64,000 nt of DNA from Myxococcales bacterium (lineage in GTDB: Bacteria > Myxococcota_A > Polyangia > Fen-1088): positions 11,520 to 75,519 of the forward strand of contig JANPFD010000221.1 in assembly GCA_031423255.1 (NCBI GenBank), read 5' to 3'. Position numbers and translations under genes: made by a program. Of this stretch, positions 1 through 64,000 are shown piece after piece (positions within the stretch are counted from its first letter, which is position 1; each line of letters starts with the position of its first letter). The notes under the pieces are model-generated. The model made no database searches, was not told where the DNA came from, and saw nothing but the letters and a program-made list of their open reading frames with translations.

Positions 1-1
1 C

Positions 2-1087
2 GAGGTGGATCTGAAGGCCAGGGGCATCGACCTGCAGAGCCCGGCCATCGATCGCAGACCCTGGCGGGGTCTGGGCATCGAGGCACACGCGACCGGCAGC
101 TACTCGGGGCAGACCGGCAAGATCGAGCTGCGCTCCGGCGAGGTGCAGGCGCTGGGCGCGAAGCTGGCCATCGAGGGTTGGACAGAGCTGGGGCCCATGA
201 TGGCGATGCGCGGGAACTGGACCGTGCACACGCCCCGGAACGCGCCGCTCACCTGCCCGCTCCTGCTGGGCGCGCAGCCAGATCCGGTCAGGGAGGCGCT
301 CGCGGGCCTGCGGATGGCGGGCCGCCTCGGGCTCTCGGCGTCGCTGACCTTCGATTCGCAGTCCTGGGAGGCCCTGGCGCTGGACTTCGCGTTCGGCCCG
401 ATGTGCGACATCGTGGCGGAGCCCCGGGTCCTCTCCGAGCGGCTGGATGTGCTGCGCGCAAAAGCCCCCGCCCATGCGGACGATGACCTGCCGCTCGGGC
501 CGCAGCACCCGAACTTCGCGGGCATCGATGGCATGCCGCCACACCTGCCGGCGGCGTTCGTGACCGCCGAGGACGGGCGGTTCTTCACACACAAGGGCTT
601 CGATCTGGAGATGATCCGCCGGGCGCTCGCGCACGACCTGGAGACACGCGCTTTTGCCAAGGGCGGGAGCACCATCACCCAGCAACTGGCGAAGAACCTG
701 TTCCTCACGCCCAGCCGCACGCTGGCCCGCAAGCTCGAGGAGATGGTGCTGGCATGGCGGCTCGACCATCTGGTCGACAAGCGGCGCCTGCTCGAGCTCT
801 ACCTGAACATCATCGAGCTCGGACCCGGGGTCCGCGGCGTGAAGCAAGCGGCGCGTTTCTACTTCGGCAAGGAACTGGCGGAGCTGAGGCCGATTGAATC
901 GGCGCACCTGGCGGCGCTTACGCCGAATCCGCAGGGGTACGCGCGACGTTTCCGTGACGGAAGAGTCGACGAGGGCTGGCTGCAGCGGCTGTACGATCTT
1001 CTGGGCATGATGAACCGCAGCGGCAGGCTGTCACGCGATGATCTGTCCGCCGCCCGAAGCGGGACACTGATGCTGCGGAAGATCTGA
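2..1087 (+). CDS. Peptidoglycan transglycosylase (GT51, MtgA-like) domain protein, 5'-partial
   Basis: GT51 motifs TAEDGRFFTHKGFD, GGSTITQQLAKNLFL, RKLEE, LYLNIIELG; the frame is open to the window edge. Confidence 0.85.
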   Translation, partial: EVDLKARGIDLQSPAIDRRPWRGLGIEAHATGSYSGQTGKIELRSGEVQALGAKLAIEGWTELGPMMAMRGNWTVHTPRNAPLTCPLLLGAQPDPVREALAGLRMAGRLGLSASLTFDSQSWEALALDFAFGPMCDIVAEPRVLSERLDVLRAKAPAHADDDLPLGPQHPNFAGIDGMPPHLPAAFVTAEDGRFFTHKGFDLEMIRRALAHDLETRAFAKGGSTITQQLAKNLFLTPSRTLARKLEEMVLAWRLDHLVDKRRLLELYLNIIELGPGVRGVKQAARFYFGKELAELRPIESAHLAALTPNPQGYARRFRDGRVDEGWLQRLYDLLGMMNRSGRLSRDDLSAARSGTLMLRKI

Positions 1088-1111
1088 AAGATCTGACGCT
1101 ATACTTCCCCG

Positions 1112-1657
1112 ATGAGACTTCACCTGGCGGCCTGCGCGCTGCTCGTGTCACTGGCCGCGCGCGCCGATGCGTCGCAGGTCCTGGCGCTGGGGCTCGACGA
1201 GCTGACGTCGCGCGCGGACCGGGTGGTGCTGGGCGAGATCGTCGACCTCCGTAGCGCATGGGACGCCCAGCGCCGTCATATCTTCTCGACGATCACGGTG
1301 ACGGTATCGGAGAGCTGGAAAGGCGATCTGGTTCCAGGGCGGCGTCTGACGATCGTCCAGCCCGGCGGTGCCGTGGGAAAATTCCAGACCATCGTGCACG
1401 GCATGCCGGCGTTCGCCGTCGGTGAGCGTGCGGTGCTGTTCGTGCGCGCGGGTGACGGCGGAGCGGTGGTGGGCATGAGCCAGGGCAAGCGGAGCCTCCG
1501 ATTCGACGGCCCTGCGCAGACCTGGATGGCGGATCCCGCCGATCGCTCGGCGGTGGTGAGCATCAGAGCGGATGGCCGACTCGCGCCTGCGACTCCCGAG
1601 GCCCCGGTTCCGCTGAACGAGCTGCGCCGCCGCGTGAAGGCGCTCGTCCGACGATGA
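1112..1657 (+). CDS. Secreted hypothetical protein, coupled to the downstream metalloprotease
   Basis: Signal peptide MRLHLAACALLVSLAARADA; stop overlaps the next ATG (ATGA); TATACT lies 6 nt before the ATG. Confidence 0.7.
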   Translation: MRLHLAACALLVSLAARADASQVLALGLDELTSRADRVVLGEIVDLRSAWDAQRRHIFSTITVTVSESWKGDLVPGRRLTIVQPGGAVGKFQTIVHGMPAFAVGERAVLFVRAGDGGAVVGMSQGKRSLRFDGPAQTWMADPADRSAVVSIRADGRLAPATPEAPVPLNELRRRVKALVRR

Positions 1658-2562
1658 ACGCGCTTCGATGGATCGCGGCGGCGACGGTGGCTCTTCAGGC
1701 CGCAGCCGCGCAGGCGTACGTGCGGACCAGGACAGAGAGCAACGCCGCCGTGAAGTGGGTCTCGCCGTGCGTCCCGCTGGTGGTCCACACCGGAAACCCG
1801 CCGCCGAATCTGACGACGACCCTGTTCCTGCAGGCCTCGCAGGCGGCGGCCGAGGCATGGAGCAACGGCCCGATGCTGACCTGCTCGGGGCTGAGCCTGA
1901 CGGTGACGACGTCGCTGACGAGCAGTAGCGATGCGAGGGACGACAGAGCCAACCACGTCACCTTTCGCCGCCAGCGCTGGTGCCACGAGCCCGCCGATCC
2001 GAAGATCGGTTGCTACGACCCGGCGGCGCTCGCGATCACCACGGTCACGGCCAGGAAAGACGACGGTGAGATCGTCGATACGGACGTCGAGGTGAACGCC
2101 GTCAACTTCATCTGGGACGATCTGGTGATGAACCCGGATGCCAAGCTGACCGCCCAGGACCTCCAGAACACGCTGACCCACGAGTTCGGTCACGTGATCG
2201 GCATCGACCACAACTGCTACGTGGGCGGGCCGGGCGCACGGCCGATGGATCACAGCAACCAGCCCGCGCCGGACTGCATCGGGTCGTCGATGCAGGTGAT
2301 GCAGCAGACGATGTACGCAGCGGTGGTCCGCGGCGACACCACCCGCCGGACTCTGGGTGACGACGACAAGAAGGCGGTCTGCGACGTCTACCCCTCGTCG
2401 ATGGGGATGGCGGGGACGTGCATGCCGCCGGGCCCCCCCGACGACGGCGGGGGTTGTCGGATCGTGCCCGCTTCCAGGCGCTCTGCGTCTGCGTTCGCCG
2501 CCGTGGTGGTGGGCGTGGCGCTCGGGTTCAGGGCGCAGCGGCGACGCCGATCTCGATCCTGA
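1654..2562 (+). CDS. Matrixin-like (metzincin) zinc metalloprotease with a MYXO-CTERM-like sorting tail
   Basis: HEFGHVIGIDH zinc motif, Met-turn TMYA, signal peptide, C-terminal GGGC then hydrophobic stretch then RRRR. Confidence 0.8.
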   Translation: MNALRWIAAATVALQAAAAQAYVRTRTESNAAVKWVSPCVPLVVHTGNPPPNLTTTLFLQASQAAAEAWSNGPMLTCSGLSLTVTTSLTSSSDARDDRANHVTFRRQRWCHEPADPKIGCYDPAALAITTVTARKDDGEIVDTDVEVNAVNFIWDDLVMNPDAKLTAQDLQNTLTHEFGHVIGIDHNCYVGGPGARPMDHSNQPAPDCIGSSMQVMQQTMYAAVVRGDTTRRTLGDDDKKAVCDVYPSSMGMAGTCMPPGPPDDGGGCRIVPASRRSASAFAAVVVGVALGFRAQRRRRSRS

Positions 2563-4603
2563 CGTCGCGCACCGAGGGCACCCGGCGCGAGGTGCCCGCC
2601 GGAACCTCGACTGTCTGGACGGCGGCCTCGTGGTGCTGGGCGTTGATCTTGATCGTCCATGATCCGGGTGCAAGGCCTAGCAGCGTGAACGCCGCGCCCC
2701 GGATGTCGACTCTGTCGGGACGCGCGCCCTCGGGGCCGGTCGCCTCCAGGTCGTAGCGCGTGATGAAGGCGGCCGAGCCGCGCTCGCGCACCTCGCCCTG
2801 GATTCCCCCGGGGCGCGGCAGGTCGATGGCGACGCGGTCACCGGCACGGGCGACGCGGGCGCCAGCGGCGAATTCGGCGTGGCGAGCTTCGATCACCACG
2901 GACGCGGTGGGCAGGCCGACCAGACGGAACCTGCCGCCGGGATCGGTGGCAGCCGAGGCGAGTGTGAGCGGCGCCGACGCACTCGACAGGTCGGCGATGG
3001 GACGTGGGGCCCAGGGGGAACCCGGGGCGGCCGTCAGTGCCGCCGGCGGCGTCCAGGCGGCGACCGACGCCCGCGCCACCGGACGCCCCGCGGCGTCGCG
3101 CACCTGGCCTTCGACCACGCCGGTGGCCACGGGTAGCCGCAGCTCCAGAGCCGGCGGCGATCCCTCGGCGCGCACCGATGGGATCGACTGCGGCGCGCGC
3201 TCGGGCGCCAGGCCGATCAGCAGGTACTCACCGCGTGGGACCCTGAGTGAGAAGCGCCCCTCGCGATCGGAGGCAGCGCGAACGGACAGGCTCGACGGCG
3301 CGCGCATCGGCCGCGCCTCCACCCGGGCCCCCGGTAGCGGCCGGCCGCCTTCGTCGAGCACCCGGCCCGTCAACTGCACCCCTGACGGGAGGGCCAGGTC
3401 TCCCAGATCCTGGGCGTCGCCTGGTGCGAGCAGGATCGGCTCGCGGCGAAACGGCAGCGCGTCTGCGTGGGCAAGGTCCAGTCGGATCCGGCCCGGCGGC
3501 ACGTCGTCGAGGCGGAAGCGTCCCCGGGCATCCGTGATCGTGGTGCGCGCCCTGCCCCGCCGTGCGAGCGTCTGACCCGGCAGTCCCGCCGCCTCGGCCG
3601 CCAGCGGCAGTGCGCCCCTCAGCACCGTCAACTCGTCGTTGCCGCCGACGAGGCCGACGATCGACACCGCCACCCCGGCGAGCGGCTTGCCCTGCCCATC
3701 CATCGCCCGGCCCGATAGACGGGCCGAGCGCGCCAGCCGGAGCTGGACGCTGCTCGGGGTCTCGGGCCGCAAGCGCAGCTCGGGCGCATCGAGAAGGATG
3801 TGCTGAGGAGCGCGCGCCAGGAGTTGGTAGCGGCCGGGGGGCACGGGGCCGATGGAGAAGCGGCCGCGATCGTCGGTGGTGCCGAGCTCGGGCAGGTCGT
3901 CGACCGGCAGCGCCGTCAGCTCCAGATTCACGCCGGCCAGTGGGCGCCCGACCTCATCGGCCACCGTCCCCTCGACAAAGGCGCCCGGTTCCAGCGTGAG
4001 TCTCACGGGCGCGACCCACGATGTGGCCTCGTCGATGATGGTGGAGGCGGAGTCCGAGGCAAGTCGGCCGGCCGACGCCCGCACACTGTAGCGGCCGCGT
4101 CCCAGGCCGCGAAACAGGAATGCCCCCCTGGAATCGGTCTCGCCTTCCCGGGGGACGCGCAGGTTGACACCACCGAGCCGCACGCGGGCGGCGATCTTCG
4201 CGCCCAGCACGAGGCCGCCGAGCGTGCGGCTCTCGCCCTCGAGCGCGAGCACCAGCGGCTTGCCGGGGATCGCGACGCGGTCGATCTGCAGGGTGCCGAA
4301 ACCTGGCGCTTCGGCCAGCAGCGTCCAGTCGCCCCGGTGCAAACCGTCGAAGGCGAATCGACCGTCGGCGCCGGCGCGCGCCTGCCTGACGTCCTGCTGG
4401 CCGCGGACGCGCCCCGCCGGCCAGATCAGGACCAGCGCGTCGGGCAGCGGGTGCTCCTTCGCGTCCTGCACGACCCCCTCCAGCGCCTGGTCGGCTACCA
4501 GCCTCGAAGGAGACCGTGCGGAGGCGTCGGACGGCGTCCCGGGTTGCCGGCGGCACGCCATGCCGACCATCGCTACCAGGGCCAGATGACTTGCTAAACG
4601 CAT
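2528..4603 (-). CDS. Lipoprotein with tandem carboxypeptidase-regulatory-like beta-sandwich repeats
   Basis: Lipobox-like VGMAC; repeated GxVxDxxGxPlxGa and TDxxGRFxxxxlxxGxy units. Confidence 0.75.
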   Translation of the reverse strand: MRLASHLALVAMVGMACRRQPGTPSDASARSPSRLVADQALEGVVQDAKEHPLPDALVLIWPAGRVRGQQDVRQARAGADGRFAFDGLHRGDWTLLAEAPGFGTLQIDRVAIPGKPLVLALEGESRTLGGLVLGAKIAARVRLGGVNLRVPREGETDSRGAFLFRGLGRGRYSVRASAGRLASDSASTIIDEATSWVAPVRLTLEPGAFVEGTVADEVGRPLAGVNLELTALPVDDLPELGTTDDRGRFSIGPVPPGRYQLLARAPQHILLDAPELRLRPETPSSVQLRLARSARLSGRAMDGQGKPLAGVAVSIVGLVGGNDELTVLRGALPLAAEAAGLPGQTLARRGRARTTITDARGRFRLDDVPPGRIRLDLAHADALPFRREPILLAPGDAQDLGDLALPSGVQLTGRVLDEGGRPLPGARVEARPMRAPSSLSVRAASDREGRFSLRVPRGEYLLIGLAPERAPQSIPSVRAEGSPPALELRLPVATGVVEGQVRDAAGRPVARASVAAWTPPAALTAAPGSPWAPRPIADLSSASAPLTLASAATDPGGRFRLVGLPTASVVIEARHAEFAAGARVARAGDRVAIDLPRPGGIQGEVRERGSAAFITRYDLEATGPEGARPDRVDIRGAAFTLLGLAPGSWTIKINAQHHEAAVQTVEVPAGTSRRVPSVRDVRIEIGVAAAP

Positions 4604-4640
4604 CGGCCGATGCTAATCGTACGCCCCTTCGGAGAGTGTC

Positions 4641-4832
4641 ATGCCAGCGCAGTGTGCCATCTGTAGCAAGCGACGTCGGTCCGTCAACAACGTCAGCCAT
4701 GCGAACAACAAGACGAAGAGCATTCAGCGGCCGAACCTGCAGCGTGTGCACATCGAAGAGAACGGCACCCGGAAGCATGTCCGGATCTGCACGCGCTGTC
4801 TGCGCTCGGGCCTCGTCACCAAGGTCGCGTAG
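4641..4832 (+). CDS. rpmB: 50S ribosomal protein L28, zinc-binding form
   Basis: CAIC...NNVSHANNKTK...PNLQ...ICTRCLRSG; GGAG SD upstream. Confidence 0.95.
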   Translation: MPAQCAICSKRRRSVNNVSHANNKTKSIQRPNLQRVHIEENGTRKHVRICTRCLRSGLVTKVA

Positions 4833-4836
4833 CTCT

Positions 4837-5229
4837 CTAGACGACCACCGCCACGGCGTCGATCTCGACCTGAGCGCCCTTCGGTAGGCCTGCGACCTGG
4901 ACTGTGGCGCGGGCGGGCGGCGCGGCCTTGAAGTAGCTGCCGTAGACCTCGTTGACGTGGCCGAAGTTCTGCAGGTCGGTGAGGTAGATCGTGGTCTTCA
5001 CAACTGCGTCGAGCGAGGCGCCCGCGGCTTCGAGCACCGCCTTCAGGTTTTGCATCACCCGGTGCGTCTCGGCCTTCACGTCGCCGGCGCCGACCATCTC
5101 GCCGGTGGCCGGATCGAGAGGAATCTGGCCCGAACAGAAGACGAGCTTGCTGGCGACGACGGAGATGGCTTGCGAGTAGGGTCCGATCGCCTTCGGGGCG
5201 CCGGGGCTTGCGACGGGCTGTCGTGACAT
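4837..5229 (-). CDS. ridA: RidA/YjgF family reactive-intermediate deaminase
   Basis: APKAIGPYSQA, SGQIPLDP, PPARATVQVAGLPKGAQVEIDA; start taken at MSRQPV. Confidence 0.92.
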   Translation of the reverse strand: MSRQPVASPGAPKAIGPYSQAISVVASKLVFCSGQIPLDPATGEMVGAGDVKAETHRVMQNLKAVLEAAGASLDAVVKTTIYLTDLQNFGHVNEVYGSYFKAAPPARATVQVAGLPKGAQVEIDAVAVVV

Positions 5230-5251
5230 GCGGGCATGATACCTTGCCCTG

Positions 5252-5587
5252 GTGAAGTCACGCCGCCGCGCGCGCAACGTCGAGCCCCAGACTGCGGCAG
5301 ACTTGATGGGGGCGACGCTGGCACGCCTGGGCGGCGATGGCCGGGCCACCGAGAACCGTGTGTTCACGGCTTACCGGAACGCTGCCGGATCGCTGCTGAA
5401 CGCGCGCACCGAGCCGGAGTCCGTGCGCGGGCAGACGTTGTTCGTGCGCGCATCCAGCTCGGCGGTCGCACACCAGCTGGCGCTGCTGAAGGCGGAGATC
5501 CTCGGACGCATGGGCACGGAGGAGGTCAACGATCTCCGCACGCGCGTCGGGCCATTGCAGGCTAAAGCGCCGCACGGAGACCGCTGA
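5252..5587 (+). CDS. DUF721/DciA family protein
   Basis: Size and pattern (TEPESVRGQTLFVRASSSAVAHQLALLKAEIL) typical of DUF721. Confidence 0.7.
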   Translation: MKSRRRARNVEPQTAADLMGATLARLGGDGRATENRVFTAYRNAAGSLLNARTEPESVRGQTLFVRASSSAVAHQLALLKAEILGRMGTEEVNDLRTRVGPLQAKAPHGDR

Positions 5588-6367
5588 CGAAGCGCTCGAG
5601 GGCGGGCACCGGGTCCTTCCCGGCGACTGTCGCCTCCTGGATCACCTTCACCGCGGCGCTGCCGACCACCACGCCGTCGGCGAAGAGGGCCACCGACCGC
5701 ACCTGCTCGGCGGTGGCGATGCCGAAACCGACAACCACCGGCAAGCGGTTGCCCGTCAACTCGCGAATCTCGGCCACGTGGCGGCGTACGCCCTCGAAGG
5801 CGGCGTCGTCGAGGAAGCGGCCGGTGATCCCCGTCAGCGACACGTAGTAGATGAAGCCGCTGGCCGCCGCGCCGATCGCCTTCACCCGTTTCGGCGTCGA
5901 CGTCGGAGCAAGAAGCGGAACGAAATCGAGGCCTTTCTTCGCCAGAGCTGAAGTGAGCTCGGAGGCCTCATCGGGCGGCCAGTCGACGCACAGGACGGCG
6001 TCGGCGCCCGCGTCGTGGGCGGCGCCGGCAAACGCCTCGGGCCCGCGCACGAAGATCGGGTTCGCGTAGCCGAACAGCACCAGCGGCAGGTTCGGCGCCT
6101 CTGCGCGCACCCGACGGCAGAGCTCCAGCGACGCGCGCATGCCGCCGCCGGCTGCGATTGCCCGCCGCATCGCCCCCTGGATCGCCACGCCGTCGGCCGA
6201 GGGATCGCTCCATGGCACGCCCAGCTCGATGATGTCCGCGCCCGCCTTGTGGGCCGCGAGCACCAGCTTGCGGCCAGTCTCCGCGTCCGGATCGCCCGCG
6301 GTCAGGTAGATGACCAGCGCCTTGCGCTTTTCCTGCTTAGCCTGCGCGAACGCGCTCGCCAGGCGGC

Positions 6368-6371
<4 letters not shown>
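5562..6371 (-). CDS. trpA: Tryptophan synthase alpha chain
   Basis: [49 protein letters not shown]; GTG start overlaps the trpB stop. Confidence 0.95.
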
Positions 6372-7576
<1,205 letters not shown>

Positions 7577-7612
7577 TGGCAGGGCGTCACTATATGCCTT
7601 TGCGACCTCGCC

Positions 7613-7900
7613 ATGTCGACCCTGGACGACAACCTCGACGCGCCGTTCGATCCGACGAAGCGACGGCTCTGTCCCGACGAGACCTGCATCGGATTGCTCG
7701 CGCAGGAGCAGGGGGGTGACGACCGTTGCCGGGTGTGCGGACGGCGGCCCGGTGAAGAGCCCATGGCCGCCGCCGTCGTCGAGGCCGACGAGGGCTCGTC
7801 TTTCGCCTCGGGTCGCAAGCTATGCCCCGACGGATCCTGCATCGGCGTCATCGGACCCGACGGGCGCTGCAAGGAGTGCGGCCGGGCCGAGGTGGCGTAG
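7613..7900 (+). CDS. Small protein with two tandem Cys4 (zinc-ribbon-like) repeats
   Basis: [13 protein letters not shown]...RCRVCG and [23 protein letters not shown]; real 3' part of listed ORF 6494..7900. Confidence 0.75.
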
Positions 7901-8260
7901 GTGCCCTCGGTCGCGATCATCGGCGCATCGAACGACCGCAACAAGTACGGCAACCGCGCGGTGCGGGCGTACCAGCGCCAGGGCTGGACCGTCTACCCCG
8001 TCAATCCGAACGAGCGGACGGTCGAGGGGCTGGCCGCTTTCGCGCGCATCACCGACATCCCGGACACCATCGACCGCGCCTCGCTCTATGTGCCAGCGGC
8101 GATCGGGCAAACCTTGCTCGCTGGCATCCAGTCGAAGGGAGTGGGCGAGCTGTTCGTGAACCCGGGCGCCGAGAGCGACGCGCTCACCGCCGAGGCGCAG
8201 CGACTGGGGCTCGAGGCCATCTACGCCTGCAGCATCGTCGACATCGGGGAGCGACCGTGA
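7901..8260 (+). CDS. CoA-binding protein (YccU-like)
   Basis: VAIIGASNDRNKYG, VYPVNP, NPGAE, C-terminal C. Confidence 0.85.
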   Translation: MPSVAIIGASNDRNKYGNRAVRAYQRQGWTVYPVNPNERTVEGLAAFARITDIPDTIDRASLYVPAAIGQTLLAGIQSKGVGELFVNPGAESDALTAEAQRLGLEAIYACSIVDIGERP

Positions 8261-9204
8261 TCTTCCCTCCCGTCGTCGAGAACATGATCCAGCTCATCGG
8301 CGGCACGCCTCTCGTGCGGTTGCAGAAGCTGCCCGGGCCGCAGAGCGCCGACGTGTTCGTGAAGTGCGAGCAGTTCAACCCGGGCGGCTCGGTGAAGGAC
8401 CGCGTGGCGCTGGCGATGATCGAGCTGGGCGAGCGCGAGGGCAAGCTGCTGCCCGGCAAGTCGACCATCGTCGAGCCGACTTCGGGAAACACCGGCGTCG
8501 GGCTGGCGCTGGTGTCGGCGGCGAAGCGCTACCGGCTGATCCTGACCATGCCGGACAACATGTCGGCCGAGCGACGGATCCTGCTGAAGGCCTACGGCGC
8601 CGAGGTGTACCTGACCCCCGCGGCCGAGGTGATGAACGGGGCCGTGCGCAAGGCGATGGAACTGTGCGCCGAGAACCCGAAGTTCGTGATGCCCCAGCAG
8701 TTCAAGAACCCGGCCAACGCCGAAGCCCACCGCCGCACGACGGGGCCCGAGATCGTCGCCCAGCTCGAGGAGGCCGGAAACCGCGTCCCCGATGCCTTCG
8801 TCGCCGGAGTCGGCACCGGCGGCACCATCACCGGCGTGGGACAGGTGCTGCGACACCGGTGGCCGAAGGTGAAGATCGTCGCGGTCGAACCGGCGCGAAG
8901 CGCGGTGCTGTCCGGTCGCGCGCCGTCCGCGCACAGGATAGACGGAATCGGGGCCGGGTTCGTGCCCGACATTCTCGATCGCAGCGTGATCACCGAGGTG
9001 CGGACCATCGAGGACGAGGATGCCCAGCGGGTGAAGCTCGAACTGGCGCGACGCGAAGGACTGCTGGTCGGCATCTCGGCCGGTGCGGCAGTGAAGATCG
9101 CGCTGGACGTCGCCCGCGAGCTGGGGCCGGGCAAGACGGTCGTCACCGTGCTGCCCGACACCGGCGAGCGCTACTTCAGCTCGGACGAAGCGTTCGAGAG
9201 ATGA
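8257..9204 (+). CDS. cysK: Cysteine synthase A
   Basis: NPGGSVKDR, EPTSGNTG, MPQQFKNPAN, GVGTGGTITG, HRIDGIGAG, LPDTGERY. Confidence 0.92.
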   Translation: MIFPPVVENMIQLIGGTPLVRLQKLPGPQSADVFVKCEQFNPGGSVKDRVALAMIELGEREGKLLPGKSTIVEPTSGNTGVGLALVSAAKRYRLILTMPDNMSAERRILLKAYGAEVYLTPAAEVMNGAVRKAMELCAENPKFVMPQQFKNPANAEAHRRTTGPEIVAQLEEAGNRVPDAFVAGVGTGGTITGVGQVLRHRWPKVKIVAVEPARSAVLSGRAPSAHRIDGIGAGFVPDILDRSVITEVRTIEDEDAQRVKLELARREGLLVGISAGAAVKIALDVARELGPGKTVVTVLPDTGERYFSSDEAFER

Positions 9205-9842
9205 GCGTGCTCGTGATCGGCGCGGGAGGCCTGGGCTGCGGGGCGGCCATGGGGCTGGCGGCGGCGGGCGTGAAGATGACCGTCATCGACGACGACGTGG
9301 TGGAGGAGTCGAATCTCCACCGCCAGGTGCTCCATACCGACGCGTGGATCGGCCGGCCGAAGGTCGAATCGCTTGCCGCCGCCGTCCGTGGTGTCACGCC
9401 CATCCGCGGTCGCTTCGATGCCGGGAACGCCGCCCGGCTCGTTGCTGCGTGCGACGTCATCGTCGATGGCTCGGACAATCTGCCCACGAAATTTCTGGCG
9501 AACGATGCCGCGGTGCTCGCCCGCAAGCCGCTGGTGCATGCCGCTGCGATCGAGGGCTGGGGCCAGCTCTTGACGGTGCCCGCCGGTGGCCGCCCTTGTT
9601 ACCGTTGTCTTTTCGAGGATCTCCCGCCGGCCGGCAGTGACGCCGGCGCGTCGTGCGCCGAGATCGGCGTCCTCGGCCCCGTGCCAGGGGTACTGGGAGC
9701 GCTCCAGGCGGTCGAAGCGCTCCGGATCCTTCGCGGCGAAACTCCAGTCTTTGCGGGGCGTCTCATCCGGTATGATTCGCGCTCCATGACGTTCCGGACC
9801 GTGCGTTTCCAGCCGAACCCGACCTGCGGGGCGTGTCGATGA
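9201..9842 (+). CDS. MoeB/ThiF/HesA E1-like adenylyltransferase lacking the N-terminal RYxRQ segment and a rhodanese domain
   Basis: GAGGLG, DDDVVEESNLHRQ, DGSDN, CYRC, SCAEIGVLG, CGAC; begins directly at strand beta1. Confidence 0.88.
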   Translation: MSVLVIGAGGLGCGAAMGLAAAGVKMTVIDDDVVEESNLHRQVLHTDAWIGRPKVESLAAAVRGVTPIRGRFDAGNAARLVAACDVIVDGSDNLPTKFLANDAAVLARKPLVHAAAIEGWGQLLTVPAGGRPCYRCLFEDLPPAGSDAGASCAEIGVLGPVPGVLGALQAVEALRILRGETPVFAGRLIRYDSRSMTFRTVRFQPNPTCGACR

Positions 9843-11089
9843 GTCTCGTGAAGGGCCTGCACTGCCGTGAGTGCGACAAGACCTACCCCAAGCAGCCGAT
9901 CCACGTGTGCGAGTACTGCTTCGGCCCGCTGGAGATCACCTACGACTACGCCGCCATTGCCAAGATATTGACCAAGGCGGTGATCGACTCGCGGCCGCCG
10001 TCGATGTGGCGGTACGCGGAGCTGCTGCCGCTGGATGCGGCGCCAACGGTCGGCCTGCAGACCGGCATGACGCCCCTGGTGAAGGCCAACCGCCTCGCCG
10101 AACGCCTCGGCGTCAAGGAGCTGTGGGTCAAGAACGATTCGGTCAGTCACCCCACCCTCTCGTTCAAGGATCGCGTGGTGGCGGTCGCCGTGTCCAAGGC
10201 GCGCGAGTTCGGCATTCCGATCGTCGCCTGCGCCTCGACGGGCAACCTGGCCAACGCCACGGCCGCCCAGGCGGCGTCGGTCGGCATGAAATGCGTGGTG
10301 CTCATCCCGCATGACCTCGAGCCGGCGAAGATCCTGGCCACGACGATCTACGGCGCACGCGTCGTCGGTGTGAAGGGGACGTACGACGACGTCAACCGAC
10401 TGTGCTCCGAGATCGCCGGCAAGTACGGCTGGGGCTTCGTCAACGTGAACCTGCGGCCGTTCTACGCCGAGGGCTCGAAGTCGTTCGGCTACGAGGTGGC
10501 CGAGCAGCTGGGCTGGAGGCTTCCGGCGCACATCGTGGTGCCGATGGCGGGCGGATCGCTCATCACCAAGATCGGCAAGGCGTTCAGCGAGATGCAGAAG
10601 CTGAACTTCGTCGAGTCCGCCAGGACCAAGATCCACGGCGCCCAACCCGAGGGCTGCGCGCCGATCGCGTCGATGGTGGTGGAAGATCGCGATGTCGTGA
10701 AGCCGGTGAAGCAGCCCCAGACCATCGCCAAGTCGCTGGCCATCGGCAACCCGGCCGACGCCTGGTTCGCGCGGGCGACGATGCTCAACTCGGGCGGCTT
10801 CGCGGCGATGCCCGGCGACGACGAGATCATCGATGGGATGCGGCTTCTGGCCGAGACCGAGGGGATCTTCACCGAGACCGCCGGTGGGGTGACCATCGGC
10901 GCGGCCAGGCGCCTCATCGCCCAGGGCAGGATCGGCCGCGACGACGGACCGGTGGTCCTGTGCATCACCGGCCAGGGCCTCAAGACGCAGGATCCGCTGG
11001 TAGAGAAGTTGCCAAAGCCTGAACTGATCGGCCCGCGCCTCGGCGATTTCGATCACCTGCTCGGTGGACCGCTCAAGCAGTTCGCATAA
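9839..11089 (+). CDS. thrC: Threonine synthase-like PLP enzyme
   Basis: N-terminal CREC...CEYC, HPTLSFKDR, ASTGNLA, NVNLRPFYAEGSK, ITGQGLK; actual activity uncertain (see findings). Confidence 0.8.
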   Translation: MSLVKGLHCRECDKTYPKQPIHVCEYCFGPLEITYDYAAIAKILTKAVIDSRPPSMWRYAELLPLDAAPTVGLQTGMTPLVKANRLAERLGVKELWVKNDSVSHPTLSFKDRVVAVAVSKAREFGIPIVACASTGNLANATAAQAASVGMKCVVLIPHDLEPAKILATTIYGARVVGVKGTYDDVNRLCSEIAGKYGWGFVNVNLRPFYAEGSKSFGYEVAEQLGWRLPAHIVVPMAGGSLITKIGKAFSEMQKLNFVESARTKIHGAQPEGCAPIASMVVEDRDVVKPVKQPQTIAKSLAIGNPADAWFARATMLNSGGFAAMPGDDEIIDGMRLLAETEGIFTETAGGVTIGAARRLIAQGRIGRDDGPVVLCITGQGLKTQDPLVEKLPKPELIGPRLGDFDHLLGGPLKQFA

Positions 11090-11107
11090 CCACAAGGAGA
11101 CCAAGAC

Positions 11108-11380
11108 ATGGCCACGGTTCGCATCCCCACGCCGCTGCGGAAGCTGACGAACGGCAAGGAAGAGGTCAGCGCCACGGGCGCCACGATCGGCGACATCATC
11201 GCCAGCCTGGAGACACAGTTTCCCGGCATCAAGGATCGCATCTGCGACGAGGGCGGCAAGGTCCGCCGCTTCGTCAACATCTTCGCCAACGACGAGGACA
11301 TCCGGTTCCTGAAGAACCTGGAGACGCCGGTCAAGGACTCGGACGAGATCTCGATCGTTCCTGCCATCGCGGGGGGGTGA
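11108..11380 (+). CDS. MoaD/ThiS/CysO-family ubiquitin-like sulfur carrier
   Basis: VRIPTPLR, RRFVNIFAN, C-terminal PAIAGG; AAGGAG SD. Confidence 0.92.
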   Translation: MATVRIPTPLRKLTNGKEEVSATGATIGDIIASLETQFPGIKDRICDEGGKVRRFVNIFANDEDIRFLKNLETPVKDSDEISIVPAIAGG

Positions 11381-11682
11381 TGCCGCTGGACCTGGCCGCG
11401 GTCCGTCGATACGCGCGGCAGATCGCCTTGCCGTTCGTGGGCGCGTCGGGGCAGGAGCGCATCCTCGCGGCCGAGGTCGCCGTGGTGGGGCAGACGGCCG
11501 AGCTGTACCTCAAGGCCGCGGGCGTGGGCTGCGTGCGGAGAATTGCCGCGGAGAACACCGGCCGCCCGGAGTTGCAGGTGCTGGCCGGCGCGCTGGCGGC
11601 GACGGAGCAGCTCTGGGCCATCCTCGAAGACCGCCCGCCACGGTCTTTCAGCGTCGTCGACGGCGAGGCGGTCATCGAATGA
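11380..11682 (+). CDS. Degenerate miniature ThiF/MoeB-like protein (inactive E1 subunit candidate)
   Basis: RRYARQIALPFVGASGQERI, LYLKAAGVG and AGALAATE retained; P-loop, SNLxRQ and Cys motifs absent; overlaps both neighbours. Confidence 0.75.
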   Translation: MPLDLAAVRRYARQIALPFVGASGQERILAAEVAVVGQTAELYLKAAGVGCVRRIAAENTGRPELQVLAGALAATEQLWAILEDRPPRSFSVVDGEAVIE

Positions 11683-12647
11683 GCGCGATCGACGAGGAAG
11701 CCGTCGCGCGCGCCAGGCGCCGCGTTGCCGAGACCGTCAGTCAGCTCATCGGCAACACCCCTCTCGTGCGGCTGCGCCTGTTCGATCGCGAGTTGCCCAA
11801 CATCGAGATCTGGGCCAAGTGTGAGTTCATGAACCCGGGCGGCTCGGTGAAGGACAGAGCCGCGCACCAGATGATCCAGGATGCGCTCGCAAGCGGCGAG
11901 CTGACGCCCGACAAGGAGATCATCGACTCGTCCAGCGGCAACACCGGGATCGCCTACTCGCTCATCGGCAGGGCCCTCGGCTACAAGGTGACGCTGGTGC
12001 TACCGAAGAACGTCTCCTGGGCGCGGCGGAAGATCAGCGAGGCGTTCGGGACGAAGCTGGTGTTCTCGAGCCCGCTCGAGGGATCCGACGGCGCCATCCG
12101 ACTGTGCCGCGAGCTGGTCGACGCGAACCCGCAGAAGTACTACTACCCGAACCAGTACGGCAACGAGTCGAACCCGCGCGGCCACTACGAGACCACGGGC
12201 AAGGAGATCTGGGAGCAGACCGGGGGCCGGGTCACCCACTTCGTCGCCGGCATCGGCACCAGCGGCACGGTGATGGGCACGGGGCGCCGGCTCAAGGCGT
12301 ACCGGCGCGAGATCGAGGTCTACGCGCTGGAGCCGGACGACGCGCTCCACGGGCTCGAGGGCCTCAAGCACATGGCCAGCTCGATCGTCCCCGAGATCTA
12401 CCACCCCGAGGAACTGGACGGCGTCATCCCGATGTCCACCGACGAGGCGTGGGACGTCAGCGAGCGCCTGGCGCGCGAGGAGGGCATTCTGGTCGGGCAC
12501 TCGTCGGGCGGCGCGCTGGCCGGCGCGGTGCGGATCGCCCGCAAGCTGGTGGCCGCCGGCAAGCCGGGCGTGATCGTGACGGTGTTCCCCGACAGAGCCG
12601 ACCGTTACTTCGAGCCGCCGATGGTCACCCAGGCGGGGGCGGCATGA
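11679..12647 (+). CDS. cysM: Cysteine synthase B / CysM-like sulfhydrylase
   Basis: NPGGSVKDR, SSSGNTG, NQYGNESN, GIGTSGT, HGLEGLKH; lies between the sulfur carrier and the JAB peptidase. Confidence 0.85.
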   Translation: MSAIDEEAVARARRRVAETVSQLIGNTPLVRLRLFDRELPNIEIWAKCEFMNPGGSVKDRAAHQMIQDALASGELTPDKEIIDSSSGNTGIAYSLIGRALGYKVTLVLPKNVSWARRKISEAFGTKLVFSSPLEGSDGAIRLCRELVDANPQKYYYPNQYGNESNPRGHYETTGKEIWEQTGGRVTHFVAGIGTSGTVMGTGRRLKAYRREIEVYALEPDDALHGLEGLKHMASSIVPEIYHPEELDGVIPMSTDEAWDVSERLAREEGILVGHSSGGALAGAVRIARKLVAAGKPGVIVTVFPDRADRYFEPPMVTQAGAA

Positions 12648-13102
12648 CGATCCTGTCACCGGAGGCGCTGCACGAGATCTACGCCCAGGCACGCCGCGAG
12701 TACCCGAAGGAATGCTGCGGGATGGTGTTCGGTCCGCGTGGCCACGATGCCGCCGACAAGGTGCGGCCCTGCGTGAACACGCAGGATCAGTTGCACGCCG
12801 ACGATCCTATCACCCACACGCGCGACGCGCGCACCGCCTACAACCTGGGTGCCGGCGATCTGTTCGCGCTGCAGAAGAGCCTGCGCGGGGACAACCCGGC
12901 GAAGATCGTCTACCACTCGCACGTGGAGGTCGGCGCTTACTTCAGCGACACCGATCAGGCGGCGGCACAGATGGACGGGGAACCGGCCTACCCCGTCGAG
13001 TATGTCGTGGTCGACATCAGGGCGGACGGGCCCCACGGGGCGGCGCAGTTCGTCTGGGACGACACCCAGAAAAAATACGTCGAGGTCCGTCGCTACCCGT
13101 GA
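12644..13102 (+). CDS. JAB/MPN+ (M67, Mec-like) metallopeptidase
   Basis: YPKECCG and YHSH...YFSDTD JAMM motif. Confidence 0.9.
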   Translation: MTILSPEALHEIYAQARREYPKECCGMVFGPRGHDAADKVRPCVNTQDQLHADDPITHTRDARTAYNLGAGDLFALQKSLRGDNPAKIVYHSHVEVGAYFSDTDQAAAQMDGEPAYPVEYVVVDIRADGPHGAAQFVWDDTQKKYVEVRRYP

Positions 13103-14373
13103 AGGACGAGGAATCGAGGACGCCGGCGCCCGTGCGCCGCGTGACGATACCGGCTGCGGTGGCTCCGCTGCTGCTCCAGTTCCCCGAGCTCGACTCGCGC
13201 ATCTGGATGCTGGCGGTGGCGCGATTCATCGTCACCGCCGGCTTCTCGGTGGTCATGCCGTTCCTCGCCATGCACCTGGCGGTCGAGCGCCACGTGCCGG
13301 TGCTTCAGATCGGGGTGCTGTGGACGATCGTCGGCGTGTCCGGCTCGATCATGCAGGGGGTGGCGGGCGAGGTGGCGGATCGCATTGGCCGGCGGCCCGT
13401 GATGATAGCGGCGATGCTGCTCCGCTCGCTGAACCTGGCGGGCCTGGGGTACGCCATCGGAACCGACGCGCCCTTCGCGGTGGTCGGCGCCCTGTGTGTC
13501 ATCAACGGAGCGATGCGGGCGTTCTACGACCCGGTGGCGTCCGCGGTGGTCGCTTCGCTGGCGTCACCCGACGAGCGCGTGGCCGCCTTCTCGCTCCACC
13601 GCGTGGGCTCCAGCCTGGGCTGGGCGGCGGGGCCGCTGGTGGCCACCCTCGCCTCCAGCGTGCCGTACAGCGTGCTGTTCTACGCCTGCGCGCCGCTGAC
13701 GCTGCTGGCGGTGATACCGGCGGCGATCATTCCCGAGACCCGCGGCGAGCGGCCGCCGAAGAAGGTGCGCGTGGCAGACATCGTCGCCTTCCGCCGGGAT
13801 CGCATCTTCGTCCGGTTCCTCTGGGCGACATTCGCGTTTTACCTGATGCAAACGCAGATGTACCACATCATGGCGATCTACGCGGCCAAGTACCTGGACC
13901 TCACGCGCGCCCAGGTCGGCACGTTGTTCACCCTGAACGGGATCATGGTGGTGCTGTTCCAGTTGCCGGCGGTGCGCTTCATTCGCCAGGTCGGCACGCG
14001 GGGTGCGCTGGTGGCCGGATCACTCGGCTATCTGGTCGCCTATGCAGCTTGCGGCCAGGTCACCGGCTATCTCGCGCTCCTGCCGTGCGTGGCGCTCATC
14101 ACCTTGTGCGAGATCTTCAGCGCTCCGGCGCAGCAGGCGGCGGTCACCGCCCTCGCCCCGCCCCATCGCGTGGCGGCCTACTCGGGCGTTTACGGACTGA
14201 TCCAGGGCGCCGCACAGACCGTCGGCCCGATCCTGGGGACGTTCCTGATCGCCACCTTCCGCCCATCAGTAGCCTGGATGATGCTCGCATCCTTGGGTCT
14301 GGTGGCAGCCTGGGGCTACCGGCCGCGGCCAGGCGGCACCGTTGGCCAGGCGACGCTCACACCCTGGCGCTAG
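13099..14373 (+). CDS. MFS transporter
   Basis: About 12 hydrophobic segments, motif A GEVADRIGRR; start approximate. Confidence 0.88.
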   Translation: MKDEESRTPAPVRRVTIPAAVAPLLLQFPELDSRIWMLAVARFIVTAGFSVVMPFLAMHLAVERHVPVLQIGVLWTIVGVSGSIMQGVAGEVADRIGRRPVMIAAMLLRSLNLAGLGYAIGTDAPFAVVGALCVINGAMRAFYDPVASAVVASLASPDERVAAFSLHRVGSSLGWAAGPLVATLASSVPYSVLFYACAPLTLLAVIPAAIIPETRGERPPKKVRVADIVAFRRDRIFVRFLWATFAFYLMQTQMYHIMAIYAAKYLDLTRAQVGTLFTLNGIMVVLFQLPAVRFIRQVGTRGALVAGSLGYLVAYAACGQVTGYLALLPCVALITLCEIFSAPAQQAAVTALAPPHRVAAYSGVYGLIQGAAQTVGPILGTFLIATFRPSVAWMMLASLGLVAAWGYRPRPGGTVGQATLTPWR

Positions 14374-15155
14374 TTACACGCCTGGAGGGCGCCCGAGGTG
14401 AAGCCCTTGCGGAACGCCGCCACGCGCTGGGCAGAGCTGCCGTGGGTGAAGGATTCCGGGACCACGCGCCCGCGCGTCTTGCGCTGGAGGGTGTCGTCGC
14501 CGATGGCAGAAGCCGCGCCCAGCGCCTCATCGATGTCGCCCGGCTCCACCACCTTCTTCGCGCGGTCGGCGTGGTTGGCCCAGACGCCCGCCAGGCAGTC
14601 GGCCTGCAACTCGAACTCGACCGAGGCCTGGTTCGTCCGCGGATGCGACGCTCCGAGCAACGTCTGCACGTGATGCCCGACCTCGTGAGCCACGACGTAG
14701 GCCTGGGCGAAGTCGCCGGGCGCGCCGAATCGACGGTCGAGCTCGTGAAAGAAGCCGACGTCGAGATACACTTTTCGATCCATCGGACAGTAGAACGGGC
14801 CCATCGCCGAACCGGCCATCCCACACGCGGACTCGACCCCTTCGCTGAACATGACCAGGCGCGGGGGCTCGTAGCGCTTGCCCGCGGCCCTGAAGAGACT
14901 GGTCCAGGCATCCTCCGTGTCGGCCAGAACCACCGAGACGAAGTCCGCCTGGCGATCTTCGGCTGGGCTCGTCTCGCGATGCTCCTGGGTGACCTCACCG
15001 CCACCGCCCACCATGTCGATCAGCGCCTTGGGCGCACCCACCAGCGCCAGAATCAGCGCCACGACTGCGGCGCCACCGCCCGCGGCTCCGCGTCGAAATG
15101 CGACGCCTCGACGATCATCGACGTTGACACTGCGACGCCCGGTTTCCCAACGCAT
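14370..15155 (-). CDS. Neutral zinc metallopeptidase, YpfJ-like
   Basis: GPFYCP, DFAQAYVVAHEVGHHVQ, ELQADCLAG, FTHGSSAQR. Confidence 0.9.
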   Translation of the reverse strand: MRWETGRRSVNVDDRRGVAFRRGAAGGGAAVVALILALVGAPKALIDMVGGGGEVTQEHRETSPAEDRQADFVSVVLADTEDAWTSLFRAAGKRYEPPRLVMFSEGVESACGMAGSAMGPFYCPMDRKVYLDVGFFHELDRRFGAPGDFAQAYVVAHEVGHHVQTLLGASHPRTNQASVEFELQADCLAGVWANHADRAKKVVEPGDIDEALGAASAIGDDTLQRKTRGRVVPESFTHGSSAQRVAAFRKGFTSGALQACN

Positions 15156-15178
15156 ACCGAGAATGTAAGCACGACACG

Positions 15179-16153
15179 TCAGGGGAGGAGGACCGTCGAA
15201 CCGACGGTCTTGCGCGCCTCCAGGGCCGTGTGGGCGGCCACAGCGTCGCGAAGCGGGAAGCTCTGCGCCGTGTGGATCCGTATCTTGCCAGACACCACCA
15301 CGGCGAATAGCTCCGCGGACATGGCGCGCAGCGCATCCCGGGTGCCGGCGTAGCCGAACAGCGTCGGCCTGGTCAGGAACAAAGAGCCCTTGGCGCTGAG
15401 CTGGATCACGTCGAACGGCGGCACCGAACCGGAGGCCTGCCCGAACGACACCATCAGGCCCCGCGGCTGCAGGCAGTCGAGCGAGCGATCGAATGTGTCC
15501 TTGCCGATGCCGTCGTACACCACCCGCACGCCGCGGCCGCCGGTCAGGTCCTTGACCCGCGCCACCACGTCATCACGGCCGTGAAGCAACACGTGATCGC
15601 AGCCGTTGGCCCGGGCGAGCTTTGCTTTGTCCTCGCTGCCGACCGTTCCGATCACCGTGGCACCCAGGTGCTTGGCCCACTGGCAGGCGATGAGTCCGAC
15701 TCCACCGGCCGCAGCGTGGAACAGGATGGGATCGCCGGGCTTCACCTCGTACGTCTGCCGCAGCAGGTACTGGGCGGTCAGCCCCTTCAACATCATCGAC
15801 GCCGCTGTCCGGTCGTCGACGCCGTCCGGGACTTTCACCAGCTTGTCGACGGGGACCAGCCGCTCCTCGGAATAGGCGCCCACCGGAGCGGTGGCGTACG
15901 CAACGCGGTCGCCGACCTTCAACTCGGTCACGCCCTCGCCGACAGCCAGCACCACTGCCGCTCCCTCGGTGCCGGGTGTGAACGGCAACGGCTGCTTGTA
16001 GAGGCCACTGCGGTGGTAGGTGTCGATGAAATTGACGCCCACGGCGGTGTGACGAACGCGCGCTTCACCCGGACCGGGCGCGCCGATCGGCAACTCCTCC
16101 CACGTGAGGACGTCAGGACCACCCGTTCGATGAACTCGGATCGCTTTGGGCAT
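15179..16153 (-). CDS. qor: NADPH:quinone oxidoreductase (zeta-crystallin family)
   Basis: GVNFIDTY, HAAAGGVG, VSFGQASG, KGSLFLTRPTL. Confidence 0.9.
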   Translation of the reverse strand: MPKAIRVHRTGGPDVLTWEELPIGAPGPGEARVRHTAVGVNFIDTYHRSGLYKQPLPFTPGTEGAAVVLAVGEGVTELKVGDRVAYATAPVGAYSEERLVPVDKLVKVPDGVDDRTAASMMLKGLTAQYLLRQTYEVKPGDPILFHAAAGGVGLIACQWAKHLGATVIGTVGSEDKAKLARANGCDHVLLHGRDDVVARVKDLTGGRGVRVVYDGIGKDTFDRSLDCLQPRGLMVSFGQASGSVPPFDVIQLSAKGSLFLTRPTLFGYAGTRDALRAMSAELFAVVVSGKIRIHTAQSFPLRDAVAAHTALEARKTVGSTVLLP

Positions 16154-16179
16154 CAGTGGGGCATAGTATAAGCACTCCC

Positions 16180-17202
16180 GTGGACCCTCTGTTCCTGCGC
16201 GCATGCCGAGGTGAAGCGACACCGCGGCCGCCCCTGTGGCTGATGCGACAGGCGGGGCGCTATCTGCCCGAGTACCGCGAGGTGCGCCAGCGCGTCTCGT
16301 TCCTGGAACTGTGCAAGAACCCGGCGCTGGCCACCGAGGTGACCCTGCAGCCGATCCGGCGCTTCGGGTTCGACGCCGCCATCCTTTTTTCGGATCTGCT
16401 GATCCCCCTGGAGGCGATGGGGTTGCCGGTCGCGTTCACCGAGCAGGGGCCGACCATCGACGCGCCCGTGCGCACGCCCGCCGATCTCGAGCGCCTCGAG
16501 GTGTTCGATCCGGCGCAGAAGACCCCGTTCGTGCTCGAAACCATCAAGCAGCTGCGCCTTGCGCTGGGTGAGACGCCACTCGTCGGCTTTGCGGGCGCGC
16601 CTTTCACCGTCGCCACCTACGCCATCGAGGGCAAGACCGGCAAGCGGTTCTCTGAAACGAAGGGCTTCTTTTACCGGCATCCGGACGCGGCGCGGAAGCT
16701 GCTGGCGGTGATCGGGGACGCCACGGCGCGGTACCTGAAGGCGCAGGTGGAGGCCGGCGCGCAGGTGATCCAGATCTTCGATTCGTGGCTGGGAGCGGCC
16801 TCGCCCGAAGACTGGGAAGAATTCATCGCCGAGCCGACGACGGCGCTGGTGCAGGCGGTCAGGAGCGCGGGCGTGCCCGTCATCTACTTCCCGCACGGCG
16901 CGACGACGCTGCTCGACCGGATCGCGCGCGTGAAGGCGGACGTGTACGGCATCGACTGGCGCCTGCCGCTCGACGAGGCGCGCGCGCGGCTGGCGGCCGG
17001 GGGCATGCCGGAGGCAGTGGTGCAAGGGAACCTCGATCCGGCGGTGCTGCTCGGCCCGGCCGAGCGCATCCGGCAGCAGGTGGCGGACGTCCTGCGGCGG
17101 GGCGGCGGGCAGGGACACATCTTCAATCTGGGCCACGGCATCTATCCCGAGACTCCGGTCGAGAACGTCGAGGTCCTGGTCGAGGCCATCCAGGAAGGAT
17201 GA
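16180..17202 (+). CDS. hemE: Uroporphyrinogen decarboxylase
   Basis: WLMRQAGRYLPEY, DAAILFSD, QIFDSW, QGNLDP, IFNLGHG. Confidence 0.95.
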   Translation: MDPLFLRACRGEATPRPPLWLMRQAGRYLPEYREVRQRVSFLELCKNPALATEVTLQPIRRFGFDAAILFSDLLIPLEAMGLPVAFTEQGPTIDAPVRTPADLERLEVFDPAQKTPFVLETIKQLRLALGETPLVGFAGAPFTVATYAIEGKTGKRFSETKGFFYRHPDAARKLLAVIGDATARYLKAQVEAGAQVIQIFDSWLGAASPEDWEEFIAEPTTALVQAVRSAGVPVIYFPHGATTLLDRIARVKADVYGIDWRLPLDEARARLAAGGMPEAVVQGNLDPAVLLGPAERIRQQVADVLRRGGGQGHIFNLGHGIYPETPVENVEVLVEAIQEG

Positions 17203-18161
17203 CGGTCGGGGTCGTCGCCCTGAACCTGGGCGGACCGGGGTCGCTGGACGACGTCGAGCCGTTCTTGCGGAACCTCTTTTCCGATCCTCTGGTGGTCGAC
17301 CTCGGCTGGGCGCGGCCGCTGCAACCGCTGTTCGCGCGCATGGTGGCGAGCCGTCGCGCGCCCAGCTCGCGGGAGGTGTACCGCCAGATCGGAGGGCGCT
17401 CGCCAATCGCCGAGGAGTCGGCGGCTCAGGCGGCGGCCGTGGCCCGGGCCCTGGAGGAGCGCGGTCTTTCCGCGCGGCCGTACACCGCCATGGCCGCCTG
17501 GCGACCGAATGCAGAGCAGGCGGTAGCGGCGATGCGCGCCGATGGCATCCAGCGCGCGATCGCCTTGCCGCTTTACCCGCACGAGTCGCGCGCCACCACC
17601 GGGTCCTCCTTCCACCAGCTCGCGCGAGCGGCCGACGGCACCCTGGAGGTGGCCTGGATCCGGCGCTATCCCGACGCTCCCGGCTACGTGGAGGCGGTCG
17701 TCGATCGCCTGCGCGACGCGATGGCGACCGTCCCCGAGGGCACGACGGTCCTGTTCTCGGCACACGGCCTGCCCGAATCGTACATCCGTGGTGGCGATCC
17801 CTATCTCGACGACATCCGGACCACCGTTGGCGCCGTGGCACGACGGCTGGGCCTGGGCGCACGCGCGCAGCTGGCTTTCCAGAGCCGTGTTGGCCGGCAG
17901 AAGTGGCTTGGCCCCTACACCGAGGAGGCGCTGGACCGTCTGGCCGACGAGGGCGCGACCGCCGTCGTGGTCTGTCCCATCGCCTTCACCGGCGAGCACG
18001 TCGAGACCCTCCAGGAGATCGACATTCTTTACCGCGAGCGCGCCCAGAAGCGTGGCATCCGGAACTTTGCCCGCGCAAGGACTGTCGGCTTGCACCCCGC
18101 GTTCATCGGCGCCCTGGCGGATCTGGCTCTGGCGGCCGCGCGCGAAAGAGGCTGGACGTGA
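17199..18161 (+). CDS. hemH: Ferrochelatase
   Basis: LNLGGP, LPLYP, LFSAHGLP, FQSRVG..KWL.P, EHVETLQEID. Confidence 0.93.
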   Translation: MTVGVVALNLGGPGSLDDVEPFLRNLFSDPLVVDLGWARPLQPLFARMVASRRAPSSREVYRQIGGRSPIAEESAAQAAAVARALEERGLSARPYTAMAAWRPNAEQAVAAMRADGIQRAIALPLYPHESRATTGSSFHQLARAADGTLEVAWIRRYPDAPGYVEAVVDRLRDAMATVPEGTTVLFSAHGLPESYIRGGDPYLDDIRTTVGAVARRLGLGARAQLAFQSRVGRQKWLGPYTEEALDRLADEGATAVVVCPIAFTGEHVETLQEIDILYRERAQKRGIRNFARARTVGLHPAFIGALADLALAAARERGWT

Positions 18162-19447
18162 AGATCGCCGTCGTGGGCGGCGGCATCTCGGGCCTGGTCA
18201 CTGCCCACCGCCTGATGCGCGAGGGGCACGACGTGGTCTGCTTCGAGGCCGATCGTCCCGGAGGCCTGCTGCGCACCGAGAAGCGCGATGGCTTCCTGTG
18301 TGAGGTCGGACCGCAGGGGATCCTCGACGGCTCGCCCGAGGTAAAGAAACTACTCGCGGAGCTGGGGCTCACCAGCATCCCATCATCGCCGGCAGCGCGT
18401 TCGCGCTACGTGTTCGTGAAGCGGAAGCTCCGGCGCGTTCCCACGGGGCCGCTGTCGCTGCTGACCTCGGATCTCCTGTCGGCGTCGGGGAAATGGCGCC
18501 TGATGCGCGAGCCCAAGGTGCCACCGCGCACGATGGAGCCCGACGAGGACGAATCGGTGCTGGATTTCGCCATCCGCCGCGCAGGACCGGAGGTGGCCGC
18601 GCTGGTGACACCTGCGGTGCTCGGCATCTTCGCGGGCGATGCCGCCGTTCTGTCGCTCAGGAGCGCGTTCCCGAAGGTGGCGTCCCTGGAGACCGAGCAC
18701 GGCAGCGTATTGCGTGGGATCGAGTCCACCCGTCGCACCGCCGCCTCCTCCGGGACGCTGGTGTCCTTCGCCGAGGGGATCGAGGAGTTGCCCCGAGCGC
18801 TCGCACGCCGCCTGGGCGACCGGTTGGTCACGACGCGCGTGCAGAATTTACGGCGCGAGGGAAGTCAGTGGCGGCTGGACGGGCATACGGCGGACGTCGT
18901 CGTGCTGGCCGTCGGTCCCCGCGCCGCGGCGGCGCTGGTGCCGGAAGCGGCGGCCCTCCGCGAGATCCCACTCGCCTCGGTCGCGGTGGTCTGCCTCGGT
19001 TTTCGTCACGCGGCGATCGGCATGAAGCTGGACGCGTACGGGTTCCTCGTGGCGCGGGGCGAGCCGCCGACCATCCTCGGATGCCAGTACGATTCGTCGG
19101 TGTTTCCCGGACGTGCTCCGAAGGGCGGCGTTCTCTTGCGCGTGATCCTGGGGGGCACCTTCGACCCGCGGCTCGTCGATCGCGACGACCGGGCGTTGAT
19201 CGATCACGCCGTCGGTGATCTGCGCCTGGCCGCCGGGTTGACCGCCGTGCCTGCCTTCGCGGCCGTGTGGCGGCACCGCGACGTGATCCCCCAGTACCAC
19301 CTCGGTCACGAGCGCCGCGCCCGCGCCATCGAAGCGGCGCTACCCCCGGGTCTTCATCTGCTGGGCATGTCCCTGCGCGGAGTGGGCATCTCGGACGCGA
19401 TCCGGAACGCGGAGGCGCTCAAGGTGGCGGCGGCGTCAGGCCCATGA
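18158..19447 (+). CDS. hemY: Protoporphyrinogen/coproporphyrinogen oxidase (HemY type)
   Basis: VVGGGISGL, E.GP, YGFLV, SSVFPGRAP, IPQYHLGH, GVGISD; in an operon with hemE-hemH. Confidence 0.9.
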   Translation: MKIAVVGGGISGLVTAHRLMREGHDVVCFEADRPGGLLRTEKRDGFLCEVGPQGILDGSPEVKKLLAELGLTSIPSSPAARSRYVFVKRKLRRVPTGPLSLLTSDLLSASGKWRLMREPKVPPRTMEPDEDESVLDFAIRRAGPEVAALVTPAVLGIFAGDAAVLSLRSAFPKVASLETEHGSVLRGIESTRRTAASSGTLVSFAEGIEELPRALARRLGDRLVTTRVQNLRREGSQWRLDGHTADVVVLAVGPRAAAALVPEAAALREIPLASVAVVCLGFRHAAIGMKLDAYGFLVARGEPPTILGCQYDSSVFPGRAPKGGVLLRVILGGTFDPRLVDRDDRALIDHAVGDLRLAAGLTAVPAFAAVWRHRDVIPQYHLGHERRARAIEAALPPGLHLLGMSLRGVGISDAIRNAEALKVAAASGP

Positions 19448-20786
19448 CCCAGATCGCGGTCTGCACATAGACGACGATCCCCATCACATCGACCAGCGAG
19501 GCGATGAACGGCCCCGATGACACGGCCGGATCGAAGCCGAGCCGTTTGATGAGAAGTGGCAACGCGGCGCCGAGGATCGCTCCGAACGATACGCAGACGA
19601 TCAACGCCACGCCGACGGCGATCGCCATCCCGCCCCCGCCGCTGTGGCCGACGAAGAGCGCGCGCATGACGCCGATGAAGCCGAGGAGCATCCCCAGCAC
19701 GGCGCCCACCCTCATCTCGCGCCACAGAATCCTGAAGGTATCGCCCATGGTGAATTCGCCAAGGGCCATGCCGCGGATGATGAGGGACGAAGACTGGCTG
19801 CCGGCGTTCCCGCCCGACGAAATGATGAGCGGGATGAACACGGTGATCGCGGCGACAGCGGTCGTCGCCCATCCGTAGTGCTCGAGAGCGCTCGCGGTCA
19901 GGATTTCCCCGAGGAAGATGACGACCAGCCAGACGGCTCGGCTGCGCACCAGTGTCCAAAAAGCGGTCTGGAAATACGCCCCCTCGGTCGGTTGCACGGC
20001 GCCGAGGCGCTGGATGTCCTCGACCTGGGCCTTCTTGAGGACGTCGACGACGTCGTCGACCGTCACGATGCCGAGCAGCTTGCGCGCAGAATCCACCACC
20101 GGCAGCGCCAGCAGGTCGTAGCGCTGGAAGATCTTCGCCACGTCCTGCTCGTCCATCTCGGGCGGAACGGAGATGGCGTCCGAGTTCATGATGGCAGAGA
20201 TCGGCTGGCCGGCCCGCGCCAGCACCAGGGTCCGCAGGGACACCGCGCCCAGCATCGTGCCGTTCGGGTCGACCGCGTACGCCTCGTAGATGGTCTCCAT
20301 CTCGGCGGCCGTGCGGCGCACCTCCTCGATGGCCCGCTCGATGCTGGAATCGGGAGTGAGCGCCACGTAGTCCGTGGTCATGAGGCCGCCGGCCGTGTGC
20401 TCCGGGTAGCGGAGCAGCTCGCGGACGTCGCGCTGCTCCTCCTTGGTCATGCGCGCGAGCAGCTCGGTACGAATCTCCTCGGAGAGCTGCTGGAAAAGAT
20501 CGGCGCGCTCGTCGGCCGACATCTTCTCGGCCAGCCCCGCCGCCAGCTGTCGATCGACCCTCTCGATCAGCTGCACGCGCCGGCCGTGGTCCATCACGTC
20601 CAGCGCGGCCGCGGCGGCATCGATGGGAAGGCTGGTCAGCATCGTGACCGCTGTCGCGTCGGTCAGACCCAGGATGACGTCGGCGAGGTCGGCGGCGTGC
20701 AGTTCCTCGACGAGTTCGGCCGCCTGTCCAGGATTGGACCGCAGCGTCTCCTCGAGATCAGGGGCCAGCAGATTCGCAACGCGCAT
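19419..20786 (-). CDS. mgtE: Magnesium transporter MgtE
   Basis: MgtE_N plus CBS pair (AGGLMT), SSGGNAGSQ, DPAVSSGPFI. Confidence 0.95.
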   Translation of the reverse strand: MRVANLLAPDLEETLRSNPGQAAELVEELHAADLADVILGLTDATAVTMLTSLPIDAAAAALDVMDHGRRVQLIERVDRQLAAGLAEKMSADERADLFQQLSEEIRTELLARMTKEEQRDVRELLRYPEHTAGGLMTTDYVALTPDSSIERAIEEVRRTAAEMETIYEAYAVDPNGTMLGAVSLRTLVLARAGQPISAIMNSDAISVPPEMDEQDVAKIFQRYDLLALPVVDSARKLLGIVTVDDVVDVLKKAQVEDIQRLGAVQPTEGAYFQTAFWTLVRSRAVWLVVIFLGEILTASALEHYGWATTAVAAITVFIPLIISSGGNAGSQSSSLIIRGMALGEFTMGDTFRILWREMRVGAVLGMLLGFIGVMRALFVGHSGGGGMAIAVGVALIVCVSFGAILGAALPLLIKRLGFDPAVSSGPFIASLVDVMGIVVYVQTAIWVMGLTPPPP

Positions 20787-20855
20787 CGCGAAGTCCTCGT
20801 CGCAGATTGCGCCAACCTCCGTCGAGGATCAAGGGGCCGTGCTATCGTTTCGTCT

Positions 20856-23063
20856 ATGGCCAAGCCCGTCACCGACGATGTCGCCGTCTTGGGGGCCGGG
20901 GTGATGGGAGCCGCCATCGCTGCGCACCTGGCGAACGCGGGCGTCCGGGTGTTGCTGCTCGACGTGGAGAAGAAAGCGGCGGCCGACGGGCTTGAGCGCA
21001 CCCGCAAAGCGAAACCGGCCTCGTTTTTCTCGCCCCGGTTCGAGACCCTGGTGCGCACGGGTAGCCTGAAGGACGACCTGGCGGCCGCCGCGAAGTGTGA
21101 CGTCGTGATCGAGGCGGTGATCGAGAACCTGAAGATCAAGCAGGAGCTCTACGGGCGCCTCGAGGACTTGGGCGGCAGCGCCGTCGTGACGTCGAACACC
21201 TCGGGGCTACCCATCCGGGAGCTGCTCGAGGGTCGAAGCCCCGCCTTCAGACGACGGTTCTGCATCACCCACTTCTTCAACCCGCCCCGCTATCTGAAGC
21301 TGGTCGAGCTGGTCGCTGGGCCTGACACCGCGCCCGAGACGCTGGCCGTGGCCGAGCGGCTGTGCGGCGGCCTTCTCGGCAAGGGCCTGGTGCGGGCCAA
21401 GGACACACCAAACTTCATCGCCAACCGGCTGGGTGTATTCGCCCTGATGCGTGCCCTCGAGGTGGCGCAGAAGGAGGGTTACACCGTCGAGGAGGTGGAC
21501 ATGGTTCTGGGGCCTGCCACGGGAAGACCGAAGAGCGCCGTTTTCCGCACCGCGGACGTGGTCGGCATCGACACGCTGGTGCACGTGGCCCGCAACTGCC
21601 ACGACACCCTGACCAACGATGAGCGGCGCCAGGTGTTCGCCATCCCGCCGCTGCTCGACGAGATGGTGAAGCGCAAGTGGCTGGGGCAGAAGACCGGCCA
21701 GGGGTTCTACAAGAAGGAGGGCAAGGACATCCTCCAGCTGGACCTGACGAATCTGACCTACGGGCCGCTGAAGAAGCCGAAATTTCCGTCGATCGGCGCC
21801 ACCAAGGGGGTGGACGATGTGGACGAGCGGATCCGCCGCATGGTGGGTGGCGATGACCGCGCCGCGACGCTGGCGCGCACCTTGATTCACGAGACACTGA
21901 CCTACGCGGCGGCGCGGATCCCGGAGATCTCCGACGACCCGGCCGACGTCGACCGGGCCATGCGCTGGGGCTTCGGCTGGGAACGCGGGCCCTTCGAGAC
22001 CTGGGACGCTCTGGGCGCGGCGGCGCCGGCCAAGCGCGAGCGTTTCTACCCTCAGGCAACGGGCCCCGTGATCCCGCCTCTTCACGGCGTCAAGGAGATC
22101 GAGCGCAACGCCAGCGCGTCCATCCTCGATCTGGGCGACGGCGTGTTCTGCCTCGAGTACCACGCCAAGATGAACGCGCTGGATCCCGACATCGTGGCCC
22201 TGACCATGCGAGCCGTCGAGCGCGCCGAACGCGAAGGTGTGGGGCTGGTGATCGGCAACGACGCGCCCGAGGCGTTTTGCGCCGGCGCCAACCTGTTCGG
22301 GCTCCTGGTCGCGCTGGGCCAGAACGACTACAAGGCCGTGAATCAGATGGTGGTCGACTTCCAGAACGCCTGCATGCGCACGCGCTATGCGGCGGTCCCG
22401 GTGGTGGCGGCGCCCTTCGGGCTGGCGCTGGGAGGGGGCGCGGAGGTCGTCCTCGGCTGCCAATACGTTCGCGCTGCCGCCGAACTCTACGTCGGTTGTG
22501 TCGAGGTGGGCGTCGGGCTCATCCCGGCGGGCGGTGGCTGCATGGAGATGGCCGCGCGCGCCTCGGAAAAGGCACCCGACGATCCGGCCTTCGATCTTTT
22601 CTCGCTGGTGCGCGGGCCGTTCGAGATGCTGGCGATGGCCAAGGTATCGACCAGCGCCGAGGAGGCGCGCGACATGGGTTACCTGCGCGTCCAGGACACC
22701 GTCTCGATGGCGCGCGAGTCGGTCATCGTCGACGCCAAGCAGGTCGTGCTCGGGCTGGCGCGCGCTGGATACCGCCGGCCGCCGCCCCGCCGCATCCGTG
22801 TCGTCGGCGAGTCAGGGGCCGCGAACATGCGTTCGGCGCTGCGCAGCTTCGCCCAGGCGCACAAGATCAGCGAGCACGACAACAAGATCGGGGACCACCT
22901 GGCGCGCATCATCTCGGGCGGCGCCGTGCCTTCCGGCGCCGTCGTGGGCGAACAACACATCCTGGACCTGGAGCGTGAGGCTTTCCTTGCCCTGTGCGGC
23001 GAGGAGAAGTCGCGCGCCCGGATCCAGCACATGCTGACGGCTGGAAAGCCGCTGAGGAACTGA
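20856..23063 (+). CDS. 3-hydroxyacyl-CoA dehydrogenase / enoyl-CoA hydratase fusion (FadN-like)
   Basis: [60 protein letters not shown]. Confidence 0.92.
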
Positions 23064-23065
23064 CC

Positions 23066-24226
23066 ATGCGTGACGTCGCCATCCTCTCGGCCGTGCGAAC
23101 GCCCATCGGGCGCGCTCTCAAAGGGAATCTCCGCCACACCCGCCCGGACGACCTGGGCGCCCTGGTCGTCAAGGAAGCGCTCCGCCGGGCCGAGCTGACT
23201 GGCAGCGCCATCGAGGACCTGGTGCTCGGCTGCGCCATGCCCGAGAGCGAGCAGGGTCTGAACGTCGCCAGGCTGATCTCGCTGCTCGCGGGTCTGCCCG
23301 ACGAGGTGCCGGCCATGACCATCAACCGATTCTGTTCGTCGGGGCTGCAGGCCGCCTCGATCGTGGCGGATCGGATAGCCGTCGGCGCCCTGGACGCCGG
23401 ACTCGCCGGTGGCGTCGAGTCGATGTCGATGGTCCCCATGAGCGGAACCCGCCCCTCGCTGAATCCGCGCCTGGTCGAGACCTTGCCCGACGCCTATATC
23501 CCCATGGGCAACACCGCCGAGAACGTGGCGCGCCAGTTCAAGGTCAGCCGCGAGGAGCAGGATGTCTTCGCCCTGCGCAGCCATCAAAAGGCGGTCGCCG
23601 CCTGGGCGGAGGCGCGCATGGCGGCCGAAGTGGTACCGGTCCCGACGCGCGTTTTCGACGACGGCGCCTGGAAGCCGGTCGTCGTCGACAGGGACGAGGG
23701 CCCAAGGGCCGATTCCACGATGGAAAAGCTGGCGACGCTCAGGCCCGTCTTCGATCCGACGGGGACGGTGACGGCCGGGAACTCGTCGCCCCTGAACGAC
23801 GGCGCGGCCGCCGTGGTGCTGATGGCGGCGGACAAGGCGAAGGAAACGGGCAAGAAGATCCGCGGTTACTTCCGGGGCTTCGCCGTCGCCGGGGTGCCAC
23901 CGGCGATCATGGGCACCGGTCCGGTGCCCGCCGTGCGCAAGCTGCTGGCGAAAGCCGGGTTGTCGGCTGACCAGATCGATCTTTACGAGGTGAACGAGGC
24001 GTTCGCGTCGCAGGCGGTGTACTGCATCCGCGAGCTCGGGCTGCCGCAGGACCGGGTCAACGTCAACGGCGGGGCGATCGCCCTCGGCCATCCCTTGGGG
24101 GCGACGGGTGCACGACAGATCGCCACCGCGCTGCACGAACTCGAGCGGCGCGGCGCGCGCCGGGCGGTGATCACGATGTGTGTGGGCGGAGGTATGGGAG
24201 CCGCGGGCCTGATCGAGCGCGCGTGA
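23066..24226 (+). CDS. fadA: Acetyl-CoA C-acyltransferase (thiolase)
   Basis: [28 protein letters not shown]. Confidence 0.92.
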
Positions 24227-24230
24227 CCGC

Positions 24231-25541
24231 TCAGGTCTCGGTCAGCGCACGGGTGACATCCTCGGCCAGCGCGCGCCGCCGGTCGGTCAGCCGGCGCACC
24301 TGATCGAAATGGGCGCCCCGCAGCCACAGATACCGGAACGACTCGACGGTGGTCCTGCGGATCTCCTCGAACCGGAGCGCCACGTAACCGGCGAGCGGCC
24401 CGGCGATCAAGACGCCGACGGCCCAGTGCAGGCCCCCGGCGAGGCCGAGCGCCGTCGCCTCGATTCCCCAGCCGAGGAGCAGGAACACCGACCCTCCGAT
24501 CAGCTTCACGGTGCCGAGCACGTCCTCGTCATGGGTCACCCGGTTCGCCACGCGCCCGGCCAACCTGTAGGGCACCCAGCCGAGCAGGGCCCCGAGGAGC
24601 GACACGGGAGCCGCCGCGATCAGCAGCACGACCGACGCCAGCGCCCGGATGGGCGAGATCGGCTGCAGCTCGAGCGCCCAGGGATCGCGCACGCCCAGCC
24701 GTCGCAGGACGCGCCCATAGGCCTGCACCTCACGCACGATCGTCTCGACGCGCGCCGGGTCTCGCTGGCGCAAGCGTTGGTACGTCTCGAGGAGCTCACG
24801 GGCACGGCGATTCCGGGTCGCGAGATCGGCCCCGGGCGCGGTCCATGTGGCCACGCGAGCGACGCCGGCCAGCAACTCGCGGCTCTCGGCCTGCAGCACC
24901 ACCTCGTCGAGGCGCGCCTTGATGTCCGTGGTCATGTGTTCGGCGGCGGCCCGTTCGTTACGACGATGTTCGTCGAGGTAATCGGCTGCGCGCAACGGTT
25001 CGCCCACGACCAGGAGGACGCGCGAGCGGAAGGTCGCCTTGTGCTCGTAGCCGAGGCCGATCGGCACCACCACCAACCCCAGGCCCTCGTGCTCGCGTTC
25101 GGCCGACAGCGCGATGCGGGCCGTGCCGGTCTTGAGGGGCCGAAGCTGCGGGTCCGAGTGCGACACCCCTTCGGGAAACAATGCCATCGCCTCGCCCTGG
25201 GCCAGCAGCGCGCGGCAGCGGGCAAAGGTGCGCTCGTTCGCCGTGGCGCGGCTGACTTCGACCGTCTCGCCCCCGTCCTGGGCCCGATACACGGGGACGC
25301 TGCCGAACGCCTCCATCGCCAAGCGGCCGAGCGGGTTGCCGAACAGCGTGCTCTTTGCCAGGAAGCGCACCGGCCGGCCGACCGCCACCCGCAGCACCAT
25401 CGGATCCAGGAGGCCGTTCGGGTGATTGAGGACGAAGATCACCGGGCCCCGGGCGGGGGGCGGCGTACCGGTGAGCGCGAGCTCCGGATAGTAAAGCCGC
25501 ACCAGCCTCTCGCCCAGCGCGCGCACCAGCCTGGCAAGCAC
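24231..25541 (-). CDS. Lysophospholipid/glycerol-3-phosphate acyltransferase family membrane protein
   Basis: NHPNGLLD (HX4D), FLAK, FPEG, KTG; C-terminal transmembrane segments. Confidence 0.85.
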
Positions 25542-25550
25542 GCGGCGATC

Positions 25551-26414
25551 CTATCTCAGGCCCTGCAGCCAGGCGGCGAGATCCGTAGGCCACGGACTCT
25601 CGAAGGCGAGCGGTGCACCGGTGCGCGGATGGGGAAGCTCCAGGCGTGTCGCGTGCAGCGCCATGCGCGGAGGATCGAAGTCCGTCGGCTCGCCGTGGCG
25701 GCGATCCCCCAGCACGGGATGCCCCTCGGCGCGGCAGTGAAGACGCACCTGGTGCGTACGCCCGGTCTCCAGCCGCGCGCGCACCAGCGTCGCCCCGGCG
25801 AGCCGCTCGGCCACCGACAGATGGGTGACCGCGGTCTTGCCGCCGACGGGCCGATCGATGCGCACCAGCGTGTCGGGCACCTGGCCACGCAGCACCGCCA
25901 GATACTCACGCAGCAGATCGTGGGTGCGAAAGCGTTCGCCCAGCACGCGGTTCGCGTGCGGCGTCTTGCCGAAGACCAGCAGGCCGCTCGTCTCCATGTC
26001 CAGGCGGTGGACGACGAACACCTCGCCCAGGATCGCCGCCAGGTTGTTGCGATCGCTCTCCGGTGTGGGCGCCGTCAGCAGGCCTGACGGCTTGTCGACC
26101 ACGATCACTTCCTCGTCCTCGTACACGACGGTGTGGCGCGGCAAACCGGCCTCGTCCCTGGCGCGAGCGTCGCCGCCCAGTTGCTTGGTGGCCCGCTCCA
26201 GCGCACCACCGAGGTGCGCCTGCACCTTCTCGCCTTCGTGCATCGACCGGGCGGCGATCTTCACCCGGCGGCCGTCGATGAACACACCGCCCAGGTCAAG
26301 GAGGACACGCGCGCGACGCCGGGACAGGCCTTCGACCCGCGCGGCCAGGACCTGATCCAGGCGTAGGCCGGCCTCGTCAGCCCCGACGGTGAACGTGACG
26401 GCCTTCGTCGGCAC
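25551..26414 (-). CDS. RluA-family pseudouridine synthase with S4 domain
   Basis: RLDQVL, VDKPSG, VHRLDMETSG, LETGRTHQVR, GHPVLGD, LHA. Confidence 0.92.
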   Translation of the reverse strand: MPTKAVTFTVGADEAGLRLDQVLAARVEGLSRRRARVLLDLGGVFIDGRRVKIAARSMHEGEKVQAHLGGALERATKQLGGDARARDEAGLPRHTVVYEDEEVIVVDKPSGLLTAPTPESDRNNLAAILGEVFVVHRLDMETSGLLVFGKTPHANRVLGERFRTHDLLREYLAVLRGQVPDTLVRIDRPVGGKTAVTHLSVAERLAGATLVRARLETGRTHQVRLHCRAEGHPVLGDRRHGEPTDFDPPRMALHATRLELPHPRTGAPLAFESPWPTDLAAWLQGLR

Positions 26415-26420
26415 GACCGG

Positions 26421-31829
<5,409 letters not shown>

Positions 31830-31835
31830 CGCCCC

Positions 31836-33545
31836 ATGAGTCTGCCGCTCCTGGCGATCCTGGTCATCGCGGCCCTCGTGCTCGGCTACCGCTTCTACGG
31901 CGGGTTCGTGGCGCGCCAGTACCAGCTGGATCCGAACACGCCCACGCCGGCCGAGCGGCTGAAGGACGGCGTCGACTTCGTGCCCACGCGCCCCTTCTAC
32001 CTGCTGCCCCAGCACTTCTCGGCCATCGCGGCGGCGGGGCCGATCGCGGGACCGATCCTCGCCGCCCAGCAGTTCGGCTGGCTGCCGTCGATCCTGTGGA
32101 TCGCGCTGGGCGTGGTGTTCATCGGCGCCGTCCACGACTTCTCGACCCTGGTCGCCTCCATCCGCCATGACGCCCGGTCGATCGCCGAGGTGGTCCGGGT
32201 GCACCTCGGCGGGCGGGCGTGGCTGGCGCTGATGGTTTTCATCTGGGTGGCGCTGATCTACGTCATCGTCGCCTTCACCGACGTCACGGCCGCCACGTTC
32301 GTCTCGGGCGACGCCGACATGCAGGGGCTGTCGTTTCGCTTCAACCCAGGCGGCGCCGTGGCGGCCGCTTCCGTGCTGTATCTGCTGCTCGCCGTGGTGA
32401 TGGGGCTGGTGGACCGCCTGCTGCGGCCGCCGCTGTGGCTCCAGACCATCATCTTCGTGCCGGCGACGCTGGTGATGGTGTGGCTCGGCACGCAGCTGTC
32501 GACGATCCTGGTGCTGGACGCGCGCACCTGGGCGCTGCTCATCCTGGCCTATTGCTTCGTTTCCTCGCTGACGCCGGTCTGGGCGCTGTTGCAGCCGCGC
32601 GGGTATCTGGGCGGATTCGTCCTCTACATGGCGCTGGCCGTCGGGGTGGTCGGAATCTTTTTCGGCGGCTTCGAGATCAAGCAAACCGCTTTCACCAGCT
32701 TCTCGACGCCCGGTCCGACGGGGATGCTGTTCCCCTTCCTGTTCGTCACCATCGCCTGCGGCGCCTGCTCGGGGTTCCACGGCCTCGTCTGCTCGGGCAC
32801 GACGTCCAAGCAGATCGCCTCCGAGACGCACTGCAAGCCGATCGGCTACGGAGGCATGCTCCTGGAGGCGTTCGTGGCCCTCATCGCGCTGGCGACGATC
32901 ATGATCGTCGCGCCGGCCGCCGTGGCCGGCAAGGGCCCGGGCGCCATCTACGGCGCGGGGCTCGGCCGATTCCTCACGGTGCTAATTGGCGAGAAGCACC
33001 TCGCCTTCGCCACCACCTTCGGGGCGATGGCCTTCTCCACCTTCGTCTTCGACACCCTCGACGTCAGCACGCGGCTCGGGCGCTACATCCTGCAGGAGCT
33101 GCTCGGCTGGAAGGGGCGCGTCGGCGCCATCGCGGCCACGGCCGTGATGTGTGGCGTCCCCGCGGCGCTGATCCTGCTGTCCGGCAGCGGTAGCTACCGC
33201 ATGTTCTGGACTCTCTTCGGGACCGCGAACCAGCTGCTGGCTGCGCTGTCGATGCTGGGGATCAGTGTCTGGCTGCGGCAGTCGGGGAAGCGGTACTGGT
33301 ACACGATGGCGCCGACGATCTTCCTCCTGGCGACCACCGTCGTCTCGCTGGCGGTCCAGGCAAAGACAGCTTTCCTGGGTGGCAGCGATCGCCTGGCGCT
33401 GGTGAACGGCTTCGTGGCGCTGGCGCTGGTCGGGCTGGCGGCGACGCTGGTGGTGTTCGCGGTCCGGGTGTTGCTTCAGGCGCCCACCGTCGCAGCCAGC
33501 GACTCCAAGGTCGCCCTCGCCGGGCCGCGCTCCAGCTCGGCGTAG
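31836..33545 (+). CDS. cstA: Carbon starvation protein A family transporter
   Basis: DGVDFVPT, HFSAIAAAGPI.GP, GAVHD, LLQPRGYL, TIACGACSGFH, LFGTANQL. Confidence 0.92.
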   Translation: MSLPLLAILVIAALVLGYRFYGGFVARQYQLDPNTPTPAERLKDGVDFVPTRPFYLLPQHFSAIAAAGPIAGPILAAQQFGWLPSILWIALGVVFIGAVHDFSTLVASIRHDARSIAEVVRVHLGGRAWLALMVFIWVALIYVIVAFTDVTAATFVSGDADMQGLSFRFNPGGAVAAASVLYLLLAVVMGLVDRLLRPPLWLQTIIFVPATLVMVWLGTQLSTILVLDARTWALLILAYCFVSSLTPVWALLQPRGYLGGFVLYMALAVGVVGIFFGGFEIKQTAFTSFSTPGPTGMLFPFLFVTIACGACSGFHGLVCSGTTSKQIASETHCKPIGYGGMLLEAFVALIALATIMIVAPAAVAGKGPGAIYGAGLGRFLTVLIGEKHLAFATTFGAMAFSTFVFDTLDVSTRLGRYILQELLGWKGRVGAIAATAVMCGVPAALILLSGSGSYRMFWTLFGTANQLLAALSMLGISVWLRQSGKRYWYTMAPTIFLLATTVVSLAVQAKTAFLGGSDRLALVNGFVALALVGLAATLVVFAVRVLLQAPTVAASDSKVALAGPRSSSA

Positions 33546-35299
33546 TGACGCACGACCGGCCACAGCTCGGGGCAGTTGAAGGCGCGTAAGCGCTTGGCGG
33601 CCAGCGCCCCGATGGCACCCGGCGCCTCGCGGACCAGATTCATCAGAAAGAGGCCTGCGTCGAGGCGTCCGACGTCGGCGATCGCCTCGACCGCCGCCTG
33701 CCGTACCCGATCATCCTTCGCCTCGCGGTAGAGGCGCACCAGTGACGCGAGACCACTCGGGAAGCCGAGGCAGCGCAGCGCCCGTCGGGCCTCCACGCGC
33801 ACCGTCTCGTCCGCGTCGGCCAGGCCGCGACGCACCATCGCGAAGCTGCGCGTCTGCGGGACCTGGCCGGCCCCGGTCAGCGCGGCCGCCCGCACCGCCG
33901 CCATCGGATGCACGGCCAGTCGTTCGAGCGGCGGTAGCACCTCGTATGCCTGAATTTTGCCCAGCATGCGCGCGAGCTCGGCAGTGGCGCCCACGTCGTC
34001 CGGTGAATAGCGCGGATCCGCGCACGCCAGCAGCGCGCGTAGCGCTTGCCGCTCGCACGCCAGCACACCCAGGCGGTCGACCACGATCTGCGCCAGCACG
34101 CCCGCCGGATCGCCAGCCAGGTCCCAGTCGACGAGGTCGTGCCGCCAGATCTCGGCGTAAGCGACGCTCTGGCGCAGGTGCTCGGGGAGGCCGGGCTGCG
34201 GTGGCGGGCTCTCGGCGGCGTTGGCCGTCCGCCGCGCCAGCGTGGCGTAGCGCTGACGTCGCGCCTCGGGCAACGCAAGCTGGGCCAGCGCCCCGTAGAT
34301 GGCGCCGACCGCCGGCAGATCCCCCGCGGCCGCGGACGCCTCGACCGCGGCGACAAGAGCGCTCTCGGTGACCTCCTCCGGGCCGCCGCGCCTGGCGTTC
34401 TGCTGCGCGGCTTCGCGCCACAGCGCCGCCGCGCGCTGCCGGTAGTGGCGCTCGAAGACCAGGCCGCGCCTGATGCTGAACCCTGCCGCCTCGTCGGCCA
34501 GCAACGCCCCCGCTTGCCATTCCTCGACCGAGCCGGCGTAGGCGATGAAGTCCTCGTAGTACTCCAGCACCGTCTCGTGCCGGTACCCGCTGGCGGCGAG
34601 GAGGCGGATGGCATTGAGATAGCCTTCACACACATTCTCGAACGACCCGCCATCCTTCCCGATGCGCAGCAACAGCCCGTAGCAGTCGAAGGCGCGGTCG
34701 GACTCGCCGGCGATCTCGTAGCCGTCCGCCAGCTCCTCGAGCGCACGCGCCGTCAGCGTCAGCTCCCGGCGCGCCTCGGCCCCCTGCCCCAGCCGTCGCA
34801 GCGTCTGGCCGAGGTTGAACCGCACCAGGGCCGCCTCGTACGGTCGGCCGCGCAGCCGGTCGTCTGCCAGCAGCGCCTCCCAGGCCTGCCGCGCCCCCGC
34901 CCAGTCACCGCCTCTTTCCAGCGCAAGGGCGCCCAGGGCGCCGTGCCCCGACACCGACCAGGCGCGCGCCGCCTCGCGATGCCGGCCCTGATTGGCCGCG
35001 CACAGCGCCCACTCGTGCGGCTGCTTCTGCGGATCGAAGCACCGCTCGGCGTCGCCGAAGCGCCGGAGCGCCAGCAACACGCAGCCTGCCTCCCGCGTGC
35101 GCCCCAGCGCCTGGAACGCCGCCAGCGCGCCATCCAGCCAGCGGTCGTACGCGCCGGGCGCCGTGACGCCCACGTGGCGCAACAGCGACAGGTAAAGAGG
35201 CAGCGCCTCGGCTGGCCTGTTCTCGCGCAGCGCCCTGTCGGCGCGCTCATGGACGTCGGCGTCGCGCCGATCGAGGTGGCCGGGGCTGGAGATCGACAT
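33476..35299 (-). CDS. All-helical TPR/SNAP-like protein with C-terminal HEAT repeats
   Basis: 607-aa Ala/Leu-rich helical ORF; HEAT-like units (VRAAAL, VRVEARRAL, VRQAAVEAI). Confidence 0.7.
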   Translation of the reverse strand: MSISSPGHLDRRDADVHERADRALRENRPAEALPLYLSLLRHVGVTAPGAYDRWLDGALAAFQALGRTREAGCVLLALRRFGDAERCFDPQKQPHEWALCAANQGRHREAARAWSVSGHGALGALALERGGDWAGARQAWEALLADDRLRGRPYEAALVRFNLGQTLRRLGQGAEARRELTLTARALEELADGYEIAGESDRAFDCYGLLLRIGKDGGSFENVCEGYLNAIRLLAASGYRHETVLEYYEDFIAYAGSVEEWQAGALLADEAAGFSIRRGLVFERHYRQRAAALWREAAQQNARRGGPEEVTESALVAAVEASAAAGDLPAVGAIYGALAQLALPEARRQRYATLARRTANAAESPPPQPGLPEHLRQSVAYAEIWRHDLVDWDLAGDPAGVLAQIVVDRLGVLACERQALRALLACADPRYSPDDVGATAELARMLGKIQAYEVLPPLERLAVHPMAAVRAAALTGAGQVPQTRSFAMVRRGLADADETVRVEARRALRCLGFPSGLASLVRLYREAKDDRVRQAAVEAIADVGRLDAGLFLMNLVREAPGAIGALAAKRLRAFNCPELWPVVRHYAELERGPARATLESLAATVGA

Positions 35300-35319
35300 G
35301 AGGGCTTCTCGATCATATC

Positions 35320-36501
35320 GTGCCATTCGTCGTGAGGTCTTCGTCTGTCATGCTGCTGGTGGTTGTGGGGTGCGCCGGGTCGCGCTCCGCCCAGGTGAGC
35401 GATCTCCCGCTCGGCGATCCCGCGCGCCGCGATCGTCCGGCGGCGGTGGTGCTGGACGGCATCACCGAGACCGCCAGCGGACGCGTCATCGCCGCACAGG
35501 AACTGGCGCCCGCGCTGGCCTCGACCCGCCTCATCTTCATCGGTGAGGGACACACCAGTCCCGGCAGCCACGAGGTCCAGCGGCGCGTGATCCAGGCGCT
35601 GGTCGACGCCGGGCGCAAGGTGATCGTCGGCCTCGAGATGTTCCCGACCGCAGCACAGCCGGCGCTCGATGCCTGGTCGGCCGGCCCGGGGATCGAAGGT
35701 GACTTCCTCGAGAGCACCCACTGGTACAAACACTGGGGCTTCCCGTTCGCCTATTACCGCGACATCGTCCTCCTCGCGCACGCGCGCAAGCTGCGCCTGG
35801 TGGCGGTCAATGCGCCCCGCGAGTTGATCACCGCCGCCCGCAAGAACACGCTGGACGCCGCCCAGAAGGCGCAGCTTCCCCCGACGATCGACACGAACAG
35901 CGACGAGCACCGGCGGCTGTTCCGCGCGTATTTCGCCGGCGATGCGCACGGCAAGATGTCGGACGCGCAACTCGAATCGATGTACCGCGCCCAGTGCACC
36001 TGGGACGCGGTCATGGCCTGGAACGCCGTACGTGCGCTGCGCGAGACACCCGACTCGGTCATGGTGGTGCTGATCGGATCGGGGCACGTCGCCTTCGGTC
36101 TCGGTGCGCCCCGGCAGGCCGCGCTGTGGTGGAAGGAACGGATCGCCACGATCCTGCCGGTGCCGCTGCGCGACGACAAGGGACGGCCGGCGCAGGTCCG
36201 CGCCTCGTACGCCGACTATGTCTGGACCGTGCCGCCCGATCCGGATTTTCCGCCGCATGCGGAGCTTCCCTTCTCGGTCACGGATCGGAAGGGCGCCGTG
36301 GTGGTCGTGGGCGAACCGGCCGCCGGCCTTCAGCGGGACGATCGGATCGTCTCGCTCGACGGTGCCACCGTGGCCGACAAGGAGGCGCTGCTGATTCGCC
36401 TCGGGGCCAAGCAGTGGGGTGACAACGCCGCATTCGACGTCCAGCGAGGCACACAGAAGATCCGGGTGAACGTTCCGCTGCGCCGTCCCGTCAGCCCCTG
36501 A
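35320..36501 (+). CDS. ChaN-like (DUF399) lipoprotein with C-terminal PDZ-like domain
   Basis: VVGC lipobox, IGEGH, GLEMF, AQCTWDAVMA, IGSGHV, AAGLQRDDRIVSLDG; start uncertain (35320/35332/35350). Confidence 0.8.
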   Translation: MPFVVRSSSVMLLVVVGCAGSRSAQVSDLPLGDPARRDRPAAVVLDGITETASGRVIAAQELAPALASTRLIFIGEGHTSPGSHEVQRRVIQALVDAGRKVIVGLEMFPTAAQPALDAWSAGPGIEGDFLESTHWYKHWGFPFAYYRDIVLLAHARKLRLVAVNAPRELITAARKNTLDAAQKAQLPPTIDTNSDEHRRLFRAYFAGDAHGKMSDAQLESMYRAQCTWDAVMAWNAVRALRETPDSVMVVLIGSGHVAFGLGAPRQAALWWKERIATILPVPLRDDKGRPAQVRASYADYVWTVPPDPDFPPHAELPFSVTDRKGAVVVVGEPAAGLQRDDRIVSLDGATVADKEALLIRLGAKQWGDNAAFDVQRGTQKIRVNVPLRRPVSP

Positions 36502-36515
36502 GATACGATGCGCGC

Positions 36516-38225
36516 ATGTCGAGCCTCCTCTACGCCTTCCTGCTCCTCGCCATCGACGACTACACGCTCGGGCCCGATTCCCAGCCGAAGCCGAACGTGC
36601 CGAAGGGGCAGGTCACGAAGTACACCTGGACCAGCAAGATCTTCCCCGGCACCGTGCGCGACTACTGGGTGTACGTACCGGCGCAGTACCAAAAGGCCCA
36701 GCCCGCGTGCGTGATGGTGTTCCAGGACGGCGGCGGCTACGTGAAGCCCGACGGTCAGTGGCGCGTGCCGGTGGTCTTCGACAACCTCATCGCCGCCAAG
36801 GAGATGCCGGTGACCGTCGGTGTCTTCATCAACCCCGGTGTGGTGCCGCCGGTGACGCCAGCCGCGCTTCCGCGCTTCAACCGCAGCTACGAGTACGACG
36901 GCATGGGCCCGGAGTACGCGCGCTTCCTCGTCGAGGAGATCCTCCCCGAGGTCGGCAAGTCGTACAAGCTGACGTCGGACCCCAACTGCCGCGCGATCCA
37001 GGGTTCGAGCTCGGGCGGCATCGCCGCTTTCACCGCGGCCTGGGAACGCCCCGACGCCTTCCGCCGCGTCTTGACCACCATCGGCACCTACGTCGGCCTG
37101 CGCGGCGGCAACGAATACCCGACGCTGATCCGCAAGACCGAGCCGAAACCGATCCGCGTCTTCCTGCAGGACGGCAGCCACGACAACAACGCCTACGGTG
37201 GCAACTGGTTCCTCGCCAACCAGGAGATGCTGTCGGCGCTGGAGTTCGCCGGGTACGAGGTGAACCACGAATGGGGCGACGGCGCCCACAACGGCAAGCA
37301 CGGCGGCTCGATCCTGCCGAACGCGATGCGCTGGCTATGGAAGGACTTTGGCAAGCCGATCACCGCCGGCACCGGATCCAGGCAGCCCGTGATGGACGTT
37401 CTGGACACGGGCGACGAGTGGAAACTGGTCCAAGAAGGCTACAGCTTCACCGAAGGGCCGTCGGTCAACGCCAAGGGAGAGGTCTTCTTCACCGACATCC
37501 CGAACAAGAAGATCCACAAGATCGGGCTCGACGGAAAGGTCAGTGTCTTCGTCGCCAGCAGCAACGCGGCGAACGGGATGATGTTCGGGCCGGACGGCCG
37601 GCTCTACGCCGGTCAGAAGGACACCAAGCGGGTCGTGGCGTACGACACCGCGGGCAAGGAGACCGTCATCGCCGAGGGCATCGAGCCGAACGATCTGGCC
37701 GTCGCCTACGACGGCAACATCTATGTCACCGAACCAAACCACAAGCAGGTGTGGCTCATCCCCAAAGGGGGGCGCAAGCGGGTGGTCGACACCGGCATCA
37801 CGGCGCCGAACGGCGTGGTGCTCACGCCGGACCAGAGTCTGCTCTACGTGGCCGATACGCGCGGCCGCTTCGTCTACTCGTTCCAGATCCAGAAGGACGG
37901 CTCGCTGACGCACAAGCAGCCGTACTGCCATCTGCACGTCGACGGCAACCGCACCGACAGCGGCGCCGACGGAATGAAGGTCGACGTGCTCGGCCGGCTG
38001 TACGTGGCCACGCCGATGGGATTGCAGTTCTGCGACCAGGCCGGCCGGGTCAACGGCATCATCGCCAAGCCGCACCCGCGTGGGCTCGCCAACGTCGTCT
38101 TCGGGGGCCCGGCCTTCGACGAGCTGTTCGTGACCGCCCAGGACAAGGTGTTTCGCCGCAAGACGAAGACCAAGGGGGCCATGTCCTTCCAGCCGCCGAT
38201 CACGCCGCCGACGCCGCGCCTGTGA
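36516..38225 (+). CDS. Esterase (enterochelin-esterase-like alpha/beta hydrolase) fused to an SMP-30/gluconolactonase propeller
   Basis: RDYWVYVP, NRSYEYD, GSSSGG nucleophile motif; FTEGP, PNGVVLTPD, ADGMKVD. Confidence 0.88.
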   Translation: MSSLLYAFLLLAIDDYTLGPDSQPKPNVPKGQVTKYTWTSKIFPGTVRDYWVYVPAQYQKAQPACVMVFQDGGGYVKPDGQWRVPVVFDNLIAAKEMPVTVGVFINPGVVPPVTPAALPRFNRSYEYDGMGPEYARFLVEEILPEVGKSYKLTSDPNCRAIQGSSSGGIAAFTAAWERPDAFRRVLTTIGTYVGLRGGNEYPTLIRKTEPKPIRVFLQDGSHDNNAYGGNWFLANQEMLSALEFAGYEVNHEWGDGAHNGKHGGSILPNAMRWLWKDFGKPITAGTGSRQPVMDVLDTGDEWKLVQEGYSFTEGPSVNAKGEVFFTDIPNKKIHKIGLDGKVSVFVASSNAANGMMFGPDGRLYAGQKDTKRVVAYDTAGKETVIAEGIEPNDLAVAYDGNIYVTEPNHKQVWLIPKGGRKRVVDTGITAPNGVVLTPDQSLLYVADTRGRFVYSFQIQKDGSLTHKQPYCHLHVDGNRTDSGADGMKVDVLGRLYVATPMGLQFCDQAGRVNGIIAKPHPRGLANVVFGGPAFDELFVTAQDKVFRRKTKTKGAMSFQPPITPPTPRL

Positions 38226-38230
38226 CGTTT

Positions 38231-38261
38231 CGAGGCGTGGCGCCGGCGCCACACCGCCTCG
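38231..38261. repeat. GC-rich inverted repeat after the esterase/lactonase gene
   Basis: CGAGGC GTGGCGCC-GGCGCCAC AC CGCCTCG; no U-tract. Confidence 0.45.
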
Positions 38262-38290
38262 CACCACCGCGAAACTGTTGAAGCCAGCGA

Positions 38291-38306
38291 CGGCACGGCG
38301 GCTGCT
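38291..38306 (+). promoter_or_regulatory. Putative sigma54 promoter (-24/-12)
   Basis: CGGCACG-GCGG-CTGCT, GG-N10-GC spacing, upstream of ATG 38321. Confidence 0.55.
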
Positions 38307-38320
38307 TTGACGAGCAGCGC

Positions 38321-39379
38321 ATGCTCCGCCCCGTCGCCCTGGTGGTCATCTTCGTCTTCAGCACCGGCTGCCTCTCGAACGAATACCGCATCCCCCGGGC
38401 CGAGCTGCAGCGCCTGGCCTCGCTGCCACCCGACGAGCGCGGCCAGCGCGTACGGTTGGTCCAGGAGATGGGAGAGCGGCGTGACACCCCGCCGGCCCCC
38501 GTGCCCCAGGCGTACGGCGAGTTCCACGTGGAGATCCAGGGCTACATCGCTCTGCCTTCCGGAAGGTCTCGCCCGGCGCCGCGGGCCGCCCCTGCCGCTC
38601 CTCGTACTGGCTCGTGGCGAGGTGGCGGCGGTGGCGGTGGCAACTTGACACTCCCGTCGGGCGGCAGCGGCGAGGAACTGGTGGTGCTGGCCATCGTCGT
38701 TTTCACCGTGGCGCTGCTCGCCGCGACCGGCCTGGTGGTCACCGAAGGGATGCGCTTCGACGGTTACACGGCTCTTCCGCCGACGCAGCCGGTGCACCTG
38801 AAGACGGGAGGTGGCCAGGAACTGGTGGTGCCGCTTGCATCGCTGGCGCCGGCGGATCTGGAGGGCGTCGAGGAGGCGACGGTGATCGAGGACGAGATGG
38901 ACGGGCTGCGCTTCTTAGGCCGGGCGCCGCTGGACCGCCGCGGGGCGGCCTTCAAGCTGGACGCGGGCGGCGGCGGTTTCTCACTCGATCAGTACTCGGT
39001 GGTGGGGCTGGCCTCGAACATTCAACTGGGATTCTTTCCGACGCAGACGTTCGGAGTCATGGCCGGGGTGACGTTGCTCGGCGGCACGCTCGAGGACGGC
39101 AGCACCGTTGCCCGCCACACCCTGTCCCTGGAGGCGCAGTTCTTCCCCGCGCACCTCGGCCGGCTGCACCTCGGCGCCTTCGGTCATGGCGGCGTCGTGA
39201 TCGCCGGTGGCTCGGGGATCGACGGATCCGGGGAGGCCTTCGGCGGCGGCGCCATCATCGAGATCGATCTGACGACACGCATGGCGCTGACCGCTCGCGC
39301 CGACTACACCCGCGCACGCCTGACCCCGACGGTCTGGTCCGGCGCTACGACCTTCACGGTGGGCGTTGCGATTTATTGA
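38321..39379 (+). CDS. Hypothetical lipoprotein with a C-terminal beta-barrel-like region
   Basis: STGC lipobox-like motif, Gly-rich linker, hydrophobic segment, alternating beta strands ending in aromatic Y. Confidence 0.65.
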   Translation: MLRPVALVVIFVFSTGCLSNEYRIPRAELQRLASLPPDERGQRVRLVQEMGERRDTPPAPVPQAYGEFHVEIQGYIALPSGRSRPAPRAAPAAPRTGSWRGGGGGGGNLTLPSGGSGEELVVLAIVVFTVALLAATGLVVTEGMRFDGYTALPPTQPVHLKTGGGQELVVPLASLAPADLEGVEEATVIEDEMDGLRFLGRAPLDRRGAAFKLDAGGGGFSLDQYSVVGLASNIQLGFFPTQTFGVMAGVTLLGGTLEDGSTVARHTLSLEAQFFPAHLGRLHLGAFGHGGVVIAGGSGIDGSGEAFGGGAIIEIDLTTRMALTARADYTRARLTPTVWSGATTFTVGVAIY

Positions 39380-39380
39380 G

Positions 39381-39405
39381 ATCGGGACCCTGAGAGGGTC
39401 CCGAT
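39381..39405. terminator. Perfect hairpin between convergent genes
   Basis: ATCGGGACCCT-GAG-AGGGTCCCGAT (11-bp stem); no poly-U, so terminator function is uncertain. Confidence 0.5.
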
Positions 39406-39431
39406 ACCCCCCGCGACGGGCCCCCGCCGGG

Positions 39432-40835
39432 CTAAGCCCGACGGGTTCCCACGCGATTGAGATGGGTTCCCACGCGATCGATGATCTCGAGCGCCTGTCG
39501 CCGCTTGTCGGCGAGCGATTCCGCGGTGACCACGTCGTGGCGGGCGAGCAGTGGCAGGTAGTCGAGGGCGAGCGGCGCCGACGGCAGCACGTAGACGACG
39601 TGCAGGGCGGCGCGACGGGCGAGCGCCTCGACGGTCGCCGTCGGGATGTGGCACTCGCCGTGGGTGATCACCGTGAGCGACAAGGGTCCCGTGCCACGTC
39701 CGAGCTCGAGCAGGAGATCCTGGAACACGCGCGCGTAGTGACGCCCCTGCTCCGACTGGAAGCAGAGCACATACGGAAGTTCCTGACCGCCCAGGCTTGC
39801 CGCCGGCACTTTGCCGTGTAGCCGCCCGTCGAAGAAGCGGAACCAGACGTCGACTCCCTGGAGCGCCATCGTCTTCACCAGTGCCAGCGCCAGGCCGCGC
39901 GCGAACACCTCGCGCGTCCCCCGCATGGAGGCGCTGGCGTCCACGAGCACGCCATGGATGCGCCGGTCACCTTCGCGCGGGCGCTCGTGGCCATAATAGA
40001 GGAGCTCGTCCGACAGGGCGCGCAGGTCGAAGATCTCGCCGTCGTGGGCCAGCTCGCTCGGCAACAGCGCGTCCGCGGAGCCACGCCGCTCGACGGAGGC
40101 GTAGCCGTCCACAGCGAAGCTCTGGGGCGCCCCCTGGCGTTTGGTCTCCAGCAGCGACGGCAGGAGTTGCAGGCAGAAATCGACGGCATCGGCGATCCCG
40201 CGCGTGCTCATCATCCGGTGCAGCTCGGCCAGATCGAGCGGCCCACCTCCCGCTCCGAAGAGGCCGAGCAAGCGCACCGGCCCGAGATCGACCTGTTCCA
40301 CCCGCGCGCGGAGCGCCGGCTCGCCGTCGAGCAGGATGGGTAGCAGCGTCTGGGCCCAGGAGCAATCGAAGGCCCGCGCAAGTGCCCCGGGCGCGGTTTC
40401 GAAGAGCGCCGACACCAGCGGCAAGGGCGTGCGTTGATCCAGCGCCCGCCCGGGACCCGCTGCCCATCGCGCCGCAGGATCGCCCAGCAAACGCGCGATC
40501 AATACCGCGATCACCTCGTCGCGCACGAAGATCGTACCCAGCGCGGCCAGCGATTCGGAGTGCGCCAGCGTCTGCACCAGCGTCCGGTAGCGCGCCTGGG
40601 GTGTGTCCCCGCCGTCGCGTGGCCGTTCCCGTGCCAGGGCTCGCAACGCCGGCCGCGCCAGCAGGTGCCCCAGATCGTGGACCACGAACAGCGGCAACCC
40701 CAGCCCCAGTGCCGCGACACCGTTGCGCCAGGCGACAGCCTGCAGCGCCCCCGACGGGCCGGTCGAGGGGAGACCGGACAGCGTCAGCGTAGCCAGTTGC
40801 CGTGCGAGCTCGCGCTCGTCGGCGGTCTCGTTCAC
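39432..40835 (-). CDS. vWA-domain protein
   Basis: LLPSELA...LLYY...[16 protein letters not shown]-like motif; GTG start overlaps the folD stop. Confidence 0.75.
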
Positions 40836-41683
40836 CCCGCCCGTCGCTTCGCCGCGCTGAGGGTGTTGGCGAGTAGCATGGCGATGGTCATCGGCCCCAC
40901 GCCGCCGGGCACCGGTGTGATGGCCCCCGCCCGCTCCGCCGCCGCGCCGTACTCGACGTCGCCCACCAGCTTGCCCTCGGCGTTCCGGTTCATCCCGACG
41001 TCGATGACCGTGGAGCCCGGCTTGATCCACTCGCCGCGGATGAACTCGGCGCGGCCGATCGCCGCCACCAGGATGTCCGCCGTCTTCACCACGCCCGGAA
41101 GATCGCGCGTCTTCGAGTGACACAGCGTCACCGTCGCGTCCGCCGCGGTCAGCAGCACCGCCACCGGCTTGCCCACGATGTTCGAACGTCCAACCACGAC
41201 CGTGCTGGCGCCCGCCAGCTTCACTCCCGCCTCCTCGATCAGCTTCATGATTCCATAGGGCGTGCAGGCGATGAACCGTGGCTCGCCCATGAGCAGGCGC
41301 CCCAGGTTCTCGGGGTGGAAGCCGTCGACGTCCTTGCCGGGGTCGATGCTCAGGAGGACGCGCTTGCTGTCGATCTGCTTGGGCAGCGGTAACTGCACCA
41401 GGATGCCGTCCACGTCGCGGTTCGCGTTCAGGTCCGCAACCAGCTTCAGCAGCGCCGCCTCGCTGGTGTCCGTGCTCAACTTGTGATCGAAGGTGCGGAA
41501 ACCGGCTTCCTGGCAGGCCTTGGCCTTGTTGCGCACGTAGATCTGCGAGGCCGGGTCCTCGCCCACCAGGACCACCGCCAGGCCTGGCTGCGCGCCCTTC
41601 GCCGTCAGCGCCTTCGCCTCGTCCGTCAGCCCCACCCTGATCCGCGCCGCGAGCGCTTTCCCGTCGAGAATCTTCGCTGCCAT
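40832..41683 (-). CDS. folD: Methylenetetrahydrofolate dehydrogenase/cyclohydrolase
   Basis: [42 protein letters not shown]. Confidence 0.97.
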
Positions 41684-41801
41684 GAGGGCGACCCTGACAC
41701 GTCGGCCGCGAATCTGGCAACAGGATCCGGTCACGCCGGCCGGCGTCCGGACACCCGTCCGGCAAGGACGCCCCCCATACCCGGAAACCGAGGCGTCCCG
41801 C

Positions 41802-41817
41802 CGGCACGTCGGTTGCT
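41802..41817 (+). promoter_or_regulatory. Putative sigma54 promoter (-24/-12)
   Basis: CGGCACG-TCGG-TTGCT, close to consensus TGGCACG-N4-TTGCW. Confidence 0.65.
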
Positions 41818-41830
41818 TTGCGCAACGCGC

Positions 41831-43183
41831 GTGAAGCCGAGCCGCACCCTCTTGCTCCTGATGCTCACCGGATCGCCTGCCGTGCACGCCGCGCTGGTCG
41901 AGCACGTCGTGACCGCCGGTGGCCAGGTCGCCGTGGTGTCGGGGGGCGAGGTGCTGGTGTTCAGCGAAGACGGCGATCTGCGCTTGCGGCTCGGCACCCG
42001 TGACGAGACGCCGCCTACCACGCGTCCGGTCAGTGCGCGCTTGGCGCGTTTGCGTGAGGAGATCCTGGATGACCTCGACGTCCCGGAGGAAGAGCGCGAT
42101 TCTGCCGACGCGGGGGCGCTGGTCGAGGAGGAAGCACAGCCCGGCCTAAGGTTGCCGCCACGCTCGGAGGTCGTCGTACAGCATCCGGTGATCGCGACCG
42201 GCGCCGACGCGATCTGGATCGGCGTGGACGATGGCCTGTGGCGCGTCGATGCGGCCGGTACGGCGACGCGTATGGGACGCCTCGGCCACCGCTTCGATCG
42301 GCTGGCGGTCGGCCCTTCGCATCTCGCGGCCACCGAAGGCAGTCGACTCTGGGTCTCCCGCGATCGAGGCCGCAGCTGGACGATGCGGACCGATGGGCCC
42401 GCGGCACCGATCACCAGCATCGCCGTCAGCGAATGCTGCCTGTGGCTCGGTACCACGTCGGGGCTGGTGCGGCTGCCTCTCGACAGGGAGGCGCCGCCGG
42501 TGACCTTTGCGCCGCCACCGTCCCGTCGGGCGCCACCGCGGTTCGCCGCCCTGCTGCCCCGGTTGGTGATGACCGCGGGCGCGCACACGGCCGCCGGCCG
42601 CCGCGACCTGCGGGCCGGGCTGTTCGCCGACTTCGCGCTGGGCGAGACGACGCCGCTGCCTGTTCCCTCACGCCCGCCGATCCGCGAGACACCCCAGCCT
42701 CAGACTTCCGAGCGCGACGCCCCCTGCCTGGGCGAGGCGCGGTCCAGCGCCGTGGGCCTGTCGCTGGCCGAGCCGGAGCGCGCCCGTTCCTATGTGGAGC
42801 GGGCGGGACGGGCTGCCTGGCTGCCGGAGCTCCGTTTCCGCATGGATCGCCGCCTGGGACGCAGGGAGTCATTGGACCTCCCGGCGGGGGGAGGCTCGTC
42901 GCTACCACCACTTGGGCTGGATACCGCTGATGACGTACGATACGAGGCCAGGGCGACCTGGGACCTGTCCAGGCTGGTCTTCAACCCGGATGAGATCGCT
43001 GCCCAATCCCAGGCACTCCGAATGGCAGACACGAGACGAGAGGTCGAGTCACTGGTGAACAGGCTGTACTTCGAACGACGGCACCTGAAGATGACCACGC
43101 CCGCGCCCCCGCGCATCGCCGAAGTCGAGGCCGAGCTCGACGCCCTGTCCGGTGGCGCCTTCGCCCGGTGCACCGCCCGATGA
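41831..43183 (+). CDS. Secreted hypothetical protein (propeller-like N-terminus, helical C-terminus)
   Basis: Signal peptide [20 protein letters not shown]; [11 protein letters not shown]-like motif; WDLSRLVF...VNRLYFERR. Confidence 0.65.
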
Positions 43184-43644
43184 GCGCCCAGACCAAGGAG
43201 GCGCGGCGCCACCAGCGCTTCAACATCAACGTCGAGGCGAACGTGCAGGTGAAAGACGGCCGGCGGGTGACAGCGCGTACCCGCGACGTTTCCCGCAGCG
43301 GTATCTGCCTCATCGCCGCCGAGCCGGTGGACCGGGCAGAAACACTCAACGTCGAGCTGGTGCTGAATTTCGGCAACAACGCCTTCTCGGAACCGCTGCG
43401 CCTCAAGGCCCACGTGGTCTGGTGCACGCCCATCGCCAATGCCTTCCAGGTCGGGGTGATGTTCGACGCGCTCAGCGACGAGCAAGACACCTACCTCGAG
43501 ATGTTCCTGCACTTCCTCGACGGGACGATGGCCCCACAGGGCGTGGACGGCGAAGGCGATGGCGCCGTCCCCCAGGAGATCGACGGCGACGAGGAGACCG
43601 GGCCGGCAACTCCCGAAGACAAAGACGACCCGTTCCGACCCTGA
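43180..43644 (+). CDS. PilZ domain protein
   Basis: RRHQR and DVSRSG c-di-GMP-binding motifs. Confidence 0.85.
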   Translation: MSAQTKEARRHQRFNINVEANVQVKDGRRVTARTRDVSRSGICLIAAEPVDRAETLNVELVLNFGNNAFSEPLRLKAHVVWCTPIANAFQVGVMFDALSDEQDTYLEMFLHFLDGTMAPQGVDGEGDGAVPQEIDGDEETGPATPEDKDDPFRP

Positions 43645-45201
43645 TCAGTCGGCACGCGCGCGGGCCCGGGACATGATCGCTTCCGCCACGCGGGCTCCGT
43701 CCAGCGCGGCGCTGACGATCCCGCCGGCATACCCCGCCCCTTCACCCGCGGGGTACAGGCCCTCGGCCGCCGGCGACTCCAGAGTCTCGGGGCGCCTCGG
43801 CATCCGCACCGGCGCGCTGGTCCGCGTCTCGGCAGCGACGAGGACGGCATCGGCATGCAGCAGCTTCGGCACACGGCGGGTGAGGTCGTCCAGGCCTCCC
43901 CGCAGCGAGTCGATCACGAACGGAGGAAACACTTCCTCGAGTGGCGCCGGCGCCACACCGGGGCGGTAGCTGGTCGCGGGGAGTGATTCGCTCTGTCGTC
44001 GGGCGAGAAAGTCCACGAGGCGCACCCCCGGCGCCTGGAACGCGCCGCCCCCCATCTTGAACGCCGCCTCCTCGATGCGCCGCTGGAAAGCGACGCCGGC
44101 CAGCGGCCCGTTGCCGACGTCCTTGGCGGAAACCGCGACCACCATCCCCGAGTTCGCGAACGGCGAGTCGCGTTTGGACAAGCTCATGCCGTTGACCACC
44201 ACCCCGCCCTCCTCGGTGGCCGCCGGCACGATCCATCCCCCCGGGCACATGCAGAAGCTGTAGACGCCTCGACCGCACGACTGCGCCGCCAGCTCGTAGA
44301 ACGCGGGCGGCAACCTCGGATCACCAGCGGCACGGCCGTACTGGATGGCGTCGATGATCGACTGGGGATGTTCGAGGCGCACGCCCACCGCGAAGTCCTT
44401 GGGCAGGATGGCAACGCCGGCCGCCAGCGCCCAGTCGTAGACCGGCCGCGCCGAATGGCCGACCGCCAGCACCACGGCATCGGCGGGCCACTCCTCGCCG
44501 GTCGTCGTCACCACCGCGCGCACGCGGCCTGCCTCGATCCTCACCTGCGCGAGCTCGGTCTCGAACCGGTAGACGACACCTGCGCCTTCCAGGTAGCCGC
44601 GCAGCTCGGTCAGCACCTTGGGCAGCCGGTTCGAGCCGACGTGCGGACGCGACTCGACCTCGATCTCGTCCGGAGCGCCGAAGCGAACCAGGTCGGCCAG
44701 CACCTCGGCGACGCCCGCTCGATCCTTGCTGCGTGTGTACAGCTTTCCGTCCGAGTAGGTACCCGCGCCTCCCTCGCCGAAGCAGTAGTTGGACGAAACA
44801 TTCAGCGCGCCCCGCTGCAACGTCGCCAGGTCGCGCCGCCGCGGCTGCACCGGTTTGCCGCGCTCGAGGATCACGGACGGCACACCCACCTCCGCCAGTC
44901 GTAGAGCTGCCCAGGCGCCCGCCGGCCCCGATCCGACGATCACCACGCGTGGCCGGGCCACACCCGCCGGCCAGCGCCGCAGGAGACGTGGCGCGCGCGC
45001 CGCGAACGTCTCGCCGACAGGGAGCACCTCGACCCGAAGGCGGTACCCGATGCGGCGGTCCTTGCGGGCGTCGAGCGACCGGCGTAGCACGCGCATCTTT
45101 CCCACGGCGTCCGCGCGCCACCCCAGCGCCCGCGCCGCCAGCCGCTCGATCGGCTCGTCCAGCGCGTCGAGAGGCACGAAGACGTCGACGACCGTTCCCA
45201 C
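43645..45201 (-). CDS. Uncharacterised FAD-dependent oxidoreductase
   Basis: GSGPAG, GEGGAGTYSDGKL, SFCMCPGG, GEGAGYAGGIVSAA. Confidence 0.88.
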   Translation of the reverse strand: MGTVVDVFVPLDALDEPIERLAARALGWRADAVGKMRVLRRSLDARKDRRIGYRLRVEVLPVGETFAARAPRLLRRWPAGVARPRVVIVGSGPAGAWAALRLAEVGVPSVILERGKPVQPRRRDLATLQRGALNVSSNYCFGEGGAGTYSDGKLYTRSKDRAGVAEVLADLVRFGAPDEIEVESRPHVGSNRLPKVLTELRGYLEGAGVVYRFETELAQVRIEAGRVRAVVTTTGEEWPADAVVLAVGHSARPVYDWALAAGVAILPKDFAVGVRLEHPQSIIDAIQYGRAAGDPRLPPAFYELAAQSCGRGVYSFCMCPGGWIVPAATEEGGVVVNGMSLSKRDSPFANSGMVVAVSAKDVGNGPLAGVAFQRRIEEAAFKMGGGAFQAPGVRLVDFLARRQSESLPATSYRPGVAPAPLEEVFPPFVIDSLRGGLDDLTRRVPKLLHADAVLVAAETRTSAPVRMPRRPETLESPAAEGLYPAGEGAGYAGGIVSAALDGARVAEAIMSRARARAD

Positions 45202-46212
45202 TCAGCCGCTCAGGCCCACGCGCCGCCTCGCCTCGAGACAGCGCGCTCCCCCGGCCGCCAGCTCGCGACACGCCTGGGGCCGCTGTTCGTAGATGCGACA
45301 GCGATACGTCTCGTTCTTCTCGAGCGCCGCGCAGAAGGCGCCCTGGCGGCGTAGCACGAAGCGCGCGCCACGCCGGATCACCAGCTCGGGATGCGCATCG
45401 ACCACCGGATCCCGCACCGAAAGGCCCACCACATCGAAGCCCTCGCGGCAGCATGCGCCGCACGCCAGGCAGTCGAGCGCCGGCTCCCAGAGCGCGCAGG
45501 CGGGATACGTGGGATCGACGCGCGGACCGGTCTCCCCCGGCGCGGCAGCCTGACGGCACCGGGAGAAGCCGTCGCGATCTTCGTACCGCCACGCGCAACT
45601 GTCACACTGCCGCGCCGAAGCTCCGGCGGGAAGTCCCAGTGGATGCACGTTGGCCATGGCCCATCGCTCGTCGGTGCGCAGGAGCGCGGCCGTCGACAGC
45701 AGCGCGCCGTCGATCGCACGCTGCCAGCCCGAGCTCGCCGCCCAGCGCGCCCCCGCCCGCGCAAAGACACAGGCCGGATCATCGCCCACCAGCGGAAACG
45801 CGGACAGCGCCACGTAGTACGCGCGTGACACCGTGGTCGGCGTCATGTGGGGACGCAGCGCGTGCGCGTCCGCGAGATGCGCCTGCAGCCGCAAGCAGGC
45901 GTCCTCGGCGACACGATCACGCTCATCCGTGTTGTCCAGGCCCCAATCGGGCGCGCGCAGGCTCGATTCGCCCTGCACCAGCGCGTGGCACAGCTCGTGG
46001 AACACCAGTTGCGCGACGCTGTCGTCGCTGTCCAGGGTGTCGTGGGCGCCGATCAGGATCCTGCCGCTTCCGTCGGTGGACGCGTACGCATCGCTCGTTC
46101 TCTCGACGGAGAAACCGAGCGAGCGCGCCGCCTCGATCCAGATCCGATCGACGCGCGGATCATCGAGGACGCTGGCCGCGCCCGATCCTGTGTGCGTCGC
46201 GTCGCTTGTCAC
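45202..46212 (-). CDS. HExxH domain fused to a YkgJ-like cysteine-cluster domain
   Basis: FHELCH; CLACGACC...C...CRIYEQRPQACR; start uncertain. Confidence 0.7.
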   Translation of the reverse strand: MTSDATHTGSGAASVLDDPRVDRIWIEAARSLGFSVERTSDAYASTDGSGRILIGAHDTLDSDDSVAQLVFHELCHALVQGESSLRAPDWGLDNTDERDRVAEDACLRLQAHLADAHALRPHMTPTTVSRAYYVALSAFPLVGDDPACVFARAGARWAASSGWQRAIDGALLSTAALLRTDERWAMANVHPLGLPAGASARQCDSCAWRYEDRDGFSRCRQAAAPGETGPRVDPTYPACALWEPALDCLACGACCREGFDVVGLSVRDPVVDAHPELVIRRGARFVLRRQGAFCAALEKNETYRCRIYEQRPQACRELAAGGARCLEARRRVGLSG

Positions 46213-46264
46213 TGTCGTGTTCGACCATAACTTCGCAGGCGAATTTCCGATCGTGTTTTTTGTG

Positions 46265-46294
46265 TTGACTGTCAGCGTCCCAATTTTGTAAGAG
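46265..46294 (+). promoter_or_regulatory. Putative sigma70 promoter
   Basis: T-rich tract, then TTGACT-N18-TAAGAG in an AT-enriched intergenic region. Confidence 0.45.
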
Positions 46295-46387
46295 GGCACC
46301 GGTCTTCCCCTGCGAAGCCCTTCCCGACTCTCCGCGTGAGAGACCGGTTTCCTCCTCAGAATCGGGCGCAAAGCCAAGGATTCGAGA

Positions 46388-47290
46388 GTGTTCATCAACT
46401 TCGCACATAGTTCTCGTCGCACTGTCGCCGCTCTTGCTGGCGTGATGGCGGTCCCAGCAGGGTTGCCGGCGCGCAGCACTGCACGGGCCCAGATCCAGCA
46501 AGTTCAACCGACGCAGACCCCGCGCGCCGCCGCGCCCGATCGTGCCTACCCGAGCGAGGATTGCCTCGCCACCACGATCTGCAGCCTGAAGGGCCGGGTT
46601 CGCTGGCGGACCGCCGCATGGGCTCCTGACTTCTGCCGCACCGTCGCCCACCAGGTGCTCCTGTCGGCGAAACAGAATGACATCTCGCCCAGCCTCTTGG
46701 TCGCGGTGATGATCAACGAGAGCGACATGAACGAGAACGCCTTCCTCGTCAGCGAGAAGAACGGCGCCGTTTACGCCAAGGACAGCGGCCTCATGGGTAT
46801 CCGCTGCGTGCTGGACGCCAAGGACAGGTGCACCAACGGCAGCGTCCGCGGGATGCCTTGGAAGAAGTTGATGGATCCGCTGACGAACATCGCCATCGGC
46901 GCGCGCGAGCTGGCCAAGTGGCGCGCGGCCGGCGTCACTCGCGTGCGCGATCGCAAGGGGCACGAGAAATTCGTCACCTGCCAGCACAAGACCCACGGCT
47001 TCTGGGCCCACTACAACCACGGCCCCATCTACATCGATCACGGACCGGCGCGGCACTATCCCCACCGGATCGCGGTGCTCGGCTACGCTCTCGCGCGCGC
47101 GCTGAACACCGAGGCACCCGAACTGAAGGAGCCCGAGAAGGTCACGATGCGCGATCCGGGCCGCCGCGCGCGCACGCCCGATCGTCCCATGGAGCCACGC
47201 TACCGCAAGCTGTGCGATCAGATCCGCAGCGTCGGTGGGATGTGCGCCGGCGTGGCCTCGCTCGATACGCGATCGCCCAAGCTGAACTAG
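46388..47290 (+). CDS. Lytic transglycosylase (SLT-like) domain protein
   Basis: LLVAVMINES (catalytic E), DSGLMGI, DPLTNIAIGA, AHYNHG. Confidence 0.75.
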   Translation: MFINFAHSSRRTVAALAGVMAVPAGLPARSTARAQIQQVQPTQTPRAAAPDRAYPSEDCLATTICSLKGRVRWRTAAWAPDFCRTVAHQVLLSAKQNDISPSLLVAVMINESDMNENAFLVSEKNGAVYAKDSGLMGIRCVLDAKDRCTNGSVRGMPWKKLMDPLTNIAIGARELAKWRAAGVTRVRDRKGHEKFVTCQHKTHGFWAHYNHGPIYIDHGPARHYPHRIAVLGYALARALNTEAPELKEPEKVTMRDPGRRARTPDRPMEPRYRKLCDQIRSVGGMCAGVASLDTRSPKLN

Positions 47291-47293
47291 GGC

Positions 47294-48133
47294 ATGGCGG
47301 ATCCCTCTGGCCACGCTGCCGGCGAGGAGGATCTGGTCAAGCTCGACCCGGATCATCCGGGCTTCCGCGATCCGATCTACCGCGCCCGCCGCAACGGCAT
47401 AGCAAAGCTCGCCCTCGAGCACATCGTCGGCACGTCGATTCCACGCGTCGAGTACACCGCCGCCGAGCACACCGTCTGGAGCACCGTCTGGAGCAAGCTG
47501 GATCCGGTGCAGTCGCGCTTCGCCTGCCGCGCCTACCTCGACAGCCGCGCGCGCCTCGATCTCGATCGTACGCGCATTCCGCAACTTGCCGACGTGAACG
47601 CGAAGCTAGAGCCGCTCACGGGATTCAAGATGATCCCCGTGGCCGGCCTGGTCTCGTCGCGCGCCTTCCTGTCGAACCTGGGAGAAGGAATGTTCCTGTC
47701 GACGCAGTACATCCGTCACGCCAGCCGTCCGCTCTACACGCCCGAGCCGGACGTGATTCACGAGCTGGTGGGCCACGCGGCGACTCTGTGCCACCCGACC
47801 TTCGCATCGATGAACCGGACGTTCGGCGCGGCGGCTGCGCACGTCTCCGACGAGACCCTGGCGCTGCTGGAGCGGGTGTACTGGTACACCATGGAGTTCG
47901 GTCTCGTCGCAGAGTCGGGCGTGCCAAAGGCGTACGGCGCGGGCCTGCTGTCTTCTTTCGGGGAGCTGGAACGCTACGCCGTGACCGCCGAGATCCGCCC
48001 CTTCGATCCCGATGAGTGCGCCGCCCGCGCGTATGATCCGACGACCTATCAGGCCGTGCTGTACGTGATCCCCGACTTCGAGACCTTGGCCCGAGCCGTG
48101 AGAAGGTGGCTCGATGCGCATCGAGACCGATAG
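47294..48133 (+). CDS. phhA: Phenylalanine 4-hydroxylase
   Basis: LDPDHPGF.DP.YR.RR, TQYIRH, YTPEPDVIHELVGH, YWYTMEFGL, YGAGLLSSFGEL. Confidence 0.92.
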   Translation: MADPSGHAAGEEDLVKLDPDHPGFRDPIYRARRNGIAKLALEHIVGTSIPRVEYTAAEHTVWSTVWSKLDPVQSRFACRAYLDSRARLDLDRTRIPQLADVNAKLEPLTGFKMIPVAGLVSSRAFLSNLGEGMFLSTQYIRHASRPLYTPEPDVIHELVGHAATLCHPTFASMNRTFGAAAAHVSDETLALLERVYWYTMEFGLVAESGVPKAYGAGLLSSFGELERYAVTAEIRPFDPDECAARAYDPTTYQAVLYVIPDFETLARAVRRWLDAHRDR

Positions 48134-48668
48134 GGCGGCCCTGCTGATCGTCGACTTCCAGGAACGCCTGGCCGCCGCCATGGCTCCGGACGTCGTCGTC
48201 TCCTGCGAACGGAACATCGTGCTGCTGATCGAGCTGGCGCGACGGCGGGCCATCCCGATCGTGGTCAGCGAGCAGTACCCGAAGGGCCTCGGCCCGACGG
48301 TCGCCCCGATCGCCAAGGCGCTGGAAGGCCTGACGGTCGAACGCATCGAGAAGATGGCATTCAGCTGCGTCGCCGCGCCCGGCTTTACCGAGCTCTACCG
48401 GCGCATCGGCCGCACGCAGTGGATCGTCACCGGCATGGAGACGCACGTCTGCATGTACCAGACGGCGCGCGACCTCGTCGTGCTGGGCGCCGAGGTTCAC
48501 GTTCCCGCCGACACGGTCAGCTCGCGGGTCCCCGCCAACGTGAAGGTCGGCCTCCAGCTCATCGAGCGCGCCGGGGCCATCATCACGGCGACCGAGGCTC
48601 TGATCTTCGACGCTCTGGGGACGGCGGGCACCGAGGATTTCCGGGCCATGGCCAAGCTCGTCAAGTGA
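48114..48668 (+). CDS. Isochorismatase family hydrolase
   Basis: LLIVDFQERL, EQYPKGLGPT, GMETHVC.YQT. Confidence 0.9.
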   Translation: MRIETDRAALLIVDFQERLAAAMAPDVVVSCERNIVLLIELARRRAIPIVVSEQYPKGLGPTVAPIAKALEGLTVERIEKMAFSCVAAPGFTELYRRIGRTQWIVTGMETHVCMYQTARDLVVLGAEVHVPADTVSSRVPANVKVGLQLIERAGAIITATEALIFDALGTAGTEDFRAMAKLVK

Positions 48669-48684
48669 TAAGGTCGCCGGCCTG

Positions 48685-50427
48685 ATGTCGGACGACAACA
48701 ACGGCGAGGGAAATCCGAAGAAGTACCGCAGCGCCCAGTGGTTCGGGCTCAAGGGGCGGGAAGGGATCGTCTACCGCTCCTGGATGAAGAACCAGGGACG
48801 GCCCGACGACCTCTTCGACGGCCGCCCGGTCATCGGCATCTGCAACACCTGGTCGGATCTCACCCCGTGCAACGCCCACTTCCGTGACCTGGCCGCCCGC
48901 GTGAAGCAGGGCGTGTCGGAAGCCGGCGGCTTCCCCGTCGAGTTCCCGGTGATGAGCCTGGGCGAGGTGTTGATGAGGCCGAGCACCATGCTGTTCCGGA
49001 ACCTCGTGGCGATGGACACCGAGGAGTCGATCCGCGCCAACCCGCTCGACGGCGTCATCCTGCTGGTCGGTTGCGACAAGACCACGCCGGCGCTGATGAT
49101 GGGGGCCGCAAGCTGTGATCTGCCGACGCTGGTGATCTCCGGCGGTCCGATGCTGAACGGGCGCTTTCGCGGCGAGGAGATCGGCTCGGGCACACACGTC
49201 TGGAAGTTCACCGACGCCCTCAAGAAGGGCGAGATGACCGACGGCGACGTCGAGGAGGCGGAGGCGTGCATGTCTCGCTCCGCCGGCCACTGCATGACCA
49301 TGGGCACCGCCTCGACGATGGCCTCGATGGTCGAAGCGCTGGGGATGGGCCTGCCCGGGCAGGCCGCGATCCCGGCGGTGGACGCGCGCCGCTACACCCA
49401 GGCCCACCTGGCCGGCCGACGCATCGTCCAGATGGTGAAGGAGGACCTTCGCATGTCGAAGATCCTCACCAAGCAGGCATTCGAGAACGCCATCCGCACC
49501 AACGGCGCGATCGGCGGCTCGACGAACGCGGTGGTGCACTTGCTGGCGATCGCGGGCCGGATCGGGATCGATCTGACCCTGGCCGACTGGGATCGCCTTG
49601 GCAAGGACGTCCCATGCCTCGTCAACCTGATGCCGTCGGGCAAGTACCTGATGGAAGACTTCTATTACGCGGGTGGTCTGCCGGTGGTGCTCAGGGAGAT
49701 CGGGCATCTTCTTCACAAGGACGCGCTGACCATCAACGGCAAGACCATCTGGGAGAACGTCAAGGACGCCAAGAACTACAACACCGACGTCATCACCCCG
49801 TTCGACAAGCCGTTCAAAGCGCGCGGCGGGATCGTCGTGCTGAGCGGCAACCTGGCGCCGAACGGCGCGGTCATCAAGCCATCGGCGGCGTCACCGAACC
49901 TGATGAAGCACCGGGGCCGCGCCGTGGTGTTCGAGGACATCCATGACTACGAGGCGCGCGTCGATGACCCGAAGCTGGATGTCGACGCCACTTGCATCCT
50001 GGTGCTGAAGAACTGCGGGCCCAAGGGCTACCCGGGCTTCCCCGAAGTGGGGAACTTCCCACTCCCGCAGAAGATGCTGGAGCAGGGCGTGGAGGACATG
50101 ATTCGCATCTCGGATGCGCGCATGAGCGGCACCGCATACGGCACTGTCGTGTTACACACGGCGCCCGAGGCGGCCACCGGCGGCCCCCTGGCGCTGGTGA
50201 AGAACGGCGACATGATCGAGCTCGACGTCGAGAAGAACCGCCTGCACCTCGAGGTGTCCGACGAGGAGCTGGCGAAGCGGCGCGCGACGTGGAAGGCGCC
50301 GAAGCGGGCACTGGAGCGTGGCTACGTGAAGATGTTCTACGACCACGTCATGCAGGCCGATCGCGGCGTCGACTTCGACTTCCTCGTCGGCGGCAGCGGC
50401 GCACCGGTGTTCAGAGGCAACCACTAG
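48685..50427 (+). CDS. IlvD/Edd family dehydratase (sugar-acid dehydratase-like)
   Basis: PCNAH, GCDKTTP, GHCMTMGTAS, GGSTN, SDARMSGT. Confidence 0.9.
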   Translation: MSDDNNGEGNPKKYRSAQWFGLKGREGIVYRSWMKNQGRPDDLFDGRPVIGICNTWSDLTPCNAHFRDLAARVKQGVSEAGGFPVEFPVMSLGEVLMRPSTMLFRNLVAMDTEESIRANPLDGVILLVGCDKTTPALMMGAASCDLPTLVISGGPMLNGRFRGEEIGSGTHVWKFTDALKKGEMTDGDVEEAEACMSRSAGHCMTMGTASTMASMVEALGMGLPGQAAIPAVDARRYTQAHLAGRRIVQMVKEDLRMSKILTKQAFENAIRTNGAIGGSTNAVVHLLAIAGRIGIDLTLADWDRLGKDVPCLVNLMPSGKYLMEDFYYAGGLPVVLREIGHLLHKDALTINGKTIWENVKDAKNYNTDVITPFDKPFKARGGIVVLSGNLAPNGAVIKPSAASPNLMKHRGRAVVFEDIHDYEARVDDPKLDVDATCILVLKNCGPKGYPGFPEVGNFPLPQKMLEQGVEDMIRISDARMSGTAYGTVVLHTAPEAATGGPLALVKNGDMIELDVEKNRLHLEVSDEELAKRRATWKAPKRALERGYVKMFYDHVMQADRGVDFDFLVGGSGAPVFRGNH

Positions 50428-51466
50428 AATCGGGGGCGATCCATCCGCCACCGACGACGCCCTCGTCGCGGAAAAACACGGCTGCCTGCCCCGGAGCGCC
50501 TCCGTCGATCGCCCGGTCGAACACCGCCGTGACGCCATCATCGGCACACGTGATGACCGCGGGGTTGGCCGCGCCGTGATGCCGGATCTGCACGTCCACC
50601 CGGCCGTCGGCAGGCGGCGCCTCGAGCCATCGGACATCGGTCACCTTCAGGCGCTGCCGGGCCAGCGCCTCCCGCGGACCCGTGTGCACGGTCCCCGTGG
50701 CCGGATCGATGCGCACGACGAAGCGCCGGTCGCCGACGGCAGGAAGCCCGCGGCGCTGCCCCACGGTGAAATGATGCGTGCCCAGATGGGCGCCGATCTG
50801 CGCACCGGTCTCGTCGACGATGGGGCCGGTCCGCCCTGCCCCGCCGCGTGCCTCCAGGAATGCCCGGTGATCGCCGTCGGGGATGAAGCAGATCTCCTGC
50901 GAGTCGGGCTTGTCGCAGTTGGGGAGGTGGAACCGGCGCGCCGCCGCCCGGACATCGTCCTTGCACAGATCTCCCAGCGGGAAACGCACCTGTGCCAGCA
51001 ACTCGGGCCGGACGCCGAACAGGAAGTAGGACTGGTCCTTCTCGCGATCGACTGCGCGCAGCAACCGCCCCCCTTCGAGTCGGGCATAGTGGCCGGTGGC
51101 CAAGGTCGCGGCGCCGATCGCCCGGGCGAAGCGGACGAGCGGGCCGAACTTCAGACGCTCGTTGCAGCGCACACACGGGTTGGGTGTGCGGCCGGCGCGG
51201 TACTCGGCCACGAAGTCGTCGATCACGCCACGGCTGAACGCCTCGGTCTCGTCCAGCACATAGTGGGGAAAGCCGACGGCGGCAGCGGTGGCGCGCGCGT
51301 CCTCGATGTCGCGCGGGCTGCAGCAGCGGCCGCCCTGGCTGGCCGCCGTCCCTTGCGCGTTGAACAGCTTCAACGTCACGCCGACCACGTCGTGGCCGGC
51401 CTCGTGCAACAGCGCCGCGGCTGTCGAGGAGTCCACGCCGCCGGACATCGCCACCAGGATGCGCAT
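50411..51466 (-). CDS. mnmA: tRNA 2-thiouridylase
   Basis: AMSGGVDSS, TPNPCVRCN, ATGHY, KDQSYFL, DSQEICF, TVGQRRG. Confidence 0.95.
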   Translation of the reverse strand: MRILVAMSGGVDSSTAAALLHEAGHDVVGVTLKLFNAQGTAASQGGRCCSPRDIEDARATAAAVGFPHYVLDETEAFSRGVIDDFVAEYRAGRTPNPCVRCNERLKFGPLVRFARAIGAATLATGHYARLEGGRLLRAVDREKDQSYFLFGVRPELLAQVRFPLGDLCKDDVRAAARRFHLPNCDKPDSQEICFIPDGDHRAFLEARGGAGRTGPIVDETGAQIGAHLGTHHFTVGQRRGLPAVGDRRFVVRIDPATGTVHTGPREALARQRLKVTDVRWLEAPPADGRVDVQIRHHGAANPAVITCADDGVTAVFDRAIDGGAPGQAAVFFRDEGVVGGGWIAPDSSGCL

Positions 51467-52563
51467 CAGGCGGCCTCCGCGGCGCGCACGCGGCCGACCA
51501 CCTGGGCGGTGACCTCGGCAGCACGATCGATGTCCTCCTCGGTCGTGTCGCGCCCCAGACTGAAGCGCACCGCCTGGCGCGCCGCCGCCGCCGTCAGGCC
51601 GAGAGCCAGCAGCACGGGCGACGGCGACAGGCTTCCTGAGGTGCATGCCGATCCCGTGGAGACGCAGATCCCTTCGAGATCGAGGCCGACCATCACCAGC
51701 TGCCCGTCGGCGCCATCGAAGCCGACGTTCAGCGTGCCCGGCAGTTGTGGGTCACCGTGGACGCGCGCGCCCGGGATGTCCATCAGCCGTCGCTGGAGTT
51801 GCGCGCGAAGGTATCCGATGCGATCCGCGGCCGTCTCGATGCGGGCGAGGCGGCAGGCCTCGCCGAAGCCGACGATGCCCGGGAGATTCTCGGTGCCGGC
51901 GCGGCGCTCGCGTTCCTGATGTCCGCCGGTCATCAGCGGCTCGATGTCGAGGCCGCGGCGCAGGTAAAGGGCCCCCACCCCCGGCGGCCCGTGGAGCTTG
52001 TGCGCCGAGATGGTGGCGGCATCGACGGCGCGCAGGTCGAGCGGGATCCGCCCGGCCGCCTGGACCGCATCGGTGTGGAAGAGCGCGCCGGCCTGGTGGG
52101 CGACGGCCGCGAACGCCTCGAGCGGATAGACATTCCCCAGTTCGTGGTTGGCCGCGGCGAGGGTCACCAGGGCCGTGTCCGGTCGGAGCGCCGCGCGCAG
52201 GTCGTCGACGGCAATCTCGCCGCGCGGACCGACGGGCAGGTAGGTGACGGCCAGTCCGACGAGCGCGCCCTTGACGGCCGGGTGCTCCAGCGGCGACGAC
52301 ACGACGTGCCGGCCGCGCGCCAGCCCACGGATCGCCAGGTTGTCGCCCTCGGTGCCACCCGAGGTGAAGATCACCTCCTCGGGCAGGCAGCCCAGAAACG
52401 TGGCCACCTCGCGGCGGCTGCGCTCCACGGCCTCGCGCGCCTGGCGCCCGACCGCGTGCACGCTCGAAGGGTTGCCCCACGGAGCCGCCGCCATCGCCGC
52501 GCGCACCTCGGGCCGCAGGGGCGTCGTCGCGTTGTGGTCCAGGTAGATGCGGCCCCGCTGCAC
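51466..52563 (-). CDS. iscS: Cysteine desulfurase (IscS/NifS)
   Basis: YLDHNATT, GNPSS.H, FTSGGTE, HTDAVQ, SAHK, STGSAC. Confidence 0.9.
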   Translation of the reverse strand: MQRGRIYLDHNATTPLRPEVRAAMAAAPWGNPSSVHAVGRQAREAVERSRREVATFLGCLPEEVIFTSGGTEGDNLAIRGLARGRHVVSSPLEHPAVKGALVGLAVTYLPVGPRGEIAVDDLRAALRPDTALVTLAAANHELGNVYPLEAFAAVAHQAGALFHTDAVQAAGRIPLDLRAVDAATISAHKLHGPPGVGALYLRRGLDIEPLMTGGHQERERRAGTENLPGIVGFGEACRLARIETAADRIGYLRAQLQRRLMDIPGARVHGDPQLPGTLNVGFDGADGQLVMVGLDLEGICVSTGSACTSGSLSPSPVLLALGLTAAAARQAVRFSLGRDTTEEDIDRAAEVTAQVVGRVRAAEAA

Positions 52564-52579
52564 GGCCGCCGGAATATAC

Positions 52580-53164
52580 CTAGGTCTTCGGCGTCAGCGT
52601 GACCTTCTGGCTCAGGACGACCGATTCGCCCTGGAAGGTGGGGAACTTCCAGTGCATCGCCGCCGACTTGATGCAAGAGGTCATCTCGTTGTCGATGGAA
52701 GGCGAGATGTCTACCCCCTCGACCATACCGGTCCCCTTGACCGTGATCTCCAGGTTCAGGCCGACGCCGGCCTTGTACTGCAGCGACTGGTTCTTCTTCA
52801 GGGCGCGCTCGTAGCAGACCTGCATCGCCTTCGCCCCCTGCAAGACCACGCGGCTGGCCTCCCTTGGATCGAGGGTCGGCTTGACATCGCCCCCGGTGAT
52901 CCCCTTCTGCTGCCGGATGTCGGCGATCAGGTTGATGATCTCGGGATCCGTCAGCTGCAGCTTGTTGGGGTTCGCCATCGCCTCGGCGACCTGGCGCTTC
53001 AGGGCGGACACCTGGTTGGTGAGATCGTTCACCTCGCGCTTGCAAGCAACCACCTTGTCGTTTGCCTCACCCAGGCGCCGGGACAGGTCCTCGATCTTGT
53101 CGGTGTTGCAGGCTGTGGAGATCACGAGAACGACGCCAAGCAGGAATTTCGGCCGGATGTGCAT
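52580..53164 (-). CDS. Lipoprotein with coiled coil and AgmX/PglI-like (TonB-C-like) C-terminal domain
   Basis: STAC lipobox-like motif; CYERALK...CI......WKFP; AGGAG SD. Confidence 0.75.
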   Translation of the reverse strand: MHIRPKFLLGVVLVISTACNTDKIEDLSRRLGEANDKVVACKREVNDLTNQVSALKRQVAEAMANPNKLQLTDPEIINLIADIRQQKGITGGDVKPTLDPREASRVVLQGAKAMQVCYERALKKNQSLQYKAGVGLNLEITVKGTGMVEGVDISPSIDNEMTSCIKSAAMHWKFPTFQGESVVLSQKVTLTPKT

Positions 53165-53183
53165 GACTGCTCCTGGTTATAAC

Positions 53184-54971
53184 TCAGCGCTCCCCCGACG
53201 GAAACAGCGCACCGTCGAGATAGGTCCGCAGCGGGGTGATCGTGCGTGGCTCCTGGGCCACGAACAGCAAGAGGGCGCGGTCCGCGGCGCCGCCCAGCTT
53301 CATGATCACCTCGGAGGCCGCCAGCAGGGGCCCGGGGTCACGCGCCATCGACGGCTCCGCCCGGTACATCAGCAGGTAGTCGCGGAACGGGTCAACCGAC
53401 TCGCGTGAACCGGTCGCCAGCGCGGCGTCAGCGATGTCGCGCACCACCTGGGGACTGGTGTCCGGGAGTCGCAGATGCTCGAGCAGCGCGGGTAGCGCCT
53501 GCTTGGCCTTGGTCGTGGTGACTGCCTTCGCCAGCGCCTCCAGACGCGGAGGCCTTCTATCCTCGGCGTAGTCGGTGTGGACCCGCAGCGCCTCTTCGTA
53601 AAGGGCGATCGACTCCTGATCCTTGCGGGCGACCAGCGCGTCCACGGCCTTGTCCACCACCTGGGGTGGCAGATCGGTCGACGATAGCGCGCGCAGGAGT
53701 TCGGCCGTCACCTCGCGGCCGGGTACGCGCGCCAGCTCGGCAACGGCGTACAGCTTGGCGTCGATGAAGCGGCGATCCGGGTCCCACAGGATGTCGGCCA
53801 GCGTGCGCGCCAGCGGCGGAACGGCCCCGCTCGACCCCGGCGGCGTGAAGCCCTCGGCGTCGAAGGTGGCGCCCCGGACCGTCAGCCCCGACTCACCGAT
53901 GCGCGCCTGCCAGATGCGGACGCCGCTGCGCGGATCGAGCGCGCCGAACTCTCCCTCGGACGAGATGAACATCAGCGACGAACGCGTCCGCTCCGCCGAG
54001 ACGGCATCAGAGCGAGGATGGCTGTAGGCCCAGCGCAGGCGGCCGGTGTCCGCGTCCATACCGTAGAAGAAACGAAAGCTATGCACGACCACCAGGCCAT
54101 CCGTGAATGCCGTGCGGCCTCCTTCGAGACCGGTGCGCCACAGGAGCCGGTTGCGATCGACCGCCGAGTAGTCCGCCTCGACCGGCCGGTACGAATCGAA
54201 GTGGTAGGCCGGGCGGACGAACTCCGGAAGCTTCGCTTTCAGGTACCCGCCAGACGTGCGCGAGCCGGTGGAGGTTTCGGGCGAGACCTTGTACACGCCG
54301 CGCGAGCCGAAGAAGATCCCTTCGGGAAGCACGCGCACGAAGCTGGCCGTTTCCTCCCGTGACAGCACGTCGGCCAGCACGCGGCCGCTTGCCGCATCCA
54401 TCAGCGTCACGTACTGCGAACGGCGCGGGAGGACCAGCAATCCTCCGCCAGCCGCCGGGGCTCCTGCCTCGCCCTCGAGACGCGTGCGCCAGAGGATCTC
54501 ACCGGTGCGGGCGTCATACGCGGTGACGTCGACCTTGCGGAGACTGCCGGCGTCGTGGGTGACGTCGAAGACCGCTTTGTCCGCCGCGGTGTAGCCCACG
54601 CGGCGTGCCGAGCCGGTCAGGCGCACGTCCCAGAGCAGCACCCCCGAGCGGACATCGCGCGCGACGAGCGTGCCATCCTTGCGAGCGTAGGCGACGGCGG
54701 GGCCGGTGACGACGATCCGGCCGCCGAGATCATCGGGCTGCCGCCAGGCGACTGTTCCGCTGGACAGATCGAAGGCCAGAGCCAGGGGCCCGGTCCGCAG
54801 CGTGCACGCCACGAAGGCCATGGGATGGCCGGTGGCGTTCACGACACCCTCGGGCGCCTGGTATCGCGCGAGCGCCGTAGCCACGTCCGACGGTTCGCCG
54901 GCGCGATTGAACGACGAGGTGGTGGTGGTCGCGCACCCCGCCAGCAGAGCGACCGCTGCCAGGCGCCTCAC
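53184..54971 (-). CDS. Lipoprotein with PQQ-like beta-propeller repeats and a helical C-terminus
   Basis: LLAGC lipobox; repeated A.D..(T/S)G...W units. Confidence 0.75.
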   Translation of the reverse strand: MRRLAAVALLAGCATTTTSSFNRAGEPSDVATALARYQAPEGVVNATGHPMAFVACTLRTGPLALAFDLSSGTVAWRQPDDLGGRIVVTGPAVAYARKDGTLVARDVRSGVLLWDVRLTGSARRVGYTAADKAVFDVTHDAGSLRKVDVTAYDARTGEILWRTRLEGEAGAPAAGGGLLVLPRRSQYVTLMDAASGRVLADVLSREETASFVRVLPEGIFFGSRGVYKVSPETSTGSRTSGGYLKAKLPEFVRPAYHFDSYRPVEADYSAVDRNRLLWRTGLEGGRTAFTDGLVVVHSFRFFYGMDADTGRLRWAYSHPRSDAVSAERTRSSLMFISSEGEFGALDPRSGVRIWQARIGESGLTVRGATFDAEGFTPPGSSGAVPPLARTLADILWDPDRRFIDAKLYAVAELARVPGREVTAELLRALSSTDLPPQVVDKAVDALVARKDQESIALYEEALRVHTDYAEDRRPPRLEALAKAVTTTKAKQALPALLEHLRLPDTSPQVVRDIADAALATGSRESVDPFRDYLLMYRAEPSMARDPGPLLAASEVIMKLGGAADRALLLFVAQEPRTITPLRTYLDGALFPSGER

Positions 54972-55762
54972 TTGGCACCCCCGCGCTGCTCGATGAGCTT
55001 CTGGGCCTCGTCCTTCGACGGCCGCGCTTCCTTGTCGGGCACGCTGGCGATGTACTCGAGCAGCGCTGCGATCGCGGCCGCGCCGGGAAGCCGCGCCAGC
55101 GTGGCGATCACATCCACCCGCAACCGGTCGGGCACCTCCGGGCGCTTGAGGAACTCGCCGAGCGCATCCGCCAGCACGCCGTCATCGATGCGACCCTGTA
55201 GCTCGACCAGGCGAGGAATCTCCTCCGGCGAGATCAGCATCCCGAGTGGGCCGGCAGCACCGGGGTCGTTGCGGGTCACCAGGAGCAACAGGCGCTTGCC
55301 CGCCCGCTTCTCCTTGCGGGTGGCGAGAGCTTCGGCGGCTGCGGCGCGCACCGGTGGCGCGCTGTCACCGAGCCGGTCGAGAAGCAGATCGACGGCGCCC
55401 GTCTCGGACAGCCCACCGGCGGCCTTGACCGCCGCCAGGCGCACGAAGTCGTTCACGTTCCCCGCGTAAAGGCTCAACACCGGCAGGGCGCGGCCGTCCT
55501 TCAGCTTGCCGAGCGCGGTCAGCGCCTCGATCGCCACTCCGGGCCGCACGCCCAGCACCAGCGCCTCGACGAGGGGCAGCGAGGCCTCGGGCATCGCCAG
55601 CTCACCCAGGCGCTTGGCGGCCGAGACCGCGACCTCCGTGTCGTCGCTGGCGAGCTCGGTCGCGAGCTGCTTGATCGTTTCCCCCGCCAGGCCCTTGGCC
55701 GGCTTCCTGGGCGCAGCCGCCGCGAGCAACGCCACGAGGACCCACCCTGCTTGGACTAGCAC
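54968..55762 (-). CDS. Secreted HEAT-repeat protein
   Basis: Signal-like N-terminus; VRLAAVKA and VRAAAAEAL repeats. Confidence 0.7.
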   Translation of the reverse strand: MLVQAGWVLVALLAAAAPRKPAKGLAGETIKQLATELASDDTEVAVSAAKRLGELAMPEASLPLVEALVLGVRPGVAIEALTALGKLKDGRALPVLSLYAGNVNDFVRLAAVKAAGGLSETGAVDLLLDRLGDSAPPVRAAAAEALATRKEKRAGKRLLLLVTRNDPGAAGPLGMLISPEEIPRLVELQGRIDDGVLADALGEFLKRPEVPDRLRVDVIATLARLPGAAAIAALLEYIASVPDKEARPSKDEAQKLIEQRGGAK

Positions 55763-55809
55763 GGGCGTGTCTTAAGCCCCGGTGCCCCAGGAGTCAAATC
55801 GCGGTCGCC

Positions 55810-56349
55810 TCAACGGCCCTTGGCTTCCTCGTCGGTGAACTCGACCTTGCCGCTGTAGTTGGCACCCTTGCCTCGCAGCCAGAAGGTGGCGGTGGCCAGA
55901 ACCCTGCGGCCCGATTCCACCGTCATCATGTACTTCCGGTTGGTCTCGAAGGTGGGCTTGGCCACCTCGATGCTGGAAGCGAAAATGCGCGTCCCCTTCT
56001 CGCGCGTGTACTGCTCGTCGCCGGCGACGAACTTGTGGGCACCCCCGGTGATATCGAAGAACTTCAGGTTGATCTCGCTGTCGTTCAGCGGCTGGCCGAA
56101 GAAGGCGATGTACTCCACCTTCCAGACGGCGACGTCGTTCCCCTTCTCCTCCTTGGGCCAGACCCGGTCCGTCTTCGACCTCTGTACGGCGGCGATGAAG
56201 GCGCCGGCCGACGGGAACTTGGTCGGCAGGCGATCCTTGGTGATGATGATCCTGCCCTTGAAGACATCTTCCGGCTTGGCCGCCTCCACCGCCGCGGTGG
56301 CGCAAAGAAGACCCAGGACCGACAGCAGGAGTGGTTTACACGTCATCAT
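55810..56349 (-). CDS. Secreted hypothetical protein
   Basis: Signal peptide, Lys-rich mature part, GC3-biased codons. Confidence 0.7.
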   Translation of the reverse strand: MMTCKPLLLSVLGLLCATAAVEAAKPEDVFKGRIIITKDRLPTKFPSAGAFIAAVQRSKTDRVWPKEEKGNDVAVWKVEYIAFFGQPLNDSEINLKFFDITGGAHKFVAGDEQYTREKGTRIFASSIEVAKPTFETNRKYMMTVESGRRVLATATFWLRGKGANYSGKVEFTDEEAKGR

Positions 56350-56382
56350 GGCTGCCTGAGTATCGACGGAACGGTGGATTTT

Positions 56383-56410
56383 TTGACCCCTTTTCCACCG
56401 CTGCTAGCGT
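56383..56410 (+). promoter_or_regulatory. Putative sigma70 promoter
   Basis: TTGACC-N16-TAGCGT with extended TG. Confidence 0.45.
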
Positions 56411-56419
56411 GGGTTGGGA

Positions 56420-58582
56420 ATGTTCAGCGGCGGCGAGCCCAGGGAGCCGGTGATGCTGGGAGGCCTCACGGTCAGCGCCGATCACGTGGCGGCCGTCTCC
56501 GAGAGCGAACGCCTTGCCGTCCGCGCCGGCCGCCCACCGGGGTCTGCGGACGTGCTCATGGCGCTGGTCCGCGCTGGCGGCGCCGCGGCGCGTTTGCTGG
56601 CCGAGAGGGGGATCACCACCGCGAGGCTGGAGCCGTTCGCCGCGCGGGCGCGCCCCGAGGGCCGGTTCGATCTGGCGGCGCTGGAGACCACCAGCCGGGA
56701 AATCGCGGGGCGGCTCGGCGCGCGCCAGATCTCCTCGTTGCACCTGCTCCTGGCGCTGTTGCGCGCGGATGGCCCGGCCGCAGAAATGCTGCGGCTGGCC
56801 GGTCACGATCCCGGGAAGGTGCGCGCCCTGGTGATGCGGTCGTTGACTGGACCGACACGCACCGGCGGCGAACGATCGGCGACCCGCGCTGGTGAACCGG
56901 TCGAATCGGCGCCCGCACCGCTTCCGGCTGCCGCCGTGGCAGCAGAAGACGGATTCGAGCTCCTGCCCGTCGAGCCGCCGCGCACCCCCGTTCTCCACCG
57001 GGAGCGCGAACTCGGACGCTTGCTCGATCTCCTGCGGGCCCACACAGCGCGGGTGATAGCGATCGTCGGCGAATCAGGGTCCGGGCGAACAGCGCTCCTG
57101 TCCGCGCTTTCGGCGGCCGCCGCGGAGAAGCCGCTGGAGCCGGCGGGTCTCCTGCCAGCCGCGTCATCACCCGGGGGCCTCATCCAGGAGCTGCACCGGC
57201 GGGCACCGGCCGAGGCGCCCATCGTCCTGGACGCGGGCGCGTACCTCGGACCTGACGGCAGCGATGCTCCGGCGCAGCTGGTGGCGACGGCGCGCGGAGG
57301 GCGTCGCTGGATCCTGACGCTCACCCCCTCCGATCTCCGTCGCATCGAGCTCGGCGCTCCGGAGCTGGCCGTCGCGCTCGAGGCCGTGGCCCTGGCCCCG
57401 CTTGCGCCCGAGGCGCTGCTCGAACTGCTGGAGTCCGGACTCGACGCGCTGGCCGAGGCGACGGAGGTGTCGTTCGCGCCCGAGGTCTGTGGGGCTCTGC
57501 TTCGCCTGGCGTCGCGGTATCCGTCCGAGCGAGCCCAGCCGGGACGATCGCTGGGAATCGCCGAAGTCGCCGCGGCGCGCGCCGCCCGTCTCGGCCGCCA
57601 TCAGGTACGGAAGCAAGACGTGGCCGAGGTGGTGGCCGACGCGGCGGGCGTGCCCGCTGCCCAGTTGCTCCGGACCGACGACGAGCGCTTCCGCACCCTC
57701 GAGGCGCGCCTGGCCGAACGCGTGGTCGGACACGACACGGCCCGCGCCAGCATCGCCGACGTCCTCCGCCGGAGCCATGCCGGGTTCCGCGGGCGCCGTC
57801 CCCTCGCCTCGCTGCTGCTGCTCGGGCCGACGGGCGTGGGCAAGACCGAGACCGCGCGCGCGATCGCCGAGGCCCTGTTCGACGGCGAGGCGGCGCTGGT
57901 GCGCGTCGATCTGTCCGAGTACAGCGAGCCTCACGCCGTGGCGCGCCTCATCGGATCGCCGCCCGGCTACGTCGGGCATGAAGAGGGCGGCCAGCTGACC
58001 GAGGCGATCCGCCGCCGCCCGGCCTCCGTGGTATTGCTGGACGAGCTGGAGAAGGCGCATCGCGAGGTGCTGCTGCTCCTGCTGCAGGTCCTCGAGGACG
58101 GTCGCCTGACCGATGGCCGCGGCCGGAGCGTGGACTTCTCGGCGGCGGCGATCGTGATGACATCCAACCTCGGCAGCGAGTGCTACGGCGGCAAGCGCAC
58201 GCCTGCGTCCAGCACCGTGACCGCCGCCGCTCGCGGCCGCCTGCCCCCCGAGCTGTGGAACCGGATCGACGAGGTGCTTTGCTACGCCCCGCTCAGCGAG
58301 AGCGAACTCGGCGCCGTGGTGGCGCGCGTGGCCGTCGAGTCCAGCCGGCGCCTCGAGGCCGAACGCGGCATCTCCTTCCGCATCGATCGCAGCGTCGTCG
58401 ACCAGGTACTGCGCACCGAGCGCGACCGTACGCTGGGCGCGCGCCCCCTGCGCCGCGCCTTCGAGCGCACCGTCGAGGGACACCTGGCCGCCGAGATCCT
58501 GGCCGGCAAGATCCACCGGGGCGCCCGCCTCGAGCTCCACTGCGTGTCGGGCGACCTCGTGATCAGCGCTTCTTCTTCGTAG
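56420..58582 (+). CDS. Atypical Clp/Hsp100 ATPase (Clp-N repeats, degenerate NBD1, intact NBD2)
   Basis: HLLLALL Clp-N; NBD1 GESGSGRT; NBD2 GPTGVGKT, LIGSPPGYVG, LLDELEKAH, GARPLRR. Confidence 0.85.
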   Translation: MFSGGEPREPVMLGGLTVSADHVAAVSESERLAVRAGRPPGSADVLMALVRAGGAAARLLAERGITTARLEPFAARARPEGRFDLAALETTSREIAGRLGARQISSLHLLLALLRADGPAAEMLRLAGHDPGKVRALVMRSLTGPTRTGGERSATRAGEPVESAPAPLPAAAVAAEDGFELLPVEPPRTPVLHRERELGRLLDLLRAHTARVIAIVGESGSGRTALLSALSAAAAEKPLEPAGLLPAASSPGGLIQELHRRAPAEAPIVLDAGAYLGPDGSDAPAQLVATARGGRRWILTLTPSDLRRIELGAPELAVALEAVALAPLAPEALLELLESGLDALAEATEVSFAPEVCGALLRLASRYPSERAQPGRSLGIAEVAAARAARLGRHQVRKQDVAEVVADAAGVPAAQLLRTDDERFRTLEARLAERVVGHDTARASIADVLRRSHAGFRGRRPLASLLLLGPTGVGKTETARAIAEALFDGEAALVRVDLSEYSEPHAVARLIGSPPGYVGHEEGGQLTEAIRRRPASVVLLDELEKAHREVLLLLLQVLEDGRLTDGRGRSVDFSAAAIVMTSNLGSECYGGKRTPASSTVTAAARGRLPPELWNRIDEVLCYAPLSESELGAVVARVAVESSRRLEAERGISFRIDRSVVDQVLRTERDRTLGARPLRRAFERTVEGHLAAEILAGKIHRGARLELHCVSGDLVISASSS

Positions 58583-59528
58583 CCGCCTCGCCGCCGAACA
58601 GCGCCGCCATCTGCTGGATCGCCTTCGGATCGAGGTCCGGCACGCGCTTGCGGGCGATGCGCACCGTCTCGCGCCCAAGGCGGCGGTACAGATCCAGAAC
58701 CTCGGGCGCCGTCGCCTCCAGCGCTCCGATGTGGCGCTCGATCGAGCCGACGTCTCCGCGGACCGCCGGACCGGTCATCGCCGACGGCAACCCCACCTCG
58801 ACCACGTTTCGCACGGCGCTCGACATCAAGGGGAGCAGCGCGGGGAGCGCGTCCGCCTCGGCGACGCCGGCCTTGACCAGCAACGAGCGAGCGATGTCGG
58901 CCAGGGCCACCACGTAGTTCGAACCGACCACCGCGGCGGCGTGGTAGAGCGCCATGCTCTCGGCCGACAGGTCCAGCGGCCGTCCGCCCATCGCCTTCAC
59001 CAGCTTCCTGGCCACGCGCTTCGCCGCGTCGTCCCCCTCGATTCCGAAATAGGCGCCACGCAGGTTCTCCAGCGCGCCGGGGGCGTCGGTGACGGCGATC
59101 AGTGGATGAAGTGTCCCGATCCCGCGCACCGCCTTGCGCGCGGCCCCGAGCATCTCGGCCGAAGACTGGTTGCCCGAGGTGGCAAGCAACACCTGCTCCG
59201 GGCGCAGCCGCTTCTCCTCCACGAGTCGCTTGGCGATCTCCGGGATGCGGGCGTCGCGGACCGAGATGATCACCACGTCCGACTGCACGATCGCGTCGGG
59301 GTAGTCTCCCGACGATCCGAGCACCCCCGAGAGCGCGCTCGCCAGGTCGGACAGCACCGTCTGACGGCCGTGGAGGCCCGAGACCGGTACGCCGGCGCGC
59401 GACATCTTGCCTGCCAGCGTGGTTCCGACCACGCCGGCACCGATGATGAAGACGACCGGAGTGGGTTCGGCGGGACCTTCGGAAACGGCCCGGGCGACCT
59501 CGGACGACTCACTCGATTCACTGCTCAT
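58563..59528 (-). CDS. Rossmann-like plus DUF2520 domain oxidoreductase (PanG-like)
   Basis: IIGAGVVG, LHPL, LYHAAAV..SNY, TGPAVRGD. Confidence 0.85.
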   Translation of the reverse strand: MSSESSESSEVARAVSEGPAEPTPVVFIIGAGVVGTTLAGKMSRAGVPVSGLHGRQTVLSDLASALSGVLGSSGDYPDAIVQSDVVIISVRDARIPEIAKRLVEEKRLRPEQVLLATSGNQSSAEMLGAARKAVRGIGTLHPLIAVTDAPGALENLRGAYFGIEGDDAAKRVARKLVKAMGGRPLDLSAESMALYHAAAVVGSNYVVALADIARSLLVKAGVAEADALPALLPLMSSAVRNVVEVGLPSAMTGPAVRGDVGSIERHIGALEATAPEVLDLYRRLGRETVRIARKRVPDLDPKAIQQMAALFGGEAATKKKR

Positions 59529-60072
59529 TTGGGGTCCCCACATATAGCTTTCTTTCGCCGATGTAGTCGAGCACCGACCGTGGCACCAGCCCCTCGGGCC
59601 GCTCGCCGCGCGTCAGGCGCTGGCGCACCTCCGTCGAGCTGACCGCCGGCATCGCCAGCGTCCCGCCCGCGTGGCCCGTCCGTCCGACGACGATGAACCG
59701 CACCAGCTGCCGCAATTCGTCGGCGCCGTACCAGGAACCGAGCTCGGGCAAGAGGTCGGCGCCGACCACCAGCGCGAATTCGGTGCCCGGGTGGGTCGCC
59801 TTCAGGGACTGCACGGTGCGCAGCGTCCGGCTGTCACCGCCCAGCGTGCGCTCGCAGTCGCTGACCCGCGCGCGTGGCCCCAGCGCCGCCGCCGCGCGCT
59901 CGCACATGGCCAGCCGGTGCTCGAAAGCCTCCAGGGTCTTGTCGAATGGATGCTTGAACACCGGCACGAACCACAGCTCGTCGACCGGCTCGGTCTCGAG
60001 CACATGCAGCGCCGCCAGCTGATGGGCGACGTGCGGGGGATTGAAGCTCCCCCCGAAGAGCGCGACGCGCAT
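59518..60072 (-). CDS. nadD: Nicotinate-nucleotide adenylyltransferase
   Basis: FGGSFNPPHVAH, VGAD, W, VSSTEVR, VLDYI. Confidence 0.93.
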   Translation of the reverse strand: MRVALFGGSFNPPHVAHQLAALHVLETEPVDELWFVPVFKHPFDKTLEAFEHRLAMCERAAAALGPRARVSDCERTLGGDSRTLRTVQSLKATHPGTEFALVVGADLLPELGSWYGADELRQLVRFIVVGRTGHAGGTLAMPAVSSTEVRQRLTRGERPEGLVPRSVLDYIGERKLYVGTPNEQ

Positions 60073-60075
60073 CGG

Positions 60076-61278
60076 CTAATCGTACAAGAGATGAGCGCGG
60101 CGCCGTTCGTGAAACGTGCGCTCGGCGGGCAGCCACGTCGCGAACAGCTCCTCGGCCGGCAGGCCGCGCTCGATGCCCTTGCGGATGGAGTCGCCGCCCG
60201 TCAACAGATCGATGGCCGGGCGGTCGGAGACGAACTCGTACTTCTCGGTGCGCCAGCGGAACGCGTCCCCGCCCACGGCCCACAGCTCGCGCAGGATGGT
60301 GATGCCGGTGCGATAAGGGCGAAAGCTGGTGCGGTCCGCGATGTGAAGCTGGATCCCGCCGCACGATTGCCCGGCGAATTTGTGAAACGTCGGCGTGAAA
60401 CTCAGCGGACGGAAGCGCACGCCCGGCAGGTCGTAGGTGGACAGGCGCTCGGCCAGACGGTAGCCGTCGATGAACGGCGCGCCAATGATCTCGAACGGCC
60501 GCGTGCAGCCCCGCCCTTCGGAGACGTTGGTCCCCTCGATGAGGCACATCCCCGGGTAGACGAAGGCCGTGTCCGGCGTCGGCATGTTCGGCGAGGGCAG
60601 CACCCACGGAAGGGCCGTGGCCTCGAAGAAGTCGCGCCGCTTCCAGCCGCGCATCTTCACGACCTTCAGGTTGCAATCCACCGGCTGCGCAAACCGCTGG
60701 CCGCCCCAGGGAATACCGGCGCGGACCAGCTGGGCGATCTCCCCGATGGTCAGGCCGTGGCGCACGGGGATCGATGCCAGCCCCACGAACGATTCGGTCT
60801 CCGGCGCCACATCGCCCCCCTCGACCTCGACGCCGCCCAGGGGATTCGGGCGATCGAGCACCACCACCTCGACCCGCGCGCGGGCGGCGGCCTTCATGGC
60901 CAGCGCCATCGTCCAGACGTAGGTGTAGTAGCGGCTGCCCACGTCTTGCAGATCCACCAGCAATACGTCTATTTCCCCCAGTGCCTCCTGGGGCGGCTCC
61001 AGCGACTCGACGGCGTTGCCATACAGGCTGGTGACGGCGATGCCCGTGCGCCTGTCGCGCTCCCCGTCGACGCCGATCATGTCCTGGGCCTCGCCGCGCA
61101 CGCCGTGCTCGGGCCCGAAGAGGCGTGCCGGGCGCACACCGGCGGCGATCAGTCGATCCACCACGTGAACCAGATCGGAGGTGACGCTGGCCGGGTGACA
61201 CAGCACCCCGACCCGTCGTCCCTTGCACAGGTCCAGGCGCTCGGCGCACAGCACCTCGAGGCCCGTCGTCACCTTCAT
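60076..61278 (-). CDS. namZ: Exo-beta-N-acetylmuramidase (DUF1343)
   Basis: LFGPEHG, DLQDVGSRYYTY, LDRPNP, RHGLTIGE, PSPNMP, SEGRG. Confidence 0.88.
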   Translation of the reverse strand: MKVTTGLEVLCAERLDLCKGRRVGVLCHPASVTSDLVHVVDRLIAAGVRPARLFGPEHGVRGEAQDMIGVDGERDRRTGIAVTSLYGNAVESLEPPQEALGEIDVLLVDLQDVGSRYYTYVWTMALAMKAAARARVEVVVLDRPNPLGGVEVEGGDVAPETESFVGLASIPVRHGLTIGEIAQLVRAGIPWGGQRFAQPVDCNLKVVKMRGWKRRDFFEATALPWVLPSPNMPTPDTAFVYPGMCLIEGTNVSEGRGCTRPFEIIGAPFIDGYRLAERLSTYDLPGVRFRPLSFTPTFHKFAGQSCGGIQLHIADRTSFRPYRTGITILRELWAVGGDAFRWRTEKYEFVSDRPAIDLLTGGDSIRKGIERGLPAEELFATWLPAERTFHERRRAHLLYD

Positions 61279-61308
61279 GATGACCGAGGGTACGCGAGCC
61301 GGATCGGG

Positions 61309-62781
61309 CTAGCCAATTCTCACGGCGCGCAGGATCACGTCGGCGCCGCGGGTGAGCACCTGGAAGCGAACCACCTTGCAGCTCCACTTCTCGCGCAGGC
61401 CGGCCTCGGTCAGGCGCAACTTGGCCAGGAAGGCCTGGACGCTCACGCCGTGCGCGGGCTTGCCCAGCGACGCCAGGGCGTTCACGTACTCGCTGTACAC
61501 ACGCGTGTAATACGAAGGCTCGCTCTCCTGCCCCAGCGCGGTGGCGACGTTCGGAGGGGCCGTGCCATCGCCGGCCTCCATCTCCATCTGCTCCGCCTTC
61601 CACTCACGCGTCTGGCGGGCCTGCTCCTCCTCCTCGTCGACGGCGTCCTCGCTCGGCTCCTCGCGGCCCAGGAGCCGCGCCAGCATGACGTTGAGGCCGT
61701 TCTCCAGCCCCTCGAAGTCGGGGCCGACGGGCTTGAAGGTGAAGTCGATGTTGCCGTTGATGATCTCGCCGACGCCGACCTCGATCTCGTCGAGCGGGCC
61801 GAGGAACCGCTTGGCGGTCATCACCGATGCCCCCAGCGCCACGATGATCCCGACGAGGCCGAACAGCACGATGGCCATCCCCGCGTTCCGCGCGCGCCCG
61901 AAGCCGTCCGACACCGACGCCGCCAGGGCGACACCGCTGGTCTTGTCGGCGAAGTTCCCGGGGAACGGCGACGCGACGACCGCGTAGTCCTTGCCCTCGA
62001 TCGCCGCGTGAACCACCTCGGTCGGGGCGCCCTTCTGCAGAGCCTCGTCCGCCAGCTTCGCTCCACTGAACAGCACGGCCGAGATCGCCTGCGTCTTGCC
62101 GACGTCCTCCTTGGCGTTCTCGCCGGCCCCCTCCGCGATGAAGCTGGAGGTGTGTACCTTGCCGGCGTGGAAGTAGGCGATCTGGACGCCCAGCATGTCG
62201 TGCCGCTCCTGGGCCTTGCGCGCCGAGAGCACGTAGCCGACCAGGATCGCGCCCACGGTGGTCCCGTCGGGCTGGGTGATCGGCGCGACGCCGACTTCGG
62301 TCATGCGTCCCTGCAGCGTCCAGATGTCCTTGACCGGCTGCCCACTCTTGAGCGCTTGCGCCACCGCCGGGAACCTCGCGCGGTAGTCCTCGTTGAACTC
62401 GGCGTTCGGGTTCAGGTCACGGGCCAGCACCTTGCCACCCGCATCAAGGATGGCGACGATGTCCGCCTTGCGCTGCTCCTTCTGGAAGCCTGCGTTGAGC
62501 GTCTCGCACTCGGTGTACGCAGCCTGCCGACGCGTGGTGACGTCGGGCTTGTCGAAGATCGTGACCACGCTCTGCCGGCGCGCGCGGCCGGCCGCCAGGT
62601 TGGCCAGATCGATCCCGGAGAGGCGGCTGAGGTTCTGGTAGACGCGCTGGGCGCGAGAAACGCGCTCCTCGACGTCGCGCGTGGCGGCGCCCCGCAGGCT
62701 GGAAGTCACGGACACATAGAACAGAGCGGTGGCGACGAGAAGGAGCCCCGCGGCAATCAGGCCAATCTTCATCCGGTGCAT
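61309..62781 (-). CDS. Two-TM sensor-like protein (periplasmic Cache-like, HAMP-like, MXAN_5187-like C-terminal domain)
   Basis: TM, periplasmic domain, TM; PLDEIE..V HAMP-like; C-terminal VYSEYV...F..KL...VRFQV......LRA. Confidence 0.7.
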   Translation of the reverse strand: MHRMKIGLIAAGLLLVATALFYVSVTSSLRGAATRDVEERVSRAQRVYQNLSRLSGIDLANLAAGRARRQSVVTIFDKPDVTTRRQAAYTECETLNAGFQKEQRKADIVAILDAGGKVLARDLNPNAEFNEDYRARFPAVAQALKSGQPVKDIWTLQGRMTEVGVAPITQPDGTTVGAILVGYVLSARKAQERHDMLGVQIAYFHAGKVHTSSFIAEGAGENAKEDVGKTQAISAVLFSGAKLADEALQKGAPTEVVHAAIEGKDYAVVASPFPGNFADKTSGVALAASVSDGFGRARNAGMAIVLFGLVGIIVALGASVMTAKRFLGPLDEIEVGVGEIINGNIDFTFKPVGPDFEGLENGLNVMLARLLGREEPSEDAVDEEEEQARQTREWKAEQMEMEAGDGTAPPNVATALGQESEPSYYTRVYSEYVNALASLGKPAHGVSVQAFLAKLRLTEAGLREKWSCKVVRFQVLTRGADVILRAVRIG

Positions 62782-62894
62782 GTGGTCTCCTCCCCGTGTA
62801 GGCGCGGATTATCTGTACCTGCATTCGAATGGGTCAAGCAAGCGGCGCAACTCGAAAAATTGACTCCTCTGCTACATGGACCTACACATGGAAC

Positions 62895-63227
62895 ATGGGA
62901 GCAATCGCCACGCACTCGGACCGCCGCAGCGAAAGCCGCAAGCCAGTCGACGTCTTCGTGAACCGCTACCTCAACGGGCAGCCCTACCTGTGCCGGGCGA
63001 CGGACATCAGTCGCACCGGAATCCGGGTGATCCCTCTGCTCGAGCCGGTGGGGACGCCGCAGTTCATGGGGCTGCAGTTCCAGCTGCCGGGCTGTGACGA
63101 AGTGATCACCGCGTCCGGGGAGACGGTCTTCGGTACCTCAGGCGGTCCGGTCGGGATCCGTTTCACGCGGCTGGCCCCGGCAGCGGCCGCGGTGATCGAG
63201 CGGTTCCTTCGCCAGAACCTCGCCTAG
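62895..63227 (+). CDS. PilZ domain protein
   Basis: DRRSESR and DISRTG motifs, GIRF. Confidence 0.8.
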   Translation: MGAIATHSDRRSESRKPVDVFVNRYLNGQPYLCRATDISRTGIRVIPLLEPVGTPQFMGLQFQLPGCDEVITASGETVFGTSGGPVGIRFTRLAPAAAAVIERFLRQNLA

Positions 63228-63266
63228 CAGCTTCAAATTTTCGTTGTTTGATGCTAGTTCGTAAGT

Positions 63267-64000
63267 GTGGAGCAACCGAAGAAGCCGCCGGGACCGCCAC
63301 CGGGTGGTAACAAGGACATCGCCGATCTGAAGGCACGCCTCGGCCTGCTCAAGAGCCCCGCGCCAGGCGCACAGCCGGCGGCGCCCGCTCCGATGCCCGG
63401 CGCCGCCGCCCGGAGTGCTCCCACGCCGGCATTTGGCGCCCCGATGGCGCCGCCGCCCGGTGTTCGCACCGCGGGCAACATGGCGATGCCGGTCGCCGCG
63501 CCTCTGCCGCCCGCCCACGATCCCTACGTGACGATGAAGCCGCCCGCCGGCAAGCGCTTCGATCTGCGCGCCGTCGACGACGGCGTCCCCGCCGAGAACG
63601 TGCGCCAGCGTGGCGGAAAGGCCGGGGTCATCATCGGCGTCGTCCTGATGGTGGTCGGCGGAGGCATCGGCTATGGCTTCGGCGCCGCGGCCGTCGGCCG
63701 TCGCGCGTACAACAGCGCCAACATGGCGGCGAAGTCGGTGAAGACCGACCTCGAGCAGATCCAGAAGACGGTCGTCGAGATCGGCACCGCGGTCGCGATG
63801 AGCGGGCAGAGACTCCAGGGGGCGAAGATGGACCCGCTCTCCTTCGATCCGCAGCTGATCGAGGATCTGGCCAAAGTAAAGCTGGACCCGCGGCCGGACA
63901 CGGCGCGCGTCTTCAAGGTCGACTATTACCGACTGCCCGACATGGCTGTCGACCGGCTGATGAATTACTACTACGACACCATCGCTCTTTACGGCGAGGT
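63267..64000 (+). CDS. Hypothetical membrane protein, 3'-partial (not in the ORF track)
   Basis: Read manually from GTG: EQPKKPPGPPPGGNKDIADLKARLGL, Pro-rich region, TM GVIIGVVLMVVGGGIGYG; open to the window end. Confidence 0.75.
   Translation, partial: MEQPKKPPGPPPGGNKDIADLKARLGLLKSPAPGAQPAAPAPMPGAAARSAPTPAFGAPMAPPPGVRTAGNMAMPVAAPLPPAHDPYVTMKPPAGKRFDLRAVDDGVPAENVRQRGGKAGVIIGVVLMVVGGGIGYGFGAAAVGRRAYNSANMAAKSVKTDLEQIQKTVVEIGTAVAMSGQRLQGAKMDPLSFDPQLIEDLAKVKLDPRPDTARVFKVDYYRLPDMAVDRLMNYYYDTIALYGE

Follow-up and report, generated by a model that had tools for sequence, protein, structure and literature searches.

Introduction

All ubiquitin-like pathways start with an E1 enzyme. Accounts of how the asymmetric eukaryotic E1 arose from a symmetric dimer of the ThiF/MoeB type usually argue from the end states alone. 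In eukaryotic heterodimeric E1s the inactive subunit supplies an N-terminal Arg. The closest bacterial enzymes are the homodimers ThiF and MoeB from E. coli (PDB 1zud/1zfn, 1jw9). In these a single polypeptide does both jobs, the dimer is symmetric with two active sites, and the substrate is a ThiS/MoaD-type carrier with a -GG end. The second Arg of the N-terminal RYxRQ segment (ThiF R11, MoeB R14) reaches the ATP site of the partner. In a 2026 paper these fingers, MoeB Arg14 and ThiF Arg11, are described as not essential (PMC13139853).

The eukaryotic E1s for SUMO (SAE1/SAE2) and NEDD8 (NAE1/UBA3) pair an inactive adenylation subunit with an active one; a review places the inactive adenylation domain in SAE1 and NAE1, with SAE2 and NAE2 carrying its active counterpart. 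In bacterial BilD, encoded in Bil antiviral operons, two adenylation domains, one inactive and one active, are fused with a CYS domain in one polypeptide that works with an E2 in defence, and the inactive domain provides a key Arg, Arg9. The BilD preprint draws the parallel with the words 'like these eukaryotic E1s', on which the assignment of an N-terminal Arg to the inactive eukaryotic subunit is partly based, and describes every other known E1-like protein of bacteria as homodimeric. Yeast Tcd1-Tcd2, a ThiF-like ct6A dehydratase heterodimer, takes an Arg finger from one subunit and catalytic residues from the other; both subunits are full-size, the substrate is tRNA and the finger is catalytically non-essential. 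Finally, Mycobacterium and Streptomyces have the CysO/CysM/Mec/MoeZ and MetO/MetM pathways, the latter described in a 2026 GapMind preprint. MoeZ is given in the sources as a full-length ThiF domain fused to a rhodanese domain.

Results and discussion

A putative thiocarboxylate operon with two E1-related genes

The window, i.e. the whole stretch of 64,000 nucleotides that was analysed, contains a cluster with the following genes:

7901..8260, + strand, CoA-binding-domain protein (Pfam CoA_binding_2, E 2.5e-23)
8284..9204, + strand, CysK-like PLP enzyme (Pfam PALP, E 2e-76 on 8278-9204)
9201..9842, + strand, catalytic E1 of ThiF/MoeB type (Pfam ThiF, 187.3 bits; no RYxRQ segment, no rhodanese domain)
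9839..11089, + strand, threonine-synthase homologue whose N-terminal segment is Cys-rich (Pfam PALP, E 6.8e-67)
11108..11380, + strand, ThiS/MoaD-type sulfur carrier (Pfam ThiS, E 4.1e-17; GG end, ..AIAGG)
11377..11682, + strand, mini pseudo-E1 with RRYARQ Arg segment, beta1, YLKAAGVG helix and dimer-interface helix
11679..12647, + strand, CysM-like PLP enzyme (Pfam PALP, E 1.4e-66)
12644..13102, + strand, JAMM/Mov34 (Mec-like) metalloprotease (Pfam Prok-JAB, E 1.6e-16)

Thus, a -GG carrier, a CysM-type PLP enzyme, a JAMM protease and a ThrC homologue are united in one cluster, a gene set shared with the mycobacterial and streptomycete pathways. The carrier scored 63.5 bits against NCBIfam SAMP1 and 52.5 bits against moaD_arch. 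The ThrC homologue reached 299 bits against the NCBIfam threonine synthase model PRK08197, under the cut-off of 303; we infer a likely role as MetM-type homocysteine synthase with the carrier thiocarboxylate as its substrate. By its gene content the operon would make cysteine, and probably homocysteine too, by way of a protein thiocarboxylate. The operon E1 differs from MoeZ: it has neither the N-terminal segment nor a rhodanese domain and comes with the mini.

Five gene junctions are ATGA/GTGA overlaps. The ATG of the E1 overlaps the stop codon of the preceding CysK-like gene, the junctions E1/ThrC homologue and CysM/JAMM are ATGA overlaps (ATG 12644 over the CysM stop), and the mini overlaps on both sides, as noted in the first-pass annotation, with the ThiS stop (GTGATG) and with the CysM start (ATGA). 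The start of the CysK-like enzyme (ATG at 8284 or a GTG further upstream) is uncertain, and so is that of the ThrC homologue (ATG 9839 in the ATGA overlap or GTG 9833). Gene order is kept in relatives. In family f1 the cluster is conserved with the CoA-binding-domain gene as first gene, the upstream-end tblastn match in many f1 loci. The annotation had both E1 genes adjoining the -GG carrier. This holds for the mini; the carrier is 1.3 kb downstream of the E1.

Complementary halves of a ThiF domain

The E1 has 213 residues and begins with MSVLVIGAGGLG. GAGGLG, SNLHRQ, DGSDN, CYRC, CGAC and SCAE are all present, and the columns of the P-loop, SNLxRQ, DxxDN and the two CxxC pairs are invariant in 16 sequences. 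The GxGxxG P-loop, the SNLxRQ Arg and the DxxDN Asp are the nucleotide-site motifs of such enzymes. Pfam ThiF (PF00899) matched with E 3.2e-55, i.e. 187.3 bits at a gathering cut-off of 28.1; residues 2-210 align to profile positions 22-237 of 238. The ThiF domain thus spans the protein from end to end, excluding a catalytic-Cys domain insertion or a ubiquitin-fold domain, and because the match starts at position 22 the first about 21 positions are absent. The translated in-frame sequence upstream of the E1 holds no RYxRQ. When all stop-to-stop frames of positions 4001-18000 were scanned with an Arg-segment HMM, the mini was the only match on the operon strand. The first-pass claims that the E1 carries the catalytic motifs without the N-terminal segment, and that none is encoded upstream, were therefore borne out. 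E1 orthologues in relatives share the truncation.

The mini was originally given as a 100-aa ORF at 11380-11682. The ORF stands, its start does not necessarily: the ATG at 11380 is an alternative to a GTG at 11377, which yields 101 residues. Its translation includes RRYARQIALPFVGASGQERILAAEVAVVGQTAELYLKAAGVG and VLAGALAATEQL. Pfam ThiF aligned residues 12-38 with profile positions 1-27 only (17.5 bits, below the cut-off of 28.1), the complement of the E1 match. The P-loop columns are deleted and SNLxRQ, DxxDN and CxxC are missing. Against the PDB, the mini profile placed RYxRQ on RYSRQ of ThiF in 1zfn/1zud (E 5.9e-14), so that mini R14 corresponds to ThiF R11; its last helix aligned with ThiF 196-217, and the N-terminus of SAE1 was also matched (E about 5e-6). 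As proposed at first, the small ORF combines Arg segment and interface helix with no catalytic motif. By its sequence the mini is a homologue of ThiF/MoeB and not an enzyme of that family.

The comparison with ThiF/MoeB is then straightforward. The catalytic subunit has the same fold and motifs, and interface helix and type of substrate are shared too, yet Arg segment and catalytic core are encoded separately, which implies that each pair has a single active site. Since the E1 has lost its Arg head and the mini retains little beyond head and pairing helix, an uneven pair is probable.

Truncated E1s co-occur with minis

Ninety-nine ThiS-anchored loci from the class of the source organism were surveyed. 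Arg segments were classed by HMM because a regular expression missed divergent minis and produced a false P-loop (locus L027); one mini missed by the HMM (L109) was identified by eye. In 62 loci from 12 coded families a truncated E1 was accompanied by a P-loop-less Arg-segment protein, mini or pseudo-E1, after ThiS. Not one of the 99 loci paired a full-length E1 with a mini, and a single locus had a full-length E1 without one. The remaining 19 of 81 truncated-E1 loci lacked a mini, and all belong to family f11. Their ThiS-CysM gap of just 23-166 nt leaves no room for it. In five of five f11 genomes searched with the mini profile no mini was found elsewhere; the only strong matches (E about 1e-16) were N-termini of MoeZ-type E1s of about 400 residues, and in one genome (G079) an open frame of 314 residues was weakly matched as well (E 0.0027).

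With a second pseudo-E1 group 80 loci were found, of which the first 40 were taken. Here all 17 loci with an upstream catalytic E1 lacked RYxRQ in this E1, and the accompanying P-loop-less pseudo-E1 keeps it; 16 of these are titled Candidatus Binatia or delta-proteobacterial and one Margulisiibacteriota. In Binatia-type loci the pseudo-E1 follows CysM instead, which means that conservation extends to the pairing and not to the place relative to the carrier.

The f11 loci demonstrate that a truncated E1 can persist without a dedicated partner. Possibly it needs no partner and works as a homodimer devoid of Arg fingers; the mini would then be an accessory subunit that binds the E1 or another component, to stabilise it, to help in assembly or to regulate by capping one side of the dimer, and its Arg would be structural rather than catalytic. 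The non-essential fingers described in PMC13139853 point the same way. Against this we set that minis never occur beside a full-length E1 and that the f11 E1s form a nested clade on a long branch (0.65); nesting and branch length make the loss of the mini look secondary, and the branch hints at compensation after the loss. Together with the conserved Arg and the modelled contacts below, this makes a self-sufficient E1 rather unlikely in our estimate. Nevertheless, the f11 loci and the 2026 paper render doubtful the word 'obligate', which the first-pass annotation had applied to the heterodimer.

Another possibility is that the mini has a partner other than the operon E1, e.g. it forms mixed dimers with a housekeeping MoeZ-type E1 or docks the carrier or CysM. 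The genome indeed encodes elsewhere a full-length E1 (C116, open frame of about 396 residues, matching ThiF profile 1-238) with a mini-like N-terminus, and the mini gene is located between carrier and CysM, not adjoining the E1. However, presence of the mini tracks the truncation of the operon E1 and no feature of MoeZ, in Binatia-type loci the pairing is kept while the place relative to the carrier varies, and the model control with a replaced E1 scored 0.00 (see below). We consider another partner improbable.

A shrunken paralogue from a constrained family

Next to the truncated E1 the mini represents a family under selection. Among 31 minis with a mean column identity of 28%, R14, G22, G25, Q26, A48, G49 and A75 are invariant. 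An invariant Arg at such overall divergence argues against an E1 which has no use for it. The dN/dS ratios ranged from 0.205 to 0.495 in 13 of 13 orthologous pairs from the family, a set to which the window's own copy does not belong. The mini family is under purifying selection, although the mini evolved faster than the neighbour genes in all 13 pairs.

Could the mini be what remains of an ancestral E1 gene in decay, with translational coupling to CysM as the sole reason for its open frame? The pseudo-E1s of sister genera are much longer, the mini overlaps both neighbours, and no orthologue of equal length was found: a search of 5.8 billion proteins with the window's 101-aa mini returned, besides itself, one protein of 140 residues (49% identity) and a fragment of 93, and no close relative of the same length. 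Yet the dN/dS ratios are low, the invariant residues are exactly in the two retained elements, and a mere coupling spacer would not conserve RxxRQ..G..GQ. Similar forms of 90-160 residues which retain N-segment and helix exist in many coded families, and the GC3 of the mini frame (0.91) is like that of most neighbours (0.80-0.94). Decay thus is a most improbable explanation. The first-pass annotation had dismissed decay as well, and the co-occurrence and dN/dS data that it called for, with Binatia-type loci behaving alike, agree.

The same annotation considered the E1 to be split, and this did not hold. At the same place relatives have long forms, pseudo-E1s of 185-250 residues without P-loop, one of which was modelled and had a full ThiF fold (pLDDT 89.4, TM 0.72-0.74 to ThiF/MoeB). 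The mini therefore is not a product of gene fission; it is a shrunken paralogue that arose by duplication and degeneration. In the tree, the pseudo-E1s of Binatia and of the window's class group into a single clade (SH-aLRT 100), within which the f1 forms are placed, on a branch of 2.16 where long-branch effects are possible. Independent origins of the pairing in both groups are unsupported because of this grouping, and a single origin may apply.

A probable heterodimeric metabolic E1

A complex of E1, mini and ATP was modelled along with three controls. It scored 0.92, a value which, given the resemblance of the complex to solved ThiF/MoeB homodimers, may reflect this likeness and not the affinity of the pair; the best control scored 0.00, as did the one with the E1 replaced. 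In the calibration, 58 of 80 solved complexes reached this mark, as did 2 of 110 mismatched pairs. Runs agreed in at least 98% of contacts, with a partner pLDDT of at least 86. In the model, mini residues 10-15 and 63-80 face E1 residues 36-43 and 154-171, i.e. the RRYARQ segment sits on the ESNLHRQV motif and the two interface helices are packed as in the canonical ThiF/MoeB homodimer interface. This predicted placement of the Arg segment on SNLHRQ speaks against a self-sufficient E1.

E1 and mini thus probably constitute a heterodimeric metabolic E1, in which binding and Arg donation are what we infer. Specifically, and with somewhat more belief than doubt, we propose a two-gene activating enzyme for the -GG carrier, a 1:1 E1-mini heterodimer with the mini Arg at the ATP site of the E1. 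The E1 would contribute the whole adenylation site except the N-terminal RYxRQ helix; the mini, as the remnant of a duplicated E1 reduced to N-terminal segment and dimer-interface helix, would pair with it through the canonical interface. Its Arg14, equivalent to ThiF Arg11 and MoeB Arg14, and the surrounding helix would be placed against the SNLHRQ/ATP-phosphate region. The single active site would adenylate the carrier encoded at 11108-11380, and the pair may be needed for full activity. The observations on which this proposal builds are complementary motifs, conservation, purifying selection and an evolutionary series.

The first-pass annotation further saw a parallel to the asymmetry of eukaryotic E1s. 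It is valid insofar as separate inactive and active adenylation-domain proteins co-occur, and it does not extend to a catalytic-Cys domain insertion, a ubiquitin-fold domain or an E2; a Pfam scan of the 8 cluster genes gave no match to an E2-like family. The inactive partner has about 100 residues compared to more than 300 in eukaryotic heterodimeric E1s, and the pathway serves to transfer sulfur rather than to conjugate proteins. Different from fused BilD, two separate genes are used in a metabolic operon, and Tcd1-Tcd2 differs in being eukaryotic, in its tRNA substrate and in its full-size subunits. In the literature covered (PMC1779556 included, subscription journals thinly represented) a description of a two-gene bacterial sulfur-carrier E1 was not found.

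More tentatively, and here doubt slightly prevails, the mini could be the smallest known inactive adenylation subunit, about 100 residues with a trans-acting Arg-finger helix and a dimerisation helix, and the loci could record the whole path to E1 asymmetry outside eukaryotes, in a plain metabolic pathway. This path would lead from a single full E1 to two full E1s, then to a truncated E1 with a full-size pseudo-E1, to a truncated E1 with a mini, and to a truncated E1 alone. A bacterial metabolic E1 appears to divide labour as in eukaryotes, with the roles on separate genes; this is seen in many genomes, and intermediates have survived. This offers a tractable system for the contribution of an Arg finger, the minimum size of an inactive partner and, as f11 suggests, the escape from dependence. 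On the practical side, most minis lack an annotation (their nearest Atlas clusters are labelled 'hypothetical protein'), and the truncated E1s would pass for ordinary MoeB/ThiF in annotation.

Genomic context of the E1 and its small neighbor

The genes under study belong to a compact cluster on the plus strand (window 7901-13102), in which five gene junctions are 4-base overlaps of the ATGA or GTGA type.

Plus strand: CoA-binding protein
Plus strand: CysK-like PLP enzyme
9201-9842, plus strand: ThiF/MoeB-type E1, 213 aa
Plus strand: threonine-synthase homologue (ThrC-like) with a Cys-rich N-terminus
11108-11380, plus strand: ThiS/MoaD-type carrier, 90 aa, GG at the end
11377-11682, plus strand: small ORF (mini), 101 aa
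Plus strand: CysM-like PLP enzyme
Plus strand: JAMM protease

According to the GapMind 2026 preprint, the same gene set makes up protein-thiocarboxylate routes, to cysteine via CysO/CysM/Mec/MoeZ and to homocysteine via MetO/MetM. Family membership suggests cysteine/homocysteine thiocarboxylate activities for the window cluster. The ThrC-like gene is absent from the cluster in L033, L115, L117 and L119 (loci of genus g12) and in most loci outside f1, the family of the window; there, the order is CysK-E1-carrier-mini-CysM-JAMM. Thus, the homocysteine branch appears to be optional and the E1/mini pair is retained. The C-terminus of the window E1 (9780-9842) ends one residue past the second CxxC (..CGACR) and is overlapped by the start of the ThrC-like gene. 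All 13 aligned f1 orthologues have an extra tail of ~10-30 residues, mostly with ..IR.L....YPA..C.

E1 and mini are complementary

The translated E1 carries GAGGLG, SNLHRQ, DGSDN, two CxxC pairs and SCAE. Pfam ThiF matched it with 187.3 bits, the match beginning only at profile position 22. The mini reached 17.5 bits, below the cut-off of 28.1, and covered solely profile positions 1-27; in its translation and alignment neither a P-loop nor any catalytic motif was present. This bears out the first-pass annotation, which had described a motif-complete E1 without the N-terminal Arg segment and a small ORF as bearer of that segment. A profile of 31 minis aligned with E. coli ThiF (1zfn/1zud; E 5.9e-14), with RYxRQ on RYSRQ and the last helix on ThiF 196-217. 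R14 of the window mini therefore is the counterpart of ThiF R11. ThiF Arg11 and MoeB Arg14 are fingers contributed by the adjacent subunit (PMC13139853). Scanning window 4001-18000 with the Arg-segment HMM gave no second Arg segment on the operon's strand, and the remaining ThiF-domain genes of this genome are on other contigs. In the PDB, the mini profile matched human SAE1, the inactive subunit of the SUMO E1, over its N-terminal ~110 residues (E about 5e-6); SAE2/UBA2 chains were not among its 11 matches.

E1, mini and ATP were modelled as a complex with a separate alignment for each protein. The complex scored 0.92 compared with 0.00 for the best of three controls. Of 80 solved complexes 58 attain that mark, whereas of 110 mismatched pairs only 2 do; because such homodimers have already been solved, this pass demonstrates likeness and not binding of this particular pair. 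Model runs shared at least 98% of the contacts, and partner pLDDT was at least 86. As modelled, the contact is the ThiF/MoeB homodimer interface, with residues 10-15 (RRYARQ), 43-49 and 63-80 of the mini facing residues 14-22, 36-43 (ESNLHRQV) and 154-171 (the GVLGPVPGVLGALQAVEAL helix) of the E1.

Truncated E1 and mini travel together

The search for the carrier gene covered 201 genomes from the window's class, 105 of which gave a match at E ≤ 1e-15. All carrier matches with at least 50% identity were taken (83 loci; 13 weaker rows were left out). With 16 loci from the best mini matches this gave 99 loci besides the window. They were classified by tblastn and the Arg-segment HMM; L109 was reassigned by eye.

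Locus classes among 99 loci (plain counts, not statistically tested because kin are not independent)
N-truncated E1 plus P-loop-less Arg-segment protein after the carrier: 62 loci, 12 coded families
N-truncated E1, no space for a mini gene: 19 loci, all of family f11 (L052, L054, L055, L058, L060, L063, L064, L066, L067, L075, L076, L083, L084, L086, L088, L089, L092, L094, L104)
Full-length E1, no mini: 1 locus (L037, family f3)
Full-length E1 directly after the carrier: 1 locus (L107)
No upstream E1, no mini: 9 loci
No upstream E1, mini present: 1 locus (L098)
Locus interrupted by a contig end: 6 loci
Full-length E1 plus mini: 0 loci

The co-occurrence named as a check in the first-pass annotation is thus borne out by 62 of 99 loci, with not one combining a mini and a full-length E1: presence of the mini and truncation of the E1 are conserved and travel together. 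Selection on the mini family, also raised there, was examined next to that on the neighboring genes.

dN/dS by Nei-Gojobori in 13 orthologous pairs, several of them close to saturation, with dS of roughly 1 or more
Mini/pseudo-E1: 0.205-0.495
E1 (12 pairs): 0.101-0.413
Carrier: 0.032-0.288
CysM: 0.041-0.355

The least diverged mini pair had a dN/dS of 0.205 at a dS of 0.30. The mini family is constrained, though less than its neighbor genes. No close relative of the 101-aa form of the window was present in a collection of 5.8 billion proteins; its own constraint is therefore deduced from the retention of all family-invariant residues and from a GC3 of 0.91.

Is the mini an obligate Arg donor?

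The main rival explanation is a self-sufficient E1 with an accessory mini. Family f11 speaks for it: its truncated E1 is motif-complete, and merely 23-166 nt lie between carrier and CysM. In five of five f11 genomes the strong mini-profile matches were only the N-termini of ~400-aa MoeZ-type E1s; one genome had an additional weak match (E 0.0027) in a 314-aa open frame. Hence, a truncated E1 can persist alone. The f11 E1s are nested in the class clade of the tree on a branch of 0.65, so that mini loss looks secondary and accompanied by fast change. Further, PMC13139853 describes the fingers of MoeB and ThiF as non-essential and reports barely changed activity in Tcd1 R59A. Together with the f11 loci, this implies that the N-segment may be as important to dimer architecture as to catalysis. 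Of the obligate heterodimer initially proposed, the genomic pairing stands, with 62 of 99 loci and none with a full-length E1; 'obligate' has become doubtful in view of the 19 f11 loci. On balance, we consider it fairly probable that E1 and mini form a heterodimeric E1 with the mini as inactive subunit, and rather improbable that the E1 is self-sufficient with an accessory mini.

Such a heterodimer would work like eukaryotic SAE1/SAE2 and NAE1/UBA3, in which the roles are divided between two proteins. It is outside that family and, unlike those enzymes, lacks a Cys domain, a ubiquitin-fold domain and an E2; its inactive partner has about 100 aa. Among bacterial E1-like proteins, BilD is the exception: according to the BilD preprint, all others known are homodimers, and BilD combines inactive and active adenylation domains in one fusion, with Arg9 from the inactive domain. 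In yeast, Tcd1 and Tcd2 form a ThiF-like heterodimer (PMC13139853). An incomplete literature search, one older survey included, brought up no account of an E1 encoded by two genes in any bacterial pathway with a sulfur carrier. For the evolution of E1s the pair is well worth attention, and it lends itself to bench tests. The mini family is essentially unannotated. The closest ESM Atlas clusters are 'hypothetical protein' (107-122 aa, 59-277 members, most commonly Myxococcota), and ThiF Pfam occurs in one only of the nearest clusters, in 10% of its members.

Long pseudo-E1s point to the mini as a shrunken paralogue

The idea of a split gene did not survive comparison with sister genera. In most f1 genera the gene after the carrier encodes a pseudo-E1 of 185-250 aa which retains RYxRQ. 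Sequence comparison revealed neither GxGxxG nor SNLxRQ in these long forms; GFDDD, GPCPH and a C-terminal CxxC are remnants. One of them was modelled with a full ThiF/MoeB fold (pLDDT 89.4, pTM 0.86; TM 0.72-0.74 to 1zud, 1zkm and 1jw9 at 22-24% identity). The mini is thus a shrunken paralogue. In other coded families the post-carrier protein has 90-160 aa, as in the window. R11, R14, L18, G22, G25, Q26, V34, L45, G49, A75 and E77 are invariant in the f1 alignment (n = 15), and R14, G22, G25, Q26, A48, G49 and A75 in 31 minis of many families (mean column identity 28%). Arg segment, YLxxAG surroundings and interface helix therefore survive at any length. Because the window E1 groups with sister genera bearing long forms, the window mini probably was shortened separately from those of other families.

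Of 1.84 billion representatives, a profile of the f1 form matched 11,924 at E ≤ 1e-3, ~2,500 at E ≤ 1e-10 and 49 at E ≤ 1e-30. A P-loop and/or SNLxRQ was present in about 13 of the best 150, and the rest had neither (regular expressions; fragments included). A second pseudo-E1 group of 210-260 aa begins with ..QIERYSRQIILP.., lacks the P-loop and retains two CxxC pairs. Its ThiF Pfam match was mostly broken into two segments (about 1-50 and 77-237); one of five scanned proteins gave a single segment, 1-238. Its best genomic matches were mostly Candidatus Binatia MAGs. In the first 40 of 80 listed loci, the pseudo-E1 followed CysM in 19 by pattern match; L166, outside the pattern, had the same upstream gene order and a tblastn match at the same place. 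Of these pseudo-E1 loci, 17 have an upstream catalytic E1, L166 included, and RYxRQ was absent from all 17. The remaining 20 loci, from Omnitrophota, Margulisiibacteriota, Elusimicrobia and others, had one full-length E1, mostly directly after the carrier (CysK-ThrC-carrier-E1). In L149, from an Omnitrophota MAG, two full-length E1s (L149:6995-7807 and L149:9306-10091), both with RYxRQ and P-loop, are located where the window has E1 and mini (CysK-full E1-ThrC-carrier-full E1). Possibly this depicts the state preceding complementary loss. In a quick tree, one clade each was formed by the pseudo-E1s (SH-aLRT 100), the truncated E1s of the window's class (97) and those of Binatia (100), all nested with the full E1 of L037 inside those full E1s that come from other phyla (94). 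A single duplication followed by complementary loss would fit this tree, with details uncertain because of long branches.

Two oddities were noted among the relatives. The rest of the family shrinks, and L045 (genome G130, family f20) is an odd expansion: its post-carrier open frame runs for ~311 aa from the Arg segment on, with long low-complexity GVG/GIG/GDG repeats. In three loci on the minus strand (L027:7660-7730, L028:5515-5585, L035:7555-7625) the carrier ends with ..AIAGGR-stop and the pseudo-E1 continues in its frame immediately past the stop. No ATG, GTG or TTG precedes its RxxRQ, and a CTG two codons past the stop is the sole candidate. This suggests either a CTG start or stop-codon read-through into a putative carrier-pseudo-E1 fusion.
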